Shown here: piece by piece, positions 1 to 64,000 of the stretch
Numbering within the stretch: position 1 is the stretch's first letter
How the letters are laid out: every line of letters begins with the position of its first letter
Source of the DNA: an uncultured archaeon
GTDB taxonomy: Archaea > Iainarchaeota > Iainarchaeia > Iainarchaeales > GCA-2688035
Direction: 5' to 3'
Length of the DNA stretch: 64,000 nt
Assembly: GCA_964354805.1 (NCBI GenBank)
Contig: CAYHBD010000009.1
Span: forward strand, 64,001-128,000
Made by a program: the position numbers and the translations under genes
The notes under the pieces: model-generated
Told to the model about the DNA's origin: nothing
The model's input: only the letters and a program-made list of their open reading frames with translations
The model's database searches: none

Positions 1-398
1 CTAAAAAATTTACTTACAGGGGATTTGACTTGGAGCAACTCCAGCAGATGACAGTGCAGGAGTTCGCAAAAATCTGCAACAGCAGGCAGAGGCGCTCGCT
101 CTTAAGGGGCTTTGACCGCCACCTGCTTAAAAAAATGGAGAAGGCAAGGGAAGCAATCAAGGCTGAAAAAAAGCAGCCTGTTGTTAGAACGCATTTGAGG
201 GATGCAATAATAATTCCGCAAATGGTCGGATTGCTTTTCGGAATACACAAAGGCAGCGTATTCGAGGTTGTTGAAATTCAGCCCGAAATGCTTGGGCATT
301 ACCTTGGGGAAATGGCACTGACAAGAAAGAAGATTACGCACGGAAAAGCGGGAATCGGCGCAACAAGAAGCAGCACAGCAATAACAGCAAGGAAGTGA
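1..398 (+). CDS. rps19: 30S ribosomal protein uS19 (5' truncated by window edge)
   Basis: Frame from nt 3 reads KKFTYRGFDLEQL...RTHLRDAIIIPQMVG...EMLGHYLGE...GIGATRSS; start lies before nt 1. Confidence 0.96.
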   Translation, partial: KKFTYRGFDLEQLQQMTVQEFAKICNSRQRRSLLRGFDRHLLKKMEKAREAIKAEKKQPVVRTHLRDAIIIPQMVGLLFGIHKGSVFEVVEIQPEMLGHYLGEMALTRKKITHGKAGIGATRSSTAITARK

Positions 399-478
399 AG
401 AAAAGAAAAAATTGGGATTCACAGAGGGCAAAGAAAAAGGGGACAGCAAGGAAGTGAAATAATTCAGGGAATTTTTTT

Positions 479-949
479 ATGGCGAAGAAAAATTACCAAA
501 TGCAGTTCAGCGACGAGAAAAAGATAGCGAAAGCAATCGCGGCAAACCAGCGAATTTCGACCAAATACGCTACGGAGATGTGCAGGGAAATAAAGGGAAA
601 GCCGCTGGCGAAAGCTGTTGCAATGATCCAGAGGATAATGGAAAAGAAACAATACCTGCCGCTGCGAAAATACAACAAGGAAGTCGCCCACAGAAAAGGC
701 GCTGCACTGAGCGGAACAAAAAGCGGAAGGTTCCCGGAAAGATGCTGCAAGGTTTTTCTCAAAGTATTGGACAGCGTGAAGGCAAACGCTGACTTCAAGG
801 GCCTTGATGCAGAAAACCTGCTGATAGTGCACTGCTTTGCATCATATGGATTCAGGAGAAGGAGCATGCAGTCGAAAGGCAGAATCTCAGGAAAAACGAG
901 GAAAAGCAAAAGCACCCACCTGGAAATAATCGTAAGAGAGGCGAAATAA
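479..949 (+). CDS. rpl22: 50S ribosomal protein uL22
   Basis: ISTKYATEMCREIKG, GRFPE, ANADFKGLD, STHLEII; synteny. Confidence 0.96.
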   Translation: MAKKNYQMQFSDEKKIAKAIAANQRISTKYATEMCREIKGKPLAKAVAMIQRIMEKKQYLPLRKYNKEVAHRKGAALSGTKSGRFPERCCKVFLKVLDSVKANADFKGLDAENLLIVHCFASYGFRRRSMQSKGRISGKTRKSKSTHLEIIVREAK

Positions 950-965
950 ACATTGGTGAAAATAG

Positions 966-1946
966 ATGATTGAGAGAACATTCATTGAGCAGGGAATGAA
1001 GAAGATTGAGTTGCACAATTTCCTGAAGCAGCAGCTGGACAGGGCTGGCTTTACCGGCCTGGACATTGTGAAAACCCCCCTTGTTACAAGGATTGTTCTG
1101 CATGTTGCAAGGCCAGGCCTTGCGATTGGAAAAGGAGGCCAGAACATCAAGCAGTTGACCGAAGACATTGGGGCAAAATTCGGAATAGAGAACCCGCAGA
1201 TTGAAATACAGGACATCAAGCACCCGGAACTGGATGCAAAGGCAACGGTTGACAGGATGGTTGGATTGCTGCAAAGGGGCTACAGCTGGCGCTCGGTTTC
1301 ATTCAATGTTGTCAGAACAGTAATGGGCAGCGGGGCGCAGGGCATTGAATTGATTTTAAGCGGAAAACTGAGCGGAAAAGGCGGAAGAAAAAGAAGAACG
1401 AGGATAGCGCAGGGATATATGAAGAAAGTCGGGGACCAGGTTAAATTGGTTGATTACGCAAAGGCAAACGCTTACCCGAAAGCTGGAGCAATCGGAATAA
1501 AGCTGAGGATAATCCACCCTGAAACAGTATTCCCTGACAAGATTAACATAAAGGAATTGCTTGAAAAAAGGGAAGCGGCTGCAGCACAGGAAAAAGAGGC
1601 AGCGGTTGCAGCGGAAAAAGCCGCAAAAGAAAAGGAAGAGCAAAAAGCAAAAGAAGCTGAAAAAGAAAAAACTGAAAAAGCAGAAGAAGCTGAAAAAGCC
1701 GAGAAAAAGGAAGCTGAAAAGGAAAAGGCTGAGAAAAAGGGCAGGGAAAAGAAAGAGCAAGGGGAAAAGAAAAAAGAAAAAGCTGGCAAAGAAGAGAAAG
1801 CAGCAGGGCGAAAGGCAGAGAAAAAAGAAGAAAAGGAAAAAGAAGCTGAAAAGGCAGGCAAGGAAAAAATTGAAAACGAAGAGCGCAATGAAAAACACGC
1901 TGAGAAAAAGGAAGAAGAAGAGGCTGAAAAGGTGAGCGCTGAATGA
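966..1946 (+). CDS. rps3: 30S ribosomal protein uS3 with ~120-aa K/E/A-rich C-terminal tail
   Basis: KH motif RPGLAIGKGG, GAQGIELILSGKL, GAIGIKLRI. Confidence 0.96.
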   Translation: MIERTFIEQGMKKIELHNFLKQQLDRAGFTGLDIVKTPLVTRIVLHVARPGLAIGKGGQNIKQLTEDIGAKFGIENPQIEIQDIKHPELDAKATVDRMVGLLQRGYSWRSVSFNVVRTVMGSGAQGIELILSGKLSGKGGRKRRTRIAQGYMKKVGDQVKLVDYAKANAYPKAGAIGIKLRIIHPETVFPDKINIKELLEKREAAAAQEKEAAVAAEKAAKEKEEQKAKEAEKEKTEKAEEAEKAEKKEAEKEKAEKKGREKKEQGEKKKEKAGKEEKAAGRKAEKKEEKEKEAEKAGKEKIENEERNEKHAEKKEEEEAEKVSAE

Positions 1947-2332
1947 AGCTGGGCGAAATGCGTTCAATGGCTTTGAGTGATGCAATTGAACAGTTAGCGC
2001 AGCTGAGAGCTGAATTGGCAAAGGAAAGGGCGGTTGTCGCGGGCGGGACAAGGCCAGAGAACCCTGGCAAAATAAGGCAGCTGAGGAAAACAATTGCAAG
2101 AATACTTACCATAATGAGGGAAAGGGAATTGAAAGGCGAAAAAATGCCGGCAGGCACAGCAGCCAAAGGGACAGCTGCAGCAGATGCAAAACAGCAGCCT
2201 GCTGCCACAGAGCGCAAGGGCTTGCTGCACAGGGTCATCAAGAGAAAAACATCAGAGAAACATGAGAATAAAAAGAGCGTTAAAGCAGTTAAAGAAAAGA
2301 AAAAAGAAACCAAAGGAAAAAGCAGGAGGTGA
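1943..2332 (+). CDS. rpl29: 50S ribosomal protein uL29 with basic C-terminal extension
   Basis: ENPGKIRQLRKTIARILTI; synteny. Confidence 0.93.
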   Translation: MKLGEMRSMALSDAIEQLAQLRAELAKERAVVAGGTRPENPGKIRQLRKTIARILTIMRERELKGEKMPAGTAAKGTAAADAKQQPAATERKGLLHRVIKRKTSEKHENKKSVKAVKEKKKETKGKSRR

Positions 2333-2342
2333 ATCAAAAAAG

Positions 2343-2645
2343 ATGGAAGAAATCTGCCAGAAATGCGGTTTGCCAAAGAGTTTGTGTGTTTGCCAGCAGA
2401 TTGCAAAGGAGCAACAGAAGATTAAGATCAGGGTTGACAACAGGCGGTTTGGAAAAGTGGTTACAATCGTAAGCGGCTTGAGCGAGGGCGTTGACGCAGC
2501 CGAATTGGCAAAGGCCCTGAAAAGGCGCCTTGCCTGCGGCGGAACACTGAAGAACAATGAAATAATTCTGCAGGGAAGCCACAAGGAAAAAGCGAAACAA
2601 ATTCTGCTGACACAGGGGTTTAAACAAGAGTTAATTGATGCTTAA
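2343..2645 (+). CDS. sui1: Translation initiation factor aIF1 (SUI1)
   Basis: CQKCGLPKSLCVC, RRFGKVVTIVSG, LACGGT, LQGSH; SD GGAGGTGA before ATG 2343. Confidence 0.95.
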   Translation: MEEICQKCGLPKSLCVCQQIAKEQQKIKIRVDNRRFGKVVTIVSGLSEGVDAAELAKALKRRLACGGTLKNNEIILQGSHKEKAKQILLTQGFKQELIDA

Positions 2646-2694
2646 GGAAAAAAAGAATGTGCAGAAACCGTTGGGAAAAAAAACGTGATTGGCA

Positions 2695-2982
2695 ATGCTT
2701 AAGGAAAAAAATTATTGCATAACAAAGCAGAACGCGGCAGCCCATGAATTGATCGGGCTGCATGCCGTTGTCAGTGAAAGCACTGACAAAAGCAGGGAAG
2801 GCATGCAAGGGAAAATAGTTGATGAAACAAAAAATTTGTTCATAATTGAAACGCAAAAAGGCGAAAAAAAACTGCCAAAAAGGGAAGTGAAACTGACAGT
2901 AACAATCGGAAAAGAAAATGTTTTGCTGGACTGCAGCAAACTGCAGAAAAGGCCGGAAGACAGGGTAAAATACTGGAGCTGA
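2695..2982 (+). CDS. rnp1: RNase P protein component 1 (Rpp29/POP4)
   Basis: HELIGL, GKIVDETKN, KRPEDR; synteny. Confidence 0.93.
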   Translation: MLKEKNYCITKQNAAAHELIGLHAVVSESTDKSREGMQGKIVDETKNLFIIETQKGEKKLPKREVKLTVTIGKENVLLDCSKLQKRPEDRVKYWS

Positions 2983-3102
2983 AAAAAATAAAAGCAGGGG
3001 AAATAAGCGAAGAAAAAGAAAAAAATGAAAAAATTGCGGAAATTAAAAAAAAAGGAAAAATGAAATTAAATGATGTGGAGAGAAAAAATAAAAAATTAAA
3101 AA

Positions 3103-3140
3103 AAGCCTTTTTTCCTCACGGAAAAAAGCCTTGGGAAAAA
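3103..3140 (+). repeat. REP-like hairpin element, copy 1
   Basis: AAGCC-TTTTTTCC-tcac-GGAAAAAA-GCCTT-GGGAAA; same architecture at 18688, 31716, 60014, 60695(-), 21029(-). Confidence 0.75.
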
Positions 3141-3157
3141 GAAAAAGAAGTGGTTTT

Positions 3158-3577
3158 ATGAAAGAAGGAAAGCAATCGGTTGAATGCAATGACAAGAGGT
3201 GCCCGGTGCATGGCAGCATCAGCGTAAGGGGCACTGTTTTCACAGGCGCTGTCGTCAGCGCAAAGCCGGATAAAACTGTCGTGGTCAAGAGGGCAATAGT
3301 GCAGTATGTCCCGAAATTCGAGAGATACAAGAAGACAAAAAGCAAAATCTATGCGCACAACCCTGCCTGCATTAACGCAAAAGAGAACGACATTGTCAAA
3401 GTCGGCGAAACAAGGCGGCTGAGCAAAACAAAGAGCTTTGTAGTGATGGAAATAATCGGGAAAAAGAAGGTAGTGGAAGCCGAAGAGGCGCGAATTGAAA
3501 GGAAAAGAAAAGACGAACAGGAAGCAGAGCGGAAAGAAGGAAAAGAGGAAGCCGGCGAAGAAGAGGGCAAAGAATAA
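3158..3577 (+). CDS. rps17: 30S ribosomal protein uS17
   Basis: CNDKRCPVHGSISVRG, YVPKFERY, AHNP, GETRRLSKTKSFVV. Confidence 0.96.
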   Translation: MKEGKQSVECNDKRCPVHGSISVRGTVFTGAVVSAKPDKTVVVKRAIVQYVPKFERYKKTKSKIYAHNPACINAKENDIVKVGETRRLSKTKSFVVMEIIGKKKVVEAEEARIERKRKDEQEAERKEGKEEAGEEEGKE

Positions 3578-3623
3578 AGCGAGGGAAAAAAAGAGCAAAA
3601 AATTTTTGAGAGGCGGATAAGCT

Positions 3624-4022
3624 ATGAGGGCAATCAGTGCAACAATAACAAGGGGTCTGACGAAGAAAAGCAGGTGCTTTTGCGCAGACAACAGTGGGGC
3701 AAAGGAAGTTGAAATAATCAGCGTTTTCTGCCACAAGGGAAGCAAGAGAATGACACCAAAGGCAGGAATAGCCGACATGGTGAATGTTGTTGTGAAAAAA
3801 GGAAAGCCGGAGATAAGGAAAAAGGTTGAAAGGGCAGTTGTTATAAGAGTGAAAAAAGAATTCAGGAGGCCGGATGGCTCAAGAGTTAAATTTGATGACA
3901 ACGCTGTTGTTTTGGTTGATGAAAAAGGATTGCCGAAAGCAAGTGAAATAAAAGGCGTTGTTGCAAAAGAGGTTGGAGAGCGCTGGCCCAAGATTGCGGG
4001 AATCGCGGCAGCAATAATTTAG
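3624..4022 (+). CDS. rpl14: 50S ribosomal protein uL14
   Basis: CADNSGAK, RRPDG, FDDNAVV, IKGVVAKEV. Confidence 0.97.
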   Translation: MRAISATITRGLTKKSRCFCADNSGAKEVEIISVFCHKGSKRMTPKAGIADMVNVVVKKGKPEIRKKVERAVVIRVKKEFRRPDGSRVKFDDNAVVLVDEKGLPKASEIKGVVAKEVGERWPKIAGIAAAII

Positions 4023-4033
4023 GGGAATGTGTT

Positions 4034-4498
4034 ATGGCAATTGAATCAAGCAAACCAAAAAAGCAGAGGCTTTACCTTTACTCAAAGCCGCTGCACAAAA
4101 GGCAAAAGGACCTTTCAGGGCACCTGGGCAAAAAACTGAGGCAGGCGCTCGGCAGAAGGTCACTGCAGCTGCGGAAGGGAGACACAGTAAGGGTAATGAA
4201 AGGCGCAAAGCGGAAAAGCGAGGGCAAGATAATGAGCGTTGACTACAAAAAGAGCACAGTGTGCATTGAAAAGCTCACGAGAAAAAAAACAGACGGGACA
4301 GAGATACCACTGCAATTCAGGGCATGCAACCTGCTTGTAACTGATGTTGACAGGAGCGATTCAAGGAGATTTAAAAAACAGCCAAAGGGCGAAAAAGAGG
4401 GAGAGAAACACAAGGCAAAAACAGAAACAGGAAAAGCTGTTGCAGGCGTGAAAGCAAAAGAGAAGGAAGCAGCAAAAGGGGAAGCTGCAAAAAAATAG
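4034..4498 (+). CDS. rpl24: 50S ribosomal protein uL24
   Basis: SSKPKKQR, KOW motif RKGDTVRVMKG. Confidence 0.95.
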   Translation: MAIESSKPKKQRLYLYSKPLHKRQKDLSGHLGKKLRQALGRRSLQLRKGDTVRVMKGAKRKSEGKIMSVDYKKSTVCIEKLTRKKTDGTEIPLQFRACNLLVTDVDRSDSRRFKKQPKGEKEGEKHKAKTETGKAVAGVKAKEKEAAKGEAAKK

Positions 4499-4566
4499 TT
4501 GAAGATGAGTGAAAAGGAAGAGGCTAAAAAAAAGCAGGGAGACAAATAAATAGTTGGTGATTTGTT

Positions 4567-5289
4567 ATGGCGAGAAAGGGCGGGAAAAAAAGCAATAAGA
4601 GGCTTGCTGCAAGCAAGGTAATGCAATTGCTGAGAAAAGAGTTCACCTGGACGATCAGGGCAAACAGCGGCCCGCACAGCGGGCAAAAGAGCATGCCGAT
4701 TGGCTTTGTTTTAAGGGATTTGCTGCATCTAGCCGCTAACCTGAAAGAAGTGAAATTCATCCTGAACAAGGGCCTTGTTTCTGTTGACGGCAGAACTGTT
4801 CGAGACTACAGATTTCCGGTAGGGTTGTTTGATTTGATTTCAACCAGCGCTGAAAACAAAACCCACAGGGTTTTGTTTGACAGGAAGGGAAGGCTGGCGC
4901 TTAAAGAGGAAAAAACAAACGTCAGGCAAAAACTGTGCAAGGTCATGGCAAAGGGCGTTGCGAAGAAAGGTTTGATTCAGCTGCATTCAAACGACGGCAG
5001 GACATTCAGCGTTAAAAAAAGCGATGCAAATATCGGCGACAGCCTGCTTGTCAGGGTTCCGGAGCAGAGCATTGAACAGCAGTTCAGGCTCGCTGCAGGA
5101 AACACAGTTCTTCTGACAGGCGGAACAAACGTGGGCATGGTTGCCTCAATCAAGAAAATAACCGAGGCAACAATGCAGAGGCAGAAGCTGATTGCGCTGT
5201 CAAGCGAGGGCAAAGATTTCCAGACAACGGAAAGCAATGTTTTTGTTGTAGGAGAAAAGAAGCCTGCAATAGAGGTAAAAGTTCAATAG
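4567..5289 (+). CDS. rps4e: 30S ribosomal protein eS4
   Basis: SGPH, VLRDLL, VDGRTVRDYRFPVGLFD, NVFVVG. Confidence 0.96.
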   Translation: MARKGGKKSNKRLAASKVMQLLRKEFTWTIRANSGPHSGQKSMPIGFVLRDLLHLAANLKEVKFILNKGLVSVDGRTVRDYRFPVGLFDLISTSAENKTHRVLFDRKGRLALKEEKTNVRQKLCKVMAKGVAKKGLIQLHSNDGRTFSVKKSDANIGDSLLVRVPEQSIEQQFRLAAGNTVLLTGGTNVGMVASIKKITEATMQRQKLIALSSEGKDFQTTESNVFVVGEKKPAIEVKVQ

Positions 5290-5458
5290 GCAATGGAGCG
5301 AACGGAAGCAGAAATTGAATGAACGGGAAAAAGAAATTAGGGGGCAGGCGAAGAAAAGGAAGCATGATTGCACAGAAAGCAAATAAATGAAAAAAACAAA
5401 GAGCGGGTGAAGAAAAGGCATTTAATGCGGCAACATATAAAAAAAAAACGGAAAGTGA

Positions 5459-5980
5459 ATGGAAATGGATCAAGGCAATAAAATGCAGGAAATCGGCATT
5501 GAAAAAGTTACAGTAAACATGGGTGTCGGCGCTAACGCTGATGAAATGCACTCAGCCCAGAAAATAATTGAGAAAATCACAGGAAAGAAGGCGATTCAGA
5601 CAAAGTGCAGGGTAAAGCTGCCTAAGTGGAACATTAGGCCAGGACTGCCAATCGGCCTGAAGGTTACTTTGCGGTACAACGACGCTGCTGCCTTTTTGCT
5701 GAGAGCACTCAGCGCAAAGGACAACAAGCTGAGCAGCAGAAACTTTGACAACAACGGAAACTTCGGCTTCGGAATAAAGGAGTACATTGACCTGCCTGAT
5801 GTGAGATATGATCCATCTTTGGGCGTAAGGGGCTTTGATGTCCTAGTGACATTGCACAGGCCAGGCTACAGGGTTAAGAGAAGAAAGAGAAAGCCAGCAA
5901 AGATCGGAAAAAACCACGTGATTAAAAAACAGGAAGCGATTGCGTTTGTACAAAAAAAATTTGGAGTTGTTGTTGAATGA
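5459..5980 (+). CDS. rpl5: 50S ribosomal protein uL5
   Basis: [38 protein letters not shown]. Confidence 0.97.
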
Positions 5981-6132
5981 AAGAAAAGCGGGACATTAGG
6001 GAAGAGAAAAGGCACAGGAACTGCAGAATATGCAAGGGCAGGGCAGGCTTAATCAGAAAGTACGGATTGCACATCTGCAGGAGATGCTTCAAGGACGTTG
6101 CCGAAAGAATAGGATTCAAAAAATTCGATTGA
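5977..6132 (+). CDS. rps14: 30S ribosomal protein uS14, Zn-finger type (51 aa; absent from ORF track)
   Basis: Manual translation [51 protein letters not shown]. Confidence 0.95.
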
Positions 6133-6159
6133 GTGTGAAGGATAAGAAAGGTGGTTGTT

Positions 6160-6549
6160 ATGAGATTTGACCCTGTTGTTGACGCATTGGTTGCAATTAA
6201 AAACAGCGACAGCGCTGCAAAAAGGGAATGCATTGTCAGGCCCGCAAGCAAGCTGCTTGGCGCCGTGCTCAGGGTGATGCAGCAGAACGGATACATCAGC
6301 AACTTTGAGTTCATTGACGACGGAAGAGACGGCACTTTCAAGGTGCAGTTGCTTGGAAAAATAAACAACAGCAAGGCAATAAAGCCGCGCTATGCAGTCA
6401 AAAAAGATGAGTTTGAGAAATTCGAGAAACGCTTCCTGCCGGCAAGAGACATCGGAATTTTGATTGTCTCAACGCCGAAAGGGGTTTTGACCCACAGGGA
6501 AGCCAAAGAAAATGGAACCGGGGGCAGATTGCTTGCATTCATTTATTGA
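6160..6549 (+). CDS. rps8: 30S ribosomal protein uS8
   Basis: [38 protein letters not shown]. Confidence 0.97.
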
Positions 6550-6567
6550 ATTAAAAAAGTGGTTGAC

Positions 6568-7107
6568 ATGAGCGATAAAACAATCCAGAGAACAATTCAA
6601 TTGCCCGAGGGCTTTAATGCAAAGCTCAGCCAAAACAGCGTGGCAATCAAGTCGCCAAAAGGCGAAATGAGCAAAAACCTCAGCCCAAGAGGCATTTCAA
6701 TGCAATTGCAGGGCAACAGCATTGTGCTGCAGGGCAGCAGCCCGGGAAAGCGCACAAACGCTTTGCTGAACACGATTGCAACGCACATTCAAAACATGGT
6801 TAACGGGCTGCAGCAGCCATACCAGTACAGGCTGGTTGTTGTCTACAGCCACTTTCCAATGAATATTGCTGTAAAAGGAAACAGGGTTGAAATAAACAAT
6901 TTCACCGGAGAAAAGCACCCGAGGTATGCGGACATTCTGCCAAACGTGAGCGTTGAAATAAAAGGAAAAGAGATTTTTGTGAAAAGCCCGGACAGGGATG
7001 CAGCAGGGCAAACAGCCGCAAATCTTGAGAACGCGACAAAAGTCAGGGGCGGCAAAGACAGGAGAGTTTACCAGGACGGAATATTCATTGCGGAAAAACC
7101 GAAATAA
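6568..7107 (+). CDS. rpl6: 50S ribosomal protein uL6
   Basis: YSHFPM, NFTGEKHPR, GQTAANLE, DRRVYQDGIFI. Confidence 0.97.
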   Translation: MSDKTIQRTIQLPEGFNAKLSQNSVAIKSPKGEMSKNLSPRGISMQLQGNSIVLQGSSPGKRTNALLNTIATHIQNMVNGLQQPYQYRLVVVYSHFPMNIAVKGNRVEINNFTGEKHPRYADILPNVSVEIKGKEIFVKSPDRDAAGQTAANLENATKVRGGKDRRVYQDGIFIAEKPK

Positions 7108-7172
7108 GTTAGCTGGCAAAAGGAAAAGGGAAAAAAGCTGAAGAAAAAAAAAGTTTTAATGGTGAATAAAAA

Positions 7173-7868
7173 ATGGCTGAAAAGAAAATTGCGGGCAAGG
7201 AAAAGGAAGAGAAAGAGACTGCAAAGGCAAAAGAAAAAACTGCAGCCAAGGGAATTGAAGAGAAAAAAGCAGAGAAGGGAAAAGAAAAAATTGCCGGAAA
7301 GGGAATTGAAGAGAAAGAAATAGGAGAGAGAAAAGAGAAGGCGCCTGAAGAAAAGGAAGCCGCAAAAGGAAAGGAGAGGGCAGTGGGAGAAAAGAAAGCA
7401 GGGAAAGATGAAAAGGCAGCTGGGAAAGGGGAGCCAAAGAAAAAGAGAAAAATTCTTGAAAGGGTTGAATTGAAAAAAGTGTCAAAAGGAAAGCAGGTGA
7501 AGCGCTTGAGGGCGCTTGTCAAGCTGAAAAAGCGCAGGATGTTCAGGGGAAGGTTCGGCAACAGAAGCGTGAGGCGAGTCAGCAAGGAAAAATGGCAGAG
7601 ATGGCGAATGCCAAGAGGCATGGACATTCATCACAGGAGAGAGGACGGCCTGTTTCCAAAAACAGGTTACAGGACGCCTGCTTTGATCAGGGGAGTGCAT
7701 CCAAGCGGCTTCAGGCAGCAGATTGTGAGGAATGTTGCTGAAATTGAAGCTGTTGCATCAAAAAAGGACAGCGTTGCTGCAATGATTTCAGGCACTGTTG
7801 GAAGAAAGAAAAGGGTTGCAATTCTGCGAAAAGCAAACGAGCTTGGAGTGTTTGTTTTAAACAGGTGA
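7173..7868 (+). CDS. rpl32e: 50S ribosomal protein eL32 with ~90-aa K/E-rich N-terminal extension
   Basis: WRMPRGMD, GYRTP, RGVHPSG, VGRKKR. Confidence 0.93.
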   Translation: MAEKKIAGKEKEEKETAKAKEKTAAKGIEEKKAEKGKEKIAGKGIEEKEIGERKEKAPEEKEAAKGKERAVGEKKAGKDEKAAGKGEPKKKRKILERVELKKVSKGKQVKRLRALVKLKKRRMFRGRFGNRSVRRVSKEKWQRWRMPRGMDIHHRREDGLFPKTGYRTPALIRGVHPSGFRQQIVRNVAEIEAVASKKDSVAAMISGTVGRKKRVAILRKANELGVFVLNR

Positions 7869-8061
7869 ATGGAAAAAAAAGGTGTGTAAAAAAAAAGCAA
7901 AACGAAAAAGAGGGCAGCAAAAGAAAAAAAATTGTTTTAACTGGTGTGATGAAAAAGGCGAATATGTAAAAAAAAAAAGCAAAACGAAAAATTGTTTTAA
8001 ATGGGTGAATGAAAAAAAGAGGGCTGTAAAAGAAAAAATTGTTTTTGATTGGTGAAGCAAA

Positions 8062-8508
8062 ATGAAATCCGACAAGGTTAAAGCAATGGCTGCCGGGATT
8101 CTTAAAGTCGGCAAGGGCGATGTTTGGTTTGACAGCAAGCAGATGGATAAGATTCAGACAGTCATGACAAAGGACGATGTAAGGGGTCTGATAAAGGATG
8201 GCTTGATTAGAAAGAGAAAAGAGAACAGGAAGAGCATGGGCAGGGCAAGGCTGCTGAACGCCAAGAGGAAGAAGGGAAGAAAAAGAGGCTTCGGAAAGAG
8301 AAAGGGCACACTGAAAGCAAGGCAGCACGGCAAGCAGCAGTGGATCAAAAATGTCAGGGCCCAGAGGGAAATGCTGAAAGAACTGCAGCAAAAGAATCCT
8401 GCTGCTGTTAAAAAAATCGGTTACAGGAAATTGTACAAAAGGGTTAAAGGCGGGTTTTTTAAGGGAAAAAATTATTTGAAAGCCGCTGTTGAGGGCAAGA
8501 AAAGGTGA
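8062..8508 (+). CDS. rpl19e: 50S ribosomal protein eL19
   Basis: VGKGDVWFD, TKDDVRGLI, GKRKGT, YKRVKGGFF. Confidence 0.96.
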   Translation: MKSDKVKAMAAGILKVGKGDVWFDSKQMDKIQTVMTKDDVRGLIKDGLIRKRKENRKSMGRARLLNAKRKKGRKRGFGKRKGTLKARQHGKQQWIKNVRAQREMLKELQQKNPAAVKKIGYRKLYKRVKGGFFKGKNYLKAAVEGKKR

Positions 8509-8629
8509 ATGGAAATAACTGAAAAGGGAAAGGAGAAAAGGACTTGGAAAAAAGGGGCAGATGAAAAAAAATATTTAAAATGAACGGAAACAAAAAAGGC
8601 GAAATGAGAAAATTAAAGGTGACTGGAAA

Positions 8630-9226
8630 ATGGCACACACGAGCACTTTCAAGGTAAGGTTCAAGCGAAGGCGCGAAGGGAAAACGAATTACGCGAAAAG
8701 GCTGGCTTTGCTCAGCAGCAACCTGCCGAGATTGGTTGCGAGGAAAACGAACCGATATATTATTGCACAATTAATTGAATTCAGCCCATCAGGCGACAGA
8801 ACAATGGTTCATGTCAGCAGCGGGCAATTGGAAAAATTCGGCTGGAACGCCAGCAAAAAGAATCTGCCGGCAGCGTATCTGACAGGGCTGATTGCCGGCT
8901 TGAGGGCAAAGCAGCAGAAAGCGGACAAAGCAATTTTGGACATTGGATTCAGCACCCCAATTCACGGCAGCTTTTGGTCTGCTGTCTTAAAGGGAGCGAT
9001 TGACGGAGGGCTGCAGATTAAGGCAGGCGAAACAGCCTTGCCAAAGCCAGAAAGAATTGAAGGAAAACACATCGAGCAATTCGCGGCAAAACTGGATGAA
9101 AAGCGCTGCAGCGAAATTTTCAGCGGCTACGCCAAAGAAAAGGTCGATGTAAAGCAATTGAGCAAATTATTCAATGCAGCAAAGGAAAAAATATTAGCGG
9201 CAAAAGGCGGTGAAAATCAGAAATGA
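8630..9226 (+). CDS. rpl18: 50S ribosomal protein uL18
   Basis: RRREGKTNYAKRL, NLPAAYLTG, KGAIDGGL. Confidence 0.97.
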   Translation: MAHTSTFKVRFKRRREGKTNYAKRLALLSSNLPRLVARKTNRYIIAQLIEFSPSGDRTMVHVSSGQLEKFGWNASKKNLPAAYLTGLIAGLRAKQQKADKAILDIGFSTPIHGSFWSAVLKGAIDGGLQIKAGETALPKPERIEGKHIEQFAAKLDEKRCSEIFSGYAKEKVDVKQLSKLFNAAKEKILAAKGGENQK

Positions 9227-9942
9227 AGATAAGACAATTCGGCGAAAGGAGAGGAGCAGCAGGGCGTGCAAGAGATGGCGGAGAAACGCAGATGCTTAGC
9301 GAAAAAGAGAAACAGCTGGCAAAATGGGCGCCGAAAACAGCGCTTGGCAGAAAGGTTTTAGCCGGAGAAATAACAGACATTAACCAGATTTTTGAAAAAA
9401 ACATGGCAATAATGGAGCCGGAGATTGTTGACAAGCTGCTGCAGTTGGAGGAAAAAATCGTTGACATTCAGAAAACAACCAGGGTTATTGCAGCCGGAAG
9501 GCAGTTCAGCTTCAGGGTTGCTGTCATAGTTGGAAACAAGAACGGCTTTGTTGCTATTGGAACAGCAAAAGACGCAGAGAAATGGCCAGCCATAAGAAAA
9601 GCAACAAGGAACGCCAAATTGAATCTTGTAAAAGTGAGAAGAGGCTGCGGCAGCTGGCAGTGCGCCTGCGGTTCAACCCACAGCGTCCCATTCAAGGTAA
9701 CCGGAAAGAACGCAAGCGTCAGGGTGACTTTCCTGCCTGCACCGAAAGGCATTGGCCTGGTTACCGGAAAAAACATTAGGGATGTTTTAGTCTTCGCAGG
9801 AATAAGCGATGTCTGGACACAAGTGAAAGGCTCAACAGACACAAAGCTGAATTTCGTTCAGGCGGCAATTGACGCTTTAAGCCAGACAACAAAAATGCGA
9901 TTGAGCAACGACATCAGCAAAAAAGCAGAGTCGGACAGGTGA
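9223..9942 (+). CDS. rps5: 30S ribosomal protein uS5
   Basis: WAPKTALG, RRGCGSWQC, HSVPFKVTG, PAPKGIGL. Confidence 0.97.
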   Translation: MKIRQFGERRGAAGRARDGGETQMLSEKEKQLAKWAPKTALGRKVLAGEITDINQIFEKNMAIMEPEIVDKLLQLEEKIVDIQKTTRVIAAGRQFSFRVAVIVGNKNGFVAIGTAKDAEKWPAIRKATRNAKLNLVKVRRGCGSWQCACGSTHSVPFKVTGKNASVRVTFLPAPKGIGLVTGKNIRDVLVFAGISDVWTQVKGSTDTKLNFVQAAIDALSQTTKMRLSNDISKKAESDR

Positions 9943-10015
9943 AAAGGGAAAGGAGCAGCTTGGGGAAAAAGAAAGCAAAAAAAATGAACGAAAAAAAATT
10001 TTAAAGGTGAATTGA

Positions 10016-10543
10016 ATGGCAGCAGGGAAGCAAAAAAAAGAAACAGTGAAAAAAGAGGCTAAGAAGCAGGAGGAGGCATCAGGCCAGCTGCTTGCTGGCA
10101 TTAGGATAAGGGGCAATGCAGGCCTTCCACCTGATGTAAAGAAAACACTGCAATTGCTTAGCCTGCATAAAGTGAACCATTTGGTTTTGGTTGACACTGC
10201 CCAGAAGGGAATGCTGCAAAAAGTCAGCCAGTTCATTGCATTCGGGGAAGTCGATGAAAAAACCCTTGCTTTGCTTTTGCAGCGCAGGGGCAGGCTGCAG
10301 GGAGACAAAAGGCTTGACCAAAAATTTTTGCGCGAAAAAAAGATCGAAGGATTTCCAGCGCTGGCTGCTGCCGTAATCGAAAAAAAAGGAAAACTGCGCG
10401 AACTCGGCATAAAGCCAGTTTTCAGGCTGCACCCGCCAAGCAAAGGCTTTGAACGCAAGGGCATCAAGAAAGATTATAACATCGGGGGCGCGCTTGGATA
10501 CAGGGGCGCCGACATGAATAAATTGATTTTGAGGATGATTTGA
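10016..10543 (+). CDS. rpl30: 50S ribosomal protein uL30
   Basis: IRIRG, GMLQKV, KPVFRLHPPSKGF, GGALGYRG. Confidence 0.96.
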   Translation: MAAGKQKKETVKKEAKKQEEASGQLLAGIRIRGNAGLPPDVKKTLQLLSLHKVNHLVLVDTAQKGMLQKVSQFIAFGEVDEKTLALLLQRRGRLQGDKRLDQKFLREKKIEGFPALAAAVIEKKGKLRELGIKPVFRLHPPSKGFERKGIKKDYNIGGALGYRGADMNKLILRMI

Positions 10544-10556
10544 AGAGTGATTGAGT

Positions 10557-11117
10557 ATGGTTGTAAGGAGAAGCAGGAAGCGTGAAAAGCTGAGGGGCCA
10601 GCGAACACACGGGCATGGCAACACAAAGAACAGAAGAGGCGGCGGAAGCAGGGGCGGAAGAGGCAGGGCTGGCTCGCACAAGCACAAATTCAACCAGAAC
10701 TTTGATTTCTTTGGCTCGGAGAGAAAGAGAATAAAGCCAAAACAGGAAACAAAGGCAATAAATTTGGGGCAATTAGTGCAGCAGCTGCCTAAGCTGGCGG
10801 AGCTGAAAAAAGTTGAAAAACGGGTAAACAGCTTTGTCATAGACGGAAAAAAAATTGGCTTTGACAAAATTCTTTCAATGGGCACAGTCCAGGAAAAACT
10901 CGCTGTAAAAAACATGCGAGTGAGCAAAAAAGCAAGAGAAAAAATCCTGAAAGCAGGCGGAAAAATAGAGGAAATGGAAACAGGCGCAAAAGTGAAAGAA
11001 GCGAAAAAAGGGGAAACAGGCAAGGAAAAGGAAGAGGCTGCTGCAACGGAAGAAGATGAAGAGGAACTTGAATTTGAAGAAGCCGAAACAGAAGAAGAGG
11101 ATGCTGAAGCAAAGTGA
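10557..11117 (+). CDS. rpl15: 50S ribosomal protein uL15 with acidic tail
   Basis: RGQRTHGHG, GSRGGRGRAG, KILKAGG. Confidence 0.96.
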   Translation: MVVRRSRKREKLRGQRTHGHGNTKNRRGGGSRGGRGRAGSHKHKFNQNFDFFGSERKRIKPKQETKAINLGQLVQQLPKLAELKKVEKRVNSFVIDGKKIGFDKILSMGTVQEKLAVKNMRVSKKAREKILKAGGKIEEMETGAKVKEAKKGETGKEKEEAAATEEDEEELEFEEAETEEEDAEAK

Positions 11118-11203
11118 AATAGCAAAGAAATTTGAGAAAAGATAAAAAAAATAAAGAGGCAAAGCAGAAAAAGGAAAAAAAAGAAGAAAAAGGTGTGACA
11201 ACA

Positions 11204-12568
11204 ATGGGTTTGCTTGATACGCTTGAACCGATCTTCAGAATGCTGCCAGAGGTAAAGTCTCCTGCAAAAGAGCAGACCCTGCAAAGAAAGCTGATGTGGA
11301 CAGCCATTGCCTTGATTTTGTTTTTCATAATGGGAAGAATTAGTTTATTTGGATTGGCTCTGGAAAGGGCTGACTATTTGCAGGGATTGCAGACAATTCT
11401 GGCAAGCGACATGGGAACATTGATCAGCGCAGGCATTGGCCCAATAGTTTTGGCTTCAATCATCCTGCAACTGCTTGTAGGAGCAAAGTTCCTGAACATT
11501 GATTTGGGCAATCCAAAGGACAGGGCAAGATTCCAGAGCCTGCAAAAGCTGTTTGCAATTTTTTTATGCTTTTTTGAGGGAGCAGCATACACAATCACCG
11601 GAACGCCATTGCTTGCAATGCCTGGAATGATGCCAATAGTTATTTTACAGGTTGCAATTGGCTCAATCATTCTGCTTTACCTGGATGAAGTTGTTTCAAA
11701 ATACGGCATTGGCTCAGGCATAAGCCTGTTCATTGCTGGAAATGTCAGCTCAGCATTCTTTTGGCAGGTGTTTGCGCCGCCGATAGCAGATAATCCGTTA
11801 GGCGGTGATCTAGTCAGATTTATCTCCTCACTTGGCACTGGAGTGGATTTCCTGATATTGCTGCCAATCTTTATAGCAATAATCATTTTCCTGGTTGTTG
11901 TCTTCGCTGAGGGAATGCACGTGAACATTCCAATCACAATGGGAGTCAGGGGAATGGGCGGAAGGTTCCCGGTGAAGCTGCTGTATGTAAGCAACCTGCC
12001 TGTTATTCTGGCTGTTGCATTGTTTGCAAACCTGCAGCTGATGGCTGAAATAATGAAAAACCTTCCAGTGATAGGGGCAATAGCAGGCGCAATCAGCTGG
12101 GCAACAAACAGCCCATACAATTTATTCGGCGACCTTATAGGGAAAATAGGCACAGACGGCCTGCTGCCTGCACTGAACTTCATGGCACCGGAACTCTTCC
12201 ACGCAGTCGTTTACATGATTGTTTTAACTGTATGCTGCGTTGTATTCGGTTACTTTTGGGTTCAAATGGCAGGCCAAGGTCCCAGCGCTGTGGCAGAGCA
12301 ATTGCAGCGCAGCGGAATGTACATTCCCGGCTTCAGGCGGGACAAGAGAATAATTGAAGGAATCCTGAACAGGTATATCCCGATAATAACCATTTTGGGA
12401 AGCATTTTTGTTGCACTGCTTGCCGGATTCGGCAACATGGCTTTGAAAACACTGAGCAGCGGAACAGGAATACTGCTGACAGTAGGCATAGTTTACAGGC
12501 TGTACGAAGAGCTTGCAAAAGAGCAAATGGTTGCAATGCACCCAGTGCTTGGAAAATTGTTTAAGTGA
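11204..12568 (+). CDS. secY: Preprotein translocase subunit SecY
   Basis: GIGPIVLASIILQLL, SKYGIGSGISLFIA, KLLYVSNLPVIL, IPGFRRD, GTGILLTV; start put at ATG 11204 after GGTG. Confidence 0.97.
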   Translation: MGLLDTLEPIFRMLPEVKSPAKEQTLQRKLMWTAIALILFFIMGRISLFGLALERADYLQGLQTILASDMGTLISAGIGPIVLASIILQLLVGAKFLNIDLGNPKDRARFQSLQKLFAIFLCFFEGAAYTITGTPLLAMPGMMPIVILQVAIGSIILLYLDEVVSKYGIGSGISLFIAGNVSSAFFWQVFAPPIADNPLGGDLVRFISSLGTGVDFLILLPIFIAIIIFLVVVFAEGMHVNIPITMGVRGMGGRFPVKLLYVSNLPVILAVALFANLQLMAEIMKNLPVIGAIAGAISWATNSPYNLFGDLIGKIGTDGLLPALNFMAPELFHAVVYMIVLTVCCVVFGYFWVQMAGQGPSAVAEQLQRSGMYIPGFRRDKRIIEGILNRYIPIITILGSIFVALLAGFGNMALKTLSSGTGILLTVGIVYRLYEELAKEQMVAMHPVLGKLFK

Positions 12569-12679
12569 AAATAGGTTAGGTGAAGAAGAGATGGCAAAAA
12601 AAGTGGATGGTTTAAATTTTATTCCTTTTCAAATTAATATAAGGCATTGCCTTAAACCGAATTTTTCAGGTGAGCAATA

Positions 12680-13189
12680 ATGGTATTCATCAGCCCGGCA
12701 ATAGACATCGGCCTGATTTCAGTGGCCCTGGTAGTCGTCAGCAGGTTTTTGCAAAGCAAGTTGGTTGACAAGGAAAAACAGAAAGCAGCCCAGCAGAGAA
12801 TGAAGGAAAAACAGAAAAGAATGAAGGAATTGATTGCAAGCAATGATGAAAGAAGCAAAAACGAGGCAGCTGCCCTGCAGCGGGAAATGTTCGCTGAAAT
12901 GGGTGAAAGCATGCAGGGAAGCATGAGGTACATGATGGTGAGCCTGCCGTTTTTCCTGGTTGTGTATGCAGCGCTTGGGTTCCTTTATGGCGGGCTTTAT
13001 TTTGATGCACTTTTCCCAATTCCAAAATTCCAAGGCATTATCCCAGTCAGCCTGACAACCAAAACAGGCTGGTTCAAATGGTATTTTTTCAATTACCTGA
13101 TTGCATCAATTGTTTTGGGAATTATAATAAAGGTTTGGGCAAAATCAAGGGAAGAAAAAAAAGCGGGATTAAATGCCGAAGCGAAGTGA
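12680..13189 (+). CDS. DUF106/EMC3-TMCO1 family membrane insertase (Oxa1 superfamily)
   Basis: TM-coiled-coil-TM layout, GWFKWYF motif, conserved position after secY. Confidence 0.85.
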   Translation: MVFISPAIDIGLISVALVVVSRFLQSKLVDKEKQKAAQQRMKEKQKRMKELIASNDERSKNEAAALQREMFAEMGESMQGSMRYMMVSLPFFLVVYAALGFLYGGLYFDALFPIPKFQGIIPVSLTTKTGWFKWYFFNYLIASIVLGIIIKVWAKSREEKKAGLNAEAK

Positions 13190-13300
13190 AAGATAAAAAA
13201 AAATCAAAAAAAAGGTTAAAAGCAAAGAAAAGAAAAGGTAAACAACAAACTGAAATGAAAAAAAACTGAAAAAAAAGAAAAGCAAAAAAAGTGGTGTTAA

Positions 13301-13636
13301 ATGCCGAAGCGAAGTGAAAGATCAAAGAAAAAGAAATTCAGGAGAAGGCCAAGCGGAAAAGCCGAGGCTGTTTATGTCAGGGGCAAGCCAGGAAAGCACC
13401 ACTGCGCCCTGTGCGGTGCAGTACTGCACGGCATGCCGCACTCAAAAACAGCGGCTGAAGTGAGAAAGCTGAGCAAAACCCAGCGAAGGCCAAGCGCTTT
13501 GTTTGCAGGCACTTTGTGCACCAAATGCAGGACAATTGTGGTTGAGGAAGCTGCATTGCTGAACTGCGGTGCAAAGCAGCAGCAGGACATTGAATTGCGC
13601 TTGCGGAAATTCGTGCAAGCGGTTAAGGTGATTTGA
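13301..13636 (+). CDS. rpl34e: 50S ribosomal protein eL34
   Basis: CALCGAVLHG, LSKTQRRP, GTLCTKC. Confidence 0.94.
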   Translation: MPKRSERSKKKKFRRRPSGKAEAVYVRGKPGKHHCALCGAVLHGMPHSKTAAEVRKLSKTQRRPSALFAGTLCTKCRTIVVEEAALLNCGAKQQQDIELRLRKFVQAVKVI

Positions 13637-13909
13637 ATGGCCGGCCTAGCAGTTGGAATGGTTTGCATTAAAACAAAGGGAAGGGAAGCCGGCAGGAAAG
13701 CCGTCATACTTGAATTTGACAAAAAGAAAGGCGTTGCATTGATCGAAGGGCAGTTTGTCAAGAAGCGCATGTGCAATGTAATGCATTTGCTGCCCACCGG
13801 AGAAACAGTTGACGTGCAAAAGCTGGAATTCAAAAAGCCGGCAAGGAAGCAAAAAAAGGAAAAACCTGAAAAGAAAGAACCGGAAAAGGCAACAAATAAG
13901 AAGAAATAG
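13637..13909 (+). CDS. rpl14e: 50S ribosomal protein eL14
   Basis: VGMVCIKTKGREAGRKAVI, KRMCNVMHLLPT. Confidence 0.94.
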   Translation: MAGLAVGMVCIKTKGREAGRKAVILEFDKKKGVALIEGQFVKKRMCNVMHLLPTGETVDVQKLEFKKPARKQKKEKPEKKEPEKATNKKK

Positions 13910-14090
13910 GAAACGCAGATAAAAAGCAGATAGGCGGAATGAAAAAAAATTAAATTAAAAAAAACCGGGAAAAAATTAAAAGAGGAAAAAAGAAAATTGA
14001 AAAAATTGCAAAAGAACAGGGAAAGGCAAAGAAATGAAATTTTGCAGGGCAATGGGAAAAAAAGCAAGCATGAAAAATGAATTGGGTTGA

Positions 14091-14741
14091 ATGATTTTTA
14101 TGGCTGGAAAAAACAAGAAGCACGATGCTCAAGAGCGAAAGGAAGGCAGCGAAAAAAAGAAGGGCAAAACGCCAAGGCCAGGACCGGCTGAAAAGCCAAA
14201 GGCAATGCAGCCTGTTGAAATGGAGCCAGGCATGCGTTACATTGTGAGGATTTCCGCAAAGGACCTGAACGGAAACCTGCCTATTTACAGGGCTCTGGCG
14301 AACATAAGGGGCATTGGCCTCAGGATGGCGCGCAATATGGCGATTGCTTTCGAACAGGAAACAAAAACTCCATTCGACAGCAGGCTTGGCAAGCTTCCAG
14401 AGGAAATGGACAAGACACTGCAGGACATTGTAATCAACCCTGGAAAGCACGGGATTCCACAGTGGAGCCTGAACAGGAGAAAGGAATTTGAAACAGGCGA
14501 AAACAGGCATTTGGTTATGGCAGACCTGGATCTGCAGCTGAGAAAGGACCTCCAGAGGCTTAATTTAATCAAAAGCTACAGGGGCCTGAGGCACAGCTGG
14601 GGCCTGCCAGTAAGGGGCCAACACACAAAGTCAACCCACAGGGGCAAAGGGCCGGTTGTCGGAGTTTTGAAGAAAGAGGCAAAGGCCGCATTGGCTGCCG
14701 CAGGCAAAGAAACAGAAAAGAAAGAGGAAAAGAAAAAATAA
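14091..14741 (+). CDS. rps13: 30S ribosomal protein uS13 (start may be 14100)
   Basis: IRGIG, IPQWSLNRRK, SYRGLRHSWGLPVRGQHTK. Confidence 0.97.
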   Translation: MIFMAGKNKKHDAQERKEGSEKKKGKTPRPGPAEKPKAMQPVEMEPGMRYIVRISAKDLNGNLPIYRALANIRGIGLRMARNMAIAFEQETKTPFDSRLGKLPEEMDKTLQDIVINPGKHGIPQWSLNRRKEFETGENRHLVMADLDLQLRKDLQRLNLIKSYRGLRHSWGLPVRGQHTKSTHRGKGPVVGVLKKEAKAALAAAGKETEKKEEKKK

Positions 14742-14821
14742 TTGGGAAAAAAATTGAAGAGTGAAAAAAAAGCAAAAAGGAAGAAGTAAAAAGAAGCACA
14801 ACAAAAAAAGCGTGATGAGTA

Positions 14822-15538
14822 ATGGGCAACCCGAAGAAGACATCAAAGCATTATGACAGGCCATTGCGGCTTTGGGACAAGGAGAACCTTGAGAAAGAAA
14901 GGATACTGAAAACCACATTTGGCTTGAAGAACAAGCGCGAGCTTTGGAGAGTGCAGACAGTGCTGAGCAGGAAGAGGAAAACCGCAAGGCAGCTGCTTGC
15001 AGTTCAGCCAGAGCAGAGGGCAAAGAAAGAGCGCGAGCTGTTGGACAGCCTTGCAAGGCTCGGCTTGGTGAATGAGAGCGCTGCCCTTGACGATGTCCTG
15101 ACTTTGAGCGTTGAAGCGGTTTTAGAGAGGAGATTGCAGACAATTGTCTGGAGAAAAGGCCTTGCAAACAGCCCAAAGCAGGCAAGGCAGTTCATTGTCC
15201 ACGGGCACATTGCTGTAAAAGGAAAAAAGGTCAGCGCACCATCATACCTTGTGCCAGCAGGCGAGGAAGAAAAAATTTCTTACTACGGTGAAAAAATGCA
15301 GTTGGCGCCGCCTGTCAAAAAGGAAAAAAAGAAGCCCACAGCAGAAGAGGCGGCTGAAAGCGCAGAGGGCGTGGAAACCGAAGAGATTGAGGGGGAACAG
15401 GCTGAAGGGCTTGCAGAGGGAGAAATGGCTTTGGAAGAAATTAGCGAGGAAACCAGCGAAGATTTGGAAATCCCGGCTGGCGAAACAACCGCAGGGAAAA
15501 ATGAAACAGTGCCTGATTCCAAGGAAGGTGCTAAATAA
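14822..15538 (+). CDS. rps4: 30S ribosomal protein uS4 with acidic tail
   Basis: FGLKNKRELW, LERRLQTIV, QARQFIVHGHI, PSYLV. Confidence 0.97.
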   Translation: MGNPKKTSKHYDRPLRLWDKENLEKERILKTTFGLKNKRELWRVQTVLSRKRKTARQLLAVQPEQRAKKERELLDSLARLGLVNESAALDDVLTLSVEAVLERRLQTIVWRKGLANSPKQARQFIVHGHIAVKGKKVSAPSYLVPAGEEEKISYYGEKMQLAPPVKKEKKKPTAEEAAESAEGVETEEIEGEQAEGLAEGEMALEEISEETSEDLEIPAGETTAGKNETVPDSKEGAK

Positions 15539-15921
15539 TGGGAAAAAAGGGAATTGTCCACATTTTTGCCTCGAGGAATAACACGATTATTTTGCTTACT
15601 GACATAACAGGCGCGGAAACAATTGCAAAGTGCAGCGGCGGCGTGGTTGTCAAAGCCCAGCACAAAGAGGGAAGCCCTTATGCAGCAATGAAGGTTGCAG
15701 AGATTGTTGCAGACAAAGCAAGAGAGCGGGAGATAAGGGAAGTGCATGTAAAGGTCAGGGCAGCAGGCGGCAACAAGAGCAACAGCCCTGGAGCAGGCAG
15801 CGAGGCGGCAATCAGGTCACTTACAAGAGCAGGCCTGCTAATCAGGTCAATTGAGAACGTCACCCCAATACCGCACAACGGATGCAGGAAGAAGAAGCGC
15901 TACAGGGGAAAGAAAACATGA
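15538..15921 (+). CDS. rps11: 30S ribosomal protein uS11
   Basis: NNTII, GAETI, SPYAAM, SPGAG, VTPIPHNG. Confidence 0.97.
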   Translation: MGKKGIVHIFASRNNTIILLTDITGAETIAKCSGGVVVKAQHKEGSPYAAMKVAEIVADKAREREIREVHVKVRAAGGNKSNSPGAGSEAAIRSLTRAGLLIRSIENVTPIPHNGCRKKKRYRGKKT

Positions 15922-16081
15922 AAATCCGGGCGCTGCAAAAATATTGAAACAATTTAGAAAAAATTAAAAAAGATTGAATAATTGAATGCACAAATTTTTT
16001 TAAAAAGGTGAAAAAGAGCAGAAAAAAATTGTGAACATTCATTTAAAAAAAAGTTGAAGGAAATAAAAAGGTGAACCGAAA

Positions 16082-16840
16082 ATGGCTATCAGAATTAAAA
16101 AGATTGATGAAAAAAATAACGCGAGCAGGTATCTGGTTAAGGGAACAAGCATTGCGCTTTTGAATGCAATCAGGAGAAGCGTGATGCTGCACGTGCCCTG
16201 CCTTGCAATAGAGGATGTTGCAATTTACGAGAACGATTCAGTGATGTTTGACGAATTCCTCGCACACAGGCTTGGAATGCTTGCACTGCAGACCGATGCA
16301 AAAGGCTACGACAAGGGTGACAAGGTGAAAATGGTTTTAGAGAAAGAAGGCCCATGCATGGTTTACAGCAAGGACATCAAGAGCACTGACCCAAAAATTG
16401 AGGTAACCGACAAAAAAATTCCATTGGTCAAGCTTGGCAAAGGGCATAAGCTAAGGATTGAAATGCAGGCGGTCATGCAAAGCGGCAAAGAACACACCAA
16501 ATGGCAGCCGGCAATAATTGCATACCAGGAAGTGCCGGTCATAAGCACTGAAAAGAACTGCAACCACTGCGGCGAATGCGTCACTGCCTGCCCGAAATCA
16601 GTCCTTGAAATAAAAGCAAAAAACGTTGTGCTGACCCAGCCGCTTGAATGCATTCTATGCGGCGCATGCAGGGACGCATGCGAAAGAAACGCACTGGTCA
16701 TTGACGTGGAAAAAGATTCATTCATCCTGCAAATTGAGCCAATAACAGGCCTGACAGCAAACCAGATAATCGACAAGGCAATTGCAGAACTGCAGGAAAA
16801 AAGCGAACAAGCTGAAAAACAGCTGCAAAAAATCAAATGA
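16082..16840 (+). CDS. rpoD: RNA polymerase subunit Rpo3 (D) with ferredoxin-like 2x[4Fe-4S] domain
   Basis: NAIRR, FDEFLAHRLG, GKEHTKWQP, CxxCxxCxxxCP and CxxCxxCxxxC. Confidence 0.96.
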   Translation: MAIRIKKIDEKNNASRYLVKGTSIALLNAIRRSVMLHVPCLAIEDVAIYENDSVMFDEFLAHRLGMLALQTDAKGYDKGDKVKMVLEKEGPCMVYSKDIKSTDPKIEVTDKKIPLVKLGKGHKLRIEMQAVMQSGKEHTKWQPAIIAYQEVPVISTEKNCNHCGECVTACPKSVLEIKAKNVVLTQPLECILCGACRDACERNALVIDVEKDSFILQIEPITGLTANQIIDKAIAELQEKSEQAEKQLQKIK

Positions 16841-16935
16841 ACAGCAGGGGAAAATGACGTCGCAGGAATAGAAAAAAACTGAAAAAAACAAAGGAGGTTA
16901 ACAATTAATACTTTGCCTTGAAAAAACATTATTAT

Positions 16936-17081
16936 GCAGGGGTACCCAAGCGGTCAAAGGGGCAGGAGAATTTTTTAAGACACCGTTCTAAAAAAATTCT
17001 GCCAAACTTAAGACCCTTTCCAACGAGGAGAAGAAATCCTGTGGCTTAGTGCCTTCGGGGGTTCAAATCCTCCCCCCTGCA
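16936..17081 (+). tRNA. tRNA-Leu(UAA) with two introns (16967-17005 at 30/31; 17013-17035 at 37/38)
   Basis: Acceptor GCAGGGG/CCCCTGC+A73, anticodon stem CAGGA/TCCTG, loop CTTAAGA after splicing, long variable arm, GGTTCAAATCC; mature length 84 nt; usual rpoD-tRNA-Leu-rpl18e position. Confidence 0.92.
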
Positions 17082-17083
17082 CA

Positions 17084-17170
17084 ACACTTTTTCTTTTAGG
17101 AAAAGAAAAAGTGTATTAAAAGAAAAGAACCAATTGCTTCGCAATTGGTAAGAAAAAGTGTATTAAAAGA
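17084..17170. repeat. Hairpin/direct-repeat cluster downstream of tRNA
   Basis: ACACTTTTTCTTTT-agg-AAAAGAAAAAGTGT; ACCAATTGC-ttc-GCAATTGGT; AGAAAAAGTGTATTAAAAGAAAA twice. Confidence 0.7.
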
Positions 17171-17214
17171 AAAAAAAGAGAAAAATTTGTTTTAGAAAAC
17201 AAAGAAGTGGGATT

Positions 17215-17586
17215 ATGGCAAAAAGAACTGGCCCGACAGGGATGAAAACAAAGCAGGTTATCGCTTTGCTGCAGAAAGCAGGAAGGAAGGAAAAAAAAGC
17301 GATTTGGCTAGACATAGCTGAAAGGCTGCAGGCGCCGAGAAGGCAGAGGCCGTCAGTGAACCTCTGGAAGATTGAAAAACTTTCGGCGATATTCAAAGAA
17401 AGGGATTTTCTCGTTCCAGGAAAGGTTTTAGCACACGGCCTGCTGCAGGCAAAGCCCACAGTCATTGCATTCGAGTTCAGCTCAGGTGCCAGAAAAAAAA
17501 TTATTGACGCAGGCGGCACTGCCCTGACAATAGAGCAGGCGCTGCAGAAAAAAATCAAACCGAGCAAAATAGTGATCGTGAAATGA
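17215..17586 (+). CDS. rpl18e: 50S ribosomal protein eL18
   Basis: AIWLDIAERL, VNLWKI, VPGKVL, FSSGARKKI. Confidence 0.96.
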   Translation: MAKRTGPTGMKTKQVIALLQKAGRKEKKAIWLDIAERLQAPRRQRPSVNLWKIEKLSAIFKERDFLVPGKVLAHGLLQAKPTVIAFEFSSGARKKIIDAGGTALTIEQALQKKIKPSKIVIVK

Positions 17587-18017
17587 GCAAAGAAAAAATT
17601 TTGATTGATGCCCAGAACAGCGTTTTGGGCAGGCTTGCCAGCTTTGCCGCAAAAAAAGCACTGCAGGGCGAACAGGTTGCAGTAGTCAACGCAGAGAAAG
17701 CGGTAATAACAGGCAGCAGGGATTACGCAATGCAAAGGCTTAAAGTAAAGCTTGACCTGCATTCAAAAGGCAACCCGAGAAAGGGCCCGAAATACAGCAG
17801 AATGCCTGACAAGGTGCTGAGAAGGGCGATAAGGGGAATGCTGCCGTTTGAAAGAAAAAGAGGCAGGGAAGCATTCAAAAGGGTGCAGGTATTCATCTCA
17901 ATCCCGGCAGAAATGCAAGGAAAGCAATTCACCAAGCTGGATGTTGCAGCCCACAGCGCAAAACAGCGCTATGTTGAATTAGGCACAATATGCAGATTGC
18001 TTGGGGCAAAATGGTGA
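17583..18017 (+). CDS. rpl13: 50S ribosomal protein uL13
   Basis: LGRLAS, NAEKAVITG, IRGMLP. Confidence 0.96.
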   Translation: MSKEKILIDAQNSVLGRLASFAAKKALQGEQVAVVNAEKAVITGSRDYAMQRLKVKLDLHSKGNPRKGPKYSRMPDKVLRRAIRGMLPFERKRGREAFKRVQVFISIPAEMQGKQFTKLDVAAHSAKQRYVELGTICRLLGAKW

Positions 18018-18131
18018 GGAAAAAAACTTAAAGGAAAACAAGAAGATGCTTGGGGCAAAATGATAAAAAAAATGGAAAAAAATAAGGCAGCTTTGCAGAA
18101 AAAGACATTTGGATCAAAATAGTGAATTTTT

Positions 18132-18689
18132 ATGGAAACCGGAAAAGAAGAAGCAATTGACGCAGAAGAGCAGCTGGCAGCTGCGGATGCAGCTGTTGCA
18201 CCGGCTGCACCTGTAAAACAGCCTGCGAATGCACAGGCGGAAACCGAAGGCCCTGCTGCAGTGCCTGCCAGAAAAAAGAAGCACAAAAGAAAAACAGGCA
18301 TGAATGTCAAGGCAAAGAAGAAAACAGCTGTTGCAAGGGCAACAGTGAGAAAGGGCAGCGGAAAAATCAAAATCAACCATAGGCTGCTGCAATTGTTCGA
18401 GCCAAATTATGTAAAGCAGTTCATCACCGAACCGGTTTCAATCGCCGGCGATTTGGCAAAACAAGTTGACATTAATGTGCATGTGAAAGGCGGAGGCGCA
18501 ATGGGCCAGGCTGTTGCAGCAAGAGGCGCGATAGCAAAAGCCCTGCTTTTGTACAGCAGGGACCACAAACTGCGCAGCACTTTCCTGACTTACGACAGAA
18601 TGCTTTTGGTTGATGACGTGAGAAGGGTTGAACCAAAAAAGCCCTTGGGAACAAAGGCAAGAAAGAAAAAGCAGAAAAGCAAAAGGTAA
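18132..18689 (+). CDS. rps9: 30S ribosomal protein uS9 with Ala/Glu-rich N-terminal extension
   Basis: KKTAVARA, VKGGGAMGQA, YDRMLLVDDVRRVEPKK, QKSKR. Confidence 0.96.
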   Translation: METGKEEAIDAEEQLAAADAAVAPAAPVKQPANAQAETEGPAAVPARKKKHKRKTGMNVKAKKKTAVARATVRKGSGKIKINHRLLQLFEPNYVKQFITEPVSIAGDLAKQVDINVHVKGGGAMGQAVAARGAIAKALLLYSRDHKLRSTFLTYDRMLLVDDVRRVEPKKPLGTKARKKKQKSKR

Positions 18690-18730
18690 GCCTTTTCTTT
18701 TTTAAAAAAAAGAAAAGCCTTGTGAAAAGA
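18688..18730 (+). repeat. REP-like hairpin element, copy 2
   Basis: AAGCC-TTTTCTTTTT..AAAAAGAAAA-GCCTT-GTGAAAAG. Confidence 0.7.
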
Positions 18731-18922
18731 AAAAATGGAATCAAGGAGAAAGAAAAAGCAGAAAAGCAAAAGGTGAAGAAGAGCAGAATCAACTGAAACA
18801 GGAAAAATGACGAGGATAAAAAAAATGATTTAAAAATGAAGTTAATTAAAAAAAATAAATTCAAATCAAACAATAAAAAAAATTAATGCAGACAAAAAAT
18901 GAAAAAAATGGAGGGTGTGAAA

Positions 18923-19117
18923 ATGCTTGTTCCGATTCGATGTTTCAGCTGCGGAAAGCAGCTGGCTGGAATGTTTGAGCAATTCAGGCAAAGGGTTGAC
19001 AAAGGCGAAAAGCCTGAAAAGGTTCTGGACGAGCTCGGGGTAAAGCGGTATTGCTGCAGGAGAATGCTGTTCACGCAGGCTGACCTGATTGACGAAATAA
19101 TGCAGTACAAAAAATGA
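18923..19117 (+). CDS. rpoN: RNA polymerase subunit Rpo10 (N)
   Basis: MLVPIRCFSCGK, LDELGVKRYCCRRM. Confidence 0.97.
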   Translation: MLVPIRCFSCGKQLAGMFEQFRQRVDKGEKPEKVLDELGVKRYCCRRMLFTQADLIDEIMQYKK

Positions 19118-19213
19118 ACGCAAACCAAAAGGAGAACCAAAAGGAAAAAGGAGTGAAATTAATTTTAAGCAAATGCAAACCAAGAGAGGAGACAGAAAAA
19201 GGGTTGAGTGCAG

Positions 19214-20023
19214 ATGGGTGAAAAGGAAGAGAAACAAGGGCCGTTGAGTGAGCTGGACCTGTATCTGAAGACAGGCAGCCATATTGGAACGAGATTCAAA
19301 ACTGGCGACATGAGGAGATACATTTTCAAGCAGCGAAAAGACGGCCTCAGGGTTCTTGATGTAAGCACAATCGACAAAAGGATCAAGATTGCTGCAAAAT
19401 TCTTGAGCCAGTTTGAACCGGCAGGAATTACCGCTGTTTCAAGAAAAACATACGGCCAGCAGCCTGCAATCCAGTTTGCTGCCGCAATCGGCGCAAAGGC
19501 AATAACCAGCAGGTTTGTTCCAGGAACATTCACCAACCCGGTGGCAAAAAAATTTATTGAACCGGCAGTATTGATTATCACAGACCCAGAATCAGACGGC
19601 CAGGCAATAATTGAAAGCGTTAAGCTGCGAATCCCGGTTATTGCATTGTGCTCAACAAACAATTACCTCAGCAACATTGATTTGGTAATTCCAATAAACA
19701 ACAAGGGCAGAAAAAGCATTGCCCTTGCATACTTCCTGCTTGCAAGAGAAATTATGAAAGAAAAAGGACTGATTAAAAATGACGCTGAATTCAGCAAAAC
19801 AGCCGAAGACTTTGAATACAAATTAAAAGAAGGCTCGGAAGAAGGAGAGGAAGGAGAAGAAGAAAGATTCACAGAGAGAAGGCCAAGAAAAATGGGGGAA
19901 GAAGAAAGATTCACCGAAAGAAGGCCAAGGGGAATGAAAAGATTCACAAGGGGAAAGGGAAAGCAGGACAGGAGACCAAAAGGCAAAAGAACAGTCAGAA
20001 AAGACAGGCAGAGAAGATATTAA
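19214..20023 (+). CDS. rps2: 30S ribosomal protein uS2 with repeated charged tail
   Basis: GSHIGT, RFVPGTFTNP, ITDPESDGQA, PINNKGRKS; GEEERFTERRPR twice. Confidence 0.97.
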   Translation: MGEKEEKQGPLSELDLYLKTGSHIGTRFKTGDMRRYIFKQRKDGLRVLDVSTIDKRIKIAAKFLSQFEPAGITAVSRKTYGQQPAIQFAAAIGAKAITSRFVPGTFTNPVAKKFIEPAVLIITDPESDGQAIIESVKLRIPVIALCSTNNYLSNIDLVIPINNKGRKSIALAYFLLAREIMKEKGLIKNDAEFSKTAEDFEYKLKEGSEEGEEGEEERFTERRPRKMGEEERFTERRPRGMKRFTRGKGKQDRRPKGKRTVRKDRQRRY

Positions 20024-20066
20024 AACAAAACACCAAAGGATTAAGGCATGAAAAAATTCATGAGAG

Positions 20067-20870
20067 ATGATTGCCCTGAGCATTAGAACTGAAAGCGTTG
20101 CAGGCGCTTTTTACCCGAGCAACAAAAGCATTTTATTAAAGCAATTAAGCGGCTTCTTTAAATCACTGCCAAAGGAAAGCAAATCAAATTGCGTAATTGC
20201 ACCGCACGCAGGCTACGCGTACAGCGGAAAGGCCGCAGCTTATTCTTTTAACGCCTTGAAAGAAAGCAAGTGCTTTGTGATTCTAAGCCCAAACCACAGC
20301 GGCCTTGGCAGCGCAATAAGCGTAAGCGATGCGGACGAATGGCAGACACCGCTGGGCAAAATCCCCGTGGATGGCGCTCTGCGGAAGAAGCTGCTTGGCC
20401 TGCTCGGAATTGAAGCAGACGACCTTGCCCACATCCAAGAGCACAGCATTGAAGTGCAGCTGCCCTTCCTGCAGTTTTTGTTCAAGCACTTCAAAATCCT
20501 GCCGATCACAATAATGAGCCAGGACCTAAATGAACTGATTGAATTAGGCAATGCTTTAACAGGATTGAAAGAGGATTTCAGCATAATTGCCTCAAGCGAT
20601 TTCTCGCACTTCATTCCGGCTGAAACAGCGAAACAGCGGGATACGCAGGCAATTGAAAAAATAAAACAGCTGGATGTTGAAGGATTCCACAAAATGGTGG
20701 TGCAAAGAAACCTGAGCATCTGCGGCCATGCCCCAATTACAGCCCTAATGCAGTACTGTAAACAAAAAGGCTTCAAGCAGGGAAAACTGCTGCGCTACGA
20801 CAGCAGCGCCAGTACAACAGGCGATGAAACGAATGTTGTAGGCTATGCCGCAATAAAGTTCGAAAAATAG
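20067..20870 (+). CDS. MEMO1 family / AmmeMemoRadiSam protein B
   Basis: VAGAFYP, PHAGYAYSG, EHSIEVQLPFLQ, ASSDFSH, SICG, VVGYAAI. Confidence 0.93.
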   Translation: MIALSIRTESVAGAFYPSNKSILLKQLSGFFKSLPKESKSNCVIAPHAGYAYSGKAAAYSFNALKESKCFVILSPNHSGLGSAISVSDADEWQTPLGKIPVDGALRKKLLGLLGIEADDLAHIQEHSIEVQLPFLQFLFKHFKILPITIMSQDLNELIELGNALTGLKEDFSIIASSDFSHFIPAETAKQRDTQAIEKIKQLDVEGFHKMVVQRNLSICGHAPITALMQYCKQKGFKQGKLLRYDSSASTTGDETNVVGYAAIKFEK

Positions 20871-21006
20871 CCCTCTGAACGGCATGGAATTCCACCAAAA
20901 AACAACATACCTGCAAAGGCAAAACATGGGGGGAATGGAAATTTTCCCAAAAAGCCCTTTAAAACGCAATAGAAGCTGGATTCAAAAAAAGGCTGAAAAA
21001 AGAGGA

Positions 21007-21166
21007 AAAAAAGCCTTGCCGAAGGCTCTTTTCCCAAGGGTTTTTTGCGACCTTGCAAACCAAAAGGTTTGCGAGGCCTCGCGAAGCTCTGCTTCGCAAG
21101 GAGCAAAAAAGGCTTTGCCGAAGGCTTTTTCTTTTGGTACAGCTTTTCTTATAAAAGAAAAGGTGT
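21007..21166. repeat. Composite nested palindromic (REP/BIME-like) cluster
   Basis: Minus-strand REP-like copy (21029-21115) with two hairpins nested in its loop; flanking GCC-GAA-GGC mini-hairpins; further hairpin at 21140-21166. Confidence 0.7.
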
Positions 21167-21262
21167 TTTTCTTAATTTTTTAACCGTATAGGGTAAATTT
21201 ATATATATAAAAGGGTAATATATTATATATTCCTGTAAACTTAAAGGGGAAAGGGAACTAAA

Positions 21263-22003
21263 ATGGCACTTTCAGTTAATGATTTGCTGCAGCAGCTCGG
21301 CCTGACCGAGTATGAGAGCAAGGCGCTTAACACTCTTTTAAAGCTTGGCGAATCCGAAGCACCGCAAATCAGCAGAATGAGCCAGGTGCCGAAAACCAGG
21401 GTTTATGATGTTTTAACCAATCTGGTTGAAAAAAACCTTGTAATTGAAATAAGGGGCAGGCCAAAGAAATACAGGGGCATTGAGGCAAACAAAGCGCTTG
21501 ACATACTGGTTGAATTAAAGAAACAGCAGCTGCAGGACTTGCAGGAAAAGGTAGGCGATTTAAAGAACAACCTTGCCGTTTCATTGGGCCCGAAAGAGCA
21601 GACCGGTGAAACAGTAATGCGGGTGAAGGACAAAGCAGACTTTGAGAAAATCCTTGCCCAAGAGATTGCAAAAGCAAAAAACAGCCTTGTCGGCTTTGCT
21701 GAAGCAACAGACAAGCACAAAGTCCTAAGGGAAGCGATTGAAAAAGCAAGGGGCAGAAACGTCTCAGTAAAAATACTGAACGCTTATTCAACAGAATGGC
21801 TGAACAAGGTCGCCCACGAAACAAAACAAATGGACCACGGGCTGAACGCTTTTATCATTGACGGAAAAAAGGTCGTGCTTGCACTAAGCGACTTCAAAAA
21901 AGACAAGCCAGAATACCACTTCACAATATTCAACCAGCACAAGCCAATCGCAAACGTGCTGCAACACTACTTCGACACATGCTGGCAACAGGCAAAAAAA
22001 TAA
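21263..22003 (+). CDS. TrmB-family transcriptional regulator
   Basis: LGLTEYESK, SQVPKTRVYDVL, GRPKKY; C-terminal PLD-like sensor region. Confidence 0.92.
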   Translation: MALSVNDLLQQLGLTEYESKALNTLLKLGESEAPQISRMSQVPKTRVYDVLTNLVEKNLVIEIRGRPKKYRGIEANKALDILVELKKQQLQDLQEKVGDLKNNLAVSLGPKEQTGETVMRVKDKADFEKILAQEIAKAKNSLVGFAEATDKHKVLREAIEKARGRNVSVKILNAYSTEWLNKVAHETKQMDHGLNAFIIDGKKVVLALSDFKKDKPEYHFTIFNQHKPIANVLQHYFDTCWQQAKK

Positions 22004-22013
22004 AGGCGATTGA

Positions 22014-22682
22014 ATGCCAAAAAACCTGGGCAATAAAGCAAAGGCGATAGCAAAGTTTGTAGGAATTGCCACATTAGTTGGGGCAATAGCATGGGAAGGA
22101 TTTCCACCCGCTAATTACAGAAAATCAAATGTTAAGGAACCACCAGCTTTTAAAAAATATATAAACGACATAAACGACGTTGTGGAGAAAATGAAAAAAG
22201 AGGGGCTCCCTGCAATGGATTTGGGGGTTGGACGTGAAACTTTTAAACTACCCCCGGGCTGGGAAATTAGGCCTGGAGAGAGAATTGCACTTTTCACTAA
22301 ACAAACTGACTTTAGTCTGAGCCCAGAAACAGAGAGTCTCTTAAAAAAACACCCAAACATTGCTCCGGACATTTTATATGCTCTTAGGTCTGAAAAACCT
22401 AATGTCAGTGTGTTTTCTGGAATAGACGGATTGTTACAAAAACACCCAAACATTGTTTCAGAAAATACCCTGAGAAAAATCACTGAGCTTAACAATAGAT
22501 ATGACACGCAGATTAAACCACTTATAGAAAAACACCAGAAAATAGTGCAGAGAAGACATCTCGCTAAAAGAGGTCTTTTTGGCGGATTTATCGGTACGGC
22601 TGCTGCAGCCAGTGTGATGCTCGCTGATGCAAGAAGAAGGTTGAAAAAACAAAACCTCTCCGTGAGAAGACAAAGAAAATGA
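22014..22682 (+). CDS. Hypothetical protein with two hydrophobic segments
   Basis: 222-aa ORF, internal KHPNI repeat, basic C-terminus; no family recognised. Confidence 0.65.
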   Translation: MPKNLGNKAKAIAKFVGIATLVGAIAWEGFPPANYRKSNVKEPPAFKKYINDINDVVEKMKKEGLPAMDLGVGRETFKLPPGWEIRPGERIALFTKQTDFSLSPETESLLKKHPNIAPDILYALRSEKPNVSVFSGIDGLLQKHPNIVSENTLRKITELNNRYDTQIKPLIEKHQKIVQRRHLAKRGLFGGFIGTAAAASVMLADARRRLKKQNLSVRRQRK

Positions 22683-22746
22683 TGTATTAATTAAGTGAAG
22701 GCACAATAGTTTGAATTTTAACCCTTTTTCTTATTCTATTATTATT

Positions 22747-24375
22747 ATGTCTATAGAAGAAGACGCTTACAGGTATGCGGTGAAGAACGCGGCATTGCAC
22801 GAGGGCAGGGCAGATGCCGGGGCTGTTGCAGGAAAGCTGAAGGCACTGCACCCGCAGCTTGACATGAGAAAGCTGTTGCAGATTGCTGCTGCGGCAGTTG
22901 AAAAAGTCAATGCAATGCAATTGCCTGCAATCGGCGCAGAATTTGAGCGATTTGAAGAACAGGGATATGAGTTAAAGCCGAAAGAAAAAGAGGATTACCT
23001 GCCGGCGCTTGAATGGGCTGCTGCCGGAAAGGAACCTGTTGTAACGCGCTTTGCCCCAAACCCGAATGCGCCGTTCCATCTGGGAAACGCAAGGGCGGCA
23101 ATAATCAGCAAAGAGTTTGCCTCGCGCTATAAAGGAAAATTCATACTGCGCTTTGACGACACAGACCCCAAAGTGAAAAAGCCTGTTCCTAATGCCCTGC
23201 AATTGTTCAAGGAAGACCTTGAATGGCTTGGGTGCAATATTGATGAAACATACTTTGCATCAGACAGGCTTGAAATCTATTACCAGCACATGAGGGAAAC
23301 ATTGCAGAAAGGGGCAGCATACATTTGCACCTGCCCTGTGTTGGAATGGAGAGAAAAAACAAAGGAAAAAAAGGCTTGCCCATGCAGGGAGCTGGACAAG
23401 AAAGAACAGTTAAAGCGCTTTGAAAAAATGCTTTCGCATGAATTCAAGGAAGGAGAAGCTGTCCTGCGCATTAAAACAGATTTGCAGCACAACGACCCGA
23501 GCATACGCGACTGGTGGGCAGCAAAAATTGTTGACGCGCCGGTGCACCCAAACCCAAAAACAGTGGACAAGCATGTCTGGCCATCTTACAATTTCGCTTC
23601 GGCAGTGGATGACCACCTTCTTGGGGTCACGCTTATTTTAAGGGGCCAAGAGCACGCCCAGAACAAAACAAAACAGGAATTTCTGTACAAATACTTTGGC
23701 TGGCAGTATCCGCACTGCTTTCACTTTGGGAGAGTAGCATTGCAGGGAGTTGTTTTAAGCAAAAGCAAAATGAGGGAAGGAATTGAAAGCGGCAAATATC
23801 TGGGCTGGGATGACCCAAGGCTAGGGACAATAAAGGCATTCAGGAGAAGGGGCTTTAGGCCAGAGGTTTTGAGGGAAGCAATCCTTGACTTGGGAGTTAA
23901 CCCTAATGATGCAACAATCCAGTGGAGCAAGCTTGTTGACCTGAACAGGAAGCTTGTTGAGCCGCTAAGCGAAAGGCTTGCTTTCATTGCAGAGCCAATG
24001 CAGCTGGAAGTGAACTTTGCCCCGAAGGGGATGAGCAGGCTGATTGTTGACAAGCGGCAGTTTGACAAGCTCAAGGAAGGCGATGTTGTAAGGCTGAGGG
24101 AATTGTTCAACATTAGAATTATCAGAAAAGACCCGTTGCAAACATTCTCGGAGTTTGTGGGAGAAGCGAAAATAAACAAGCCGATAATGAGCTGGTTCAG
24201 GCAGGGCATTGATGCGGAAATCTTAATGGATGACGCAAGCAAGCTGCCTGGATTGGCTGATGCAGAGCTTGCGGAAAAAGAAGCAGGCGCACACATGCTA
24301 TTGGACAGCGTTGGCTTCTGCGTTGTTGACAAGGTTGAACAGGGAAAAGCAATGCTGAGGTTCACGCACAAGTAG
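22747..24375 (+). CDS. gltX: Glutamyl-tRNA synthetase (archaeal type)
   Basis: TRFAPNP..HLGNAR, LRFDDTDP, YICTC, WPSYNF, LSKS, GWDDPRLGT. Confidence 0.97.
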   Translation: MSIEEDAYRYAVKNAALHEGRADAGAVAGKLKALHPQLDMRKLLQIAAAAVEKVNAMQLPAIGAEFERFEEQGYELKPKEKEDYLPALEWAAAGKEPVVTRFAPNPNAPFHLGNARAAIISKEFASRYKGKFILRFDDTDPKVKKPVPNALQLFKEDLEWLGCNIDETYFASDRLEIYYQHMRETLQKGAAYICTCPVLEWREKTKEKKACPCRELDKKEQLKRFEKMLSHEFKEGEAVLRIKTDLQHNDPSIRDWWAAKIVDAPVHPNPKTVDKHVWPSYNFASAVDDHLLGVTLILRGQEHAQNKTKQEFLYKYFGWQYPHCFHFGRVALQGVVLSKSKMREGIESGKYLGWDDPRLGTIKAFRRRGFRPEVLREAILDLGVNPNDATIQWSKLVDLNRKLVEPLSERLAFIAEPMQLEVNFAPKGMSRLIVDKRQFDKLKEGDVVRLRELFNIRIIRKDPLQTFSEFVGEAKINKPIMSWFRQGIDAEILMDDASKLPGLADAELAEKEAGAHMLLDSVGFCVVDKVEQGKAMLRFTHK

Positions 24376-24384
24376 GCGAGGTTC

Positions 24385-25038
24385 ATGCCTGAGAAAAAAG
24401 AGAGGTGGGGCGTTTTCATTAATGCCCTGAAAGAAGGGCAATTCAGGGATGCAACCGATGGGTATGCTGGCGATGTTTACAATTACAAAGTAAGCATTGG
24501 AAAATATGACAAACGAATTATGGGAAAAGGCGAGGTGTTTACCTCAAGCCCGCTGATCAGTGAAAGAATTGCCCAAGTGCAAAAGAAACTGAACTTTGAG
24601 GGCAGGCTGCAGACAGGGCATATTTCTTACGGTGTAAAAAAAAGGAAGAAAGAAATCGAGGTCATTGCTTATTACCCTCTTTTGTATTTTACTGCGGGTA
24701 AAACAGCGACTAACACCCTGTCTTTAGGAATATTTGAAATGCTGAAAGGCATTGGTCTTGCTTCAAGAATTGAGCTGAGAACACTAAAAGGCATGCAGAA
24801 ACTATTCCCAGGGTATAGAATTATTTCAGGCACTTTGCCCAAACCCAGTCGTATGAGAAGAGGCCAACTAAAAGCAAGAGGCACAGAGTTGGGGCGGCTT
24901 GTAGAGATTCAGGAAGAAATCCAGAGAATCGCAGACTACGTCGGGCTAAAAGGGATGGAAAAACGGGCTGGGGCAGAAGGCGCAAGGAAACTGCTTGCAG
25001 CAAGGGAAAAGGCCAGGGCAAGAAGAAGGCCAAGATAG
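24385..25038 (+). CDS. Hypothetical protein
   Basis: 217-aa ORF directly after gltX; Arg-rich C-terminus. Confidence 0.65.
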   Translation: MPEKKERWGVFINALKEGQFRDATDGYAGDVYNYKVSIGKYDKRIMGKGEVFTSSPLISERIAQVQKKLNFEGRLQTGHISYGVKKRKKEIEVIAYYPLLYFTAGKTATNTLSLGIFEMLKGIGLASRIELRTLKGMQKLFPGYRIISGTLPKPSRMRRGQLKARGTELGRLVEIQEEIQRIADYVGLKGMEKRAGAEGARKLLAAREKARARRRPR

Positions 25039-25106
25039 CGCTTAATTGCCCCCCGATTACCTTTTTAAACATTCCCCAAGGCAATTATTTTAATTAGTCT
25101 TTTTTC

Positions 25107-25151
25107 TGCCGATGAAGAATGAGGTCCCTGTTTTTTGGGGCTGAGGAGGTG
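25107..25151 (+). promoter_or_regulatory. Putative K-turn (box C/D-like) in rpl7ae 5' leader
   Basis: GATGA/AATGA + stem GGTCCC/GGGGCT + CTGA directly abutting SD GGAGGTG. Confidence 0.65.
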
Positions 25152-25160
25152 TAAGTTGTT

Positions 25161-25526
25161 ATGGCAGGATTGGTTCAGTTTGAGGTTCCGGACAAGCTGC
25201 AAGCGGAGCAGCTTGCTTTGGTTGAAAAGATCAGCAAAAAGGGAAAGCTGAAGATTGGCGTAAACGAGGTAACAAAGGCTGTTGAAAGAGGCACGGCCAA
25301 GCTAGTGCTGATTGCATTAGATGTCAGCCCTGTTGAAATAGTGATGCATCTGCCCTTGATTTGCAAGGAGAAGAGCATTGCATTCAGCTATGCGAAAACA
25401 AAGGAAGAGCTTGGCAAAAAGGCGGGAATTGCTGTCGGCACTGCAACGATTGCAATCGTTGACGAAGGCGATTCAAAGAAAGAGCTGGGTGAAATAACTA
25501 AAAAGCTGGCTGAGCTCAGAAAGTGA
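25161..25526 (+). CDS. rpl7ae: 50S ribosomal protein eL8 (L7Ae)
   Basis: GVNEVTKAVERGTAKLVLIALDVSPVEIVMHLP, ELGKKAGI. Confidence 0.97.
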   Translation: MAGLVQFEVPDKLQAEQLALVEKISKKGKLKIGVNEVTKAVERGTAKLVLIALDVSPVEIVMHLPLICKEKSIAFSYAKTKEELGKKAGIAVGTATIAIVDEGDSKKELGEITKKLAELRK

Positions 25527-25556
25527 ATAACCCGGCTTGAAAGGTGGTGTGTATGA

Positions 25557-25772
25557 ATGGCTGAAGATGAACGCGGAACACCTGCGGAAATCGTCGAGAT
25601 AGTGAAAAGGACAGGCGTGCACGGCGAAGTGATCCAAGTGCTCTGCAAGATTCTCTCAGGAATGGAGGCAGGCAGGGTAAAGCGAAGGAATGTCAAGGGC
25701 AACGTGCAGAAAGGCGACATAATTGTTTTGCTGAACACCGAAAGGGAAGCAAAAGAAATCAAGTCAAGATAA
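25557..25772 (+). CDS. rps28e: 30S ribosomal protein eS28
   Basis: [27 protein letters not shown]. Confidence 0.96.
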
Positions 25773-25930
25773 AGGTGCAAGCAAAAAAAAGGAAGCAAAA
25801 ATAAAGGGGTAAACAAAAAAAATTTAAACGGGAAGCGAAAAAAAAAGGAAGCCAAACCAAAATAAAGGTGCAGGCAAAAAAAAGGAAAAAAAAGTTGAAA
25901 ATTAAACTTAAGGGAGAAAAGGGGTTTTTT

Positions 25931-26164
25931 ATGGCGAAATGCAGCTTTTGCGGCAACGCAATAAAGCCAGGCACAGGGCTTTTGTTTGTGAAGAAAGAGG
26001 GCACTGCCTTTTTTTTCTGCAGCAGGAAATGCGAGAAAAACATGGTTAAGCTCGGGAGAAGCGGTGCAAAAACAAGGTGGACTGCTGTTTTCCGGGAAGC
26101 GAAAAAAGCGGGAAAGAAAAAAGCAGTGCAGCCTGAAAAGGAAAAGGGAAAAGAAGATAAATGA
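25931..26164 (+). CDS. rpl24e: 50S ribosomal protein eL24
   Basis: CSFCG, PGTG, FCSRKCEKN, WT. Confidence 0.95.
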   Translation: MAKCSFCGNAIKPGTGLLFVKKEGTAFFFCSRKCEKNMVKLGRSGAKTRWTAVFREAKKAGKKKAVQPEKEKGKEDK

Positions 26165-26206
26165 CTGGGGCAGAAAGGAAACGGGAAAATTAATGAGTTG
26201 ATCTGA

Positions 26207-26638
26207 ATGCAGTTGAAGGTTCAGCGCATAGAAGCTGATGCAAAAATGCCTTGCTATGCGCATCCAGGCGACAGCGGAATGGACCTTTTTTCGGTTGAGG
26301 AAATTGTGCTGCAGCCAGGAGAAAGAAAGCTTGCCAGGACAGGAATCAAGATTTCGCTGCCAAAGGGATTTGAAGCCCAGGTCAGGCCAAAAAGCGGGAT
26401 TGCAATAAACAACGGCGTAACAGTGCTCAACACGCCTGGAACAATTGATTCCTGCTACAGGGGCGAAGTGCAGGTAATATTGATTAATTTGGGCAAGGAG
26501 CCATTCAAAATCGAGAAAGGAAAAAAGATTGCCCAATTGGTGATTGCAAAAGTTGAGGAAGCAAAGGCAAAAGAGGTTGATGAACTGGATGAGACAAGCA
26601 GGAGCAATGGCGGCTTCGGTTCAACTGGAACGCATTAA
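26207..26638 (+). CDS. dut: Trimeric dUTPase
   Basis: SGMDL, RPKSG, GTIDSCYRGE, IAQLV, RSNGGFGSTG. Confidence 0.95.
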   Translation: MQLKVQRIEADAKMPCYAHPGDSGMDLFSVEEIVLQPGERKLARTGIKISLPKGFEAQVRPKSGIAINNGVTVLNTPGTIDSCYRGEVQVILINLGKEPFKIEKGKKIAQLVIAKVEEAKAKEVDELDETSRSNGGFGSTGTH

Positions 26639-26717
26639 AGAAAGTGCCACAATTGGAGCAGCCAGGCGCGAGTGCTTTGCTGAAACAAAAACAGATTGCA
26701 TTAAAGAAGGTGTGAGG

Positions 26718-28493
26718 ATGGTTATAAGGCAGCCGATTATCACAGTGCTCGGGCACGTGGACCACGGAAAAACGAAATTGCTTGACGCAATCAGGGGCAC
26801 TGCTGTTGCGGAAAGGGAAGCAGGCGCAATAACCCAGCACATTGGCGCTACTGCAATGCCAATTGAATTGATTAAAAAAATCGCGGGAGAGCTGATCGAG
26901 CAATATGGCTTCAAGGTGAATCTGCCAGGCCTATTGTTCATTGACACACCAGGGCATGCAGCTTTTGCTTCACTGAGGGAGAGAGGGGGCAGCATTGCCG
27001 ACCTGGCTGTCCTGGTTGTTGACCTGACACAGGGATTTCAGCCTCAGACAATTGAGGCAATCAATATTCTGAAAGCATTCAAAACGCCTTTTGTTGTTGC
27101 TGCAAACAAGATTGATTTGCTGCCTGAATGGAGCAGCGTACGCGGAAATTTTTCACTGAATGCAAAGCAGCAGAGCCAGAAAGCGCTTGTTTTGCTTGAT
27201 GAAAAAATTTACGGCTTTGTGGGAAAACTGCACCAGGCAGGCTTCCAAAGCGAGCGGTTTGACAGGTGCGCTGATTTCTCAAAGCAGGTTCCGATTGTTC
27301 CACTGAGCGCAAAAACAGGCGAAGGCCTACCGGAACTGTTGATGCTTTTAACAGGATTAAGCCAGCGCTTCCTTGGAAAGCGCTTGTCGATTGACGAAAA
27401 TGAAGCGGGAAAAGCCACAATTGTTGAAGTGAAAGAGGAAAAAGGCCTTGGCAAAACAGTCGATGTTATTTTGTACAGCGGAATGCTGCGCATTAACGAC
27501 AGGATTGTTTTGGGCGGAAAACAGGGGGTAATTGAAACAAAGGTCAGGGCACTGCTGCTGCCAATGCCACTGCAGGACAGCAACGGGCACGGGGTGGAAA
27601 AATTTTTGAATGTGAAGGAAGTGCATGCAGCCGCAGGAGTGAAGATTGCTGCCCCCTGCCTTGAGGATGCTTTGGCAGGCTCGCCTCTGCTGGTTGCAAA
27701 GGGCACACTGGAAAAAGCTGTTGTTGAAAAAGATGTTGCTGCAGTAAAAAGGGAAACCAGCGCTGTTGGACCAGTGCTCAGGGCTGACACTTTGGGCGGC
27801 CTTGAGGCATTTGCTGTTTTGCTTGAAAAAGAGGCAAAGATGCAGCTGCGAAAAGCTGATGTCGGCGATGTTACGAGAAGGGATGTGATGGACGCGATTG
27901 CGGTGAAAGAAAAGGACTGCTTGAAGGGAATCATTTTTGCATTCAATGTGAAAGTTGAAGAGGCTGCAGAAGAAGAAGCCAAGAAGCACGAGATAAAAAT
28001 TTTCAGGGGAAACGTGATTTACAAATTGATTGAAGACTTCAACCAGTGGGTGCAGCAGAAAGAGGCCGAACGGCAGCAGGCAGCGCTTTCACAGCTTACT
28101 CTGCCTGCAATGATGCGGTTTTTGCCGGGATTTGTTTTCAGGCATAACAAGCCTGCAATAATCGGGGTGAAGGTGCTTGAAGGCAAGCTAAGACCAGGCG
28201 TGAGATTAATGAATGAAAAAGGAATTATTTTTGGCAGGGTTGCAGCAGTCCAGGTGCAGGGCAAAGGCATTGAGCAGGCTGCAAAAGGCCAGGAGGTTGC
28301 TGTTTCAATTGAAAAGGGCGTTGTCGGGAGAAATTTAAAGGAAAACAAGGTGTACTACACTTTCATTCCGCAAAAACAGTTCCCCCAACTGGCAGGGCTT
28401 TGCAATTTTTTCAATTCGGATGAACTGGAATTGATTGAAGAGATTAAAAAACTGGTTGAAAAAGCCAAGGAAGAAGAGGAGGTTGCTGAATGA
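26718..28493 (+). CDS. infB: Translation initiation factor aIF5B
   Basis: IRQPIITVLGHVDHGKT, ITQHIGA, DTPGH, NKID. Confidence 0.97.
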   Translation: MVIRQPIITVLGHVDHGKTKLLDAIRGTAVAEREAGAITQHIGATAMPIELIKKIAGELIEQYGFKVNLPGLLFIDTPGHAAFASLRERGGSIADLAVLVVDLTQGFQPQTIEAINILKAFKTPFVVAANKIDLLPEWSSVRGNFSLNAKQQSQKALVLLDEKIYGFVGKLHQAGFQSERFDRCADFSKQVPIVPLSAKTGEGLPELLMLLTGLSQRFLGKRLSIDENEAGKATIVEVKEEKGLGKTVDVILYSGMLRINDRIVLGGKQGVIETKVRALLLPMPLQDSNGHGVEKFLNVKEVHAAAGVKIAAPCLEDALAGSPLLVAKGTLEKAVVEKDVAAVKRETSAVGPVLRADTLGGLEAFAVLLEKEAKMQLRKADVGDVTRRDVMDAIAVKEKDCLKGIIFAFNVKVEEAAEEEAKKHEIKIFRGNVIYKLIEDFNQWVQQKEAERQQAALSQLTLPAMMRFLPGFVFRHNKPAIIGVKVLEGKLRPGVRLMNEKGIIFGRVAAVQVQGKGIEQAAKGQEVAVSIEKGVVGRNLKENKVYYTFIPQKQFPQLAGLCNFFNSDELELIEEIKKLVEKAKEEEEVAE

Positions 28494-28978
28494 AACTTGT
28501 AATTAGCGAACCGAAAACAGGGAAAGCATTCAACAAAAAAACAGACGCGCCGGTTTTCATAAACAGGCGCATTGGAGAAGAGGTTGACCTGGGCAGCGTT
28601 GGATTGGCAGGCTTCAAGGCGAAAATAACAGGCGGCAGCGACAAACAGGGATTTCCGATGAAGCCGACTGTTGCAGGCCAGGCAAGAAAAAAGGCTCTGC
28701 TCAAAAAAGGCATTGGCTTCAGGCCCCACAGAAAAGGGTTAATCAAGAGAAAAAGCGTCAGGGGAAACACAATCAGCACTGAGACAGCCCAATTGAACCT
28801 TGTTGTAACGCATTACGGCGAAAAGCCATTGAGCGAACTGCTGTCAAGCGGCACAGAGAAAAAAGCAGATGAAAAGGAAACAGCAAAAGAAAGGCTTGTC
28901 AGAGAAAGCCTTGAAAGCGTTGGAAAAACAGAGCTCGCGGAAGACGCAAAAAAAATTAAGGGAAAAGTAAGGGGATAA
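28490..28978 (+). CDS. rps6e: 30S ribosomal protein eS6
   Basis: KITGGSDKQGFPM, RKSVRGNTI, QLNL. Confidence 0.96.
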   Translation: MKLVISEPKTGKAFNKKTDAPVFINRRIGEEVDLGSVGLAGFKAKITGGSDKQGFPMKPTVAGQARKKALLKKGIGFRPHRKGLIKRKSVRGNTISTETAQLNLVVTHYGEKPLSELLSSGTEKKADEKETAKERLVRESLESVGKTELAEDAKKIKGKVRG

Positions 28979-29004
28979 CCGGCAAAAATCTAAATTTTGG
29001 TGCT

Positions 29005-30525
29005 ATGCTGATGCAGAAAAAGATGAATAATCCAAAAACAGGGCACGCTGCCAAGAGCAAAGAGCCAGCGGCAACGCAAGAGGAAAAAAAGCAAACAGGA
29101 AAAATAGCAGGGGCTGAGCCAAAACAGGGGAAAGCAACGCAAAAAGAGCAAACAGCAGAGCCAGCGCAGGAAAAAAAGCAAACAGCAAAAGAGCAGGCAG
29201 AGGAAAAAAAACACGCAGAAAAAAAGGAATCAGGGGCACAAGAAGCAGAACAGGCAAAGCGGCAAAAAGAGCAAACAGCAGAGCAAATGAAAGAAAAAAA
29301 GCATGCGCCAAAAGAAGAGAGTGGGGAGGCAGTGCAGTACGCAGAGCAGGCTGTAATAAACATTGGCATGGTTGGACATGTTGACCACGGCAAAACCTCA
29401 CTGACCCTTGCATTGACTGGAAAATGGACCGACACGCACAGCGAGGAATTGAAGAGGGGAATCTCAATCAGGCTTGGATACGCCGATGTCACATTCTACA
29501 AGTGCGGCAGCTGCAGGGGAAGCGAAGCCTACGGCAACAAGCAGGTTTGCCCACTTTGCGGAAAAAAGTGCGAGAAATTGAGGAGAGTTAGCTTTGTTGA
29601 TGCGCCGGGACATGAAACCCTTCTTACAACAATGCTGAGCGGTGCAGCCCTAATGAATGCAGCTATTCTTGTAATTGCAGCAAACGAGCAATGCCCGCAG
29701 CCCCAGACAGAAGAGCACCTGATGGCGCTGAAAATTGCGGGCATAAACAACATTGTTGTAGCGCAGAACAAGATTGATCTGGTTGAAATGGAGCAGGCAA
29801 TAGAGAACAGGAAACAGATTGAACAGTTTCTGTCAAAAAACGGCTACAACAATATCCCGATTGTCCCTATTTCAGCAAACTTTTCAACAAACATTGATTT
29901 GCTGATAGAGGCGCTTGAACAACACATGCCAACCCCTGAATTTGACGTGAAAAAACCGCTAATAATGTATTGCGCAAGAAGCTTTGACATAAACAGGCCA
30001 GGAACACTGCCAGCTGAACTGAACGGCGGCATAGTCGGCGGAACAATAATCCAGGGAAAAGCAAAATCAGGGGATTCAATTGAAATTGCCCCTGGAGTTG
30101 ACGGAACTGTGCTGCTGACAAAAATAAGGAGCCTGAGCAGCAGCGTCGCTCAACTGCGTGAAGCGATTGCAGGCGGCCTGATTGCAATTGGAACAGGGCT
30201 TGACCCAAGCATAACGCAGAATGACAGGATGCGGGGTCAGATGATTGGGCATGAGCATGTCCTGCCTGTCGCGGTTAACAAGCTGCAGCTGCAGTTGAAT
30301 TACATTGAAAGGCTTGTCACAAGCGTTGACAGCAAAATAAAGCCAAGGGAACAGGTTGTTTTGACAATCGGAACAATGACAGTGCTTGCTGTTGTTGAAA
30401 GCATACAGGGCAACAACGCAAAAATTTCCATGAACAACAAGGCTGTTGTCCTGCCAAAACAGAGGATTGCGGTAAGCAAAAAAGACAAAGGCAGATGGAG
30501 ATTGGTTGCATATGCTGTCGCATAA
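29005..30525 (+). CDS. eif2g: Translation initiation factor aIF2 gamma with ~110-aa repetitive N-terminal extension (start uncertain)
   Basis: NIGMVGHVDHGKT, RGISIRLGYAD, Zn knuckle, DAPGHE, QNKID, RSFDINRPG. Confidence 0.96.
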   Translation: MLMQKKMNNPKTGHAAKSKEPAATQEEKKQTGKIAGAEPKQGKATQKEQTAEPAQEKKQTAKEQAEEKKHAEKKESGAQEAEQAKRQKEQTAEQMKEKKHAPKEESGEAVQYAEQAVINIGMVGHVDHGKTSLTLALTGKWTDTHSEELKRGISIRLGYADVTFYKCGSCRGSEAYGNKQVCPLCGKKCEKLRRVSFVDAPGHETLLTTMLSGAALMNAAILVIAANEQCPQPQTEEHLMALKIAGINNIVVAQNKIDLVEMEQAIENRKQIEQFLSKNGYNNIPIVPISANFSTNIDLLIEALEQHMPTPEFDVKKPLIMYCARSFDINRPGTLPAELNGGIVGGTIIQGKAKSGDSIEIAPGVDGTVLLTKIRSLSSSVAQLREAIAGGLIAIGTGLDPSITQNDRMRGQMIGHEHVLPVAVNKLQLQLNYIERLVTSVDSKIKPREQVVLTIGTMTVLAVVESIQGNNAKISMNNKAVVLPKQRIAVSKKDKGRWRLVAYAVA

Positions 30526-30907
30526 ACAGCACACCACAATTATTTTTGATTCAAACATTTTGATTGCAATCGAAAGAAAGAAAGCCGATGTGTTTTCAAT
30601 GGCAAGGCAGTTTTTTGGTGAAAGAGTGCGGTTTGGCGTAACAGGGCAGGTGCTGCAGGAACTGCACGAGTTGCAGGACAGGGGCAAAACAATGCAGAAA
30701 GAGGTTAAAATTGCTTTAATGGCTTTGCGCAAAGAGAAAGCCAAGGTAATCAGGGTTGAGGCAGGAAATGCTGATGATTCGCTTGTTGAGGCAGCAGGGA
30801 AGGGCTATTGCATTGCTTCAAACGATAAGGCGTTAAGAAAAAGAATAAAAGGGTTTGGGGTAGCGATTATGTATCTAAGCAAAGAAAAATTGCTGAAAGT
30901 AGCGTAA
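30512..30907 (+). CDS. PIN-domain protein (Fcf1/Utp23-like)
   Basis: IFDSNIL, ADD, ASNDKALR; conserved position between aIF2g and rpoE. Confidence 0.88.
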   Translation: MLSHKQHTTIIFDSNILIAIERKKADVFSMARQFFGERVRFGVTGQVLQELHELQDRGKTMQKEVKIALMALRKEKAKVIRVEAGNADDSLVEAAGKGYCIASNDKALRKRIKGFGVAIMYLSKEKLLKVA

Positions 30908-31040
30908 TTTTGTTGGTTGGAAAAAAAAATCCATAGTTTAAACAAAATGAAAGAAAAAAAAAAGGCAATTTCCGCAGGTGAAAAAATCAGTAGTTGGTTA
31001 AAGTGAAAGAAAAAGATGGTAATTCCGGCAGGTGAAAAAA

Positions 31041-31682
31041 ATGTATAGTTTGGTTAAAGTGAAAGACAAGGTGAGGGTTCCGCCAAAGCAGTTCACATCA
31101 AAATTGGAGAAAAGCGTTCTTGGTATGGTTCAGCAGGAATACGAAGGCCTTGTTGATGAGGACATCGGCCTTGTTGTAGCCGTGACAAATGTCAGCAATG
31201 TAGGGGAAGGCATTGTTGTGCCAGGAGACGGCAGTGCATACTATGACACGGAAATTGAAATGCTTGTATACAAGCCGCTGATGCACGAAGTGGTTGAAGG
31301 AAACATTAGTGAAATAACAGAGTTCGGCGCATTCGTAAGAATAAGCCCGATTGAAGGATTAATCCACGTTAGCCAGATAATGGATGACTTCATAAACTAT
31401 GATGCGAAAACCCCTTCATTCGTTGGAAAGAAAACAAGAAAGAAGCTGATTGTCGATGACAGCGTTATTGCAAGGATTGTAACAATTTCCTTGAAGGGAA
31501 ACATCCAGAACAGCAAAATCGGCCTGACAATGAGGCAGCCTTTCCTCGGAAAAGAGGACTGGATCAAAATGGACGAAAAAACAATCGGAAAAGACATTGG
31601 AAAAGAGCGAAAGGAGAAGCACGACAAGAGACAAAAAAGCGACAGGGACGAGAAAAAAGAGCAAGCACAAAAAGGGGGATAA
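31041..31682 (+). CDS. rpoE1: RNA polymerase subunit Rpo7 (E')
   Basis: VRVPP, PGDG, FGAFV, GLIHVSQIMDD, KIGLTMRQP. Confidence 0.97.
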   Translation: MYSLVKVKDKVRVPPKQFTSKLEKSVLGMVQQEYEGLVDEDIGLVVAVTNVSNVGEGIVVPGDGSAYYDTEIEMLVYKPLMHEVVEGNISEITEFGAFVRISPIEGLIHVSQIMDDFINYDAKTPSFVGKKTRKKLIVDDSVIARIVTISLKGNIQNSKIGLTMRQPFLGKEDWIKMDEKTIGKDIGKERKEKHDKRQKSDRDEKKEQAQKGG

Positions 31683-31715
31683 CAAAAAAGGGGGACAAAC
31701 AAAAGGGCCATTAAA

Positions 31716-31752
31716 AAGCCTTTCTTTAAAAAAGAAAGCCTTGGGAAAGAAA
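31716..31752 (+). repeat. REP-like hairpin element, copy 3
   Basis: AAGCC-TTTCTTT-aaa-AAAGAAA-GCCTT-GGGAAAG. Confidence 0.75.
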
Positions 31753-31897
31753 GAATAAACAGGGGCTAAATAAAGCTTTGAAAAAATGTGAAAAAACAGG
31801 GCAACCTAAAAGGAGAAAGCGGATAAATTGCAATTAAAAAAAGGTTTTTGAAAAAAAAGGAGTAAAAGGAAAAAGCAATTTTTAATCGTGGTTTTTT

Positions 31898-32092
31898 ATG
31901 GTGAAAGAAAAAGCTTGCAGGAACTGCAGAATGGTTGTATTGGAGGGAACAGAGTGCCCGAACTGCGGCGGCGCTGCCTTCACTACATTCTGGAGAGGCT
32001 ATGTTGTCATTCTTGACCCGGAAAAAAGCGAAATCGCAAAAAAGATGGGCATAAGCAAAAAAGGAAAATTCGCCCTAAGGCTGAGCAGGTAG
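31898..32092 (+). CDS. spt4: Transcription elongation factor Spt4 (RpoE'')
   Basis: ACRNC, CPNCG, WRGYVVILDPEKSEIA, GKFALR. Confidence 0.95.
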   Translation: MVKEKACRNCRMVVLEGTECPNCGGAAFTTFWRGYVVILDPEKSEIAKKMGISKKGKFALRLSR

Positions 32093-32182
32093 TTGGGGGA
32101 TTTGGGAAACAATAGGAAACGAGACAGCAAAAAAATCACGCTAAGGCTGAGCAGGTAAACACAGGGCGCAAGGGGTGGGACG

Positions 32183-32605
32183 ATGCACATTGATATCGAA
32201 AAGAAAAAAGAAAACAAGGCATTGAACAGAACAGAGATTGCATTCAAAATAAGCGAGTGCAAGGTAACACCAAAGCGCTTGGATGTCAGGGCAAAAATCG
32301 CTGCTTTAATGAGTGCAAAAGAACAGCTTGCGATTGTTGACAGCCTGCACCAGCAATTCGGCTCGGACATTGTAACAGGAACTGCAAAGGTTTACAATGA
32401 CGAGGCAACACTGCGAAAGCTTGAGCCAAGCTATTTGATTGCAAGAAACGAGGGAAGAAAGGAAAAGAAGGAAAAAGCTGCGGGAAAACCGGAAGAAAAG
32501 AAAGAGAAAACAGAGAAAAAGCCCGAGGAAAAATCTGCCGAGGCAAAAGAGAAAGCAGAAAAGCCAGGGGAGAAACCAGCAGCGAAAGAGGCTGCAAAAG
32601 CGTAA
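32183..32605 (+). CDS. rps24e: 30S ribosomal protein eS24 with K/E tail
   Basis: NKALNRTEI, TPKR, FG...GTAKVY. Confidence 0.93.
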   Translation: MHIDIEKKKENKALNRTEIAFKISECKVTPKRLDVRAKIAALMSAKEQLAIVDSLHQQFGSDIVTGTAKVYNDEATLRKLEPSYLIARNEGRKEKKEKAAGKPEEKKEKTEKKPEEKSAEAKEKAEKPGEKPAAKEAAKA

Positions 32606-32627
32606 TTGTTTGTGGAAGTGATTATTG

Positions 32628-32843
32628 ATGCCGAAGAAAGTGAAGGAAAGAAAGGGGAAAAGGCAGAGGAAAAAGCACCCGAAGCACCTCAAATCAACTC
32701 TTTATAACGCTAAAGATTCTGGCGTTGAGAGAAAGAACCGCTTCTGCCCAAAGTGCGGCCCAGGAATTTTCATGGCCCTACACAAAGAAAGGGTCACATG
32801 CGGAAAATGCGGTTACACGGAATGGAAAAAACAGGGCAGCTGA
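32628..32843 (+). CDS. rps27ae: 30S ribosomal protein eS31 (S27ae)
   Basis: [27 protein letters not shown]. Confidence 0.96.
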
Positions 32844-32855
32844 AAAGGTAAGCAG

Positions 32856-33410
32856 ATGGTTGAAAGGTTTTTGGCGAATTTTTTAATCGATTTCCTGCTG
32901 ATTTTTCTTCCAATCGCATTCTTTTTCCTGCAAAAAAAAGGTGGAAAGCAAAAATTCGGCTTAAAGGATTCCCTGCAAGAACTGGGCTTCTGCAAAATTC
33001 CGCTGAAACAATTTCTGAAAAAAACAATTATGCTGACAGTCGCATTGATTGCAGTTGCCTTTGCAATCAGCTTTTTATTGAACGCCTTTCACGCAAACGA
33101 TTTAAGCAATGTCACTCCGGCTATTGAAAGCCTGCGGGCAGTACCTCTGCTTTTGGTGTACATTGTAATCGTAAGAAGCAGCGCTGAAGAGGTTTTCTTC
33201 AGGGGCCTTTTGACAAAAAAAACAGGTGCCCTTGTTTCATCAATTCTTTTTGCATTAATCCATTTATCCTACGGCAGCTACGCCGAGGTTGCAGGAGCAT
33301 TCATTCTCGGCTTCATTTTTGCGAAAGCGTTCCAATTAAATAAAAACTTGTACCCAAATATTGCAGCACACATTGCATTCAACGCAGTATCAGTGACATT
33401 AATGTATTGA
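32856..33410 (+). CDS. CPBP/CAAX intramembrane glutamic protease
   Basis: EEVFFRG, FALIH, HIAFN motifs; multiple TM segments. Confidence 0.9.
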   Translation: MVERFLANFLIDFLLIFLPIAFFFLQKKGGKQKFGLKDSLQELGFCKIPLKQFLKKTIMLTVALIAVAFAISFLLNAFHANDLSNVTPAIESLRAVPLLLVYIVIVRSSAEEVFFRGLLTKKTGALVSSILFALIHLSYGSYAEVAGAFILGFIFAKAFQLNKNLYPNIAAHIAFNAVSVTLMY

Positions 33411-33492
33411 AACACAGGTTTTTGATACGGCAATAATAAAAAAAGGCATTGGATAAGATTGGAAGCCAATAATTGAAAAAGGTGATGAAAAG

Positions 33493-34116
33493 ATGGCAAT
33501 AGTAAAACAACTGTTGGGCGGAAACGAAAACGCAATAATTGAAAAAGCCGCAAAAATCCTCAAAGATGGCGGCGTAATAATTTTCCCTACGGAAACAAGC
33601 TATGGCCTGGCTGTTGATGCAACAAACGAGACAGCAATAACAAAAATGGTGAAGGCAAAGGAACAGCCAGAGGAAAAAAACATTTCAATAATCGTATCCG
33701 ATTTGGAGCAGGCAAAAAAATTCGGCAAAATCACGCCTGAAGCAGAAACCCTTGCAAAGAAATTCATGCCAGGGCCCCTGACGCTCGTAGTGGAAAAACA
33801 GTACAATGTGTCGAATGCGCTTGCGGAGAAAACAATTGCTTTCAGAATCTCAAGCAACAGGATTGCAACAGAGCTGTGCAAAGCGCTCGGAAACCCGATA
33901 ACAGCAACCAGCGCAAACCTGCACGGAAGGCCGAACATCTATTCAGGAAAAGAGGCAATAAAGCAGTTTGGCGGCAGGGTTCACATGATTATTGACGCTG
34001 GCGAGCTGCCAAAAATCCCGCCAAGCACAATGTATGACACAATCAACAAAAGAGTCCTGCGCTTCGGCCCAATAACAGAACAGGAAATAAAACAGGTGCT
34101 GGAGGAGCAGAAATGA
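33493..34116 (+). CDS. sua5: Threonylcarbamoyl-AMP synthase, short TsaC/YrdC form
   Basis: FPTETSYGL, PGPLT, TATSAN, PST; no SUA5 C-terminal domain. Confidence 0.93.
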   Translation: MAIVKQLLGGNENAIIEKAAKILKDGGVIIFPTETSYGLAVDATNETAITKMVKAKEQPEEKNISIIVSDLEQAKKFGKITPEAETLAKKFMPGPLTLVVEKQYNVSNALAEKTIAFRISSNRIATELCKALGNPITATSANLHGRPNIYSGKEAIKQFGGRVHMIIDAGELPKIPPSTMYDTINKRVLRFGPITEQEIKQVLEEQK

Positions 34117-34231
34117 ACCGCTTCAAGAAAATGATGTTGTATGATTTTAGGGGTTCTGATTTCTTGGCTGGCAGGCTGCAAGAGTTCAGGGGAAAGGGCT
34201 GTTTAAATATTTTTTTGGAGACTGTTTTGTT

Positions 34232-35233
34232 ATGATTGAACTCAGGTTTGGCGAAATTCTTGACCCGCTGCCTGAAAGGCTTTTGGGCAGGATTACAAAG
34301 CAAACCCTGCAAGGCATAAACAGGTATCCGTCAAACTATGGCAAGCTTGTTTCAAAGCTCGCCAAATTGCATAAAGTGGGGGAAAAAAACATTGTTCTAG
34401 CTAACGGCGTTGACGAAGCAATTGATTTGGTTGCAAGGGCATTTGGGCAAAAGATGGCGGTTTTCACGCCAACTTATTACGAATTTTGCGCTGCAGCGCA
34501 GCGCAACGGCCTGAAATGCAGTGGAATAAATTGTTTTGACGGAAAAAACTATTTCCCGAAATACGACAGCGTGCCAGGAGACTGCACGCTTTTGTTTTTG
34601 TGCAACCCCAACAATCCTTTTGGCACACTGCAAAAAAAAGAAGTCGTTGCATTGGCGCAAAAAACAAAAGCGATGGTTGCAGTGGATGAAACTTACATTG
34701 ATTTTGCCGGTGAAACATTAATCAAAGAGGCTGCGAATTGCAAAAACCTGCTTGTCTTCAGGAGTTTTTCAAAGGGCTTTTGCCTCCCTGGCTTGAGAAT
34801 AGGTTACGTTGTGGGGAACGAAAAGGCAATAAAGAAAATAATGCAGAGAAAGCTTTGCTTCAATGTTTCTTCAGTTGCAGTTGAAGCCGCGTTGCTGGCG
34901 CTGGATGAAAAAAACCATTTCAAGAAGCTCGTGAAATCGGTAATGAAAAGAAAAGCGGCTTTTGAGAAATTTCTGAAAGCAACGGGCTTTGACGTCAAGC
35001 AAAGCAGCATACCAAAAATTTTCATGCGCTTCCGCGCACCGAAACAGGCAATTGCATTCCAGAGGGTTCTGGAAAAAAACGGTTTTGCAATAACAGTTGG
35101 CAACGGGATTTCAACATGCGGCCTTGACAAGAGCTTTGCACAGTTTTCGTGCGGAACTGAAAAGCAAATGAGGCAACTCAAGGAAATAATAAAAAATTCG
35201 GTGAACCCTGATGGATTGGAAAAGCTTGGCTGA
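34232..35233 (+). CDS. Class I/II PLP aminotransferase (HisC/CobD-like)
   Basis: NRYP, NGVDEAI, CNPNNP, VDETY, RSFSK..LPGLRIGY. Confidence 0.88.
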   Translation: MIELRFGEILDPLPERLLGRITKQTLQGINRYPSNYGKLVSKLAKLHKVGEKNIVLANGVDEAIDLVARAFGQKMAVFTPTYYEFCAAAQRNGLKCSGINCFDGKNYFPKYDSVPGDCTLLFLCNPNNPFGTLQKKEVVALAQKTKAMVAVDETYIDFAGETLIKEAANCKNLLVFRSFSKGFCLPGLRIGYVVGNEKAIKKIMQRKLCFNVSSVAVEAALLALDEKNHFKKLVKSVMKRKAAFEKFLKATGFDVKQSSIPKIFMRFRAPKQAIAFQRVLEKNGFAITVGNGISTCGLDKSFAQFSCGTEKQMRQLKEIIKNSVNPDGLEKLG

Positions 35234-36323
35234 AACAAAAGCAGGAATCCTCTGTTGCGGGCTCAAAGAAAGCAAAGCCGCTGAAGAAATCTATGCATTG
35301 CAGCACCCGACATTGCATAAAAGAACAGGAAATGCCGGGTTGCAGCTTGCTTTGCCACAAGGCTTTATTGTAAACGGAATCTACGGCGAAGCTTTTTGCA
35401 AAAAATCGCCTTATTTGGCAGAGAAACAAGGAAAACAATTTTTTGTTTCAAGGAACGGCTCCCTGGTTTGCGCCTGCACCCCGATTCCCGCCCCAAAATG
35501 GTATCACAAAACAACAACAGACGGCAAGCCAATGTCAAGCATAATGCTGCAGGAGGGCAAAGACACTCTGATTTCGAGCGTTTGGAACAATTGCTGTTAT
35601 TTTCAGAACGGAACGCAATGCAAATTCTGCATATTGGGTTATCAAAAAGAAATGCAGTGGAAAAACGAAAAACAGGTTCTTGAAACACTGCTCGCAGCGC
35701 TGGAAGAAAACCCAGCATACCAGCTTCACCTGACAGCAGGCAACAGCGCCAGCCCGGACCACGGCTTGGCAAACTACGAAAAATACGTCAAAACAATCAG
35801 GAAAGAAACCAATCTGCCGGTTACATTGGAAATAAGCCCGCCTGAAGATTTAAAACAGCTCGAAAGCATAATCGCAGCAGGAGCAAATGGCTTTTCAATA
35901 AACATTGAAATATGGGATGAAAAAAAACGCAGGGAAATCTGCCCTGGGAAATCAAAAATAAAACGCGAAAAATATTTCCAGGCATGGCAAAAAGCAGTTG
36001 ATTTGCTCGGAAAATTCAAGACAAGCTCAGTGCTAATAGTCGGCTTGGACAGCAAGGAAAATATTGCAGAAGGCATCAGGGCAATGGCCTGCATCGGAAT
36101 AAAACCAGTCTTAATCCCGTTCAGGCCGTTCGCAAAGTCTGCACTGCATTATTTGCAGCCACCGAAAGCGCGAGAACTGATGAAATTGTCGGAAATTGCA
36201 GGAAAAGAATTAAAAAAAGCGGGCGCAAAGGAAAAAGAACTAATCGGCTGCGAACACTGCGGAGCATGCAGCCTTGAAAAAGATTTTCTGGTTAACGCAA
36301 GAAAGGAAAATGCGGAAAAGTGA
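35211..36323 (+). CDS. Radical SAM protein (MSMEG_0568/biotin-synthase-like)
   Basis: CYFQNGTQCKFC cluster motif, PGKS, IVGL, PFRP, C-terminal CEHCGACS. Confidence 0.85.
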   Translation: MDWKSLAETKAGILCCGLKESKAAEEIYALQHPTLHKRTGNAGLQLALPQGFIVNGIYGEAFCKKSPYLAEKQGKQFFVSRNGSLVCACTPIPAPKWYHKTTTDGKPMSSIMLQEGKDTLISSVWNNCCYFQNGTQCKFCILGYQKEMQWKNEKQVLETLLAALEENPAYQLHLTAGNSASPDHGLANYEKYVKTIRKETNLPVTLEISPPEDLKQLESIIAAGANGFSINIEIWDEKKRREICPGKSKIKREKYFQAWQKAVDLLGKFKTSSVLIVGLDSKENIAEGIRAMACIGIKPVLIPFRPFAKSALHYLQPPKARELMKLSEIAGKELKKAGAKEKELIGCEHCGACSLEKDFLVNARKENAEK

Positions 36324-36339
36324 TGAAAAATGAACTGCC

Positions 36340-36978
36340 CTAAAGCTTAAGAGCGCTTCTAAGGTGGCTTAAGTCCAATACAAAAACCATTAAAGTATTC
36401 TTTTTTGTGTCAATGACATATTCCCAACTCTCAGTGATATCGATTCCGTCTTCTTCAGAAGCACGTTTTGTCATGACATCAACATAATCCAAAGCACTTT
36501 TTATTTCTTGGCTTCTTTCAAGACCCCTTTTTTTAAAAAAAACGAAGACGTTGTTTTTATTCATTGTTTGCAAGTCCCCAAACTTTCGCAAGTCCGTAAG
36601 TGCAAGATGTTTTTCTCCGTTAATTTCAACAACCCTTATTGTTGGTGGCACAGGATACCCTTTTGCCCTAAGATTTTGAAACATCTTAAATTCTCTTTCA
36701 GCAATGCTGCTTTGAGTTTCACCGCAAAACTCTTTCAGGTTATATCTTTTTACAACAAGCCTTATTTTTTTATTTCCTTTACAGACTATAAAATTATAAG
36801 CCCTGCCATGCCGCCCCGCGGCGGGCATTTTCTCGGTTACTTGCAAAAGCCCAGGGCCTGTTATACCAAACAGCGCATTAACTTTCTTAATCTTTTGAAC
36901 CCGGTGAACTGTATCAGGATGGAAATCCTTTTTTCCACCCCTTAAAAAGTTTTTTTGGTGCCCGGATTTGTGCTTCAT
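36340..36978 (-). CDS. Hypothetical protein with kinase-like N-lobe
   Basis: G-rich loop, VVKRY, AEREF, GYPVP, terminal VLDL; catalytic HxD not evident. Confidence 0.55.
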   Translation of the reverse strand: MKHKSGHQKNFLRGGKKDFHPDTVHRVQKIKKVNALFGITGPGLLQVTEKMPAAGRHGRAYNFIVCKGNKKIRLVVKRYNLKEFCGETQSSIAEREFKMFQNLRAKGYPVPPTIRVVEINGEKHLALTDLRKFGDLQTMNKNNVFVFFKKRGLERSQEIKSALDYVDVMTKRASEEDGIDITESWEYVIDTKKNTLMVFVLDLSHLRSALKL

Positions 36979-37079
36979 AATAATTAATGTTATTAGAAAG
37001 TAATTAAATTGTTTAATGGTAGAAGAATATTACAACATTGACTTAAGAAGGCAAATAAAGTTGTTTGTGGTTAACGCTT

Positions 37080-37415
37080 TTAGGCGAGCGCTTTTACGGC
37101 TTGTTCCTCAAACCCAATTTTTTCCATTGATTTTTTCATCAACTCGTTGTCCAATTCAATCAATTGTTTTACCACAGGGTTTTTGTTATTGAGCTTGAAC
37201 ATGCTTGCCTTGCCGACTTTTCTGGTGTAAGTTACTGTATTGGCTTTTTCCAACTTGCCCCAGAAGGTTTCCAATGTATTCCAGGAAACATTGGCATTCC
37301 TGCAAATGTCTTTCTTTGAGTAGTCAAATATGTCGTTCTCTATCAAGAAATCCAAGACCCTAATTATCGGGGAATCGCCAAAGAACAGCACAAACAAAGA
37401 CTTGTCTTCAGCCAT
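37080..37415 (-). CDS. Winged-HTH protein
   Basis: FGDSPIIRVLDFL, YSKKDI..ANVSWNT, TRKVGKASMFKLN. Confidence 0.8.
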   Translation of the reverse strand: MAEDKSLFVLFFGDSPIIRVLDFLIENDIFDYSKKDICRNANVSWNTLETFWGKLEKANTVTYTRKVGKASMFKLNNKNPVVKQLIELDNELMKKSMEKIGFEEQAVKALA

Positions 37416-37614
37416 ACAAAGAAATCCCTTTTATAATTGATATAACTACTTGTAGGTAAATAATTTAAATAGTAGAAGGCCAAGTTTGAGTGCAAAAGAT
37501 ATTTCGTTTTTTGACGGTAAGAAAGAAGCATTTTAAAAGTATCGTATGGGGGTATTTAAATAAGGAAAAAACGAAAAGAAAATATTAAATAGGAGAACTT
37601 ACTTATAAAGGTAG

Positions 37615-37872
37615 ATGCACATGGCAGGAACTTCTTTTTTGACCTTCAAGAAAAATGACGTTGAACAAATACTGACAACGTTAGATATCGTCACAGAAAA
37701 AAAGGGCGTGAAAGAATTTATTTTAGATGAGAAAAAAGAGATTGCAAAGTGCTATGTCTGCGATGAAAAGCTTACTCCAGAAAACATAGGGAACATAATC
37801 AAAGGCTCAAAAATTCTCCTTTGTGACAATCCTTCCTGCTTTAGCGGATACCTTGTTGAGAAAAAACTTTAG
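37615..37872 (+). CDS. Small Zn-finger-like hypothetical protein
   Basis: CYVC...CDNPSC; AT-rich block. Confidence 0.6.
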   Translation: MHMAGTSFLTFKKNDVEQILTTLDIVTEKKGVKEFILDEKKEIAKCYVCDEKLTPENIGNIIKGSKILLCDNPSCFSGYLVEKKL

Positions 37873-37878
37873 ACACTT

Positions 37879-38679
37879 ATGGCTGAATTTATTAACAAGG
37901 TAAAAAAACGATTTGGGGGAAAGGTAAAAATAGGCATAAATCCCTCATTCGAAACTGAAAAGGCTGAAATCCATATTGGGCACAACTACAACATTACGAT
38001 AAATCAGTTCGGAGACAAAACAGACCCAAAAAAAATCTTGGAAAGCTTTGAAAAAGAGCAAATACTTACAAGAGACGACCTACTTCTCCCAGACATAGAG
38101 CAAACAGAAACGGTTATCACAAGAAGTCAACTCCTGCTGTTCTACCGCCCCCATCTAAGCAAAAAAGATTTGGCTGCCCTCAATGACAGTCTTAGCATAA
38201 TAGCTTTGGAAGATAAAGAACTGAATGAGGAAGCAAAAAAAAGACACGAGCAATTGTATAAAGCGTATAAAAAACGGGGTCTCGTGATATATAACTTTGC
38301 AAGAAGTGGGCTCTTTGAAACCGAAATAAAAGTAACCCTTGAAAGGATAATCAAGCAACATCTCGGAAAAGAAGTTAAAACAATAGATGAATTCAATAAC
38401 TATTTTGAAGGACTAATTCAAAGACACCCCGCAAACATTTATGTTAGCAAATACTGGGCTGAACATAGAGTATTGGATGAGATCCAAGAAAGATTGGAAT
38501 TGATATTACGAGATAAAACAAGCTTAATCAAAATATATTGCAGGGAACCGCAATTGGGGATGGTCAAAACTGTGTGTAACCAAGTAGAAAGTTTATTTAC
38601 TATAACTCATGATGAGTATAGGTTTGGAAAAAATAAAGCATACACATTTTATCTGGCCCTTAAAGAAGATGCTGATTAA
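37879..38679 (+). CDS. Hypothetical protein (AT-rich accessory block)
   Basis: 266-aa ORF; stop abuts the kae1 ATG. Confidence 0.65.
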   Translation: MAEFINKVKKRFGGKVKIGINPSFETEKAEIHIGHNYNITINQFGDKTDPKKILESFEKEQILTRDDLLLPDIEQTETVITRSQLLLFYRPHLSKKDLAALNDSLSIIALEDKELNEEAKKRHEQLYKAYKKRGLVIYNFARSGLFETEIKVTLERIIKQHLGKEVKTIDEFNNYFEGLIQRHPANIYVSKYWAEHRVLDEIQERLELILRDKTSLIKIYCREPQLGMVKTVCNQVESLFTITHDEYRFGKNKAYTFYLALKEDAD

Positions 38680-39705
38680 ATGCAGAGCAAAGACGGCATT
38701 ACTTGCCTTGGCATTGAGAGCACCGCACTCTAGAGGGTTCTAGGCGGATATACTTTCGGTGCCGGAATAGTTAGCGACAGCTGCGGCAAATGCAATATTC
38801 TCGCAAACGAAAAGCACAGCGTTTCAACAGCACAGGGCGGCCTGATTCCCCGCGAATTGGCAGCGCACCATTTCAAGCACGCGAAGCAGGTGATAGAGGC
38901 AGCGCTGCAAAAAGCCAACCTGAAAATTGCAGATGTTGATTTGATTGCATTCAGCCAGGGGCCTGGCATTGGGCAGGCATTGAGGGTTGGGGCTGTTGCA
39001 GCAAGAACGCTTGCCCTCGCGCACAACAAGCCGTTGCTTGGCGTGAACCACTGCGTTGCACACGTTGAAATAGGAAAGGCACTTACTGGGGCAAAAAACC
39101 CGATTGTAGTTTATGTAAGCGGTGCAAACACGCAGATAATCGGCTATGAGGAAGGAAAGTATCGTGTTTATGGTGAAACACTTGACATTGGAGTTGGAAA
39201 TCTGCTGGATGCGTTTGGCAGGGCGCTTGGCTTGGGTTTCCCGGCAGGGCCTGTTCTGGACAAAATGTATTTTGAAAAAAAGAAATATGTTCCACTGCCT
39301 TACACTGTAAAGGGAATGGATTTGGCTTTCTCAGGGCTGCAGACAGCGGCAGAGCAAAAAATTGCAAATGAGAGAAAAGAGGACTTGGCTTACAGCCTGC
39401 TGCACAATGCCTTTGCAATGGTTACAGAGGTAAGCGAGAGGGCCCTTGCACACACTGAGAAGAACGAATTGCTGCTCACTGGCGGAGTTGCTGCAAGCAA
39501 GGCGCTGAGGGAAATGCTGCAGAAAATGTGCGATGCGCGTTCATGCAAGTTTTTTGTCCCGCCTTTTGATGTGTGCGTGGACCAGGGAACAATGATTGCA
39601 TGGCTTGGATTGATAATGCACAAAGCAGGCAACAGGATGAAAGTGGAAAACAGCGTTGTCAACCCAAAGCAGAGGGCTGACCAGATTGAAGTGAACTGGG
39701 TTTAA
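38680..39705 (+). CDS. kae1: tRNA N6-adenosine threonylcarbamoyltransferase Kae1; spliced join(38680..38728,38750..39705), 334 aa
   Basis: LGIESTA[H]TFGAGIV after removing 21 nt; GGLIPRE, SQGPG, VNHCVAHVE, VSGANTQ, GETLDIGVGN, GGVAA; ORF track sees only the part after the in-frame TAG. Confidence 0.93.
38729..38749 (+). other. Putative BHB-type mRNA intron in kae1
   Basis: Central helix CCGC/GCGG, 3-nt bulges AC|T and AT|A, inner stem CTAGA/TCTAG with GGGT loop, outer stem GAGAGCA/TACTTTC; in-frame TAG at 38731. Confidence 0.85.
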
Positions 39706-39990
39706 GGCATTATAGCATAGGACAAAAATAAGTAAACTTTTTTGGGGGTAATACGCTTCAAATTGGCGAATAAAAACAAGCCTTGCAATTATCAAAAAAA
39801 GTTTCGAAATTAATGTCCCTGACTATTAGTACACCTTTCAAAAAATAACTGTTTTTAATATAATTCCTTTAAGGTTATTTAAATGAAGCAAGAAAGAAAG
39901 CCGCGCTGGAAAATGACTGATGCCGAGAAGAGCAGAGCCTGGAAAACCAAGGATAACAGTTCCACTCAATTTTACAGTGGCAGGGCTGCT

Positions 39991-40809
39991 ATGCGCACTG
40001 AAACGAAATTGATTTTTTTGGTTGCATTGATTGCAGCTTTTGCGCTTGGCTTGTTTACTGCCTCTTATTTGCAGCCTTCTTCAATTCCAAGCGTTATTCT
40101 GAAGCAATTGCCTGCTGCTGAAAAGTTTGAGAGCAGCATTAACATTGTTGCCGCAAGGACACAGGGCGAAGTGGGTGTTGTAAGCCAGGCGACAGCTGAA
40201 ATCATTGAAGGAAAGGGCAGGGTGCTGTTTTCCTTGAACCCGTTTGTTGAGCCTGACACCCAGCAGAGCGCTGAAACAGCTGTTGCTGTTGCACAGCAGT
40301 TCACCGGGAAGAGCCTTGCAGACAGGGATGTAATTTACGGAATTGAGAACATTGATGCGCAATTGGTTGGAGGACCAAGCGCTGGCGCAGCGCTTACTGT
40401 TGCAACAATTGCCGCGCTGGAGGGAAAAAAGGTAAGGGAAGATGTAGCAATCACTGGAACAATTCAGGCAGACGGCTCAATCGGCCAGATTGGCGGAGTG
40501 ATTGAAAAAGCAAGCGCATGCGCTGAAACAGGCTTGCGCCTGTTTTTGGTCCCAAAGGGGCAAATGAATTTAACCTATTATGAGCAGCAGGTGCAGGAGG
40601 AAAAGCACGGCTTTGTCACAATCCAGAGAATCAGGTATATTCCAAAAACACTGAATCTGAGTGACTATGCAAAAGAGCAGGGCTGGAGTTTGGAAGTAAA
40701 GGAAGTAAGCAACATTCAAGAGGCAGTAAATTACCTGATTGAACAAAAGGGGCACGTAAAGAAATGCAGCGAAAAGACTGGCAGTGAATTACCTGATTGC
40801 CCAAATTAA
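39991..40809 (+). CDS. Membrane-anchored Lon-type (S16) Ser-Lys protease domain protein lacking ATPase (ORF open from 39883)
   Basis: N-terminal TM, GGPSAG, AITGTI..DGSIGQIGGVIEKA. Confidence 0.85.
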   Translation: MRTETKLIFLVALIAAFALGLFTASYLQPSSIPSVILKQLPAAEKFESSINIVAARTQGEVGVVSQATAEIIEGKGRVLFSLNPFVEPDTQQSAETAVAVAQQFTGKSLADRDVIYGIENIDAQLVGGPSAGAALTVATIAALEGKKVREDVAITGTIQADGSIGQIGGVIEKASACAETGLRLFLVPKGQMNLTYYEQQVQEEKHGFVTIQRIRYIPKTLNLSDYAKEQGWSLEVKEVSNIQEAVNYLIEQKGHVKKCSEKTGSELPDCPN

Positions 40810-40944
40810 TGCTACATAACGGGTGTTTGGCTTTTCAAAAACCCCCCAAAAAAAGAAATTTATAAAAGCAAAAACGCCCTAATTTTAATGCATTTTTTGC
40901 CTTAAAATGCTTGATTTTTGTGCCTCGCCCACAATATTTTGCGG

Positions 40945-42285
40945 CTATTTGTTTAATTTTAGTTTATTTAATATATAATATATTGGGAGGCTTGCTGCGA
41001 AGGCGATTAGGGCAAAGCCCATTAAAAGAGGCGGGAATTGCAGCAGCATTGCAAGGCAGGTTATTGCACCAAAAAAAGGCAGTATGGGAAACCTGCCTAT
41101 TGAAAGCGGCGTTTTGAAGGTTCTTTTTGCATTTGGCTTTGCATAGCGCAGCGCAACAACGCAGCAGTTGACTGCAAAGAAAATCAGGAAAATCCCCAAA
41201 TTTGAGAGGGATGCAACTGATTTGATGTCGCCAATTAAAGCGAATGCCATTGCAAAAACCATTGTCAGAATAACTGCGATATAAGGGGTTCCAGCCTTGG
41301 GATGGATTCTGCGCAAAAAAGCAGGCAGGCATTTTTCCTCGCTCATTCCGAAAATCCGCCTGCTTACCGAAATCAGGGCAATCAGCACAGTGTTTGCTGT
41401 TGAGCACAGAGCAATCAATGCAAGCAAAGTGAACGCGTCAGGGCCAAATGCCTTTTGCGCAACCGAAGCAATCGGGGCGCTGCTCTGGCTCAGCTGCTGC
41501 CAGCCCAGAACGCTTACAGCCGATATTGAAACTAGGATATATAAAACAGTTGAAATAGCAAGGCTCAAAAGCATGGCAATGGGGATTGTCCGCTTCGGGT
41601 TCCTCGTTTCCTCGGTTACATTCGCAAGGTCCTCAAAGCCGATGTAAGCGAAGAAAATCAATGCAGCTGCGCCTGCAACAGGCTGCAGAAAATCAAAGAT
41701 ATTTGCGGCAGCATTCGGGGTTTCAAAATAATTCACCGAGCCGAAAAAAGGCAGGCCGATTGCGATTATTATCAATAACCCAGCCAGTTCAATTGAAGTT
41801 AAAACAGTGTTGAACCTCGCTGACTCCTTCATTCCGATGAAATTCACAACTGAAAGAACGGCAATCAGGCCGAGCGCCGCTGGCAGAAAAAAACCCGGAA
41901 AAAACTTGGTGAAATAGCCTGCAAAGCCGAGCGAAACAGTTGCAGCGCACAAAATTCCCGCAGCCAAAGCAATCCAGCTGACAAAAAAAGCCAGGCTGTT
42001 TCTCTTGAAAGCGCTCTGCATGTAAACATACTCTGCCGCTTCTCGCGGAAACATGCCGCTCAATTCAGCATAGCTCAAGGCAGTGAAACCTGCTATAATT
42101 GCGGAAACAACAAAACTCAGCCACAAGGCGTTCCCGGCAATGCCTGCACCCTGCCCAATCAAAACATAAATTCCCGCCCCAAGGATAATTCCAATTCCGT
42201 AAAGGGTTGCCTCAAACAAGCCAATGTTCCGCTTCAAATGCGGCTTGAAAATCCTCGGATGCGGCTGATGCAAAGGATGCCTCAA
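40945..42285 (-). CDS. APC-family amino acid permease
   Basis: GIILGAGIY, SYAEL, FFAYIGFE, EETRNPKRTIP, TPYIA. Confidence 0.93.
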   Translation of the reverse strand: MRHPLHQPHPRIFKPHLKRNIGLFEATLYGIGIILGAGIYVLIGQGAGIAGNALWLSFVVSAIIAGFTALSYAELSGMFPREAAEYVYMQSAFKRNSLAFFVSWIALAAGILCAATVSLGFAGYFTKFFPGFFLPAALGLIAVLSVVNFIGMKESARFNTVLTSIELAGLLIIIAIGLPFFGSVNYFETPNAAANIFDFLQPVAGAAALIFFAYIGFEDLANVTEETRNPKRTIPIAMLLSLAISTVLYILVSISAVSVLGWQQLSQSSAPIASVAQKAFGPDAFTLLALIALCSTANTVLIALISVSRRIFGMSEEKCLPAFLRRIHPKAGTPYIAVILTMVFAMAFALIGDIKSVASLSNLGIFLIFFAVNCCVVALRYAKPNAKRTFKTPLSIGRFPILPFFGAITCLAMLLQFPPLLMGFALIAFAASLPIYYILNKLKLNK

Positions 42286-42346
42286 AGCAAAAAACCCCTC
42301 GGCTCTTTCAAAACCCCATTAAGGCAATACATTGAAAACCGCCCCT

Positions 42347-42901
42347 TCACTTCTTTCTGTACCATGCAGTGTACCTGTACAGCCAGTAGAACAAGGCAAG
42401 GACAACAATTGCAACAATTGCATTCAGAACAGTTGTAACAGGCGGGTAGATATTCCTCTGTTCCCAAGGAATCAATTCAAAGTCAGGCTCAAAAAAAGCA
42501 TAGGCGGCAATAACCACTGCAGCAACAAACATCAGCTGAATGAAAAAAAGCGCTGTTGCCTGCTGGTCCTTTGCCTTGCGCAGCTTTTCCTTTGCAGCCT
42601 GCTTTATTGTTGCACCAGCCATCTTTTGGGCAGCAAACAAAGCAGGGTGCTTTTTCTTGACAGCAAAATACATTGCAACAATCAGAACAAGAATAAAAGC
42701 AAGCAAAACATACTCAATAGGCTCCCTGCTCAAGCTGAACTGAAAAGGGTGTTCAGAAAAAACCCGCAAGCCAAACAAATAAAGCAGCTGGTAAACAAAA
42801 AGAATCACCAAAACAATCTGGGCAAACAAAAAAGCAATTGCCCTCCGCTGCTCCCTAATCGTCTTCCGCCTGATTCTAATCATGCTATAAAAGAACAGCA
42901 T
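42347..42901 (-). CDS. Hypothetical membrane protein (about 4 TM)
   Basis: Hydrophobic segments; start uncertain. Confidence 0.6.
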   Translation of the reverse strand: MLFFYSMIRIRRKTIREQRRAIAFLFAQIVLVILFVYQLLYLFGLRVFSEHPFQFSLSREPIEYVLLAFILVLIVAMYFAVKKKHPALFAAQKMAGATIKQAAKEKLRKAKDQQATALFFIQLMFVAAVVIAAYAFFEPDFELIPWEQRNIYPPVTTVLNAIVAIVVLALFYWLYRYTAWYRKK

Positions 42902-42988
42902 TCGAGTATAAAAATTTTAAGGAAAGGAAAAACTGCCTGCAAAATTGCAATTGCAAAGGTTTTTTAGGAAAAACAACAATAAGTTTTT

Positions 42989-44296
42989 ATGAATCCAAGA
43001 AGAACTGCCACAAGAACAAAGAAAAAGCTGGTTATGTTAACTGGAACCGCGCAGCCCAGAGAAGACCTAAGAAGGCTTGTTGCATGGCATAGCCTTGAAC
43101 AGCCGGAACATGTGCTCAGGGTTGCTTCAAGCAAAAGGCTGCAACAGGCAAGCCAAGCCTGGGCAAAAAAATTTCCTGGAATAGGAAGGAGAATTGCAAA
43201 AACCCCACCACCTGAAAGGCTTCGGGCAATGCAAAAAATTGAACAGCTTGGAATACGCCAAGTGGAAAATGCACTGCGAAAAGGCTTTGCTTTGAAAGAG
43301 GTGCTGAACTATCCAACAAGGGTAGAGCTCGCTGCTTTTATCCGCAGGACAACACCTGAAAGAGTGAAAATCCTCAGTGGCTTTGGCTTAAACGAAATCA
43401 ATGCAAAAAACCTCTGCATATTGTTTGAGTGGCAGAGCCCTGAAAATATCCGCCAATTTTTTTCAGAATTGCGGAGAACAAGCATTGACCCAAACACGCT
43501 GAGCCCAAAACAGTATACCCAGTTTTATTCAACCGGAAAATGCGATTTGCTTGATTTTGAAACACCAAAAGATAAAAGACTAAGAGTGTTAGGCCACACT
43601 TCCAGGAGCGTTATTGCCTCCACTAAGCCAATAACGCGATTTGTAGACTTCAGAAGGCACGGCAGGGCGCTTTTTTCAAAGAACTTCGCCTTTTCAGAAA
43701 ACCTGCGGCAATCGCTTGCAGAAAAAGGAATTGCTGCATTTGGTTTTTCTGCAAAAGTGAGAAAGATCGTAAGCTCGAATCCCCTTGTAGGTTTCCCCGA
43801 CAGGCATGCGTTTTACTTGGAAGTGCCGGAAATCGCTGACCTTTTGAGGGAAGCAAGGCCAAAAAGGCAGCACCTTCGCAATGCGCTTGCATTTGCGGAC
43901 GTAACATTGATTCCAACACAAAAATACATTCACATCTATGAATTGCAGTCAGATATTGTAGGAAAGCTGAGAGAGCCGAACAGGGAAAAATACAAAAGCT
44001 GGGCTGAACTCACTGTTCTTGGCTTGGCAGATTTTGCCGCAAAAAACGGCTACGAGTTTATGGACCTCTCAAGCCCACACATAATAAAACAAGTCTGGCC
44101 CCATCTTGGCAGAGAACTAACGCAAAGGCTCTACTATGATTTGCCCAAAAAAATGGGTTTTGAACTTTTCAAAAGAAAAACAGCAGTACAACACTATGAC
44201 AGCGCCTTTGGAGAACAGCAGTTTGGAAAAAGCAATATTGTATGGCGAGTTGAAATAAATACCCTCAAGAAAAAGTTCCCAGAATTCTTCACCTAA
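42989..44296 (+). CDS. Hypothetical protein
   Basis: 435-aa ORF with basic N-terminus; IYELQSD motif. Confidence 0.7.
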   Translation: MNPRRTATRTKKKLVMLTGTAQPREDLRRLVAWHSLEQPEHVLRVASSKRLQQASQAWAKKFPGIGRRIAKTPPPERLRAMQKIEQLGIRQVENALRKGFALKEVLNYPTRVELAAFIRRTTPERVKILSGFGLNEINAKNLCILFEWQSPENIRQFFSELRRTSIDPNTLSPKQYTQFYSTGKCDLLDFETPKDKRLRVLGHTSRSVIASTKPITRFVDFRRHGRALFSKNFAFSENLRQSLAEKGIAAFGFSAKVRKIVSSNPLVGFPDRHAFYLEVPEIADLLREARPKRQHLRNALAFADVTLIPTQKYIHIYELQSDIVGKLREPNREKYKSWAELTVLGLADFAAKNGYEFMDLSSPHIIKQVWPHLGRELTQRLYYDLPKKMGFELFKRKTAVQHYDSAFGEQQFGKSNIVWRVEINTLKKKFPEFFT

Positions 44297-44354
44297 GGGG
44301 CTTATTCCTCAATTTTTATCCCGAACTCTTCATCAATCTCTTTTGCGGTTTTCT

Positions 44355-44795
44355 TCACTCGTCAATTTTTATCCCGAATTCCTCATCTATTTCCTTTGCG
44401 GTTTTCTTCATCCGCTGGAAAATCCTCTCAATGTCTTCCTCAATCTCCTCAATTGTTCGAAACATTGACCTGCTTCTCGGCAGATAAAAGCGCCCCTCTC
44501 GAACAACAAGACCAGAGCGCAGCATATTGTTCAAATGGTTTATTACGCTTCCCCTGCTCATCTCAACCCTCTTTGCAAGAGCAGTGGAAGTCAGGGGCTT
44601 GCTTCGCTCAGCTCCCTTAATGATTTCCTTGAAAACACTAGCTGCTGTCTTCTCCCTGTCAATAGGTTCAAAAAAGCCGAGGCAGTTGCACAGCCAGTCA
44701 AGCTCTTTGTCAATGCCGTGGCTGAAAGGCTTTTCCACCCTTCTCACAACAATCTTGAAAGAAGCCCTCCTGACGGTTTTTGGTTCCGGGCTCAT
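44355..44795 (-). CDS. Winged-HTH (ArsR-like) regulator divergent from grpE
   Basis: LTSTALAKRVEMSRGSVINHLNNMLRSGLV; ATG at 44795. Confidence 0.85.
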   Translation of the reverse strand: MSPEPKTVRRASFKIVVRRVEKPFSHGIDKELDWLCNCLGFFEPIDREKTAASVFKEIIKGAERSKPLTSTALAKRVEMSRGSVINHLNNMLRSGLVVREGRFYLPRSRSMFRTIEEIEEDIERIFQRMKKTAKEIDEEFGIKIDE

Positions 44796-44886
44796 AAAAT
44801 AATAAGAAAAGGAAAGCAATTTAAACATTTTGTTTAAGAAAATATGTAAATGATTAAATAATTTAGACATTTGGCAGTGATTTTGC

Positions 44887-45519
44887 TTGCAGAAAAAAGA
44901 AACCGGCACAACAGAGAAAAAGCAGAAACATGCTGAGAGTACAACTGAAAAAAAACAGGAGCAGACGGGAGAAGAGAAAAAGCAGTTGCACCAGCAAATT
45001 CAGGAACTTAAAGAGACATTGCAGCGCGTGCAAGCTGACTTTGAGAACACATGCAAAAGGACGGAGAAAGAAAAGGCTGAATTCAGGAAGTATGCGAATG
45101 CTGCTATGGCAAAGGAATTGCTGCCTTTGCTTGACAGCATGGATGCTGCTGTTGAAAAGCTGCAGAAGCAGGAAGATGTGAAAAAGGAGGAGATGTTGAA
45201 TGGATTGCGATTGTTGCGGATGCAATTGCTGCAGTTGCTGCAAATGCACGGGCTGCAGGAAATAAAATGCCTGGGCGAGAAATTTAATCCAATGCTGCAT
45301 GAAGTAGTAACGCAGGGATGTGATGAAAGCAGGCAGGAGGATTGTGTGCTTGATGAACTGCAGAAGGGTTATTTGCTGAATGAAAGGGTTTTAAGGCATT
45401 CAAAGGTTAAAGTAAATAAGAAAAAAGAAGAGAAAAAAGGGAATGATGCTGAATCAACGGGTAAAAAAGAAGGGCAAAAGAATGGCGAAAAAAAGGGAAT
45501 TGCTTCAAATAATGCATGA
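44887..45519 (+). CDS. grpE: Nucleotide exchange factor GrpE
   Basis: RVQADFEN, LLPLLD, FNPMLHE, QKGYLLNERVLR; start uncertain. Confidence 0.95.
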   Translation: MQKKETGTTEKKQKHAESTTEKKQEQTGEEKKQLHQQIQELKETLQRVQADFENTCKRTEKEKAEFRKYANAAMAKELLPLLDSMDAAVEKLQKQEDVKKEEMLNGLRLLRMQLLQLLQMHGLQEIKCLGEKFNPMLHEVVTQGCDESRQEDCVLDELQKGYLLNERVLRHSKVKVNKKKEEKKGNDAESTGKKEGQKNGEKKGIASNNA

Positions 45520-45627
45520 AAAGGTGAGCAAAAGAATGGTAAAGAGACCAAATCCAATTGATGTGCCGGATGAATTGTTTCCGGACATGCCGAATGACGG
45601 CGATGATTTTTAAGGGAGTGACGAGAA

Positions 45628-47499
45628 ATGGGCAAAGTTATTGGAATTGACTTGGGAACTTCGAACAGCGCTGCTGCTTTCCTGGAAGCCGGAAAGCCGA
45701 AAATTATTCCAAGCGCTGAAGGCGCTTCGGTTTACGGAAAAGCCTTTCCCTCTTATGTTGCTTTTACAAAAGAAGGCCAGGTGCTTGTGGGAGAGCCGGC
45801 AAAAAGGCAGGCAGTAAGCAACCCTGACAATACTTTCACTGCTTTTAAAAGAAAAATGGGCACTGACTTCAAATACAAAGCCAGGGGCAAAGAGTACACC
45901 CCGCAGCAATTAAGCGCTTTCCTCCTGCAGAAAATAAAGAAGGATGCCGAAGAGTTTTTGGGAGAAAAAATTGAAAAAGCAGTTATCACTGTTCCAGCTT
46001 ATTTTGACGATAATCAGCGCCAAGCAACAAAGGATGCAGGAGAAATTGCAGGCATGCAGGTGATTAGAATTGTTAACGAGCCAACGGCAGCCTGCCTTGC
46101 ATATGGCCTAGATAAAAAAGCAAAAGAGCAGCGGATTCTTGTTTTTGATTTCGGCGGCGGAACACTTGATGTAACTGTAATGGAATTCGGGCAGGGCGTA
46201 TTTGAAGTGAAATCAACCAGCGGTGACACACTGCTTGGCGGAACAGACATGGATAACACGCTTGTTGACTTCATTGCAGCTGAATTCAAAAAAGAGCAGG
46301 CAGTTGATTTGAAAAAAGATAGCATGGCAATGCAGCGCTTGAGGGAAGCAGCCGAAAAGGCAAAAATTGAATTGAGCACAGTGCTTGAAACAGACATTAA
46401 TCTGCCATACATTACAGCAGACAGCTCAGGCCCAAAGCACCTTGCAATGAAAATCACCAGGGCAAAGCTTGAGAAGCTGATTGAGCCGATTATTAAGAGA
46501 TGCGAAAAACCTGTGAAGCAGGCACTTGCCGACGCAAAAATGCTGCCTGCAGACATAAACAAAATCATAATGGTTGGAGGCCCAACAAGAATGCCCTGCG
46601 TGCAGAGCTTTGTTGAAAGCATTGCAGGCACAAAAGTTGAAAGGGGCGTTGACCCAATGGAATGCGTTGCTGCAGGGGCTGCAGTGCAGGCAGGTGTTTT
46701 GAGCGGAGAAGTCAAAGATGTCCTGTTGCTTGATGTCACTCCATTGACCCTTGGGATTGAAACGCTTGGCAGCATTCGAACACAGCTTATTGCAAGGAAC
46801 ACAACAATTCCAACAAAAAAGAGCCAGATTTTTTCAACGGCAGCAGACAGCCAGACAGCCGTTGACATTCATGTGCTGCAGGGAGAAAGGGAAATGGCCA
46901 GAGACAACAAAAGCCTTGGCAGGTTCCAGCTGGTTGGAATACCGCCGGCGCCAAGGGGAATTCCGCAGATTGAGGTAACATTTGACATTGATGCAAATGG
47001 AATAGTGCATGTTACAGCAAAGGATTTGGGAACAGGAAAAAGCCAGAGCATCAAAATCGTTGCATCGCAGAAGCTGAACGAGGATGAAATTGAAAGAATG
47101 AGGAAAGAAGCAGAGCAGCACGCTGCAGAGGACAAGAAAAGGAAGGGAGAAGCTGAAACAATCAACGAAGCAGATGCCGTTACTTACAGCACTGAAAAGC
47201 TGCTTGAAGAAATGAAGGACAAGGGTGAAAAGGAAAAGCTTGACAAAGTGAAAAAGCTCAATGACGAACTGAAAGAGCTTCTTGAGAAAGAGCCGAAAGA
47301 CGCAGGAGCAATTAGGGCGAAGATGGATGAATTGAGCAAAAAAACGCAGGAGATTGGAACAGAGATTTACAGGAAGGCTGCGGAAGAGGCTGCAAAAAAA
47401 CAGCAGGGAGCGCAGGGGGCAAAGGGCAGCGGAGAGCAAGGCGGAGAAGACAATGTTGTTGACGCTGACTACGAAGTGCGAGACGAGGACAAAAAATAA
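45628..47499 (+). CDS. dnaK: Chaperone DnaK (Hsp70)
   Basis: [47 protein letters not shown]. Confidence 0.98.
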
Positions 47500-47560
47500 T
47501 ACCAGAAAAACAAAAAGCCCCTTTTTTAATTTCTTTTCAATTAATTTTAACTGATTTGGC

Positions 47561-48709
47561 ATGCCAGAAAAGCGCGATTACTATGATGTTCTCGGATTGA
47601 AGCGCGGCGCTTCAACTGATGAAGTGAAAAACGCTTACAAAGAGCTTGCGAAAAAATACCACCCTGATTTGAACAAGGAAGCAGGCGCTGAAGAGAAATT
47701 CAAGGAATTGCTGGAAGCATACCAGGTTCTTTCCGATCCGGAGAAAAAAGCAAACTATGACCAGTTCGGGCACGCGGCCGAAGGGTTCCAGGGCTTTCAG
47801 GGATTCAGGGGCGCCGGAGCAAGAGGCTTTGATTTCGATTTCGGGGACATCTTTGAAAACATGGGCGGATTCAGCGAATTCAACCTCGGAGACCTGTTCA
47901 GGGAAGCGTTCGGTGGCAGGGGAGCAAGAGCAGCCCCAAGCCATGGAAGCAACTTGCGGCTGGACTTAAGCATCAGCTTTGAGGAAGCAGCATTCGGGGC
48001 AGAAAAAACAGTGCACATTGAAAGAGTAGAAAGCTGCGATGCATGCAATGGAAAAGGCGGTAGCGGGGAAGAAACATGCAGCCAATGCAAAGGGCACGGA
48101 GTAATAACCCAGAGCAGGAGAACAATGTTTGGAGTTTTTTCAACACAATCAACCTGCGGAAAGTGCGGCGGAAGCGGAAAAACAGTGCGAAACATCTGCA
48201 AGTCATGCAATGGAAAAGGAAAAATAAAAATCAGAAAAGAAATCAAGGTAAAAATTCCGGCTGGAGTGAACACAGGAAACCACCTGCGCTTGCACGGGCA
48301 GGGCAATGCAGGCAGCAGGGGCGGAAGAGCAGGCGACTTGTTTGTTGTGATTTTCGTTGAACCGCACGATGTTTTCAAGCGGGATGGAACAGACATTTTT
48401 GCTGAAGTGCCGATTTCTTTTGCCGAAGCAGCGCTTGGAACAAAGCTTGATGTTCCAACACTGGATGGAGAAGCAACAATCAAAGTGCCTGCCGGAACGC
48501 AGACCGGAACAATCTTCAGGCTGCGGGACAAGGGAATAAAGGAACTTGAGGGAAGCGGCTTTGGAGACGAATATGTCAAGGTAATTGTTGAAACCCCAAA
48601 GAAAATGAGCAGCAGGCAGCGTCAGCTGTTTGAAGAAATTGTGAAAGAAGAAAACCTGCGCGAGGAAAGGAAAGGCTTTTTTGCGAAAGTTGGAAAAAAA
48701 TTTAAGTAA
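47561..48709 (+). CDS. dnaJ: Chaperone DnaJ
   Basis: HPD J-domain, G/F region, four CxxCxGxG. Confidence 0.98.
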
Positions 48710-48744
48710 TATTTTATTACCCAAATTCACATGGTTGAGTAAAC

Positions 48745-48849
48745 ATGCCCAAAAAAAATTTGCATGACGAATTCCTGCACAAAATACAGCAACAGAAAAT
48801 GAAAGAATTGTGGGATAACAAAGAAGACGAATTCTGGGAAGACGTTTAA
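48745..48849 (+). CDS. 34-aa micro-ORF, antitoxin C-terminus-like
   Basis: MPKKNLHDEFLHKIQQQKMKELWDNKEDEFWEDV. Confidence 0.45.
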   Translation: MPKKNLHDEFLHKIQQQKMKELWDNKEDEFWEDV

Positions 48850-48859
48850 TCCAGAATTT

Positions 48860-49540
48860 TTACAGCTGCCTTTTCCCGATTTTTCTGAAAACCAAGTAAG
48901 AGTAAACAAATGTTGCTGCAAGCATCAGCAAAGCAAGCCCTATTACGAAAGCAAATGCCCAATCAGGCCAAGCAACAGAGAAAAGCATTACTATGCCGAA
49001 CACAATGAACAGCTTCCCGCCGAACACATGGGTCTTTGCCCAAACCTTGTCGCTTGCAAGAGCCCAGGGAGTCCTGATTCCGATAAAAAAGTTTCTTTTA
49101 AGGTGCGGCAGCAGCAACCCGATTGCAATGAAAAGCACTGCAATGGCTGGAGGAAAAACCTGCGCCATATTGAATTGAAAGCCAAAAGAGGGGGACAAGA
49201 TTATTGCAAAAAAGGCAATGAAGAACAACTGCAGCACCAGGCCAAAAGCCCAGTAGTGCTGTTCAAAAGCCTTCCAGTTTTCCTTAAATGGATCGATTTT
49301 TGGAAGAACAACCCACAAAAGCAGCATAACAGCCATTATCAGCGGGATTAGGAAAGCAGAAACCCAGTTCGGGCCCCAGCCATCAATCTGCCCAGCTGCA
49401 TTCCAGTGAATTGGAACAATTTCCGGCAGCATTGGAAGAACAACAAAAGCAGCCACAACAGCGGCAATCACAAGCAAAAAGCAAACTATTTCCAAAGCCA
49501 ATGTTCCCTTATTTTTCTTATGCATCTGAATTGAATACAA
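48860..49540 (-). CDS. SdpI/DUF1648 family membrane immunity protein
   Basis: VPIHWNAAGQIDGW, KRNFFIGIRTPW, WAKTH..GGK. Confidence 0.9.
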   Translation of the reverse strand: MYSIQMHKKNKGTLALEIVCFLLVIAAVVAAFVVLPMLPEIVPIHWNAAGQIDGWGPNWVSAFLIPLIMAVMLLLWVVLPKIDPFKENWKAFEQHYWAFGLVLQLFFIAFFAIILSPSFGFQFNMAQVFPPAIAVLFIAIGLLLPHLKRNFFIGIRTPWALASDKVWAKTHVFGGKLFIVFGIVMLFSVAWPDWAFAFVIGLALLMLAATFVYSYLVFRKIGKRQL

Positions 49541-49738
49541 CGGAAAGGAATAAAAAAAGAAGTAATGGAAAAAAAGCCTGCGTTTTCCTCATCGCACGGC
49601 ATTTCACAGTTTTAATTACTACGCTTGCCCGCACACTCCATCAATGCAAAAACCAGAAGCGCATTGAGTGTTATCAGTGCAGTGAGCATTTGCTTTCTTG
49701 AGGTCACAGACACCGCTCGCGCAACTATTTGGGCAGGA

Positions 49739-52700
49739 CTATGGTATTGGTCCAACACTGCTAAAATCAATTTGTTGGAATCCAATTCCTCCCTGCGAAA
49801 TGGGTTTTAATGCAGGAGAATTAGCAAGCAAAGTGAACTTGTCATTACTATAATCTTCAAACAAGGGGTCTGCAACTATTGGGTCTTGATCAAATCCTTT
49901 TTGTTTCCACTCCTCAAGATTCCAATTGGGGTTTGTACGATAGTTGGGATTATAATAAAGATTAAAATTTGAATAATCAATTGAATGAATCTCTTGTTTC
50001 GTTATAAGTTTTCCATCATTTTCGTAATAGACAATATTTCTTGTAAACCTGTTGCCAGAGGGCATTCTATTAGTAAATGGATCCACTATATCCTCCAAAT
50101 CCGGAGAACCCCCAGCATAATTTAACTGACTCAGGCCACCTTCAGCGAAAATATTGTTCTCAACAACATTATCAAAATTTCGAACAAGAAGCAAAGCGCC
50201 CCACGAGGCCCTATAAACTACATTATTTTTAACTTGGATATCCTTGCTGCCCATGTCCAAATAAATTCCGACGATTCCCCAATCAGTAAGGTGTTTATTG
50301 GTCTTAACTATATCGTGACAAATATTATTTCTGACTATTGTCCCTGGTTGTTTGCCCACAAGATAGATGGCTGCACCATCATTTAACTCTTGCATTACAT
50401 GATGAACCTCGTTATACTCAATTATATTATTGCTGACTAAAGTATCGTATGCATACCATCTCCATCCAACAGAAATTCCAGTGTAAGTAGTATCGTAAAC
50501 CAGATTATGCGAGATTTTATTGCCCCCGCTCATTAAAACCAATATCCCAGCACCCTCTTTATAGACCGCATTTGTGTTGTGAATCCTATTATTCGAAATC
50601 GTGTTATTCTTTGTTAAGTTTTCATTAACATCAATACCAACCTTAATGCCCCCAGCGCCTGTGTCAAATATATCATTTCCGATTATTTGAAGATTTTCAG
50701 AATAACTGTATAAAGCATAAGCGCCGGTATTTTTAATGACATTATTCTCAAACTTGCAATTTCTACAAAACTCAAAACTTACAGCAGCAGGAACTGGAAT
50801 ATTAAACCCTGTTTGTATACCATAATAACCATTCGCTGGAAGCCACCAATCAGAATCAGCAAAAGTAAGCCCTTTGAAATTTATGTTTTCGGCAAACGTA
50901 AGAACTAATCTAGTATCCACATCAAATCGCAGAGCCTTTCCTATCTTACCCTCAACAAATTGCTGTTTACCAACTAATGTAATATTCTTGAAATTTCCAG
51001 ATACGTCATTAAGACTGCCTTCAAAAGGAACGTGAAGGATTAAACCATTTGTTATATCCTTCGCATTAAACAACTCTTCTACCTCACTCTGGCTTAAGCT
51101 CCTGTTGAATATCCTCAATTCATCCATAGCCCCTACAAAACCATCACAATAAGGGGGTTTTCCAATTTCAGGAGAGTCAAGTTTCATATTGGGATAAAAA
51201 TCAATCGGCACTTCCCCTTCATATTCGCCATCAATATAACAAATAAATTTTTTACTTTCCTTATTCTCCCTGTCAAAAACACCAGTAATCAAATGCCATT
51301 GAGCATCACTGACAATAGTATTCCCACAAATAGTTTCTGTATATTTGCTGCCATCTCCAATTAAAAATTTTATTTTCCCTCTACTAAGCCCAAACCGATA
51401 GCCATTCCCAGCACCTGCATTACCCACTGTATACATCCTGATTGATGTAGAAGCAGTGTTAACCCAATGAGAAATAGTAAAAGAACCTGCCAAATTTAAA
51501 CCATTTTCTTCACCGTTAACCTTAACAAGTTGATTTAAAATAGGGGCAACAATTTCAGAACTATCTACTTTTTTTCCAGGCAAAGGCCAGTAATACAATT
51601 TTCCAGCATGCTTATCAAGATACCATTCACCAGGGCTATCGAGCCCTTCAAAAACATTTTCAACATAATACCTTCCTGTACTAGGGTTATAATCATAGTC
51701 ATACCCCCTGTCTATTGGCAGGCTGCCAACAAAATAAACCTTTTGCCCTTCCACCCTGGCTATCTTAAATCTTGACTCCTTCCATCTCCTATAAGAAATA
51801 ACCTCAACATCATTAAGATTTGTCCATTTAGCACTAATATCACTACCACTAAAATTAAATGCAGTAAGATTTGTGCCAGCATCTACACCATTAATATAGT
51901 AAAAGCCCTCGTCCGGCTCCCTTGCCCTCACAGCCCTTTTGCCATCCACAAAAAGAGAATTAAAATCACCATACTGGCCCAAAAAAGAAGAAACATCAGC
52001 AACATAAATTCCACCTTTATAGGGTTTCCAATCTAACTTTAATTTTTTCCCTCCAGAAATAACCACTTCTTCTCCAGGGTAAGCCTGGTAAGTAATTGGC
52101 TTATCAGAAGCCCCAGAGTCTTCAAAGGTAAGGTTAAATGTCTTATCCAATCGATAAACCCCTCCCCGAACATAAACATTTACCGGGGCATTAAACCTAT
52201 TTTGCTGCTTTAAACCCCTAACAGCATCCCTTGCTTTCTCCAAAGTCTTAAAAGGACTATCAATTGTCCCCAAACCGTTATCATTCCCAGACGCAGAAAC
52301 ATAATAACAAATTGTCCCAGGAACCGGGCAAGCTGGTGGTGAACAGTCGTTGTCCACAAAGTAGTTACAATCTGCTGGACAGCAACCGTCGCCATTTTGG
52401 CATCTGGTGATTGGCGTGTGGAGGCAAGCATTGTTTGTATCGCAAATGTCAACAGTGCACGCGTTTTGGTCATTGCACTGTGAGTCATTGTAGCATTCAA
52501 TTGGGTTTATGCATTCCCCCAGGCAGCATTGGGTTGTGCCTGTTGCAAGAACAACAGACCTCGAGCAAACCTTGTTGCTTGGGCAGAGTGTTCCCCCCAT
52601 TTCATCACATGTTTTGAGCACGCACCCGCCGCTGACACATTTCTTATTCGGGTCACAGGTCACGTTTTTGCAGGGGTCAGGAGTGCCCTCCTCACAGTCA

Positions 52701-53305
52701 CTTGGGCAGCATCTATCGCTATCAAATGCTGATATAAAATTACTCGGGCATGTTTCATTACTCGAGCATATCCTGCCACTTTGTGCAGCACATGTCAGCG
52801 TAGTGCAATCGCTGTCATTTAAGTGGCTGCAGTTACTTGGGCAACATCCATCACCTGAGTTGCAGTTGATTATCTGACTATGCGAGCACTTTTTTGGGGC
52901 ACCGCTGCAAACATCACTTGTGCAACTGGCCCCATCATCGCAGTCTGAATTTTTCTGGCACTCATCCAGCGTTACTGGCTTTTTGTAAACGCATAAAACT
53001 TCTGTTCCTTTTTCATCAAGCCATGCTTCAAGCTGGTTTTCATTCTTTTTAATCAAAAAATACAAATGGGGTTTCTCTTCGAACTGTCGACCGCATTTCT
53101 CCATAATTGTGTTTATTTGTGATTTTACCTGGCTTTTTTCCCAAAGACTGCTTGTAATTGCTGCGTCAGGATTTTCTGCAAGAAATTCCTTCACTCTTGA
53201 ATCAGCTTTAACTACATTAATTGGATCCTGCGGGCCAACGCACCCGCCCAAAGCAACTGCTACAAAAAACAAAACAAAAAGCAATATCACGCCTATTCTT
53301 TCCAT
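49739..53305 (-). CDS. Large secreted/lipoprotein: Cys-rich repeats + right-handed beta-helix (GH141-like) with LamG insert
   Basis: Signal ending LGGC; CDDG..CT.D.C and DGCCP repeats; YYVSASGND..GT...PFKTL, RGGVY, AYPGE, LDSPGEWY; LamG WHLITGV..MDELRIFNRSL. Confidence 0.85.
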   Translation of the reverse strand: MERIGVILLFVLFFVAVALGGCVGPQDPINVVKADSRVKEFLAENPDAAITSSLWEKSQVKSQINTIMEKCGRQFEEKPHLYFLIKKNENQLEAWLDEKGTEVLCVYKKPVTLDECQKNSDCDDGASCTSDVCSGAPKKCSHSQIINCNSGDGCCPSNCSHLNDSDCTTLTCAAQSGRICSSNETCPSNFISAFDSDRCCPSDCEEGTPDPCKNVTCDPNKKCVSGGCVLKTCDEMGGTLCPSNKVCSRSVVLATGTTQCCLGECINPIECYNDSQCNDQNACTVDICDTNNACLHTPITRCQNGDGCCPADCNYFVDNDCSPPACPVPGTICYYVSASGNDNGLGTIDSPFKTLEKARDAVRGLKQQNRFNAPVNVYVRGGVYRLDKTFNLTFEDSGASDKPITYQAYPGEEVVISGGKKLKLDWKPYKGGIYVADVSSFLGQYGDFNSLFVDGKRAVRAREPDEGFYYINGVDAGTNLTAFNFSGSDISAKWTNLNDVEVISYRRWKESRFKIARVEGQKVYFVGSLPIDRGYDYDYNPSTGRYYVENVFEGLDSPGEWYLDKHAGKLYYWPLPGKKVDSSEIVAPILNQLVKVNGEENGLNLAGSFTISHWVNTASTSIRMYTVGNAGAGNGYRFGLSRGKIKFLIGDGSKYTETICGNTIVSDAQWHLITGVFDRENKESKKFICYIDGEYEGEVPIDFYPNMKLDSPEIGKPPYCDGFVGAMDELRIFNRSLSQSEVEELFNAKDITNGLILHVPFEGSLNDVSGNFKNITLVGKQQFVEGKIGKALRFDVDTRLVLTFAENINFKGLTFADSDWWLPANGYYGIQTGFNIPVPAAVSFEFCRNCKFENNVIKNTGAYALYSYSENLQIIGNDIFDTGAGGIKVGIDVNENLTKNNTISNNRIHNTNAVYKEGAGILVLMSGGNKISHNLVYDTTYTGISVGWRWYAYDTLVSNNIIEYNEVHHVMQELNDGAAIYLVGKQPGTIVRNNICHDIVKTNKHLTDWGIVGIYLDMGSKDIQVKNNVVYRASWGALLLVRNFDNVVENNIFAEGGLSQLNYAGGSPDLEDIVDPFTNRMPSGNRFTRNIVYYENDGKLITKQEIHSIDYSNFNLYYNPNYRTNPNWNLEEWKQKGFDQDPIVADPLFEDYSNDKFTLLANSPALKPISQGGIGFQQIDFSSVGPIP

Positions 53306-53450
53306 CAATAAAAAATAGTAAACTTTGAAATATTTAAACAGGCAGGATGCCTGAATTTTGGGATAAAATTACTTAAACGCAAAAAACCTTCAAAAATCAA
53401 CTAATGGAATTTGCCTGCGGGAAGAAAAGCGAATAAACCAAGCGATTTTG

Positions 53451-53864
53451 TTAAAGCATTTTTTCAATTTCTTTTGTTGTTAGAACCTTTATTTCGTTTT
53501 GCTGCCTGAAGTGCTTGTCATCTGACCAGATTGGCTTGTTTCCAAGCTCTATTGAAAGGGCTATGAACGGAACATCGTCGGCATCAATTCCCTTCATTAT
53601 CCCAAGCGCTTTGTTGATTGATTTTTTTGATATTTCATTTTCTGACAAGACAGCTATTTTTGACAGGAGATGTTTCATTAAAAAGTTGAATTGCTGCTCG
53701 TTTATTCCAGCCTTCTTTTTTATCAGCGCTTTGTATTTTCCCACTTCTTTTAGCCCAAATTCCACGGTGTATAAAGAAAATTTTTTGCTCAGAATTATTC
53801 TCCTGCTTACGCTGTCTCTTATGAGCGCGGCGATAATTCTGTTCGTGTCCACAATCAGCTCCAT
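53451..53864 (-). CDS. PIN-domain (VapC-like) toxin
   Basis: IVDTNRIIAALI, DADDVPFIAL, IWSDDKHF. Confidence 0.88.
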   Translation of the reverse strand: MELIVDTNRIIAALIRDSVSRRIILSKKFSLYTVEFGLKEVGKYKALIKKKAGINEQQFNFLMKHLLSKIAVLSENEISKKSINKALGIMKGIDADDVPFIALSIELGNKPIWSDDKHFRQQNEIKVLTTKEIEKML

Positions 53865-54094
53865 GAGCCAAACCTTTTCTCAAAACGCCGCCTGATTTCT
53901 GCCTTGATACCGTGCCCTATTTCCTCGGCATCAGCCTCTGAAAGAGCGCTGTCCTTCAGGATTTTGTCCATAAACTCCAGCTCCCTGACCCTTTCCTCAA
54001 ATGTTTCCCTCGCAATGCTGCTCCACCTGATTTCATTATGCTTTGACATTCTTTTATGCAATTCATCCGGAATAGCCAGAGTCATATTAGCCAC
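53855..54094 (-). CDS. RHH-type antitoxin
   Basis: NMTLAIPDELHKRM...IRWSSIAR; overlaps PIN gene. Confidence 0.8.
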   Translation of the reverse strand: MANMTLAIPDELHKRMSKHNEIRWSSIARETFEERVRELEFMDKILKDSALSEADAEEIGHGIKAEIRRRFEKRFGSWS

Positions 54095-54326
54095 AAAAAA
54101 TCACCAAATAGATTATGTGAAAACACATATTTAAACATATGCCCGGCGGCCGGGGCAAAAAGAAATAAAAAAAGAATTAATGAGGCGGGAAAAATTTATT
54201 TAAATTCTTTTTCTTTCCCTTAAAAAGGGGGTTGAATATCTTTCTTTGATTTATAAATTAATTGACAAAAGAAATATAACTATTTAACACCCTTTTAAAT
54301 TATAACCAATTTTAACGGTTTTGCAT

Positions 54327-56711
54327 ATGGACCTTGATTTCCACAAAATAGAGCAAAAATGGCAGGCGCACTGGGAAAAGAATAAGATATACAAATTCAA
54401 CCCAAAAAGCAAGCAGCCTGTTTACAGCATAGACTCACCGCCGCCGACTGTTTCTGGGACAATGCACCTGGGGCACGCATTTGCATTCACCCAGCAGGAC
54501 TTCATTGCACGCTACAAAAAAATGCGCGGTTTCAACGTTTTCCACCCGTTCGGCTTTGATAACAACGGCCTGGCAACAGCGCTGATGGTTGAAAAAAAGC
54601 TTGGAATAAAACAGAAGAATTTCCAGAGAGACGAATTCATCAAAATCGTTCTGAAGGAAACAGCGGAAGAAGAGCGCAAGATGCTTGCAGCATTCAAAAG
54701 CATTGGATTAAGCGTTGACTGGAGCCTTTTATACAGGACAATTGATGAGCTTGCAAGGAAAACAGCGCAATACAGCTTCCTTGATTTGTTCAAGCAGGGC
54801 AGGCTTTACCAGAAAGACGCTCCAACAATGTGGTGCCCGAGCTGCGAGACAGCGGTAGCACAGGCAGAGCTTGAGGACAGGGAAATTGAAAGCACCTTCA
54901 ACGACATTGTTTTCAAAACAGAGCAGGGAAAAGAGGTAATAATTGCAACAACAAGGCCGGAATTGCTGCCTGCGTGTGTTGCTGTTTTCGTTCACCCAAG
55001 CGATGAAAGATTCAATCACTTGGTTGGAAAAAAATTAAAGGTGCCGTTGTTTGATTTGCTTGTTCCAGTGCTTGAGGACCAGAGAGCAGACCCTGAAAAA
55101 GGGACAGGAATTGTAATGTGCTGCACTTTCGGAGACCAGACAGACATGGAATGGTATCAGGCGCACAACCTGCCAATGAGGGTTGCAATAACAAAAGACG
55201 GCAGAATGAACGAACTCGCGGGAAAATTCAAAGGCATGACTCTTGTTGAAGCAAGGAAAGCGGTTATTGAGGATTTGCGCAAAGAAGGTCTGCTTAAAGC
55301 ACAAAAGCCGATAAAGCACGCTGTGAATGTTCATGAGAGATGCAAAACAGAAATGGAGATTCTGCCAAGCAAACAGTGGTTTATACACTACCTTGACTTG
55401 AAAGACGAGTACATAGTGAAAGCCGATGCATTGCAATGGGTTCCAAAATTCATGAAATCAAGGTATGACAACTGGATCAAGGGATTGCAGTGGGACTGGT
55501 GCATTTCAAGGCAGCGCTATTATGGTGTGCCGTTCCCGGTATGGTACTGCAAGAAATGCGGAGAGGTAATGCTGGCTGAAGAAAAGCAATTGCCTGTTGA
55601 TCCCCTAAAAGACAATCCCTTAAAGAAATGCAAGTGCGGAAGCGGCGAATTTGTTGGGGAGAAAGACACTCTTGACACATGGTTCATTTCATCGCTCACT
55701 CCGCAGATCAACTGCAAATGGGCCGAGGATTCCGCTTTCTTCAAAAAAATGTTCCCAATGGATTTGAGGCCGCAGGGACATGACATTATTGCATTGTGGG
55801 CGTTCAACACAATTGTCAAAGCATTGTTCCACCAGCAGCAGCTGCCCTGGAAAACAATTACAATAAACGGCTGGGCGCTTGATTCCAAAGGAAAAAAGAT
55901 GTCAAAGAGCCTGGGCAATGTAATAAAGCCAGAGGAAATGATCCAGAAATACTGCGCTGACGCACTGCGCTACTGGGCAGGCCTGCCTGTATTGGGAGAG
56001 GACGTTCCATTCATGGAAAAGGAAATGGTTGCGGGAAAAAAGTTTTTGGTGAAACTGCACAATGCCGCAATGTTTGTTGCAAACTCAACAAAAGGCGTGA
56101 AAATCGGGAAAATCAATAAAAAGGAATTAATGCCTGAGGACAAAGCGATTTTGAGCAAGCTGAACAGGCTGATAAAAGAATGCACTGATGCCTGTGAAAG
56201 GTTTGAGTTCAGCAAGGCACTGAATCCAGCAAGGAATTTCTTCTGGCTGCAGTTCGCTGACTTTTACATTGAGGAAGTTAAAACAAGGGTTTACAACAAA
56301 AAAGACAAAAGCGGGAAAATAGCTGCAGCCATATTGCAGGAAGCAATTTGGGATTGCCTGCTTTTGCTTGCGCCATTTTTGCCGCACACAACGGAGGAAA
56401 TAGCGCAGACAATGTTCAAGCACAAGCTGAAAGAGGAAAGCATTCATTTGCTACAATGGCCCTCGGCAGATGAAAAAATGATTGATGAAAAAGCAGAGCA
56501 AACAGGCGAACTGATTAATGAGGTCATTGCAGCAATGAGGAAAGAGAAAAGCAAAGCGCAAAAGCCGATGAATGCGGAAGTGCAAAAAGCAATTGTTTCA
56601 TTGGCTGAACCGGAAAAGCTAAAGGAAGGGCTTGACACTATTAAAAGGACAATGAACCTAAAGGAAATTGAATTAAAGAAAGGCGAGTTGGCAGTTGAAT
56701 TGGAATTCTGA
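54327..56711 (+). CDS. valS: Valyl-tRNA synthetase (archaeal type)
   Basis: PPPTVSG.MHLGH, TTRPEL, DWCISRQR, RPQGHDII, KMSKS. Confidence 0.96.
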   Translation: MDLDFHKIEQKWQAHWEKNKIYKFNPKSKQPVYSIDSPPPTVSGTMHLGHAFAFTQQDFIARYKKMRGFNVFHPFGFDNNGLATALMVEKKLGIKQKNFQRDEFIKIVLKETAEEERKMLAAFKSIGLSVDWSLLYRTIDELARKTAQYSFLDLFKQGRLYQKDAPTMWCPSCETAVAQAELEDREIESTFNDIVFKTEQGKEVIIATTRPELLPACVAVFVHPSDERFNHLVGKKLKVPLFDLLVPVLEDQRADPEKGTGIVMCCTFGDQTDMEWYQAHNLPMRVAITKDGRMNELAGKFKGMTLVEARKAVIEDLRKEGLLKAQKPIKHAVNVHERCKTEMEILPSKQWFIHYLDLKDEYIVKADALQWVPKFMKSRYDNWIKGLQWDWCISRQRYYGVPFPVWYCKKCGEVMLAEEKQLPVDPLKDNPLKKCKCGSGEFVGEKDTLDTWFISSLTPQINCKWAEDSAFFKKMFPMDLRPQGHDIIALWAFNTIVKALFHQQQLPWKTITINGWALDSKGKKMSKSLGNVIKPEEMIQKYCADALRYWAGLPVLGEDVPFMEKEMVAGKKFLVKLHNAAMFVANSTKGVKIGKINKKELMPEDKAILSKLNRLIKECTDACERFEFSKALNPARNFFWLQFADFYIEEVKTRVYNKKDKSGKIAAAILQEAIWDCLLLLAPFLPHTTEEIAQTMFKHKLKEESIHLLQWPSADEKMIDEKAEQTGELINEVIAAMRKEKSKAQKPMNAEVQKAIVSLAEPEKLKEGLDTIKRTMNLKEIELKKGELAVELEF

Positions 56712-56854
56712 AAAAAATTGAAGAAAGAAAAGGCGAGCTTGCGGTTGAAATGCAATTCTGAGGGATAGTGGCAAAAAAATCAAAAATACCACTTATTTAA
56801 AGGTTTCTACTTTTATCGAAACATTTATATATAAATTGTGCAGCATATTGTATT

Positions 56855-57445
56855 ATGCGGAAGGCAGAGTTTGTTTTCAGGGAATTGCTTTTTCAGGTGC
56901 TTGAAAAAAGGGCGTATTCCTTTACCCAAAAGGATTTAAGCAGCAGGCTGAATATCAGCCTGAGCAATGTAAACCATGCCTTGCTCAGGCTGAGGGCAAT
57001 GAACGCAGTCAAAGTAAAGCCAATGGGCTGCTCTGTTGTGAATGCAAAGAAGATCCTGTTCCACTGGGCTTGCAGCAGGAACCTGCAAAAGGACATTGTG
57101 TACAGCACAAGGGCTGAAATGCCTGTCAGGGAGATTGAGAAAAACATGCCTGCTGATGCAATTTTCACTGCTTACAGCGGATTCAAATTCAAATTCAATG
57201 ATGCGCCTGCTGACTACAGCGAGGTGTATGTTTACGCTGCTGACTTGGATGAAATGCGCAAAAGGTTTCCGCATTCGGCGAAGCAGCCAAACCTTTTCGT
57301 ATTGCAGTGCGATGCAATAATGCAAAGGCATGGAAACATTGCCCCAACAGGACAGTTATTCGCTGACTTGTGGAATTTGCCTGAATGGTATGCGCGAGAC
57401 TTCCTTAAAGCGCTGGAGGCGAAAATCGATGCCCTACTGGAATGA
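56855..57445 (+). CDS. HTH protein, type IV TA antitoxin (AbiEi-like)
   Basis: FTQKDLS..ISLSNVNHAL HTH; YSEVYVY; QLFADLW. Confidence 0.7.
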   Translation: MRKAEFVFRELLFQVLEKRAYSFTQKDLSSRLNISLSNVNHALLRLRAMNAVKVKPMGCSVVNAKKILFHWACSRNLQKDIVYSTRAEMPVREIEKNMPADAIFTAYSGFKFKFNDAPADYSEVYVYAADLDEMRKRFPHSAKQPNLFVLQCDAIMQRHGNIAPTGQLFADLWNLPEWYARDFLKALEAKIDALLE

Positions 57446-58049
57446 ACTGGTAACTGAAAAAAGCTGGCGAAAACTGGCGGAACTGCGCCAGCAAAAAATA
57501 CGGTTTGTTTTAATCGGAGGCTGGGCGGCATGGCTTTACACAAAATCGCTAAAAAGCAAAGACATTGACATAATTGTGGGCTTTTCTGAATTAAGCAAGC
57601 TGCGCCAATTGTTTGATTTGACCAAAAATGATAGGCTGAAAAAATACCAGTTCGTTTTGGACGAAATTGACGTTGACGTTTATGTTGAACACTTTTCACT
57701 ACTGGCAATTCCAGTGGAAGAGGCCATGAAAGAAATAACACAAATAGAGGGCTTTACAGTAGTAAAGCCAGAAATGCTGTTGATTCTGAAGCAGGGCGCG
57801 GAAGAAGCAAGGCAAAAAAGCGAAAAGGGCCTGAAGGACAGAATCGACATAATTGAACTGCTGCTGAAAGCAGGCATAAACTTTTCAGAATACAACAAAA
57901 CACTGCAAAGGCACGGCATTGAACACTTCAGGCAGAGGCTGATTGAAATACTGCAAAACTTCAGTGAAACAAAATACCTGAACCTCAACCCAAGGGAATT
58001 CAAAAAAAAGAAGCAACAACTGCTGCGTGAAATAAAAGAAACCAAATAA
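57429..58049 (+). CDS. Nucleotidyltransferase-like protein (AbiEii-like toxin)
   Basis: LIGGWA, SKDIDII, LLILK, KDRIDI; overlaps upstream HTH gene. Confidence 0.75.
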   Translation: MPYWNELVTEKSWRKLAELRQQKIRFVLIGGWAAWLYTKSLKSKDIDIIVGFSELSKLRQLFDLTKNDRLKKYQFVLDEIDVDVYVEHFSLLAIPVEEAMKEITQIEGFTVVKPEMLLILKQGAEEARQKSEKGLKDRIDIIELLLKAGINFSEYNKTLQRHGIEHFRQRLIEILQNFSETKYLNLNPREFKKKKQQLLREIKETK

Positions 58050-58174
58050 TTGCAGGACAGCTGGGTCAAATTTTTTAACGGCAGTAAAGCCCAAACAGAA
58101 AAAAACAAATTCAGGCTCAAATTTAAAACAATTAAATTTTTATTAAAGAAAGCGCTTTATTTAACTGGATAAAA

Positions 58175-64000: not shown

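What the first reader, a model, noticed from the sequence alone, without database searches (positions are those of the whole stretch)
38716..38757. Bulge-helix-bulge mRNA intron with an in-frame stop in kae1 (t6A synthase)
Seen: kae1 starts at ATG 38680 (MQSKDGITCLGIESTA), then reads L*RVLGGY before resuming TFGAGIV. The 21 extra nt (38729-38749, TCTAGAGGGTTCTAGGCGGAT) contain an in-frame TAG. The junctions form a canonical BHB: 4-bp central helix CCGC/GCGG, two 3-nt bulges (AC|T, AT|A), inner stem CTAGA/TCTAG and outer stem GAGAGCA/TACTTTC. Cutting after the second nt of each bulge gives GCA-CAT-ACT-TTC = A-H-T-F, the conserved ESTAHTFG; shifting the cut by 1 nt gives Y or L instead. Known: the archaeal splicing endonuclease EndA cuts BHBs at those positions, and the well-established archaeal mRNA intron is in crenarchaeal cbf5, also an RNA-modification enzyme. 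Inference: an essential tRNA-modifying gene here depends on the tRNA splicing machinery, possibly coupling t6A supply to tRNA-processing capacity. Gene callers would mis-call it as truncated, so more such introns may be hidden in this lineage.
Basis: partly seen in the sequence, partly recalled or inferred. Interest (0 to 1): 0.95.

Follow-up and report, generated by a model that had tools for sequence, protein, structure and literature searches.

The report
Mobile mini-intron in archaeal kae1 gene
An essential tRNA-modification gene (kae1) of a tiny DPANN archaeon is interrupted by a 21-base, tRNA-type intron that very probably must be cut out of the messenger RNA; relatives suggest it was spread by a neighbouring DNA-cutting 'homing endonuclease' gene that this copy no longer has, which would explain how introns too short to encode their own mobility get into protein genes.

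Summary
kae1 of this Iainarchaeota genome carries a 21-nt insert (38729-38749) with an in-frame TAG. Cutting at the standard bulge-helix-bulge (BHB) positions restores the invariant His codon. I found 32 distinct inserts at the same codon position (13-30 nt). Seventeen shift the frame, all 32 contain an in-frame stop (about 10.5 expected), and the central helix covaries with an exon wobble base (C-G 25, U-A 6, A-U 1). EndA and RtcB are present, exon 2 is under purifying selection, and the assembly has no intronless kae1. Splicing is inferred, not shown (no RNA run). The proposed regulatory coupling is unsupported. The intron is patchy (7 of 215 genomes), intron-bearing alleles are not one clade, and an I-DmoI-like LAGLIDADG gene sits directly upstream of an intron-bearing kae1 wherever its context could be read. 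The window copy lacks that nuclease but keeps a probable N-terminal relic of it. carB in the same genome has a second such intron. Best reading: a selfish mini-intron spread by collaborative homing. The scan had already noted kae1 introns, the nuclease link and carB introns on other genomes; I found no published report.

The parts
38680..38728 (+). kae1 exon 1: 16 codons plus the first base of the His codon; holds the first strand and the ESTA part of the N-terminal motif
   Evidence: exon 2 alone aligns from residue 12 of P. abyssi Kae1 2ivn
38680..38697 (+). 6-residue N-terminal extension (MQSKDG), probable relic of the junction with the homing-endonuclease tail (inferred)
   Evidence: the same peptide follows the nuclease remnant in frame in G016 and a near-identical one follows the full nuclease on G000:C4; intronless family members start about 6 residues later
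38729..38749 (+). 21-nt BHB intron (phase 1, splits the His codon)
38731..38733 (+). in-frame TAG, second codon of the unspliced frame; an in-frame stop is present in 32 of 32 homologous introns
38723..38747 (+). central 4-bp helix (38723-26 with 38744-47) enclosing bulge 1 (38727-29), the 5-bp inner stem (38730-34 with 38739-43) and a 4-nt loop
   Evidence: covariation
38716..38757 (+). whole BHB, including bulge 2 (38748-50) and the outer exon-exon stem (38716-22 with 38751-57, one C-A mismatch)
38750..39705 (+). kae1 exon 2; arch_KAE1 TIGR03722 at 425 bits (cut-off 375); HxxxH and the C-terminal Asp motif intact; dN/dS at most 0.14
37879..38679 (+). 266-aa orphan ORF whose stop abuts the kae1 ATG; it occupies the place of the nuclease gene in other intron-bearing loci but is unrelated to it
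33493..34116 (+). sua5/tsaC (t6A pathway); abuts kae1 in many intronless relatives, here separated from it by about 4.5 kb of other genes

Best explanation
It is a real pre-mRNA mini-intron of the BHB class and a selfish element. Splicing (inferred, about 0.93): the transcript folds into a BHB, EndA cuts after the second base of each bulge, and RtcB joins the exons, rebuilding the His codon of ESTAH. Unspliced RNA gives only a 17-residue peptide. Spread (inferred, about 0.7): a free-standing LAGLIDADG nuclease gene directly upstream of kae1 cuts intronless alleles at or near this conserved motif. Repair copies in the nuclease, exon 1, the intron and a few tens of bases of exon 2; the intron breaks the target and protects the new allele (collaborative homing). 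In this copy the nuclease gene was later lost or displaced, leaving an immobile intron kept spliceable because kae1 is essential. The conserved stop probably acts as a fail-safe that ends translation of unspliced RNA and, where the nuclease ORF runs in frame into exon 1, also ends the nuclease (inferred, about 0.6). Shown here: sequence, predicted fold, covariation, distribution, gene linkage, nuclease fold. Not shown: RNA splicing, DNA cleavage.
For: 32 distinct inserts at one phase-1 position, 13-30 nt, 17 frameshifting, 32 with an in-frame stop against 10.5 expected by shuffling and 9 and 2 in the other frames. Central helix paired in 127 of 128 cells; pair 2 is C-G 25, U-A 6, A-U 1, with the exon side a Thr wobble base. 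The non-C-G cases come from searches that did not fix the helix sequence. Inner pairs 1-3 paired in 58 of 66 cells against a shuffled mean of 38.8 (kin are not independent). His is invariant in 49 of 49 intronless alleles. EndA and RtcB present; 26 of 44 ARAGORN tRNA calls have introns. dN 0.13-0.18 against dS 1.1-4.5. The only other kae1 in the assembly also has an intron. Mobility: intron in 7 of 215 genomes across 4 families; nuclease in 4 of 215, each time next to an intron-bearing kae1; 10 of 10 further nuclease homologs checked lie just upstream of kae1 and all 10 have the intron; the model (pLDDT 90.6) matches I-DmoI best (E 3e-8). The exon-2 tree groups several intron-bearing alleles with intronless sisters of the same genus or family, needs 9 state changes (4 forced by starred branches), and one clade is rejected, p-AU 8e-12. 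Flanks are mosaic: G015 matches distant intron-bearing alleles near the junction (0.70-0.90, against 0.57-0.77 for its sisters) and its sisters beyond +90 nt (0.71-0.88 against 0.44-0.76).
Against: No RNA or protein evidence of splicing here. The outer stem is imperfect, while the single EndA found is about 170-185 aa (alpha4-like size), a type reported to need strict BHBs (PMC6379350), and it has Thr where the catalytic Lys usually lies. No nuclease next to the window copy; the only homolog in G000 is on the 2.4-kb contig C4. Counts of state changes cannot tell gain from loss. Shared flanks may partly reflect an extended outer helix rather than co-conversion. The first search pattern fixed the helix sequence, inflating its conservation in 21 of the 32 cases. 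Both trees are quick trees without bootstrap.
Confidence: 0.72

Rival explanations
1. A real BHB intron, but ancestral in these archaea, kept as a regulatory link between tRNA processing and t6A supply, and lost many times; the nuclease is a passenger.
For: The intron occurs at the same site in other archaeal groups, including a Micrarchaeota record and neighbours of genes labelled Nanoarchaeota and Woesearchaeota. Tree counts cannot tell gain from loss. The conserved stop shows selection on the unspliced product.
Against: It needs loss in about 97% of genomes (7 of 215 carry it). Nuclease homologs were always linked to intron-bearing kae1 in the contexts read. Flanks are mosaic, and G015 has a 3-residue exon-2 insertion that its genus sisters lack. 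carB carries the same kind of intron.
Confidence: 0.17
2. No splicing: Kae1 is made by translational recoding (TAG read-through, frameshifting, or ribosomal bypass as in T4 gene 60).
For: The window insert keeps the frame and places a stop in a hairpin, as at bypass sites. A TAG=Q read-through product still scores as arch_KAE1.
Against: 17 of 32 homologs shift the frame, in both directions, and use all three stop codons, including a 20-nt variant in a near-identical strain. The invariant His codon is split across the junction, so only RNA joining rebuilds it.
Confidence: 0.03
3. Pseudogene or assembly artefact, with the true kae1 missing from this 88.5% complete assembly.
For: The assembly is incomplete and a second kae1 exists on contig C4.
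Against: The C4 copy is itself interrupted by a 22-nt frameshifting BHB insert. Exon 2 is intact, under purifying selection and in the conserved operon. The insert recurs in independent assemblies with compensatory changes.
Confidence: 0.03
4. The intron spreads by an RNA route (EndA/RtcB reverse ligation into mRNA, then reverse transcription), as proposed for tRNA introns, without the nuclease.
For: The genome is rich in tRNA introns. 4 of the 8 phylum loci have no adjacent nuclease, and none is seen near carB here.
Against: All 32 introns sit at one position, share the first bulge and helix layout, and are tightly linked to one nuclease family. A nuclease remnant in G016 shows that loss happens. 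This route could still explain the first origin.
Confidence: 0.05

Closest known systems
cbf5 pre-mRNA BHB intron of Desulfurococcales and Sulfolobales (Watanabe 2002; Yoshinari 2006; Yokobori 2009, PMC2738675)
   Same: Short BHB intron (16-44 nt there, 13-30 nt here) inside the coding sequence of an RNA-modification enzyme; splits the codon of a key residue; variable interior; often a relaxed motif.
   Different: Different host gene and phylum. cbf5 was inferred to be one gain inherited vertically with losses, of unclear origin and too short to encode a nuclease. This one is patchy, not monophyletic, linked to a free-standing nuclease, and always carries an in-frame stop. cbf5 splicing was shown by cDNA; this is not yet.
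Collaborative homing: F-CphI and the psbA group I intron of cyanophage S-PM2 (Zeng 2009, as described in PMC6083498)
   Same: A free-standing endonuclease gene beside an intron-bearing conserved gene, with the intron protecting the allele from cleavage.
   Different: That is a self-splicing group I intron with an Endo VII-type nuclease in a phage. Here the intron is 21 nt and needs host EndA/RtcB, the nuclease is LAGLIDADG, the locus is an archaeal chromosome, and cleavage is untested.
Archaeal rRNA BHB introns encoding LAGLIDADG nucleases (such as I-DmoI)
   Same: BHB splicing plus a LAGLIDADG nuclease; I-DmoI is the best structural match of the linked protein (PMC2738675, PMC6125680).
   Different: There the nuclease is inside the intron and the host gene is rRNA (the location of I-DmoI in a 23S rRNA intron is from my own knowledge). 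Here it lies upstream of a protein gene, often in frame with exon 1, and is about 415-430 aa.
Haloferax HVO_1309 5'-UTR BHB intron (Schwarz 2020, PMC7714728)
   Same: An mRNA substrate of EndA.
   Different: It lies in the untranslated leader and does not interrupt a reading frame.

Membership tests
Archaeal BHB (EndA-spliced) intron | 4-bp central helix flanked by two 3-nt bulges | tested here: met
   pair probabilities 0.97-1.0; paired in 127 of 128 cells with compensatory changes
Archaeal BHB (EndA-spliced) intron | Cuts after the second base of each bulge restore the conserved host sequence | tested here: met
   only the predicted register gives His; it holds in all 32 loci
Archaeal BHB (EndA-spliced) intron | Flanking helices on both sides (strict form) | tested here: inconclusive
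   inner stem 5 bp, met; outer stem 1 pair, a C-A mismatch, then 5 or more pairs, with the first pair formed about 13%; 9 of 22 homologs pair at the mismatch
Archaeal BHB (EndA-spliced) intron | Host encodes EndA and RtcB | tested here: met
   catalytic Tyr and His present, the Lys position is Thr in all five relatives read
Archaeal BHB (EndA-spliced) intron | Spliced RNA or in vitro cleavage demonstrated | not testable with these tools
   no RNA holder listed; only DNA contigs laid
Collaborative homing pair | Free-standing homing endonuclease gene adjacent to the intron-bearing gene | tested here: not met
   Not met for the window copy, which is therefore filed as a probable leftover of such a pair, not an active member. 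Met at 4 phylum loci and 10 of 10 further loci.
Collaborative homing pair | The partner is a nuclease of a homing family | tested here: met
   weak LAGLIDADG_3 hits; two LAGLIDADG-like motifs with invariant G-D positions; fold matches I-DmoI
Collaborative homing pair | The nuclease cuts the intronless allele but not the intron-bearing allele | not testable with these tools
   needs a cleavage assay
Collaborative homing pair | Patchy, non-vertical distribution with co-converted flanks | tested here: met
   caveat: an extended outer helix may explain part of the shared flank
Archaeal Kae1 (TIGR03722) | Score above the curated cut-off; HxxxH and N-terminal motif intact after splicing | tested here: met
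Group I or II self-splicing intron | Catalytic RNA core of hundreds of nucleotides | tested here: not met
   21 nt

The most novel reading that the evidence does not exclude
Protein-spliced mini-introns invade essential archaeal protein genes (kae1, carB) by collaborative homing with free-standing LAGLIDADG nucleases, move between genera and probably phyla, persist after the nuclease is lost, and are selected to keep an in-frame stop. Where the nuclease ORF runs into exon 1, splicing would switch the mRNA between a free nuclease and a nuclease-Kae1 fusion frame. Archaeal mRNA splicing would then be common and systematically mis-annotated rather than a cbf5 oddity.
Probability: 0.6. Interest if true: 0.88.

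Novelty: new variant of a known kind. Interest (0 to 1): 0.78.

Why it matters
In the literature I could search, cbf5 is the only archaeal coding sequence with a demonstrated BHB intron (PMC7714728), and its authors left open how an intron too short to encode a nuclease arises and spreads (PMC2738675). This locus family offers a testable answer, and the loci look like successive stages: intact nuclease (C4, G015, G103), remnant (G016), nuclease gone (this window). kae1 is essential in Haloferax (PMC3426518), so splicing would be obligatory. Gene callers truncate these genes, which distorts gene inventories of DPANN genomes. The assays needed are simple.

Tried and rejected
RNA evidence: no RNA holder listed; this says nothing on expression. 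Viral contigs: no match to the intron pattern. A loose order-wide pattern gave mostly chance hits; G036:C12 is an unrelated ORF. The 266-aa ORF upstream of kae1 as a nuclease: no Pfam hit, only weak PHROG and PDB hits, no usable Atlas hit, two homologs (the one checked lies beside nrdD, not kae1), and no similarity to the nuclease family. cbf5 was not found in G000 with PF08068 (assembly 88.5% complete). The L44e start reads without a break. No second EndA subunit found. Genome-wide BHB scans gave only kae1 and carB as recognisable repairs; the other candidates looked like gene junctions or chance but were not checked by homology, and in-frame stop-free or very relaxed introns would be missed (the C4 intron itself was missed). 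A sequence-profile search of the nuclease against PDB gave only weak PI-SceI hits. The careful tree did not finish. Literature searches for kae1 with intron, BHB or homing endonuclease found no report; most subscription journals are not covered.

Full report
Observation. The sequence is as described. kae1 starts at 38680, reads to ESTA, then meets an in-frame TAG at 38731-33 inside a 21-nt insert, 38729-38749. Removing the insert gives a 334-aa Kae1; only the predicted register gives His, and neighbouring registers give Tyr or Leu. The central helix (38723-26 with 38744-47) and the inner stem are predicted at 0.86-1.0 in contexts up to 351 nt. The outer stem has a C-A mismatch at pair 2, so the pair closing the 3' bulge forms only about 13% of the time: the motif is near-canonical rather than strict. 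In a strict genome-wide scan for BHBs whose removal repairs a coding frame this site ranked first, and in a relaxed scan it was the best short candidate. A contig from a public sediment run covers the site with a 20-nt variant.

Organism and machinery. A same-family genome, G015, carries the same intron and nuclease as a record titled Candidatus Iainarchaeum, so the host is an Iainarchaeota (DPANN) archaeon: 1.38 Mb, 88.5% complete. It encodes EndA and RtcB, and 26 of 44 tRNA calls have introns. Exon 2 passes the arch_KAE1 cut-off, keeps the HxxxH and Asp motifs, and has dN 0.13-0.18 against dS 1.1-4.5. It lacks the first 11 residues of P. abyssi Kae1, so it is unlikely to work alone (inference). 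The only other kae1 in the assembly is on a 2.4-kb contig (C4, 69% identical, probably from a co-binned relative) and has a 22-nt frameshifting insert at the same position.

Comparative evidence for splicing. Pattern scans and nuclease-neighbour look-ups gave 32 distinct inserts at this phase-1 position, 13-30 nt long. Seventeen shift the frame, which excludes read-through as the general mechanism. The central helix is paired in 127 of 128 cells, and its second pair, an exon Thr wobble base against an intron base, is C-G 25, U-A 6 and A-U 1 times. The variant pairs come from searches that did not fix the helix: a codon-neutral pattern and loci fetched through the nuclease. Inner pairs 1-3 hold in 58 of 66 cells with four pair types, against 38.8 in shuffles. 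His is invariant in 49 intronless alleles. All 32 introns contain a stop in the unspliced frame, at codons 2 to 5 and using TAG, TAA and TGA; 10.5 are expected from composition, and the other two frames have 9 and 2. Related sequences are not independent, but position and codon vary, which points to selection.

Distribution and mobility. A codon-neutral pattern finds the intron in 7 of 215 genomes of the phylum, in 7 genera and 4 families. In the exon-2 tree G103 groups with intronless G102, G015 with intronless G017 and G019, and this gene with intronless G001 and G012. The intron state needs 9 changes and a single intron-bearing clade is rejected (p-AU 8e-12; quick trees). Near the junction, intron-bearing alleles resemble each other more than their sisters; beyond about +90 nt this reverses for G015 and G103. 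Identical-codon rates just outside the 7-bp stem are 0.59 among intron-bearing alleles and 0.33 against sisters; far away they are 0.44 and 0.50. An extended outer helix may account for part of this. I saw long ORFs ending at the intron's stop upstream of several intron-bearing alleles, just after earlier scan notes had suggested a homing endonuclease, and tested this. The ORF has weak LAGLIDADG_3 hits and folds like I-DmoI. It occurs in 4 of 215 genomes, always next to an intron-bearing kae1, once as a remnant. Of 62 homologs, all 10 whose contigs I read lie directly upstream of kae1, and all 10 of those genes have the intron. The window copy has no nuclease: a 266-aa orphan abuts the start codon and about 4.5 kb of other genes separate kae1 from sua5. 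Its N-terminal extension matches the peptide that follows the nuclease remnant in G016, a probable footprint.

A second intron. The same site is filled in G017 and G008 and empty in 10 other family members. mRNA splicing here is therefore not limited to RNA-modification genes.

Mechanism. Most likely EndA cuts after 38728 and 38749 and RtcB ligates the exons (inferred from established BHB chemistry, PMC6379350; about 0.93). The intron arrived with an upstream LAGLIDADG gene by collaborative homing, the arrangement described for F-CphI and psbA (PMC6083498), and the nuclease was later lost (about 0.7). The stop limits unspliced RNA to a 17-residue peptide and ends the nuclease ORF where that is in frame with exon 1 (about 0.6). 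One loose end: the EndA of these archaea is a single short subunit with Thr at the usual catalytic Lys in five of five sequences read, yet both mRNA introns have imperfect outer stems, which the literature assigns to other EndA types. Rivals (an ancestral regulatory intron, recoding, a pseudogene, RNA-mediated spread) are weighed in their own sections.

Comparison and novelty. It works like the cbf5 intron and meets the testable features of a BHB intron, except that the strict outer helix is inconclusive and splicing is not shown. It is not an active collaborative-homing pair in this window, since the nuclease is absent. I found no paper on a kae1 intron or on a free-standing nuclease mobilising a BHB mRNA intron; the library lacks most subscription journals. 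The scan had noted kae1 introns with and without the nuclease, and carB introns, on other genomes. Those notes are unchecked leads and are not counted as support. Verdict: real, a new variant of a known kind, interest 0.78.

Noticed in passing
G000:C22:14237-14270 (-), locus L144:2238-2271: 34-nt BHB intron with frameshift and stop in carB, between GEAGE and FDYSG; shared with G017 and G008, absent in 10 family members; no nuclease-sized ORF seen between carB and the upstream gene.
   Followed up: partly
L001:1474-2031 (-): EndA has Thr in place of the catalytic Lys of the Tyr/His/Lys triad, as do G012, G031, G103 and G015; no second subunit found. Possibly a lineage-specific EndA variant with relaxed specificity.
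   Followed up: partly
L102:874-2154 (-) (G000:C4): Full LAGLIDADG ORF in frame with kae1 exon 1 and ended by the stop inside a 22-nt intron, so splicing would create a nuclease-Kae1 fusion frame; the same arrangement in G015, L092, L099, L166, L170 and L171. The contig is probably from a co-binned relative.
   Followed up: partly
window 34232-38679: About 4.5 kb of genes between sua5 and kae1 (class I/II aminotransferase, radical SAM protein, 212-aa orphan, 111-aa HTH-like ORF, 85-aa and 266-aa orphans). The sua5-kae1 junction holds different genes in different relatives, intron-bearing or not.
   Followed up: partly
window 37615-38679: The 85-aa and 266-aa orphan ORFs may travel as a pair: the homolog of the 266-aa protein is also preceded by an 83-aa ORF, beside nrdD (L177:2244-3325). 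Similarity of the two small ORFs was not tested.
   Followed up: no
G016 (92% complete): Carries the kae1 intron, but no EndA match was found with the G000 query; probably an assembly gap, not checked with the family model.
   Followed up: no
L169:1801-3136 and the insert just downstream: This 28-nt intron has the only mismatch in the central helix among 32, and the upstream nuclease gene does not translate cleanly to its called product; it may be decaying or hold a second interruption.
   Followed up: no
G000 genome-wide: 26 of 44 ARAGORN tRNA calls contain introns, several long (up to about 160 nt) or at unusual positions; some calls are probably mis-parsed.
   Followed up: no
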